A stretch of 24,027 bases of DNA from a virus (taxonomy: Duplodnaviria; Caudoviricetes). The notes under the pieces were generated by a model. The model searched no databases and was not told where the DNA came from. It was given only the letters and a program-made list of their open reading frames with translations. Numbering within the stretch: position 1 is the stretch's first letter; each line of letters starts with the position of its first letter. Location of the stretch: positions 1-24,027 of the IMG/VR virus record IMGVR_UViG_3300035135_000571. One strand, written 5' to 3'. A program made the position numbers and the translations under genes. Shown piece by piece: positions 1-24,027 of the stretch.

Positions 1-1
1 A

Positions 2-190
2 TCAGTGCTGAATCGCATCTGCAAGAAGCTGCGCCAATGGTCCTTGCAAGACCGCAGAACGGCTCTAGAGGCAGCGATCACCTCTGGTTGGGGTGATGTG
101 TTCCCACCGAAAAAACAAGCCCCTTGCGGCGGCTCTCAGAGCACTGTTGATTGGGATGCTCTTGACAACGTGTCCTTTTTCCAGCAATAG
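2..190 (+). CDS. C-terminal part of a probable phage replication initiator/organiser protein (5' truncated)
   Basis: Frame is open from the window edge to TAG at 188-190; ALEAAITSGWGDVF resembles the 'L..(S/A)I..GW..(L/V)F' C-terminal motif of phage replication proteins; position upstream of small early ORFs. Confidence 0.45.
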   Translation, partial: SVLNRICKKLRQWSLQDRRTALEAAITSGWGDVFPPKKQAPCGGSQSTVDWDALDNVSFFQQ

Positions 191-192
191 CC

Positions 193-603
193 ATGCGTGC
201 TCAAATTTTTCAAACCAGCCTTCGCGCACTTTCTGCTCTCTTGCCCTACGGCAAAAAATTGACTGATGAAGAGGTTCAGTTCATCTGGATGCTTTTACCT
301 CAAGTCGTCAAAGACACGGTGACTGATGACATGTGGGGGTATGCCTGCACGCAACGTCGTCTTGACCCAAATCCAAACAAAGAATTAAGCCTTGACCTAC
401 AAATCCTTTCTTACATCTATCGTCGCCGCGATGGTCTTCCTGCTTTTGATTGGGGCTTGAAACAAGACCTTCCGCAACGGATGGTTTTGTCCAGTCAATT
501 CCATCAAGACACGGCATCATTGCCATCGACTTCAGACCATCAACTGCCACCAGTTTCCAATCCCATCCTTCAGTCATTCAATGAAGCAAGCATTCAATCC
601 TGA
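193..603 (+). CDS. Hypothetical protein, 136 aa (possible helicase loader/inhibitor-like by position)
   Basis: ATG 2 nt after the previous stop; helical N-terminus (KKLTDEEVQFIWMLL...TDDMWGYAC). Function is synteny-based inference only. Confidence 0.6.
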   Translation: MRAQIFQTSLRALSALLPYGKKLTDEEVQFIWMLLPQVVKDTVTDDMWGYACTQRRLDPNPNKELSLDLQILSYIYRRRDGLPAFDWGLKQDLPQRMVLSSQFHQDTASLPSTSDHQLPPVSNPILQSFNEASIQS

Positions 604-769
604 GGCCGTCTGTCAAATTCTTCGCGACGGCATCGATAAAGGCTATTGGACTATTGAGACTCTTGATAATCCATCACCTGGTTTCAAAATGAACCTCGCC
701 GTTCGTCATCAGGAATTCCCCACGGGTTATCACGGCGTTCGTCACAAAAACTTGCTGCGCGATTCATGA
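581..769 (+). CDS. Hypothetical phage protein, 62 aa
   Basis: Overlaps the upstream gene end; stop overlaps next start (ATGA 766-769); ordered-looking motif GIDKGYWTIETLDNPSPGF. Confidence 0.7.
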   Translation: MKQAFNPEAVCQILRDGIDKGYWTIETLDNPSPGFKMNLAVRHQEFPTGYHGVRHKNLLRDS

Positions 770-1032
770 AATCTGACACATTCAAATCCAATGGTCTTTA
801 CATCGAACGACGCGAAACACGCGAAGGCCCCTCGCCCTACTTTGTCGTTTGCTACAGAAACACTGCACGCATTGCTTCAGACGTCAAAGCCGTTAAGCGC
901 GTTCTTAAGCTCGGCAGAGGCACAGAAACACTGCAACAACTCAATGATTGGCTGGAAACTTTTAGCCCGAAAACTCTGGCCGTCGAAATTCAACAGCAGC
1001 AATCAACGGAGCACGTTGCAGATGCTGCTTAA
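766..1032 (+). CDS. Hypothetical phage protein, 88 aa
   Basis: ATGA coupling to upstream ORF; fills the space to next ORF. Confidence 0.7.
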   Translation: MKSDTFKSNGLYIERRETREGPSPYFVVCYRNTARIASDVKAVKRVLKLGRGTETLQQLNDWLETFSPKTLAVEIQQQQSTEHVADAA

Positions 1033-1258
1033 CAACATGTTCGACGTCTCTGAACGTCAAGAGCCAGTCGTTGATATGCTTGCTGATCTGCTTGACGAAG
1101 CTAAAGCAACGGCTGCTGCAATTTCTGACAATGCAATCGAAGAACAACGTCCAATCCCTTTGGACTTGCTACGATCCTTCAACAATGACCTTGAACGCAT
1201 CAAGGCTCACTTACTAACTGCCGTAGATGTCCCTGAGAAGATTCACCCTTCGTCTTGA
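1022..1258 (+). CDS. Hypothetical helical protein (~73-78 aa; start 1022 or 1037, not 791)
   Basis: 3' part of track ORF 791..1258; ATGs at 1022 and 1037 flank the upstream stop (1030-1032); two amphipathic helices (VDMLADLLDEAKA, LLRSFNNDLERIKAHL). Confidence 0.65.
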   Translation: MLLNNMFDVSERQEPVVDMLADLLDEAKATAAAISDNAIEEQRPIPLDLLRSFNNDLERIKAHLLTAVDVPEKIHPSS

Positions 1259-1490
1259 TGAAAAAGACATTGAAATCATCGACAAACTTGCCAACGAACA
1301 AAACACCACCCGCGCTGACATCATCCGTAATTCACTTCAGCAAAAAGCAATCACTACTGATTCTTTGCACAAAGTGACAACTGCCATTCGTAAACGCTTT
1401 CATGGCATCTTCACTGCACAACAAGCAGAACAAGCCGCAGCAATCGCAATCTTCACCATCGCGTCGGATCAGCAACAAAAAACTGCGTAG
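1227..1490 (+). CDS. Ribbon-helix-helix (CopG/MetJ/Arc-like) DNA-binding protein
   Basis: N-terminal RRFTLRLDEKDIEIIDKLANEQNTTRADIIRNSL matches the RHH pattern (alternating beta-strand, helix, turn-T/S-R-x-D/E-I-I-R helix). Confidence 0.8.
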   Translation: MSLRRFTLRLDEKDIEIIDKLANEQNTTRADIIRNSLQQKAITTDSLHKVTTAIRKRFHGIFTAQQAEQAAAIAIFTIASDQQQKTA

Positions 1491-1561
1491 CATCCTCAAC
1501 ACTTACAACGACTATTTCACGTCGTTGTACTTTGATCGCCTCAACCCTCAACCCAAAAACA

Positions 1562-1687
1562 TTGGCAAAAATCACTGAAGTCAAATCTGACTATCGCGGC
1601 GGAAACAAGCCTCCATCACGCATCAGAATTCAGCCGCCTAAAAAACGAATCAAGCTTCAGCCGTCTACCAAAGGTTTCGCATCATGA
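1562..1687 (+). CDS. Small basic hypothetical protein, ~41 aa (not in ORF track; TTG start uncertain)
   Basis: Reads (M)AKITEVKSDYRGGNKPPSRIRIQPPKKRIKLQPSTKGFAS*; TGA 1685-1687 overlaps next ATG (ATGA); internal in-frame near-repeat TTCAGCCGYCTA at 1629 and 1656 (27 nt apart). Confidence 0.5.
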   Translation: MAKITEVKSDYRGGNKPPSRIRIQPPKKRIKLQPSTKGFAS

Positions 1688-1902
1688 GCAGCAGCTATTT
1701 TCACGATTGGATCAGTGACATTGCTCCGCAAGCAATGCAACCCGTGCTACCCGAAGCGCAGGACACCGAAGCAATGATGGATCGTGTCATCCTTCTAGAA
1801 CTTCTCTATCACCTAGACAAACGTCACGATCAACGGCACCCGCAGCACAACACTTACACCGGCCTCTGGCAAAAATTTCAAGACAATGGCAACCATCTCT
1901 GA
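1684..1902 (+). CDS. Hypothetical protein resembling a small picocyanobacterial/cyanophage family (LYxLDxR...HPxHxxYTGL)
   Basis: Motif LLYHLDKRHDQRHPQHNTYTGLW recalled from Synechococcus/Prochlorococcus small hypothetical proteins; not verified by search. Confidence 0.7.
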   Translation: MSSSYFHDWISDIAPQAMQPVLPEAQDTEAMMDRVILLELLYHLDKRHDQRHPQHNTYTGLWQKFQDNGNHL

Positions 1903-2074
1903 AAAGTACATCGGCGACCGCGAAATCCACACTTCACCACGCGGCGCTAAATACATCATCGCCGACGATGGCCGCAAGCTCTACATCAGCAAAACAGACA
2001 AAACCTACCGTCGTAGCTTCAAACCTCGTCCTGGTGCATACGCACGCTTCTTAGATTCGCAAAAACCTCTATAG
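1886..2074 (+). CDS. Small basic protein with PBCV basic-adaptor-like motif
   Basis: REIHTSPRGAKYIIADDGRKLYI fits the 'I.xGPRGG.Y.....G.K.Y' pattern of the PBCV-specific basic adaptor domain; overlaps upstream gene end. Confidence 0.6.
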   Translation: MATISEKYIGDREIHTSPRGAKYIIADDGRKLYISKTDKTYRRSFKPRPGAYARFLDSQKPL

Positions 2075-2075
2075 T
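2070..2075 (+). promoter_or_regulatory. Putative -10 element (TATAGT) for the terminase operon
   Basis: 5/6 match to TATAAT, contains the upstream TAG stop, ends about 21 nt before the terS ATG; no clear -35. Confidence 0.45.
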
Positions 2076-2096
2076 CAAAGCAATAATTAAAGCTGC

Positions 2097-2417
2097 ATGG
2101 CCCGAAAAGGCATAAAAGCAGAAACTAATTTGCGAGTCGCTGAATGCGTTCGCATTCTTGCTAATGGTGGCAAGCGTTCAGATTGTCTTCTATACGCTTC
2201 AGAACACTGGGGTGTAAGTGATCGTTCTGTCGATTCCTACATAAAGCTTGCACGCGAACAAATGAAAGCAGACTGGGATTTAGAACGCCCTCAGATGGTT
2301 GCCGACTTGCTGTCGCAATGTTCAACCTTGCAGATGGAAGCACGGCAAAAAGGACATCTCAGCGTTGCCTTGGGCGCCATCAACACCGCAGCCAAACTCG
2401 CACAACTCGTTTCATGA
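2097..2417 (+). CDS. terS: Terminase small subunit
   Basis: 106 aa, HTH-like segment (YASEHWGVSDRSVDSYIKLAR), C-terminal oligomerisation-type helix (ALGAINTAAKL), located just upstream of terL. Confidence 0.7.
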   Translation: MARKGIKAETNLRVAECVRILANGGKRSDCLLYASEHWGVSDRSVDSYIKLAREQMKADWDLERPQMVADLLSQCSTLQMEARQKGHLSVALGAINTAAKLAQLVS

Positions 2418-2593
2418 CTGAAGAATTTTGGTATGAACCGACTGAAGATGACATGTACCGCGTGTGCATGAAGATCGATGGTGTGACGGCATGTTGCACA
2501 GTGTCGTCGATGCACCTGATTGATGAGAAGCGATCGCAACTGCGCGGTGCGTGTATGCGTCAGTCTTATCAAGCCTTCGATGTCGATTCTTGA
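2414..2593 (+). CDS. Small Cys-containing hypothetical protein, 59 aa, between terS and terL
   Basis: True start at ATGA overlap 2414-2417 (MTEEFWYEPTEDDMYRVCMKIDGVTACCTVSSMHL...); stop overlaps terL start by 14 nt. Confidence 0.65.
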   Translation: MTEEFWYEPTEDDMYRVCMKIDGVTACCTVSSMHLIDEKRSQLRGACMRQSYQAFDVDS

Positions 2594-3914
2594 TACTGCG
2601 CCGATTGGGCATGTCCTTGGTGATGCAACATCGCTAGATGCAGACGAGCTGTTAAATCGCATCAAGTCTGATCTTCACCCAGGCCAGCTTGACTTTGTAT
2701 CAGATCAAGACTCGCAGATCTTGGCAATATCAGCCGGATACGGTGCAGGCAAAACCCGAGCACTATGCGCCAAAACCCTTGCGCTAGCCATTGCTAATCA
2801 GGGCTTCATCGGTTGCGTCATGGAACCAACTGGCCCGTTGATTCGTGACATCTGGCTGAATGACTTCGACGACTTCCTAGAGCAATACGAGATACCGCAT
2901 ACTTTTAGGGCATCACCATTGCCGGAATACGTTTTGCACTTGCCCGGTGGTGATACAAAGATCTTGTGCCGCAGCTTTGAAAACTACCAGCGCATCATCG
3001 GCCTGAACCTTGCATTCTGCTGTGCTGATGAGGTGGACGTTGTAAACACCGCGATCACATCAAGAGCTTTCCCCAAGATTCTTGGTCGCTTGAGATCCGG
3101 CAATATTAGACAGTTTGCGGCAGCATCCACGCCAGAAGGCTTTAAGTGGTTGTATAACGAGTTTGGGGCTCCGGATGCGCTCAAACGTCCAGACCGAAAG
3201 CTCATCAAGATGAAGACAGTAGATAATCCACATCTGCCGCCTGACTTCATTGAACGCTTAAAAGCTAACTACGACCCGAGCTTGCTCAAAGCGTATCTTG
3301 ACGGTGAGTTCGTAAACCTGAACACAGGACAGGTTTATGACAGATTTGATCGCGAGAAGCATGTCATCAAATCATTTGATGCTGGCAATGAACCTTTGCA
3401 TGTTGGCGTTGATTTCAACATCGGAAACATGAGTGCGGTGATCGCAGTACGCACACCAGATAAGCTCATAGTTATCGATGAAATTAGTGGTGGTCATGAC
3501 ACGGATTTCATCGGGCAAGAAATTAAAAGACGCTATCCCCACCGTCAGTTATATGCCTACCCTGACGCATCTGGCGGAAATCGAAGCACGAACGCCAGCA
3601 GAACCGACATCGAAATTTTGCAAAGCTACGGATTCAGCAATCAATCAGAAAGATCAAATCCTCCCGTGCGCGATAGGGTGGCTGCTGTTCAAGCTGCTTT
3701 GGAAAACGGGAAAGGACAAGTAAGGGTGCAGATCACGGAGAACTGCAAGCGCACGATCGAATGCCTAGAACTGCAAAGCTACACGGAGAAAGGTGAGCCT
3801 GATAAAGATGCAGGGTACGATCACATGAACGATGCCATCGGTTACATGATCTGGCGTTTGTTTAATCCACTACATGCAAGAGCAGGTCGCGGAACTGGCA
3901 TCAGAATCTACTAG
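2580..3914 (+). CDS. terL: Terminase large subunit (ATPase + RNase H-like nuclease), ~444 aa
   Basis: LHPGQ adenine-binding motif, Walker A AGYGAGKT, Walker B FCCADEVD, coupling motif ASTPEG, nuclease acidic motifs GVDFN, PDASG and DHMNDA; start placed at ATG 2580 (MSILDT). Confidence 0.97.
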   Translation: MSILDTAPIGHVLGDATSLDADELLNRIKSDLHPGQLDFVSDQDSQILAISAGYGAGKTRALCAKTLALAIANQGFIGCVMEPTGPLIRDIWLNDFDDFLEQYEIPHTFRASPLPEYVLHLPGGDTKILCRSFENYQRIIGLNLAFCCADEVDVVNTAITSRAFPKILGRLRSGNIRQFAAASTPEGFKWLYNEFGAPDALKRPDRKLIKMKTVDNPHLPPDFIERLKANYDPSLLKAYLDGEFVNLNTGQVYDRFDREKHVIKSFDAGNEPLHVGVDFNIGNMSAVIAVRTPDKLIVIDEISGGHDTDFIGQEIKRRYPHRQLYAYPDASGGNRSTNASRTDIEILQSYGFSNQSERSNPPVRDRVAAVQAALENGKGQVRVQITENCKRTIECLELQSYTEKGEPDKDAGYDHMNDAIGYMIWRLFNPLHARAGRGTGIRIY

Positions 3915-3959
3915 ACAAAGCGTTAAACAGAAGGTAACTTTGGGTCTGTTCACCTTTGT
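3915..3959. repeat. Imperfect inverted repeat covering the putative cyAbrB promoter
   Basis: ACAAAG(3915-20)/CTTTGT(3954-59) and AACAGA(3926-31)/TCTGTT(3945-50) arms enclosing TAACTT (3935-40). Confidence 0.6.
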
Positions 3960-3968
3960 TCATTGAAC

Positions 3969-4310
3969 ATGCTTGAAGGCGCAGACTTGATTGCTAAGAC
4001 TAAAGCAATGGCTGATGCTTCCCGTTCTGATCTTGTTCGGGAATGTGGCTACGTCACGATTAAAGAAGACGGCACCGAACGGCTCAACTTCGTCACCTTT
4101 TACGAAGCACTGCTAAAGGCAAAAGGCGTTGACCTGAAGCCTAAAAAGCGCATGGGCCGCAAGCTCACGCACAAAACCAAGGTGCAATCTGATGGCAAAG
4201 TGATCGTGGGTAGTGCCTACATCGAAGGCATGAACCTTGATCCTGGCACTACGTTTGACATCAAGGTGGGCCGCAATAGCGTTGTTCTAACTGCTGCAGG
4301 CGCAGACTAA
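3969..4310 (+). CDS. Cyanobacterial AbrB-like (cyAbrB) transcriptional regulator
   Basis: LEGADLIAK...SRSDLVRECGYV...DGTERLNFVTFYEALLKAKGV N-domain and GRKL...KVQSDGKVIVGSAY...LDPGTTFDIKVGR C-terminal AbrB domain, the characteristic cyAbrB architecture; ATG at 3969 preferred over TTG 3963. Confidence 0.92.
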   Translation: MLEGADLIAKTKAMADASRSDLVRECGYVTIKEDGTERLNFVTFYEALLKAKGVDLKPKKRMGRKLTHKTKVQSDGKVIVGSAYIEGMNLDPGTTFDIKVGRNSVVLTAAGAD

Positions 4311-4341
4311 ACTAGGAACATCGACTTGCGGGATTAAGGCG

Positions 4342-5778
4342 GTGTATTCTGGTTTTTCACATTATGACCGGCAATTATTCGCCAAGGTCTCGCAAGTCAA
4401 CGATCCAAATGCAGCGTGGGTAAATCAGCAACCACATTGGATGTTGATTGAGGATTTGATGGGCGGCACTTATGAAATCAGGCGTCGTCATCGTCGGTAT
4501 TTGCCACAAGAACCGCGAGAACTTGATGAATCGTATGACCGCAGGCTGAGCACTTCAATTTGCCCGCCGTATTATCAGCGGCTTGAACGGATGCTGGCTG
4601 GAATGCTTACACGCAAACCAGTTCGTCTTAATGACACATCCGATCAGATCCGTGAGCAGCTTTTCAACGTTGATCTAGCTGGTGCAGATCTCAACGTTTG
4701 GACGTATGAAACAGCACGCAAAATGATCCGTTACGGTCATGTTGGTGTTCTTGTCGATGCACCGCGTGATGGTGGCAGACCTTATTGGAGTTCATATACC
4801 CCACGCGATATTCTTGGCTATCGCACTGAAGTAATCGACGGCGAGCAACGTCTAACGCAGCTTCGTTTGTCTGAAACTGTCATTCTTCCTGATGGCGAAT
4901 ACGGCGAAAAGCAGGTTCAACAGGTAAGGGTGCTAACTCCAGGTGAGTTCAAGGTATTCCAACAAGATGAAAAGAAAGGTGATTTCCGCATTGTTGACGA
5001 AGGTCGCACAAGCCTAAATCGCATCCCGTTTGCTGTTGCTTACGCAAACAAGGTTGGCACGTTTGAATCTCGCCCACCGCTAGAAGATATTGCACAATTA
5101 AACCTTAAGTCTTATCAGATTCAATCTGATTTAGACAATCAGCTGCATATTTCGGCAGTGCCGATGTTGGCCTTTTTTGGGTTCCCTTCTGCAGCAGAGG
5201 AAGTTACTGCTGGCCCTGGCGAAGCAATCGCGTTTCCTGCTGATGGACGTGCGGAATATATTTCCCCGCCATCTGATGCGTTTAAGTCATTGTTTGAACG
5301 ACTGCAGCAGATTGAGCATCAAATCAATGAACTAGGTTTGTCTGCTGTGCTCGGCCAAAAGCTAAGTGCTGAAACAGCTGAGGCTAAGCGCATTGATCGC
5401 AGTCAAGGTGATTCCACGATGATGGTGATCGCTCAAAACATGCAGGACATGATCGACAACTGTCTGCAGTATCACGCTGAATTCCTTGGCGATCGTCAAC
5501 CTGGCAGCAGCTATGTGAACCGCGATTTCCTTGGCACCAGGCTGGAGCCGCAAGAAATTCAAGCGCTGTTGCAGCTTTACACCGCCGGGACCATCACCCA
5601 AGAAACCTTGTTGATGCAGCTCAGCGAAGGGGAAGTGCTCGGCGATGACTTCGATGTAGACGGCGAACTAGAGGCAACGCAAGCTGGTGGCCTGATTGAT
5701 GTTGGTGTTGGTGACATGCCTTCCGGTGAAGACGCACAAAATGAAGAAACAAGCTTCATTGAGGAAGATGCGGCATGA
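4342..5778 (+). CDS. Portal protein (DUF4055-type)
   Basis: 478 aa after terL; YLPQEPRE...YDRRL, YGHVGVLVDAP, PPLEDIAQLN...YQIQSD, SAETAEAKRID motifs and acidic tail typical of this portal family; GTG start. Confidence 0.9.
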   Translation: MYSGFSHYDRQLFAKVSQVNDPNAAWVNQQPHWMLIEDLMGGTYEIRRRHRRYLPQEPRELDESYDRRLSTSICPPYYQRLERMLAGMLTRKPVRLNDTSDQIREQLFNVDLAGADLNVWTYETARKMIRYGHVGVLVDAPRDGGRPYWSSYTPRDILGYRTEVIDGEQRLTQLRLSETVILPDGEYGEKQVQQVRVLTPGEFKVFQQDEKKGDFRIVDEGRTSLNRIPFAVAYANKVGTFESRPPLEDIAQLNLKSYQIQSDLDNQLHISAVPMLAFFGFPSAAEEVTAGPGEAIAFPADGRAEYISPPSDAFKSLFERLQQIEHQINELGLSAVLGQKLSAETAEAKRIDRSQGDSTMMVIAQNMQDMIDNCLQYHAEFLGDRQPGSSYVNRDFLGTRLEPQEIQALLQLYTAGTITQETLLMQLSEGEVLGDDFDVDGELEATQAGGLIDVGVGDMPSGEDAQNEETSFIEEDAA

Positions 5779-6055
5779 TGAGTTAAGCGGCGTGGATGCC
5801 ATGGAACCGGACACATCAGAGAAGTACAGCATCCATTACGTTCAGCAAGAATTGCCCCATCGACTGTTTGCCATTGTGCGAATGCAGTGGCGTTCAGAAC
5901 TTGGGATTGAGATCGTTGACGAAGTGAAGCTGGTTGACGAAGGGTCTGACACGATTGCAGGCTTTTCGGAGCTAATGCACAAAGCAATGGATAACGGCGC
6001 CGAAATTTCCATTATCTCGCCTTACGATCCAGAAGATATTGGATTGAATGAATAA
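5768..6055 (+). CDS. Acidic hypothetical protein (start 5768 or 5801)
   Basis: Fills the gap between portal and minor head gene; TAATG coupling at 6053-6057. Confidence 0.7.
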   Translation: MRHDELSGVDAMEPDTSEKYSIHYVQQELPHRLFAIVRMQWRSELGIEIVDEVKLVDEGSDTIAGFSELMHKAMDNGAEISIISPYDPEDIGLNE

Positions 6056-7245
6056 TGAGTACGCCAGAGTCGTTATACCGAAACGCGATTGATTTAAATC
6101 GCTATAGCAACAGCGTTGCTCGGAGAGTTATCAATGCATATAACGACATTATTTTGGATGCCGTTAATCAGCTTCGTGCTATTGATGATCTTGACGAATC
6201 ATTCAAGGCTGCGCGACTGCGATCAATTATTGCTCAGCTCAAAGAATCATTAGGAACTTGGGCGGGTGACAGCACTGAACTAACAGCGCTCGAACTGCAA
6301 GGGTTGGCTGAACTGCAATCTGAATTTGTAGAAGAACAACTTAAGAAAGCATTGCCACGCGGTAGTCGCAACATTGTTCGCAGCGTTGAGATCAGCCCGC
6401 AATTTGCTCAGTCTGTTGTCGTAGCAGATCCAACGCAGATTAATGTTGTTGCATTGTCAGATGATTTATTTGCTGCAGTGCAAGGCGCACCGCAAACGTT
6501 CAGCTTGACTGCTGCACAGGGTGCAATCATTACCTTGCCAAATGGTCAGGTTGTGCAAAAAGCGTTTCGTGGTATCGCTGAAGATCAAGCCGCATTGTTT
6601 GGGCAAGTGGTGCGGCAGGGATTGTTGACTGGGGAAACTACTGATGAAATTGCAAATAGATTAAAGGGCAGGCTTCGTTATGGGCAGCCCGGAAGCGTCA
6701 AAGAAATTGCCAAAAAAGGCGGTCAAGCCACAACGGTAGCGAATAATCAGGTTATCGCTTTGGTGCGAACTAGCATCAATCAGGTTGCCAATGCTGCATC
6801 GCAGCAAGTGTATGAAGCGAACCAAGACATCACGAAAAAGTATCGCTATGTCGCAACGCTTGACACTCGCACTTCTGCCATTTGTCGTGCTCTAGATGGC
6901 AAAGAATTTGAATATGGCAAGGGTCCGACACCACCGCAGCACTTTAATTGTCGCAGCACAACGGTCGCAGTAATTGATTATGAGGAGCTGGGTTTTATCC
7001 CACCACGCGAAGGCAAACGCGCAGCCGAAGGTGGCATGGTGCCAGCAAATGAAAGTTACGGGCAATGGCTGGCTAAACAACCAAAAGCAAGAAAAATAGA
7101 AGCCCTAGGAAAATCCAAAGTTGCATACTTCGACAAGCTTTCCGCTAAGTATGGCCCAAAGGACGCAATCGCAAAACTTGTGCGTGACGATGGCTCTGAA
7201 GTCACCCTGGCACAACTTCGCAAGCGTTACGGCAAACTAGACTGA
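6055..7245 (+). CDS. Minor head/head morphogenesis protein (SPP1 gp7 / Mu gpF family)
   Basis: LVRTSINQVAN...YRYVATLDTRTSAICRALDG...PPQHFNCRST signature; follows portal. Confidence 0.92.
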   Translation: MSTPESLYRNAIDLNRYSNSVARRVINAYNDIILDAVNQLRAIDDLDESFKAARLRSIIAQLKESLGTWAGDSTELTALELQGLAELQSEFVEEQLKKALPRGSRNIVRSVEISPQFAQSVVVADPTQINVVALSDDLFAAVQGAPQTFSLTAAQGAIITLPNGQVVQKAFRGIAEDQAALFGQVVRQGLLTGETTDEIANRLKGRLRYGQPGSVKEIAKKGGQATTVANNQVIALVRTSINQVANAASQQVYEANQDITKKYRYVATLDTRTSAICRALDGKEFEYGKGPTPPQHFNCRSTTVAVIDYEELGFIPPREGKRAAEGGMVPANESYGQWLAKQPKARKIEALGKSKVAYFDKLSAKYGPKDAIAKLVRDDGSEVTLAQLRKRYGKLD

Positions 7246-7263
7246 AGCAACGGCAATAAATCA

Positions 7264-7329
7264 ATGCCCAGTCACTACGGCCACAAAATGCCGAAAGGCA
7301 AAAAGAAGAAAGGAGCCAAGAAAAAGTGA
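7264..7329 (+). CDS. Lysine-rich micro-peptide, 21 aa (not in ORF track)
   Basis: MPSHYGHKMPKGKKKKGAKKK*; preceded by TAGACT (7238-43); TGA overlaps next GTG start (GTGA 7326-7329). Confidence 0.6.
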   Translation: MPSHYGHKMPKGKKKKGAKKK

Positions 7330-7550
7330 AACGCGGTGATCGTGTCAGCTGGGTCTATCAAGGCAAGCGCACTTATGGTGTCGTGACCAGCATCGCTGGT
7401 GAACGCGCCATGATCAAAGGCCCAACTGGTGGCAACGTTGTGCGTGTCGGCACTAAGGATGATCCTGTGGTTCGGATCAAATCTGAATCAACGGGTAATC
7501 CCGTACTGAAGCGCGAATCACAACTGCGCAAAGCTCCGAAGCGTAAATGA
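7326..7550 (+). CDS. Small basic Tudor/SH3-like protein (Hva1-Tudor/DUF2945-like)
   Basis: GDRVSW...TYGVV...RVGTKDDPVVRIKSESTG..VLKRESQL fits the GDxVxW...S/TxDDPxYxIKSxxTG pattern; AGGAG at 7311-7315 upstream of GTG. Confidence 0.7.
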   Translation: MKRGDRVSWVYQGKRTYGVVTSIAGERAMIKGPTGGNVVRVGTKDDPVVRIKSESTGNPVLKRESQLRKAPKRK

Positions 7551-7822
7551 GCATTACATATCGCGGCGAAACTTTTGAGGGTTACAACAAACCCAAGCGG
7601 ACGCCAAAGCATCCGAACAAATCGCACGCGGTACTTGCCAAAGAAGGCGACAAGATCAAGCTAATTCGCTTTGGGCAACAAGGCGTTTCAGGTTCACCAC
7701 GTCGCGAAGGTGAATCAAAGGCCGCAAAAGCACGTCGTGCTGCATTTAAATCGCGTCATGCAAAAAATATCGCTAAAGGCAAGATGTCAGCAGCCTTTTG
7801 GGCAAATAAAACTAAATGGTAG
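7547..7822 (+). CDS. Highly basic hypothetical viral protein, 91 aa
   Basis: NKPKRTP...KLIRFGQQG...ARRAAFKSRH...SAAFWANKTKW, a motif pattern I recall from uncharacterised phage/giant-virus proteins; ATGA coupling. Confidence 0.8.
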   Translation: MSITYRGETFEGYNKPKRTPKHPNKSHAVLAKEGDKIKLIRFGQQGVSGSPRREGESKAAKARRAAFKSRHAKNIAKGKMSAAFWANKTKW

Positions 7823-7832
7823 TAACATTTAA

Positions 7833-7897
7833 ATGAAAACGTACCCTACGGGTTTTTCATGTCTGACGAGCAAATTCAAGAGGTTACGCCTGTTGAA
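7833..7897 (+). promoter_or_regulatory. Two YUACG-loop RNA hairpins flanking the scaffold start codon
   Basis: ATGAAAA-cgt-ACC-CTACG-GGT-TTTTCAT (7833-7860, pairs the AT of the start codon) and TTCAA-g-AGG-TTACG-CCT-g-TTGAA (7875-7897). Confidence 0.6.
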
Positions 7898-8536
7898 ACG
7901 CAAAGCAACGGCGAAATTGACGCACTAAAAAACAGCATCGAAGCTCTTGAGCGTAAAAATCATGAGCTAATCGGCAAGCTGAAAAAAGCAAAGTCCATCC
8001 CTGAGGATGTGAATGTTCAAGAACTTCTGGACTTTAAGCGCCAAGCCGAACAGTCAAAGCTTGAATCAGAAGGCAAGTACACCGAAGCGCGACAAGCTTT
8101 GGAGCAGCAATTCCGTGAGGCGTCGGCGGAAAAGGACAAGCGCATTGCAGAACTTGAGGCCAGAGTCCGGGAACTTGAATTGATCAGCCCAGCAGTTTCT
8201 GCCCTAGCAGACATTGTGCATGATCCTGATTTGGTGTTGAAGACCAAGCTGTCTGCCGACAAAATTCAGCGCGAAGCTGATGGCACTGTTGTTGTCGTCG
8301 ATGGTTACGAGCGCAGGCCTGTTGCAGATTGGGCGAAATCATCACTGCCCGAATGGATGCAAAAAGCACCGAAGCCACAAGGATCTGGTGCGCCAGCAGG
8401 TCGCAGCACTGGTGCAATTCCAGCCGGCATGAAAAATCCATTTGCCAAGGATAGTTTCAACCTTACAGAGCAATCACGCCTTTATCGGACTGATCGGGAT
8501 TTGTACGAAAGTATGAAAGCCGCCGCAAGTCGTTAA
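7859..8536 (+). CDS. Capsid scaffolding protein
   Basis: 225 aa, long charged coiled-coil, C-terminal GSGAP...KNPF...NLTEQSRL motif; immediately upstream of the capsid gene. Confidence 0.85.
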   Translation: MSDEQIQEVTPVETQSNGEIDALKNSIEALERKNHELIGKLKKAKSIPEDVNVQELLDFKRQAEQSKLESEGKYTEARQALEQQFREASAEKDKRIAELEARVRELELISPAVSALADIVHDPDLVLKTKLSADKIQREADGTVVVVDGYERRPVADWAKSSLPEWMQKAPKPQGSGAPAGRSTGAIPAGMKNPFAKDSFNLTEQSRLYRTDRDLYESMKAAASR

Positions 8537-8547
8537 TATTATTACGA

Positions 8548-8608
8548 GGCAAAGCTACGCGGAGCCAAATCGGGTTACGCCCATCCTGTAAACACTTTTT
8601 ATTGAGGT
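8548..8608 (+). promoter_or_regulatory. Capsid gene leader: two YUACG-loop hairpins and Shine-Dalgarno
   Basis: GGC-aaa-G-CTACG-C-gga-GCC (8548-8566), GGG-TTACG-CCC (8572-8582), GAGGT at 8604-8608 before ATG 8616; TAATAT at 8534-39 upstream. Confidence 0.6.
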
Positions 8609-8615
8609 AATTGTC

Positions 8616-9659
8616 ATGGCGGCAACCGTACGCTCTGATGTAATCATCCCTGAGATTTTTACGCCCTACGTCATTGAGCAAACCACCCAACGTGATGCCT
8701 TCCTGGCTTCCGGTGTGGTGCAGCCTTTGACTGAACTAAACGCTTCCGAGTCTGGCGGCGATTTCGTCAACGTTCCTTTCTGGAAAGCAAATCTTTCTGG
8801 CGACTTTGAAGTTCTGTCAGACAGCTCTTCCCTGACTGTCGGCAACATCACTGCTGATAAGCAAGTTGGTGTTGTGCTTCATCGTGGTCGTGCTTTTGAA
8901 GCTCGCGATCTTGCTGCTCTTGCTGCAGGTTCTGATCCCATGGCCGCCATTGGCGCCAAAATGGGTGCTTACATTGCTAACCAGCGTCAAAAGGATCTGG
9001 TGCAATGCCTGAGCGGTGTTTTCGGTTCTCTGAACGCAAACACCAATGCTTCTGCGTTCTTTGATCTGACCATTGATTCAGCTACTGCTGACACCCCGAC
9101 TGCACTGTCACCTCGTCACGTTGCAGAAGCTCGCGCTCTGCTGGGTGATCAAGGCGATAAGCTGACTGCTGTTGCAATGCACTCCAAGGTTTATTACGAC
9201 CTTGTCGAGCGCCGTGCAATCGATTATGTGACTGCTGCTGAAGCACGTCAAACCGCACTTGGCACCGCTGAAGATGCTTTCGGTGGTTCTACCGCTGGCG
9301 CTTACGGTGAAGTTTCTGTGCCCACTTACATGGGTCTGCGTGTCATCATCTCTGATGATGTGGAGACTGCTGGCTCTGGTGCAAGCACCGAGTATGGCAC
9401 TTATTTCTTCACCCAAGGCGCTGTTGCTTCTGGCGAACAAGCTGGAGTGAACATTGAAACTGACCGCGACATCCTCGCCAAGTCGGATGCAATGTCTGTG
9501 GACCTTCACTACATTTATCACCCTGTGGGTGCTAAGTGGGCTGTGACCACTGCTAACCCAACTCGTGCTCAGCTGGCAACTGCCACCAACTGGTCTAAGG
9601 TTTACGAACTGAAGAACATTGGCATGGTTCGCGCCACCAACGTCTCTAACATGGACTGA
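8616..9659 (+). CDS. Major capsid protein
   Basis: 347 aa after scaffold; SDVIIPEIFTPYV, GGDFVNVPFW, AGSDPMAAIG, MHSKVY, IETDRDIL, LATATNW motifs of a siphophage coat family; biased codon use and clear SD. Confidence 0.93.
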   Translation: MAATVRSDVIIPEIFTPYVIEQTTQRDAFLASGVVQPLTELNASESGGDFVNVPFWKANLSGDFEVLSDSSSLTVGNITADKQVGVVLHRGRAFEARDLAALAAGSDPMAAIGAKMGAYIANQRQKDLVQCLSGVFGSLNANTNASAFFDLTIDSATADTPTALSPRHVAEARALLGDQGDKLTAVAMHSKVYYDLVERRAIDYVTAAEARQTALGTAEDAFGGSTAGAYGEVSVPTYMGLRVIISDDVETAGSGASTEYGTYFFTQGAVASGEQAGVNIETDRDILAKSDAMSVDLHYIYHPVGAKWAVTTANPTRAQLATATNWSKVYELKNIGMVRATNVSNMD

Positions 9660-9674
9660 AGCTGAGTTTTAGTC

Positions 9675-9848
9675 ATGGGCCTGTTCGCTTTTCGGCGGAT
9701 GCGTGAACAAGAGGCTGCTGCATGTGCGGCGGCCTCTTTTTGTGTCCCCAAAACAGAAGTAAAAGCCGAGGCTAAAACAGAGCCAAAGCCCAAAAAGCAA
9801 CGCACCGTAAAACCAAAACTGGAGAAGGCTGATGGCGATAACGATTGA
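9675..9848 (+). CDS. Small hypothetical protein, 57 aa (not in ORF track)
   Basis: MGLFAFRRMREQEAAACAAASFCVPKTEVKAEAKTEPKPKKQRTVKPKLEKADGDND*; GTC-ATG context like other genes; overlaps the next start, whose SD-like GGAG it contains. Confidence 0.6.
   Translation: MGLFAFRRMREQEAAACAAASFCVPKTEVKAEAKTEPKPKKQRTVKPKLEKADGDND
9709..9741 (+). terminator. Intrinsic terminator downstream of the capsid gene (inside the 57-aa ORF)
   Basis: GAGGCTGCTGC-ATGT-GCGGCGGCCTC 11-bp stem (two G-U pairs) followed by TTTTT. Confidence 0.75.
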
Positions 9849-10392
9849 TGCAACAATCGGCGGTGCAAATGCAAACAGCTATCTAACGCTGAGTGATGCA
9901 CAAGCAATCATTGATGGTCTTGTAGAAGACGACAATGTAACTGCATGGGCGTCGGCTACAACCGATCAAAAAAATCGCGCTCTTTACACTGCAACGCAGC
10001 GACTGGATCGTGAACGCTATTTAGGTGCTAGGGCTACTGACACCCAAGCACTGCAATGGCCGCGTACTGGTGTTCGTAAACCTGACACCTACATCAATAC
10101 TTACGCCATTGGCTTTCCGTTCAAAATCACGACTGATTATTACACTGATACGGAAATTCCAGATCAAGTAAAAAAGGCACAAGCCGAACTTGCTGTTTAC
10201 CTAAACAACAACAAAGACGGGATCGGTCTAAGTGGTCTTGAGGATTACAAGAACGTCAAAATCGGAAGCATTGATGTCACTCCAAATCAGTTTGGTGCTG
10301 TCGGTGCAGATCGCATTCCACCAATGGTTGAACGTTATTTGATCGGCCTTAGAATTAGTGGACCAGGCAACATTGCTGTTAAACGGAGCTGA
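9832..10392 (+). CDS. Head-tail adaptor/connector (family often labelled DnaT-like ssDNA-binding protein)
   Basis: ANSYLTLSDA...ALYTATQRLD...YLGARATDTQALQWPR...IPDQVKKAQAELA motifs; first large gene after capsid. Confidence 0.8.
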   Translation: MAITIDATIGGANANSYLTLSDAQAIIDGLVEDDNVTAWASATTDQKNRALYTATQRLDRERYLGARATDTQALQWPRTGVRKPDTYINTYAIGFPFKITTDYYTDTEIPDQVKKAQAELAVYLNNNKDGIGLSGLEDYKNVKIGSIDVTPNQFGAVGADRIPPMVERYLIGLRISGPGNIAVKRS

Positions 10393-10394
10393 TC

Positions 10395-10622
10395 ATGGGT
10401 TATGCCTATCCCGGCGCTGAATATATCAGCGATACTGCCGCACACACAGGACGCTTTGGCAAAGTAGTTGCGCTTGAGGATTCAGTGATTGCGACTCTGG
10501 TCGCTGAAGACATCACCGGCAATGCACTGACTGCAGTTGTGCTTAAAGCCGATTGTGAAATCTGCGGAGTGATCACAAGCGTTACGCTGACTAGCGGCTC
10601 TGTAATCGCTTACAAGCTCTAA
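10395..10622 (+). CDS. Small beta-rich virion protein, paralogue A (75 aa)
   Basis: GAEYISDTAAHTGRF...GVITSVTLTSGSVIAYKL; aligns by eye with the next two ORFs. Confidence 0.8.
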   Translation: MGYAYPGAEYISDTAAHTGRFGKVVALEDSVIATLVAEDITGNALTAVVLKADCEICGVITSVTLTSGSVIAYKL

Positions 10623-10624
10623 TC

Positions 10625-10882
10625 ATGGCACATAACAGCAGCCCGATTGATCCTTCCTATAGCATCGGCGCTGACTTCGTGAACAGCACGACGGCGCAAA
10701 CTGGGCGTTGGAATCGAATTACGATCCTTAAAAACAACTCAAGTTTTTCTGCTTTGACTGCTGAGAACTGGACTGGTAACAGCTTGGTTGGTGAATCGTT
10801 GCCTGCTGGGTTTGAAATTCAAGGTGTATTTACAGCGTTCACCCTGCACGGCTCTAGTGCTGTTGTTGCATACAAGATCTAA
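10625..10882 (+). CDS. Small beta-rich virion protein, paralogue B (85 aa)
   Basis: GADFVNSTTAQTGRW...GVFTAFTLHGSSAVVAYKI. Confidence 0.8.
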   Translation: MAHNSSPIDPSYSIGADFVNSTTAQTGRWNRITILKNNSSFSALTAENWTGNSLVGESLPAGFEIQGVFTAFTLHGSSAVVAYKI

Positions 10883-10884
10883 TC

Positions 10885-11139
10885 ATGGCTAAAGCACAAG
10901 GCGGCGCAAGCATTGTTGACTGGTCAGTAGGTGCAGAGGTTATTACTGACACGGCAGTTCATACCGGCAAATTTCTGCACATTGATTTTTTTGAGAACAG
11001 CACGATCACCGCGATTGTCAGCACAAACGTGATCGACAACAGTTTTGCTGGTGCATCTATTGATTCTGGTGCTCACCTGACGGGTTACTTTACTAGCATC
11101 CAGCTTCAGAATGGTGCTTGTATAGCCTACAAGATCTAA
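10885..11139 (+). CDS. Small beta-rich virion protein, paralogue C (84 aa)
   Basis: GAEVITDTAVHTGKF...GYFTSIQLQNGACIAYKI. Confidence 0.8.
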   Translation: MAKAQGGASIVDWSVGAEVITDTAVHTGKFLHIDFFENSTITAIVSTNVIDNSFAGASIDSGAHLTGYFTSIQLQNGACIAYKI

Positions 11140-11495
11140 TGGCTCTAGCTGATTCGCTGCGAAAGGTTGCCAATAAGGCCATCGGCAAACTTGGTGGTGA
11201 TGTCACGATTCAATTTGTGACGCTTGGGGCTTACAACCCAACAACAGGTCAAGCCAGCGAATCGACGACGACTGCAACAATCAAGGGAGTTGTTGAAGAT
11301 GTCAGTGCTAGCGAAGTTAATGACCTTGTTCGTGGTGATGACAAGAAACTGACAATCGCCGCTTCTGCCTTAACTTCAACGCCTGGTCTTGACGATAAAG
11401 TTTCAATCGGCGGTGAAATCCATCAAGTCGTCAGGATCCAGACCGTTGAACAGGATAATCAAGCGATTGTCTACGAACTGTTCTTGAGGGCTTGA
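11139..11495 (+). CDS. Head closure/stopper (head-tail joining) protein
   Basis: Start at TAATG overlap (MALADSLRK); GAYNPTTG...LVRGDDKKL...YELFLR pattern and neck position. Confidence 0.7.
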   Translation: MALADSLRKVANKAIGKLGGDVTIQFVTLGAYNPTTGQASESTTTATIKGVVEDVSASEVNDLVRGDDKKLTIAASALTSTPGLDDKVSIGGEIHQVVRIQTVEQDNQAIVYELFLRA

Positions 11496-11497
11496 TC

Positions 11498-11938
11498 ATG
11501 GCACGCAACATCAAGCTTTCACAGATCGGTGACTATTGCGAGGATCAATTCGAGAAGCTTTTGCGCGTGGCAGTTATTGAAACTGACAAGCGTTTAAAGC
11601 AGGCAAGCCCAACAGATAGCGGAAGGCTTCGCGCAAGCTGGCAGATTGGTGAAAATACTGCATCAGGTGGCAACAAACCTGAGGGCAAATATCCGTATAC
11701 GATTTTGCCTGCTGAGCGCATCAATTACACAAAAGAGCGTGTCGGTAATGTCTACAGCATTCACAACAACGTTCCTTACGCTGAGCCCGTTTTGATGGGA
11801 ACCAATCTGCCGCCATCATGGAAAGGTCGCTGGCGTTCCAAAGGTAATCAAATTGAAAAGGGTTACCCTCTTGTGATCGCTAAGGACATGCAAGACTTTG
11901 TGCGTCAAAATGCAGAAAGGATCGGTAGGCAATCATGA
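11498..11938 (+). CDS. Tail completion/neck protein, HK97 gp10-like
   Basis: SPTDSGRLRASW and NNVPYAE motifs characteristic of the HK97 gp10 family; ATG 11498. Confidence 0.8.
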   Translation: MARNIKLSQIGDYCEDQFEKLLRVAVIETDKRLKQASPTDSGRLRASWQIGENTASGGNKPEGKYPYTILPAERINYTKERVGNVYSIHNNVPYAEPVLMGTNLPPSWKGRWRSKGNQIEKGYPLVIAKDMQDFVRQNAERIGRQS

Positions 11939-12354
11939 GCAGCACTTACAACGACGTTCGCGCAGCGATTGAAAGCAGGATTGCTACTGAAATGGCATTG
12001 TCGCCGTCTTACCCTGTTGCCTATCAAAACGTTTCATTCAATCCGCCCAACAATTCGCCTTGGGTTCAAGTGCGTGTCAGTTTTGGTGACAACAATTATG
12101 CGACGTTGCAGTCACCATCGACAGGATTTAACAAGCAAAACGGTGTTCTGTTCATCGACATCTTTACCCCTCGTGGAGTTGGTCCCGGCGCAAATTTGAC
12201 CATTGGAGAACGATTAAAGGATAAATTTGATCGCGCAAAATTCAGCAGCATTATTTTCGACCCTGCATCAGGACCATCAGAAGTAACACCAGCAGCGCCA
12301 GAAGACTATTTTCAAACGCAACTAACAGCAAGTTTCTCAGCGTATTTAGACTGA
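11935..12354 (+). CDS. Tail terminator protein
   Basis: VAYQNVSFNPP...WVQV...GVLFIDIFTPRGVG pattern (DUF4128-like); directly precedes the tail tube gene. Confidence 0.75.
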   Translation: MSSTYNDVRAAIESRIATEMALSPSYPVAYQNVSFNPPNNSPWVQVRVSFGDNNYATLQSPSTGFNKQNGVLFIDIFTPRGVGPGANLTIGERLKDKFDRAKFSSIIFDPASGPSEVTPAAPEDYFQTQLTASFSAYLD

Positions 12355-12382
12355 GCACAGCCATTCATTCGCTTTTACAATC

Positions 12383-13141
12383 ATGGCCGTCACCGTTCTG
12401 TCCGGTACGTCCGGCGCTCTTTATTACAAGCCCGCAGGCACTACCGGCACGTTCGGTGAGTCCAACGTCAGCGTCGCAAACGATGAAATCACAGTTGCCC
12501 CTTACCTTAATTTCAAGGTAGGGGATCCAGTTGTTTTTAGTGTTGTCAATTCAACCACTGGTGGCTCTGGCACCGGAACTTTGCCTGCTGGCATTACTGC
12601 TGGCACGACTTATTACGTTATTGCTTACACGGCTGCAAGTGGTGTGCTGCAAGTTTCTGCCACTGCTGGTGGTTCAACCATCACTATTACCGATGATGGC
12701 ACGGTAGCTTCACCGAATGAATTCCAAGTTGCTTATGCGGAATTTGCGGCTGTCGGACAAGTTCAGTCTTGGAATTTTGAAGTTTCTCGTGCTGAAATTG
12801 ACGTGACCACCATTGGTCAAACCGCCACGCAGTACAGCCCATTCCGTGCTTACATCCCTGGCTTTGCCGATGGAAGTGGAACTGCAACGGTTTTTGTAAC
12901 CGATGAAGATGCCGCACTGTCCAACCGAATGGTGGAAGACGTGTTGCAGCGTAATCAAGTTGGTTGTGCTTTAAAGCTTTACACCGACAAGCAAAGCACT
13001 GAAGCGCTGAGCCGTAGCATCAGCATGGATGCAGTGCTAATCAGCGCGAACTTCACGATCAATCCTGACGATGCACAGCAAGTGGAAATCACTTTCCGTC
13101 CAACTGGCGCACCCAGCTTTGATTTCAGCACTACCACTTGA
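12383..13141 (+). CDS. Major tail (tube) protein with inserted beta-domain
   Basis: Tube core VGQVQSWNFEVSRAEIDVTTIG...FRAYIPGFADGSGT...VEITFRPTG, with an insert (FKVGDPVVF...LPAGITAGTTYYV...VSATAGG); followed by terminator, chaperone and tape measure. Confidence 0.88.
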   Translation: MAVTVLSGTSGALYYKPAGTTGTFGESNVSVANDEITVAPYLNFKVGDPVVFSVVNSTTGGSGTGTLPAGITAGTTYYVIAYTAASGVLQVSATAGGSTITITDDGTVASPNEFQVAYAEFAAVGQVQSWNFEVSRAEIDVTTIGQTATQYSPFRAYIPGFADGSGTATVFVTDEDAALSNRMVEDVLQRNQVGCALKLYTDKQSTEALSRSISMDAVLISANFTINPDDAQQVEITFRPTGAPSFDFSTTT

Positions 13142-13165
13142 TACGATTGGGTGGAAAAGGAACTG

Positions 13166-13191
13166 GCCCCGGTTGACTCCGGGGTTTTTTT
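13166..13191 (+). terminator. Intrinsic terminator after the tail tube gene
   Basis: GCCCCGG-TTGACT-CCGGGGT stem-loop followed by a T7 tract. Confidence 0.9.
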
Positions 13192-13224
13192 ATGCCTAAA
13201 ATATCAATTAATTAGAGCATTTTT

Positions 13225-13572
13225 ATGCCTGCTGCCTCGAAGCTGTCTGCGTTAGATCGCCTGAAGAAAGCAGCAAACCTGACGCCAGTCAAGAAAACGA
13301 TCGCCTTGAGTGATGGCAGTGAGTTTGAGTTTTACCGTACGCCATTGACTATGGCCGAGCGCGAACGTGCTCAAAAGGGAACTGGTGATGATATGAATGC
13401 CTTTGCCTTGCAGCTTTTGGTTAGTAAGGCAATGGATGAGAATGGGCAACGCTTGTTTGCTGCTGGCATGATTGCAGAGCTGAAAAATGAAGTGCGTGAC
13501 GCTGACTTGCAAGCATTGATGCTGGCCGTGATTAGCGACGATGTTGAAGAGGAAGTTGACCTAAAAAACTAA
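13225..13572 (+). CDS. Tail assembly chaperone (lambda gpG analogue)
   Basis: 115 aa between tail tube and tape measure; DENGQRLF motif; ends in slippery A AAA AAC TAA. Confidence 0.85.
   Translation: MPAASKLSALDRLKKAANLTPVKKTIALSDGSEFEFYRTPLTMAERERAQKGTGDDMNAFALQLLVSKAMDENGQRLFAAGMIAELKNEVRDADLQALMLAVISDDVEEEVDLKN
13563..13569 (+). other. Programmed -1 ribosomal frameshift site (A AAA AAC)
   Basis: X XXY YYZ heptamer in the correct phase immediately before the chaperone stop; -1 frame is open to TAG 13755-13757. Confidence 0.85.
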
Positions 13573-13757
13573 AACAGGAGCTGAAACAGGACAACCTGTT
13601 AAGGCTCCAATTTAGTGTGGCAAAAGAGTTGGGATATACCTTGGCTGAAATGAATAGCAAATTGACCTTGGCTGAATTGCTAATGTGGTCGGCTTATTTT
13701 GAGCTGTTAAACGATGAGCAAGAGGCGCAAATGAAAGCAGCCCGTCGGCGTCGATAG
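13569..13757 (+). CDS. Frameshift extension of tail chaperone (lambda gpT analogue; 62 extra aa, fusion about 177 aa)
   Basis: -1 frame reads LKQELKQDNLLRLQFSVAKELGYTLAEMNSKLTLAELLMWSAYFELLNDEQEAQMKAARRRR*, with the typical LGxTxxE...ELxxWxAY gpT-like motif; not in ORF track. Confidence 0.85.
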   Translation, partial: LKQELKQDNLLRLQFSVAKELGYTLAEMNSKLTLAELLMWSAYFELLNDEQEAQMKAARRRR

Positions 13758-13782
13758 ACTGCAGGAAATGGCTTTGTGAGCA

Positions 13783-15951
13783 GTGGCTGCCGTAGCGAAC
13801 GTAGCAATCAACGTTGATTCACGTGACGCTTCCCGCAAGCTTCGCGAAGTTACAAATCGCAGCAAAGAAGTCAGCAAGGCAGCTGGTACTGCATCGTACA
13901 ATGTTCAAAGATTAGGCGTTGCTTTTCGGTCAACAGTTGCACCTTTAGTCGCTTTAACAGGTGCCGCAACATTTTTAGGACGTAGTTTAGCAGTTTTAGG
14001 CAAAAGACAGGCTGACGCGGCAGCATTAGCGAATGGTCTTAAAAAAATTGGCGAAGGCGAAGGAGAATTGCGGCGGCTTCAAAAAACTGCTGATGAGCTG
14101 GGCAAAGCGACTTTATTTAATCAAGAAGATTTCGACGCTGGGTTTACCCTTCTCACTTCATTTAGAAGAATTGGGGTTGATACTTATGGACGAGTCGCCA
14201 AAGCCGCCGCTGATGTTGCGCAAGTAACTGGTCAGGATGTGCGATCTTCATTGATGCAGCTTTCAAAAGCTCTTGAGGATCCATCAAAACGTGTGACAGA
14301 TCTTGCCAGAAGTGGAACTGTATTTACTGAACAGCAAAAAGAACAAATCAAAGTTCTGCAAGAATCCGGCAGACTAATTGAAGCTCAAAATTTAATTCTT
14401 TCAGAGATTGAAGCTCAATATGGCGGAGCTGCTGAAGCCGCTGGCAAGGCTGGTTATGCAGGTGCCGTTGATTCTTTAGGCGAAAGTTTCAGGGACTTTC
14501 AAGAACGTCTTGCTCAAGGTGTTGAGCCTGCAGTGATCAATGCAACTAAAGCCTTAACCAGTTTATTTGACACACTAAACAAAATTCCTCAGCCAGTTGG
14601 TCAGGCAGCTTTGGGCGTTGCAGCAGTTGCAACCGGAATTGTTGCCTTGAAAGCAGCGGCATTGGCAGCTATTCCAGCTATTAAATCGCTGTTTCTTTTG
14701 CTGGCAGCTAATCCATTTATCGCTTTAGCTGCTGGGCTTACTGCTGCAACAGTAGCACTTGCGGGCTACAGGAACGAATCTGAAAGAATCGCTGATGCAG
14801 CCGCTGGCGGCGGTGCTGCAGAAGTACAAGCAGCCCGCACAAAATTACTTGAAACAGAGCAAGAAATCAGCCTAAAAAAAATGGCCTTAGAAGATGCGAC
14901 AGGACGGAAAGCTCAGCAAATTAGACGTGAACTAAAAAGGCTGCGTGATAACGCAAACGCACTTCGCGCATCCATACCAAAAGTAACAGCCCCAGGCGCC
15001 CCGGACCAATCAGGATTAGATCCTCAAATTATTGCTGGAGCATCAAGCTCAAAAGCAGCAGACGACCTGCAAAGAAGGCTTGAAGTAGGAGCATCTATTG
15101 AACAACAACTTACAAGAGAAATTGAATTAAGGTCTGCTTCTACAGAGCTGGATCGACAATTATTACAAATTCAATATGAGCTTGAAGATACATTGGCAAG
15201 AATTAATAAAAATGCAGCTGATAGCCAGAAAGGGATGCTTGCTAATTTGGCCCAAATGAACGCTGAGCAAGAAAATATTGAAGCAATTCAGAACTCATTT
15301 AGTGATTTCTTTAAACAGTCCCAAGAGCAAACAGCAGCTCTTGCTCAAGCTCAAATGCAATTCAGTGAATTTTTTAAAAAAGAAGCGGAGCAAGTGAACG
15401 CCCTTGACGATGCTTTGGCAGGTGTTGGTCAAACCTTGGGCAATTCATTGATGAATGCTTTCGACGCGCTAATTAACAAAACCTCTAGCTTTAACGACAT
15501 CTTGAGTGATACATTAAAGCAGCTTGGATCTTTGTTGATCAGGGCTGGCCTGAATACTCTTGCCGACAGCGGTGGCGCTGGCGGTAGCATTCTTAGCTTC
15601 CTAGGTTTCGGGACTAGAGCAACTGGTGGTCCTGTTCAACCAAATGGAACATATCTAGTCGGCGAACGAGGCCCTGAACTGCTCACAATGGGCAATCAAT
15701 CTGGCTTCGTACACCGCAACACATCCGAAGCAATGGATCGTTATCGCCCTGGCGGATCAAGCGGTGGCGGTGGAGGATCACTAAATGTCAACTACAACGT
15801 GACCCAAATCAACGGAATGAACTTCGTCACAGAAGAGCAGTTCCGAGAAGGAATGACGAAAGCCGCTAAAGATGGTGCAAAGATGGGTGAAGCCGGTACA
15901 TTTAAATCGATGAGGAACTCTCGTTCCAGTCGTGCGAGGGTTGGATTATGA
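13783..15951 (+). CDS. Tail tape measure protein
   Basis: 722 aa Ala/Gly-rich helical protein, central hydrophobic stretch, C-terminal RATGGPV...YLVGERGPELL motif; follows the chaperone. Confidence 0.93.
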   Translation: MAAVANVAINVDSRDASRKLREVTNRSKEVSKAAGTASYNVQRLGVAFRSTVAPLVALTGAATFLGRSLAVLGKRQADAAALANGLKKIGEGEGELRRLQKTADELGKATLFNQEDFDAGFTLLTSFRRIGVDTYGRVAKAAADVAQVTGQDVRSSLMQLSKALEDPSKRVTDLARSGTVFTEQQKEQIKVLQESGRLIEAQNLILSEIEAQYGGAAEAAGKAGYAGAVDSLGESFRDFQERLAQGVEPAVINATKALTSLFDTLNKIPQPVGQAALGVAAVATGIVALKAAALAAIPAIKSLFLLLAANPFIALAAGLTAATVALAGYRNESERIADAAAGGGAAEVQAARTKLLETEQEISLKKMALEDATGRKAQQIRRELKRLRDNANALRASIPKVTAPGAPDQSGLDPQIIAGASSSKAADDLQRRLEVGASIEQQLTREIELRSASTELDRQLLQIQYELEDTLARINKNAADSQKGMLANLAQMNAEQENIEAIQNSFSDFFKQSQEQTAALAQAQMQFSEFFKKEAEQVNALDDALAGVGQTLGNSLMNAFDALINKTSSFNDILSDTLKQLGSLLIRAGLNTLADSGGAGGSILSFLGFGTRATGGPVQPNGTYLVGERGPELLTMGNQSGFVHRNTSEAMDRYRPGGSSGGGGGSLNVNYNVTQINGMNFVTEEQFREGMTKAAKDGAKMGEAGTFKSMRNSRSSRARVGL

Positions 15952-16460
15952 GTTCACTCGTCGGCATCACAACTTTTCTAGTCATTCGGGATTCAAACGA
16001 CAGAGTTAAGCACCGCTTCCAAAACAGCGAAGTAGGTCGCTTAATTACAAAACGAGACACGAACCCAGACCCAAGAGTGCCGGTCTCAGCGGCTCAGCAT
16101 CCTTACAGCTATCTCTCCTTCATTTACCAAGGTGCTGCAAAAAACAGAACCGGCGACAACATGGAAGCCCAGTTGGTTTTAGCGCAAAACGAACTCGCCA
16201 TGCAAAAAGCTTACGCGGCGGTTACTGATCGCTGGAACATACAAGCAACAACCTGCATCATGGATCCCATAAGCTTTACGGTAAAACGTGAACTAACTTC
16301 AGAGCACTGGATCGCCGCAAGTATGGTTTACGATCCAGAAATTATTGAAATCACATTGAGCAGCAGCATTGATGCAGTTGGCGTATCTGCACCGCACAAG
16401 GTTTTAACAACAGCGCAAGTTGGGGCATTGCCTGTAAGTGCTCAAATCCAAAATATTTGA
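15948..16460 (+). CDS. Tail tip/hub protein (lambda gpL N-terminal-like)
   Basis: 170 aa beta-rich, directly after tape measure and before NlpC-like gene; lacks the Cys cluster of lambda gpL. Assignment mostly by synteny. Confidence 0.5.
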   Translation: MSSLVGITTFLVIRDSNDRVKHRFQNSEVGRLITKRDTNPDPRVPVSAAQHPYSYLSFIYQGAAKNRTGDNMEAQLVLAQNELAMQKAYAAVTDRWNIQATTCIMDPISFTVKRELTSEHWIAASMVYDPEIIEITLSSSIDAVGVSAPHKVLTTAQVGALPVSAQIQNI

Positions 16461-16828
16461 ACCCTTACAAGTTGATTGGTATGAAGTACAGGCTGGGCAG
16501 TGATCCAGTCAAACACGGAACTGCTGATTGCCTGTCTTTGGCCAAAACAGTTCTGGCGTACTACGGCATTGAAAGCACCGAGCCTACGCGTGAGTGGTAC
16601 AGACGGTTACGCCGCAAGGATTATTCAATTTTTCGTGAAGAACTAGAACGCTGGGGTGTTGAGGTTGATAAACCTACAATAGGAACAGTCGCGCTGTGCA
16701 AAGCTGATGAAGGTTATGGCATGGCAGTTTATTTTGAAGACGGATGTCTGAGCTTCGTCGAATCGGTGGTGAAATGGTCCCCCACCGAAAACCTGCCGGT
16801 CGTCGCGTTTTACTCCAGTACGAAGTAG
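16457..16828 (+). CDS. NlpC/P60-like tail assembly protein (lambda gpK C-domain-like)
   Basis: LIGMKYRLG...GTADCLSL motif of NlpC/P60; TTG start in a TTGA overlap. Confidence 0.7.
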   Translation: MNPYKLIGMKYRLGSDPVKHGTADCLSLAKTVLAYYGIESTEPTREWYRRLRRKDYSIFREELERWGVEVDKPTIGTVALCKADEGYGMAVYFEDGCLSFVESVVKWSPTENLPVVAFYSSTK

Positions 16829-19800
16829 ACCTATGCAATGCAGTCGGTCTAACTACAGACGAATATTGGTTTTTTCTAGACCAAACTGAGGCTTATAACG
16901 GAAAACGAAACGAGGAATATCAACATATTCCAGACATTCAAGCAGCTGGCATTGACCCGTTAACTATCGCCATCATCCAGCTTGTTGTCGGTGTTGCGCT
17001 GACTGCAGTCAGTGCTTTGCTCGCGCCAAAGCCAAGAGCACAAGATCAACAAAAGCAGTTAGCACTTAAAACTGACGACGCGACAGGTCGCTCTAGGTTT
17101 ACCCCTCAAAATAGCTTTGGTTCCCTTCAAGAACTAGCAACGATTGGATCGACAATTCCTCTGGTGTTTACCGACAAAGGAGTTCGAGTCAATTCAACAC
17201 TACTTTGGTCACAGCTTCTAAGCCGCAAGTCGCACCAAGAGTTGAAAGCAGTAATGCTGTTTAGCCATGGCAGAATCGCACGCAACCCAGACTTCGAAGG
17301 CTTTGCCATTGGCGACACCCTGCTTAAGGACTACCCCAACGGCAAATTTGCGCTGTATTTCAATGACGGGGGCCCAGGTAGCAACCGCCTTAAGGAGCAT
17401 CATAAATACCCGCAAGGAACCATAAACAAAGACCAAGACCGAAATGACACCGACATTTTTTCTTTGAAGTGGCACGAAGGATTTAGAAGGCAATGGGAGC
17501 CTATTTTTTCTGGCGCGCGTACTCCAGCTTCACAAACTGAGTTTGGCGTCTATTCGCCGTTTCCTAACGGAATGAAATACAAGGTCAATTACGAACTTGT
17601 GCTTGTCCAAGACTCTCTGAAGGGGGAGCCTAAAGATGCGGCAAGAGCTAAGAAACGAAAAATTAGCGCTGATTTCCCTATCTACGCTGCTTTAATCTCA
17701 AGAAACGATAGCAACAGAACTTTCCAATACCAAATATCAGGCGAAGGCATTGACGAGGATGATTTTGAAGACTTCGGTACTTGGGGCACTGAAGATGTAA
17801 GCCAAGCAATCGATCGACGCCGCATTGACGTTGACGAAGCGCTTTCTTCAGGAGAGCAATACACTATTGGCGCGTGTTTGGCTACATGTATCACCGAGAC
17901 AGGCCGCATTTGGGAGCCAGGTGATACTAAAACATTTACGTTTAAAGTCTCTGAGCATTTTGTTGGGCCAAGCTTAAACGCAGCATTGAGAACGGTTGAA
18001 CGAGAACCCATTGCAGGCACAAGTGGTCCGTTTGAAAAACCTACGTTATTACGTGCCACTGTCGGCGCAGTAACCAATAACAGAGCGTGTGATGCAACTG
18101 AAATCGGTCTGAAATCAGTGGTTTGGCGCAAGATTAACGGCTTTCCAAACGTCAACACTCAGCCTGATGACGACACTATTCAAGAGTTTGAGGATGAAAA
18201 CGGAAGTATCGCTTTAGGCGGCATCAATAAATATGTCACCCGTCTTAGCTTTTTTGTTTTACAAGCCAGGCCAATAAGCAGCAATAACTGGATTACGCTT
18301 GGCGATGACAGATTTTTCGCTGTTCGCGGCCAATCACCCAGAGAGCAGTACAACTATATCCGCATTTACCCAAGTTATCGCGGTCAATACGAATATCGTT
18401 TCGTGCCAGTTGGCGGCAATTACGTCTATAAAGACCACAGAAATTCACAAGTTTTTTTGCTTGATGGAATTGGCGATAGTTACTTTGCTGACAAAGGCTA
18501 CCGAGTATTTTTTAGCGGCGAAAAAGTAACTCTATCTGAGGCGTACACAAACAATCTTGAGTGGATCGTAGGCCCGCCGCCGAAAATAGTACCAGGCAAA
18601 GCAACCACTATCAGCCCAACTAGACGCACCGATGCAGAAGTGCCTGGTGAATACGATTGGGTATTTGACGGTAGTGAATATGATATAGGCAGCGGGGCGT
18701 TTGATTATGAATACGCCTACATTGAAAAAACGAATGATGCAGGGCAATTCACAGGCGTTGAAAAATACTGGAACGGCAGATCTGTTAGGGATAGTGAAAC
18801 TGCAAAGTATGAAAAAGGTAATCTAAGGCTAAGGCAAAGAAATCGAACTTTTTACACAATTAAGCGTTACAAGCGTGAGCGTAGTGCTGTTCCTCCAACT
18901 AGAAGGGGCACCCTTACCCCTTCAGGTGGATCAGGCAGCGGCTTGACGCTCAACTATTCTTTCTGGACTGTAGTTGGTGGACCAGATGCAGCCATTTGGG
19001 ATATTAGAAGTGGTGGCCAAGGGTACAAAGTAGGTGATCGGCTAACTTTCCAAATCCCAGGTTATCCGAAAACTTTTGCCATACGAGTTGCAGGCATTGA
19101 GGAAGATTTGCAAAGAGTCAAGAATTTGAATCCGCAAAACGCGATCGCAGACTATTACATGTTTGACGCTGAAGAGGGTAGCCACTTCAACGGCCCAGAA
19201 CATTCAATAGCTTATGTGAACGAATTACAAAGACTTGATTCCGCCGCAACTTATGACAGTCTTGCGATAGCAGGCATCCGCTTATCAAGCGGAAAAGAGT
19301 GGACAAGCTTTGGTGAATTTTCTGCATACATAAAAAAAGGCATCAAAGTCGATCGGCTTAATCCCAACGCCTACGACACTGGGTACATAACCCATAATTC
19401 TGAGTCTGACTCTTTCCCAGAGATTGCTTATGCCCTTTTAACAAATTCAGATTTTGGCGCTGGGGACACTGTGGGCAAAGACCAAGTTGATGCTTGGGGA
19501 ATGGCTAAAGCGACCAGATTCTGCGAAGTTAATGGTTTCTACTGGAACGGTGTAATCAGCGAACCACAAAACCTGCGAGAATTTATCTTTAAAAATGCAG
19601 CTTTCAACTTACTTGACTTCACCATTAAAGGCGGTCGATTTAGCCTGGTGCCAGCTGTGCCTTACGGCGCAGACTACAGGATTTCACCGAATACCAAGAT
19701 AAAAGCAAAAGCGCTGTTCACGGACGGCAACATCCGAAAAATGCAGGTGAGCTTCTTAACGCCAGAAGAACGTCAAATGTTCAAAGCCACAGCCCTTTAC

Positions 19801-20433
19801 AGGCAAGACATTGACAACGGTTTTCCAGAAGTTCGATCTGTAACAGTGACTGCAACTACGGACCCCGACGGCAGGCGAATAAGTCAAGGGGAGTTAGACA
19901 AACTCCCAGAAGAAACCTTTGACATGAGCGGCTTCTGTAAAAGCCGTGATCACGCGATCAAATTCGCAAAGTATGCGCTTAATGTTCGTAAGTTTGTCTC
20001 GCATGGAATCAAATTCGAGACAACGCCGCAAGCTGCAATGGGTCTAGAGCCTGGCGACTACTTTTTCTTGGTCAGCGAAGCAACCCACACCAGCCGCTTC
20101 AATACGGGCAGTGTTGCACCGGATGGAACGATTTTTGCTCGTGAAAATCGGCCTGACGGAAACTATGCCGTTCTCCACTGGGAACCCGGAAAAACTACGG
20201 TTCAACAATCCACGATGACTATCAGAAACATGAAAGCCGTTCAAGCTAAATTTTTTGGCGGCGTGTTCTGCATCAGAAACAGCACGACAACAAAGCGCAT
20301 GTATAAAGTCGAAACTCTTTCATACGCAGACGACGGACTTGTCGAGGTGAGTGGTTCGGAAACGCCTCTTAGCAATAGCGGCACACTGCGAATCTTAGAA
20401 TGGGGTAACGGAGGTTTTACAATCGATGGCTAG
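16774..20433 (+). CDS. Tail tip attachment / central fibre protein (lambda gpJ-like, with gpI-like hydrophobic N-terminal segment)
   Basis: About 1220 aa; IIQLVVGVALTAVSALLAPKP segment, IGSTIPLVF, LLTNSDFGAG, ALFTDGNI, GLEPGDYF, YKVETL...VEVSG gpJ-type motifs; start at ATG 16774 (GGTGG upstream) or 16744. Confidence 0.82.
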   Translation: MVPHRKPAGRRVLLQYEVDLCNAVGLTTDEYWFFLDQTEAYNGKRNEEYQHIPDIQAAGIDPLTIAIIQLVVGVALTAVSALLAPKPRAQDQQKQLALKTDDATGRSRFTPQNSFGSLQELATIGSTIPLVFTDKGVRVNSTLLWSQLLSRKSHQELKAVMLFSHGRIARNPDFEGFAIGDTLLKDYPNGKFALYFNDGGPGSNRLKEHHKYPQGTINKDQDRNDTDIFSLKWHEGFRRQWEPIFSGARTPASQTEFGVYSPFPNGMKYKVNYELVLVQDSLKGEPKDAARAKKRKISADFPIYAALISRNDSNRTFQYQISGEGIDEDDFEDFGTWGTEDVSQAIDRRRIDVDEALSSGEQYTIGACLATCITETGRIWEPGDTKTFTFKVSEHFVGPSLNAALRTVEREPIAGTSGPFEKPTLLRATVGAVTNNRACDATEIGLKSVVWRKINGFPNVNTQPDDDTIQEFEDENGSIALGGINKYVTRLSFFVLQARPISSNNWITLGDDRFFAVRGQSPREQYNYIRIYPSYRGQYEYRFVPVGGNYVYKDHRNSQVFLLDGIGDSYFADKGYRVFFSGEKVTLSEAYTNNLEWIVGPPPKIVPGKATTISPTRRTDAEVPGEYDWVFDGSEYDIGSGAFDYEYAYIEKTNDAGQFTGVEKYWNGRSVRDSETAKYEKGNLRLRQRNRTFYTIKRYKRERSAVPPTRRGTLTPSGGSGSGLTLNYSFWTVVGGPDAAIWDIRSGGQGYKVGDRLTFQIPGYPKTFAIRVAGIEEDLQRVKNLNPQNAIADYYMFDAEEGSHFNGPEHSIAYVNELQRLDSAATYDSLAIAGIRLSSGKEWTSFGEFSAYIKKGIKVDRLNPNAYDTGYITHNSESDSFPEIAYALLTNSDFGAGDTVGKDQVDAWGMAKATRFCEVNGFYWNGVISEPQNLREFIFKNAAFNLLDFTIKGGRFSLVPAVPYGADYRISPNTKIKAKALFTDGNIRKMQVSFLTPEERQMFKATALYRQDIDNGFPEVRSVTVTATTDPDGRRISQGELDKLPEETFDMSGFCKSRDHAIKFAKYALNVRKFVSHGIKFETTPQAAMGLEPGDYFFLVSEATHTSRFNTGSVAPDGTIFARENRPDGNYAVLHWEPGKTTVQQSTMTIRNMKAVQAKFFGGVFCIRNSTTTKRMYKVETLSYADDGLVEVSGSETPLSNSGTLRILEWGNGGFTIDG

Positions 20434-20833
20434 CCAACCGATACGGTTTCCGTTTTTGACGCCTACCAGAAGGCAATACACTCCTGGCAGGTATCCCCAG
20501 ACTGTTTTTGAAGCACAAAACGGAGCGACCTCCGTTATGCGTTTCGCCAGTAAATCGGTTAACGCAAAACTGCAGTTGACCTTTGAGAACATCTCAGACG
20601 ATGACGCTGATAGAATTATCGACCACTACATCCAGGTCAACGACGACTGGGATTATGCGTTTATTTCAGCTACTGACCCAGTTCTCAAAGGAATGGTCAA
20701 TGATTTGAGGCAAAATATCGACGGTCAACCGCGTGGTTTACGTTGGCGTTACGCGGAACCACCCATCGTAACCAGCGTGTTTCCAAATGTTTCCACCGTC
20801 GAGTGCAATCTAACTGCCTACCTCGATGGCTAG
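20426..20833 (+). CDS. Distal-tail (lambda gpM-like) protein
   Basis: 135 aa; VFEAQNGA...LQLTFENISDDDADRIIDHY...WRYAEPP...TVECNL pattern resembles gpM/Dit proteins. Confidence 0.55.
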   Translation: MASQPIRFPFLTPTRRQYTPGRYPQTVFEAQNGATSVMRFASKSVNAKLQLTFENISDDDADRIIDHYIQVNDDWDYAFISATDPVLKGMVNDLRQNIDGQPRGLRWRYAEPPIVTSVFPNVSTVECNLTAYLDG

Positions 20834-20866
20834 AATTGAAGCACTGGCCACTTTACGGCGCAAATC

Positions 20867-21268
20867 ATGGCTATCTATACAGGACAAAATGGGATCCTGA
20901 AATTTAACGGCCAGCAACAGGTCAATATTCGGAACTGGTCTGTTACCACGACGGTTGACACCTTAGAGGTTACGGATCTTGGTGATCGCAAAAGAAAATA
21001 TATTCCTGGGCTAGAGACGGCGACGGCAACAGCCACAATCATGTATCACGACGACAACGCGACTCTTAGAAACATTCTTGACACGTCTATTAGGTCTAAC
21101 GCACAGAGCAGTCCTTCCCCCCACAAACTTGAACTCAAGTGGGAAGGTCGAGATCTTGATTTTGAGGCGTACATTACTTCGATAACTATTACTTGCGCTG
21201 TCGGCGATGTAATGACAGCTGATGTTAGTTTTCAAATGACTGGAGATTATACGACTATCGATCTGTAA
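20867..21268 (+). CDS. Tail-tube-fold protein, paralogue 2 (minimal, 133 aa)
   Basis: IRNWSVTTTVDTLEVTDLGDRKRKYIPGL...ADVSFQMTG aligns with the tube core of 12383..13141. Confidence 0.75.
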   Translation: MAIYTGQNGILKFNGQQQVNIRNWSVTTTVDTLEVTDLGDRKRKYIPGLETATATATIMYHDDNATLRNILDTSIRSNAQSSPSPHKLELKWEGRDLDFEAYITSITITCAVGDVMTADVSFQMTGDYTTIDL

Positions 21269-22200
21269 TGGCTGTACTACTTGGCGACCAAGGCAGGATA
21301 GAGCTGCGCCGTGCTTCTGATTCCAGAACATCGACGGTAGCTTTCGATCTAAACACAGCAGACATAAACGCAACTAAAAACAGATTTTCTTTCACGCCTA
21401 ACAACGGCGGCCCAATTCCTATTCTTAGTGGAGATCGCATATCCATTAAAGTAGTAGACCCAAGCGGTTTGTTGACTTGGTTCGATGACTATTCAACCCA
21501 GCGCGAAGCTACTGTTTATGCGCATGTAGACGCCGCAGGCGGAATCTACTTGTATCACAATTACAGCGAAGCAATTAATGGAGAAACAACAGGTCGCTTG
21601 AGCCTATCTAACAACGTAACAATCAGCCCTGCCCATACGATTAAGATTCAAGATGGCATCTACAAAATACTGGGCCAAGTTGTTTCGTATGAATTAAACA
21701 CAGAAAGAGAAGCTGTTGACACGACATCTCTTTCAGATGATTTCCGAAAGTCTACGTCAGGTTTAATTTCAGGCAGTGGACGCTTTACAGCTTTTTTTGA
21801 TTACAGACGAAATTCAGGAGATCCTGCATACGAAGGACAGCCAGAAGATCGAATTGAGCTGCCTTTCTACATAAGCCAACTTGTTCTACGCACTGAGCTT
21901 GGAAGCGAATTCAATGGCAAATTTTTTGTTGTAACTGAAGGTGCAAAACCTTATGGGTCAGCCGCAACAGTCAATGACATCATTTACTACGAGTGTGACG
22001 CTCGCATCACTTCTGCCGCAATAGATTTTGCTGCATCTGAGGCCATCGAGATGACAGTGGAATTTGTAACCACCGGAACTATTCGGCTTCAAACTGAATT
22101 TGATGCTCCAGGCAGGGTTCTGCAGAGCAATAACGGGAAAATTCTGCTGGGTCAATATCAAAATACTGGTTTCGGCGCTCTGCTGAAAAACACACCTTAA
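21268..22200 (+). CDS. Tail-tube-fold protein, paralogue 3 with inserted domain (310 aa)
   Basis: LGQVVSYELNTEREAVDTTSLSDDFRKSTSGLISGSG...MTVEFVTTG aligns with tube core; TAATG coupling. Confidence 0.72.
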   Translation: MAVLLGDQGRIELRRASDSRTSTVAFDLNTADINATKNRFSFTPNNGGPIPILSGDRISIKVVDPSGLLTWFDDYSTQREATVYAHVDAAGGIYLYHNYSEAINGETTGRLSLSNNVTISPAHTIKIQDGIYKILGQVVSYELNTEREAVDTTSLSDDFRKSTSGLISGSGRFTAFFDYRRNSGDPAYEGQPEDRIELPFYISQLVLRTELGSEFNGKFFVVTEGAKPYGSAATVNDIIYYECDARITSAAIDFAASEAIEMTVEFVTTGTIRLQTEFDAPGRVLQSNNGKILLGQYQNTGFGALLKNTP

Positions 22201-22256
22201 AGACTGGGAAAATACGCCAAAAGCCTAGAATGGCTAAGTAACGAAGAATCCAGGTC

Positions 22257-24027
22257 ATGTCAGACGTAAGGATTGCAGATCTTCCTGTACTTCTGCAGGC
22301 TGACTTAGACGCGGCTGACGTTCTTCCCATTGAAGACACGTCTGCAAGTGAAACTAAGAAGATAACCAGTAAAGAGCTAGTTCAAGGCGGCGTAATCACG
22401 CTAATCGACGACGGCGTTATTCCTGGGGCGAAACTTGTAAGTGGCGGCGTTGACACTCTGCAGCTAGCCAGTGACGCTGTAACTGAAATCAAGATTATTG
22501 ACGGTGCCGTTACCACCGCAAAAATTGCTGATAGTTCTGTAACTACCGCCAAGTTTGCAGCAGGTGCAATCGATTCAGCTGCGATTGCAACCGGGGGCGT
22601 TACTACTGCGAAATTAGCTGATGCCTCAGTCACCAATGTAAAACTTGCTGTTGACGCGGTAGCGACCACCAACATTTCGGACGACAGTGTTACAAGTGCA
22701 AAAATTGCTGCTGGTGCAGTAGACACAACCGCTTTAGCAGATGATTCTGTAAATAGCGCAAAAATTGCAGACGACGCAGTTGGCACTACTGAAATTGCTA
22801 ATGATGCAGTCACAGCCGACAAAATTGCCGCCGGTGCGGTTGATTCAACAGCCATTGCAACAGATGCTGTTACTACAACTGAAATTGCGGACAGCGCAGT
22901 AACTGCAGCAAAACTTAGTGCAGGTGCAGTAACAAGCACAAAGTTAGCATCTAACTCCGTTGGTAATGCCAACATAATTGGTGGGACTATCGGCTTTGAA
23001 AAAACTAATTTTGCTGATGGCTCAGTCCCTGGCGCAAAACTCACTGATAGTTCTGTAACAGCTGCAAAACTAGCTGCTGATGCTGTAACCGGCCCAGCCA
23101 TTGCAGATCGCGTAATTGGCGCAGTAAATATTCAACTCAACTCCATCACTAATGCAGAGCTTGCTTCAAACTCTGTTGAAAGCGCTGAGATTGCAAATAA
23201 TGCAGTAACCGAAGACAAGATCAACCTTTTAGCAGTTACTACTGGCAAGATTGCAGATGGCGCAGTAACTGATGATAAAGTTGCCACCGGCATCGCCGGT
23301 TCAAAACTTACAGATGACAGCGTAACTGCTGCGAAAATTCCTACAGCATCCCTGGATCGTGGACTAGACAAGACTTCAGGCAGTATTGGACACACGAATA
23401 GCGTCACCCCAAACACAACTTCTGGGATCACTTTTGACGCGCAAGGTCACATTACAGCTACGACTGCACTTGTCGCAGCTGATCTTCCTGAAGCAACTTC
23501 TGCTGCTATTGGTGCAGTTTCAGTTCCAACTGATTCTGGTCTAACCGTAGATGCTGCCGGTCAAATCAGCATCGACAACACCGTCACTGCTGCAACCGCG
23601 CCGTTAATTACTTTTGACGAGCACGGTCTAATCACTGGCTCTAGTTCTTTAACTAGCGCCGATCTTCCTCTTGCTACTTCGACTGCAGCTGGTGCGGTTA
23701 TCGTTCCAACAACTTCTGGCTTAGAAGTTGACGCTTCTGGCAACATCTTTATCCCAGATCAAGCTCAGATTGCAAATGCCGCAACATTTACCAAAGTAAC
23801 GGTTAACGAGCAAGGAATTGTCACTGCTGGAACAACTCTTGCTGCAGCTGACATTCCAGACATCAGCGCTGCAACATTGACAAGCGGCACTCTTCCAGCT
23901 GGCCGCATTGCAAATGATTATGTAACCGGCGCAATGATGGCCGATAGTTCGACTGCCAAGTTTGGCGGCGCGAACGATAGTGGCGGCATTGTCGTTTTCC
24001 CCAGTGCAGATTACAAAGGTCAGTTCT
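22257..24027 (+). CDS. Long repeat-rich tail fibre protein (3' truncated, at least 590 aa; not in ORF track)
   Basis: ATG 22257 (MSDVRIADLP...ETKKITSKELV) with no in-frame stop to the window end; decapeptide repeats then ~60-aa repeats. Confidence 0.88.
   Translation, partial: MSDVRIADLPVLLQADLDAADVLPIEDTSASETKKITSKELVQGGVITLIDDGVIPGAKLVSGGVDTLQLASDAVTEIKIIDGAVTTAKIADSSVTTAKFAAGAIDSAAIATGGVTTAKLADASVTNVKLAVDAVATTNISDDSVTSAKIAAGAVDTTALADDSVNSAKIADDAVGTTEIANDAVTADKIAAGAVDSTAIATDAVTTTEIADSAVTAAKLSAGAVTSTKLASNSVGNANIIGGTIGFEKTNFADGSVPGAKLTDSSVTAAKLAADAVTGPAIADRVIGAVNIQLNSITNAELASNSVESAEIANNAVTEDKINLLAVTTGKIADGAVTDDKVATGIAGSKLTDDSVTAAKIPTASLDRGLDKTSGSIGHTNSVTPNTTSGITFDAQGHITATTALVAADLPEATSAAIGAVSVPTDSGLTVDAAGQISIDNTVTAATAPLITFDEHGLITGSSSLTSADLPLATSTAAGAVIVPTTSGLEVDASGNIFIPDQAQIANAATFTKVTVNEQGIVTAGTTLAAADIPDISAATLTSGTLPAGRIANDYVTGAMMADSSTAKFGGANDSGGIVVFPSADYKGQF
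22404..23336 (+). repeat. About 31 tandem 10-aa (30-nt) coding repeats, consensus (I/L)ADxAVTxAK
   Basis: e.g. IIDGAVTTAK IADSSVTTAK ... IANDAVTADK ... IADGAVTDDK; register broken only by one +2 aa and one -1 aa event. Confidence 0.92.
23427..23858 (+). repeat. Two full and one partial ~60-aa coding repeats in the fibre
   Basis: ITFDAQGHIT...ADLPEAT...GAVSVPTDSGLTVDAAG / ITFDEHGLIT...ADLPLAT...GAVIVPTTSGLEVDASG / VTVNEQGIVT...ADIP. Confidence 0.85.

Follow-up and report, generated by a model that had tools for sequence, protein, structure and literature searches.

The way in which tailed phages match scaffold synthesis to capsid synthesis is a question that has rested on P22 genetics from 1985. 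In that year, Casjens and Adams as well as Wyckoff and Casjens reportedly described autoregulation of the P22 scaffold gp8. Passages of PMC5529062 and of bioRxiv 10.1101/2022.12.13.520362 present this autoregulation as post-transcriptional. A cyanosiphovirus locus with four hairpins of common loop, two at the scaffold start (H1, H2) and two in the capsid leader (H3, H4), raises the question of which molecule reads them and what such reading would do to both genes. The locus lies in the window, i.e. the whole stretch of 24,027 nt analysed (virus record IMGVR_UViG_3300035135_000571). On the sequence evidence presented here, the hairpins form a real and conserved RNA operator set, and the case for the scaffold itself as their reader is, at sequence level, unusually clean.

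Gene annotation assigned the window to the part of a siphovirus-like phage genome that encodes packaging, head and tail functions. It comprises genes for the terminase (2520-3914), an AbrB-like regulator of cyanobacterial type (3963-4310) between terminase and portal (4342-5778), MuF (6055-7245) and, upstream of the scaffold, Hva1_TUDOR (7326-7550) and the basic protein phrog_7595 (7547-7822). The head scaffolding protein, our candidate reader (225 residues, 7859-8536, plus strand; phrog_206, E 1e-24), directly precedes the major capsid protein (8616-9659, plus strand; phrog_247, SPP1 gp13-like). A strong terminator-like hairpin with a T run (9709-9738) lies 50 nt past the capsid gene, inside an ORF at 9675-9848, and would allow capsid message to exceed tail-gene message. 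Three small tandem paralogous ORFs, each matching phrog_34166, occupy positions 10395-11139. Among relatives, the Hva1_TUDOR and phrog_7595 genes (7326-7822) are gained and lost independently, and the AbrB-like gene is patchy, 27 of 89 relatives having one.

The nearest cultured phages include KBS-S-2A (capsid 83% and scaffold 75% identical to the window) and S-H1, both cultured on Synechococcus WH7803, followed by MED4-184/P-HS2/MED4-117 (capsid 66%, scaffold 51%), of which P-HS2 was cultured on Prochlorococcus MED4. The window is thus a cyanosiphovirus head-tail operon related to KBS-S-2A, S-H1 and MED4-184, and a picocyanobacterial host is inferred from these relatives. Its hairpin-bearing relatives constitute a large family of aquatic cyanobacterial viruses. 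A search of a genome collection returned 10 loci, none of them in a cyanobacterial prophage, four being close relatives on MAG/SAG contigs. These four (L401-L404) belong to non-cyanobacterial records and probably represent co-binned phage DNA rather than host evidence.

The four hairpins reported by the first-pass annotation are present on the plus strand and fold as it proposed. H1 (7833-7860, loop 7847-7849) and H3 (8548-8566, loop 8556-8558, with a 3x3 purine-rich internal loop) are C-UAC-G triloops, and H2 (7875-7897, loop 7885-7887, in scaffold codons 6-13) and H4 (8572-8582, loop 8576-8578, GGG/CCC stem) are U-UAC-G triloops. Fold energies were -7.7, -9.3, -5.2 and -4.7 kcal/mol for H1 to H4 (z-scores -2.2, -4.2, -0.9 and -1.9), so that taken singly H2 alone stands out and H3 and H4 are unremarkable. 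Of the two loop shapes initially envisaged, the Y-G-closed triloop was retained and the UNCG-like tetraloop register was rejected, since stems pair in the triloop register and the loop classes UGU, UAU and CGU found among relatives break UNCG. Moreover, the closing pair alternates between C-G and U-G (U-G in 83 of 139 H4 variants), which favours plus-strand RNA and the triloop over UNCG. As for the proposed sequestration of the scaffold start codon, the 3' arm of H1 does enter the AUG, but pairing of the AUG is just partial in relatives.

Both pairs had been placed behind -10-like boxes. Such boxes are present, TAACAT (7823-7828) upstream of H1 and TAATAT (8534-8539) before H3, both on the plus strand, but the second overlaps the scaffold stop codon, and they are putative scaffold and capsid promoters only. 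The sole site listed by a promoter consensus scan of the plus strand was 8513-8542. In relatives, TAnnnT occurred within -45 to -26 in 330 of 355 and TGnTAnnnT in 124, as raw counts without a null; TAnnnT was also found at the scaffold stop in 334 of 359, and no stop was TGA. Spacing was regular: H1 and H2 are mostly 35-41 nt apart, H3 and H4 17-22 nt apart (326/358). A conserved single-stranded (Y)GUAAAC word after H4 (8587-8593, plus strand) is independent of loop class, recurs as YGUWAA or GUGAA in 160 of 210 leaders and may be a host-factor or nuclease site. The capsid gene has a Shine-Dalgarno-like GAGG (8604-8607, plus strand), and GAGG or GGAG was found in 96 of 210 capsid leaders; none of 188 distinct scaffold leaders had a Shine-Dalgarno-like word. 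A search of window positions 7200-9800 with Rfam 15 covariance models gave only two chance-level matches (E 5.8 and 7.5), and seven relatives of the four other loop classes gave none at gathering threshold. In one marine metatranscriptome, 0.21 of the words were present, on contigs that give neither starts nor strand.

The loop word itself is common. YTACG occurs 82 times in the window versus 52.8 expected, with a strand bias (56 plus, 26 minus); this excess and bias possibly stem from codon usage. Yet folded cognate hairpins are limited to the scaffold and capsid starts, contrary to an equal frequency elsewhere: only five of the 82 sites fold into a hairpin of -4 kcal/mol or lower with that loop, and four of these are H1-H4. 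On the plus strand of S-H1, the 4 of 140 UGC sites that fold are exactly the equivalents of H1-H4. Over 20 genomes, on the scaffold strand, the cognate loop word folds at 68 of 108 sites in the span from the scaffold to the capsid leader versus 21 of 1525 elsewhere, and the words of other classes fold at none of the 94 sites in that span and at 93 of 4389 outside it. No further recurring cognate site was detected across these 20 genomes, where the rate is at background. The fifth folded UAC hairpin of the window (position 4049, -4.4 kcal/mol) lies inside the AbrB-like gene. Two genomes of the UAU class (G017, G018) have an extra folded cognate hairpin in early scaffold codons, at +43.

Relatives displayed the compensatory stem changes to be expected of a protein-bound RNA element with a conserved loop on variable stems. 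In distinct 21-mers anchored by loop word and position only, and compared with shuffles that ignore relatedness and hence overstate significance, the first pair of H1 was intact in 76 of 81 (C-G, U-A or G-C; shuffle mean 53.9) and that of H2, which adjoins the closing pair, in all 96 (six pair types; shuffle mean 44.4). The H2 pair is kept despite coding sequence, codon 10 turning T/A/V/M with the loop. Pairs 1-3 of H4 were intact in 136, 127 and 129 of 139 and are mostly invariant G-C, while in 26 hand-picked leaders of the window's H3 type all 234 cells pair, with two double-sided changes.

The loops switch jointly. From the first collections and three cultured genomes, 383 loci were usable; 292 were distinct, and 270 had an H4 call. 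The pooled set comprised 359 distinct relatives with a called loop, distributed over five classes, UAC, UGC, UGU, UAU and CGU. In fold-based, class-blind calls, the loop equalled that of H4 in 160 of 162 cases for H1, 170 of 171 for H2 and 242 of 249 for H3, versus 54.9, 56.1 and 78.2 matches expected under independence, about one third; 108, 99 and 21 loci, respectively, had no Y-NNN-G call. The real mismatches are L170 (H1), L208 (scaffold versus capsid pair) and L146 (H3). The others are miscalls or a truncated start, six of the seven H3 mismatches being AAA/AAT miscalls. Additionally, identical stems carry different loops across relatives. Loops thus co-vary within each genome, as predicted, and joint switching and covarying stems both support a protein-bound element.

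The two pairs differ in persistence. Almost all loci keep the capsid set: among full leaders, an H4 call was missing just from L252 and seven variant loci. Cognate H1 and H2 were found in 257 and 253 of 355 relatives. Neither is present in 92 of 355 (MED4-184 clade included), which keep the capsid set. Judged from this distribution, the scaffold pair appears dispensable and self-repression through the H1/H2 loops is not universal. Several loci without scaffold hairpins (L411-L415, L454-L484) have three cognate hairpins in the capsid leader. In others (L017-L028, L031, L034, L037), a stem at the H1 position carries variable non-cognate loops, H2 is lost and the capsid pair is UAC. L208 and L209 have identical scaffold C-terminal parts and the UGU code, yet the capsid pair of L208 is UGC; this locus may have recombined recently or represent an intermediate in switching. 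Seven Prochlorococcus-type loci share an altered scaffold helix (…LEANNKKLMDQY/DDY…); the capsid leaders of L303, L307, L314 and L315 have a U-R-closed NUGC tetraloop and those of L310, L319 and L320 other loops. These seven are further specificity classes outside the residue-loop rule described below.

When alignment columns of the window proteins were scanned for agreement with loop class, the scaffold N-terminus stood out, the co-variation mapping to residues 26-40. An AlphaFold2 model of the scaffold (45 sequences, mean pLDDT 78.7, pTM 0.38, about 53-83 in this block) has residues 1-16 disordered, a helix at 17-44 (codons 7907-7990, plus strand), a long helix at 53-117, a small alpha/beta domain and two C-terminal helices. 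The predicted helix 17-44 has a heptad pattern (I20 L23 I27 L30 N34 L37 L41, N34 being invariant in the alignment), in which residues 26 and 40 fall at g, 31 at e, 35 at b and 39 at f. The candidate specificity residues, S26, E31, H35, G39 and K40 (codons 7934-7978, plus strand), co-vary with the loop letters.

Among the 359 distinct loci, K at residue 40 went with A as second letter in 178 of 178 and E or D with G in 181 of 181, E at residue 26 with U as third letter in 154 of 155 and S or R with C in 204 of 204, and K or R at residue 39 with C as first letter in 8 of 8. Residue 35 is aromatic in 174 of 178 genomes with A2 and in none of 181 with G2. All four A/G x C/U combinations occur, and one of 67 distinct 15-mers from these loci is mixed. 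Acidic residues suit G and U, through the imino N-H, and K, R and S suit A and C; the observed pairing of acidic residues with G/U and of K/R/S with A/C is what one would expect of direct hydrogen bonding. Residue 31 tracks letter 3 equally to residue 26, with which it changes together (S26/E31, R26/D31, E26 with R, K, Q or L31), and residue 39 tracks letter 2 equally to residue 40. The contact residue is therefore ambiguous, from co-variation, between 26 and 31 and between 39 and 40.

A fixed rule was derived: K/R at residue 39 predicts C as letter 1, K at residue 40 predicts A as letter 2 and E at residue 26 predicts U as letter 3. The rules for letters 2 and 3 came from the first 110 scaffolds, before the second set was collected, while that for letter 1 was based on one locus (K39), R being added after later data had been viewed. 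The rule fitted 119 of 119 called loci of the first set (2 of 121 uncalled) and 149 of 150 of the second (21 of 171 uncalled). A later test set consisted of divergent scaffolds from a profile search and four close loci from the genome collection, two families being predicted before their leaders were read; the rule was correct in 89 of 90 called leaders (5 of 95 uncalled). These include 24 of 24 UAU loci, beside five S26 relatives with UAC, 23 of 23 UGU loci in the P0143 family, a subfamily without H1/H2, and 4 of 5 CGU loci. Overall the rule failed twice, at L208 (UGU code, UGC capsid pair) and at L546 (A39 with CGU), the one CGU miss.

The helix codons and H3 are some 520 nt of scaffold sequence apart. 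On the tree of this intervening C-terminal part (239 rows, duplicates collapsed), code, H4 and joint state required 23, 24 and 24 steps, versus about 111 for shuffled labels; the corresponding counts were 30/29/30 on the MCP tree and 27/28/28 on both the MuF and the Ad1 tree. These 23-30 class changes on flanking-sequence trees were coincident in all but one; because the loci are related, and recombination and tree error inflate the number of steps, these figures establish that joint change recurred but not exactly how often. Additionally, among 50 pairs at least 90% identical in the scaffold C-terminal part and yet different in H4, both codes fit in 49.

As loop letters change in step with scaffold helix residues, the scaffold likely reads the hairpins itself, and free scaffold, one of the two binders first suggested, is strongly favoured by residues that track loop letters across 359 loci. 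We consider it likely, on the combined co-variation, that unassembled scaffold binds the four hairpins directly, likely represses its own translation and probably promotes capsid production. The first step, direct contact of helix 17-44 with the loop bases, is the one in which we have most confidence. The helix would probably form a parallel coiled-coil dimer, two equivalent faces of which would take one hairpin pair; residues 26 and 31, at g and e' and changing together, would fit g-e' neighbours of such a dimer. Residue 39 would then read letter 1, residues 35, 39 and 40 letter 2, and residues 26 and 31 letter 3. Given this contact, it is fairly likely that scaffold on H1 and H2 would block initiation and that free scaffold would fall when exceeding capsid protein: H1 and H2 bracket an AUG without Shine-Dalgarno, and a protein clamping both would straddle the start codon, hence likely repression. 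The feedback loop would be closed by procapsid assembly, in which the C-terminal KNPF...NLTEQ region would take scaffold out of the free pool.

The capsid side of the mechanism, in which scaffold bound to H3 and H4, where the capsid message presumably begins, would favour capsid output, is given slight preference under the same premise. Possible routes would be shielding of the 5' end or scaffold held beside nascent capsid protein. Folding predicted no Shine-Dalgarno-freeing switch in the capsid leader, and clamping H3 and H4 left the capsid start little changed (mean unpaired 0.438 to 0.448 over 210 leaders; 0.48 to 0.43 in the window). With no access switch predicted, the sign of capsid-leader regulation is not readable from folding. 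A positive effect is favoured because it gives negative feedback, the capsid set is always kept and phage 80alpha offers a precedent. According to passages of PMC5744158, capsid output of 80alpha falls without scaffold or its N-terminal sequence; its authors there deem misfolding likelier and mention a P22-like role. A wider reading, on which our judgement is evenly balanced, would make the scaffold coiled coil a new reprogrammable residue-per-base RNA reader which self-represses and promotes or docks onto capsid message, switching serving to insulate co-infecting relatives.

Could the reader be something other than the scaffold? Another protein or RNA might read the loops, scaffold residues tracking them through linkage to H1/H2 or through helix docking onto that reader. 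The codons for residues 26-40 lie just 45-90 nt from H2, so that linkage does contribute, and among the first 110 scaffolds some columns inside the H2 codons tracked loops nearly as well. However, synonymous codons vary freely within loop classes, the code predicts H4 in 62 of 63 loci without matching H1/H2 (23 of 23 in the P0143 family), and it is amino-acid-level, letter-specific and combinatorial, which together counter the linkage confound. The proteome scan of 20 genomes (16 contigs, three cultured phages and the window, some incomplete) covered 40 ORF families found in at least 11 of 20, poorly shared early genes falling outside it; two long families were without column test and two without testable column. 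Only the scaffold had error-free columns for both letters; its antisense shadow ORF had one, for letter 3. The AbrB-like protein is absent from 62 of 89 relatives and near-identical across classes, and its two-error columns in 21 loci were lost with more data. Likewise rejected were the capsid protein (best column 19 of 104 errors), the scaffold C-terminal half (near-identical across loop classes), RNA-RNA pairing of loops with class-specific codons (synonymous codons vary within classes) and self-kissing loops (UACG is, by inspection, not self-complementary). A different reader is accordingly quite unlikely. The neighbouring proteins, i.e. the TUDOR-like (7326) and the basic one (7547), are commended as binders by adjacency and by their basic or Tudor-like character. 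Among loci with sufficient flanking sequence, however, 117 of 238 lack the former gene and 60 of 248 the latter, and 29 of 221 that keep the hairpins lack both; even the best columns of the two proteins gave 8 errors in 52 and 13 in 71. Neither is required, and binding by either is hardly credible. Of the proposed shared operator coordinating scaffold and capsid, the hairpin sets at both starts are confirmed, free scaffold is favoured as the reader, and the neighbouring-protein binder was dropped. Equally hard to credit is a DNA element, a double-stranded palindrome or extruded hairpin: the minus-strand C-GTA-G resembles stable DNA triloops, but the U-G closing pair would be a C-A mismatch on that strand, compensatory flank changes are needless for a double-stranded site, and minus-strand folds are weaker.

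Granting the scaffold as reader, the effect of binding may be otherwise. With the same reader and code, bound scaffold might repress both genes or merely delay capsid translation, acting as a general brake. Known autogenous phage operators are mostly repressive, and H4, whose loop ends at a fixed 27-37 nt upstream of the capsid start in relatives, stands where a bound protein could block the ribosome standby site. Repression at the capsid leader would be positive feedback, however, high free scaffold raising free scaffold further; moreover, loci that have lost the scaffold pair retain the capsid set, some of them with three hairpins, and 80alpha capsid output drops without scaffold in the passages cited (PMC5744158). 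Such a brake is unlikely, though the least so of the alternatives. A boxB/nut-like role, in which scaffold would act through these promoter-proximal hairpins on transcription elongation or on read-through of the terminator that follows the capsid gene, is by comparison very improbable. Both sets do follow -10-like boxes, the first capsid-leader loop lying mostly 12-22 nt past TAnnnT, a terminator-like hairpin exists at 9709-9738, and phage-specific loops recall lambdoid boxB. Against this, the H1 loop word is fixed relative to the AUG (beginning 13 nt before it in 179 of 260), H1 is kept where the scaffold directly follows an upstream gene without evident -10 box (L057, L058), no boxA-like element was seen, and the candidate reader is no arginine-rich peptide but a helix with a heptad pattern.

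Scaffold-mediated control of this kind may, by analogy, work like P22 autoregulation. As in P22, the gene is a procapsid scaffold (phrog_206) directly before the capsid gene, with structured RNA at the scaffold initiation region, here H1 and H2 with covarying stems. In contrast to P22, one defined triloop recurs here, the capsid leader has a hairpin set of its own, and scaffold residues correspond to loop bases in five classes; the scaffold is also assigned to a family different from gp8. Likeness was judged by PDB and Foldseek searches: no scaffold was among the 22 PDB sequences at E<=1, and there was no Foldseek match at E<=0.001. The best PDB sequence match, the Mpa ATPase coiled coil (E 0.0015), was taken as general heptad resemblance. 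A further parallel is offered by the structured RNAs that immediately precede another phage head gene, GP20, which we take to be the scaffold. Besides GP20-a (RF02991) and GP20-b (RF03003), parts of PMC10690425 report six more candidate RNAs located before GP20 genes, GP20 being described as a gene of unknown function. Our hairpins differ in having no Rfam match, and these parts of the GP20 accounts name no reader, capsid-leader copy or specificity classes. Four H4 words were absent from the 6 PMC10690425 alignment files searched, three larger files lying outside the search. The capsid-leader motif may nonetheless be among the candidates of that study.

Lambdoid N and boxB also combine short hairpins repeated in one genome with a phage-specific loop matched to a short helical reader. 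N, however, is an arginine-rich motif which acts in antitermination on loops of 5-6 nt (a GNRA-like penta/hexaloop with boxA), whereas here an assembly chaperone with a heptad helix would face triloops at translation starts. In PUF/PPR repeat codes, combinations of a few residues specify individual bases, acidic ones standing for G or U, and a correspondence of the same kind is found here. It involves no repeats but about 15 residues of one helix that match three loop letters; no Pfam match to PUF/PPR tandem repeats was found, and the AlphaFold2 model has a single 28-residue helix there. The MS2-type coat protein operator lets a phage structural protein sense its free pool through mRNA structure. 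Autogenous control is also stated for T4 gp32 in part of PMC10690425. The scaffold would likewise be an abundant phage protein sensing its free pool by binding mRNA structure, with a different reader fold and two pairs on two genes instead of the one operator of MS2 and gp32. For SPP1 gp11, no such control is reported in passages of PMC6316719, and the main text of PMC5737381 does not mention scaffold, capsid or GP20. Our literature search, with subscription journals outside its scope, found no paper on the hairpin motif, a scaffold-read capsid-leader operator or a residue-to-base code, and no defined operator-protein contact for phage scaffold/capsid balance. As far as this literature goes, the two-gene layout and the apparent recognition code seem to be new.

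For the control of scaffold and capsid synthesis, this cyanosiphovirus family supplies an RNA, a protein segment and natural specificity variants. Cultured members exist, and the question is testable with a 37-residue peptide, a 35-nt RNA and two to four substitutions. If binding is confirmed, the short list of RNA recognition codes would gain one based on base reading by a coiled coil, five operator-peptide pairs, potentially orthogonal, would become available, and there would be a candidate reader for orphan RNA motifs before phage head genes. A KN-x-ELL-like stretch of the helix is visible by eye in many very distant scaffolds; for this reason, the coiled-coil reading device may be widespread in tailed phages.
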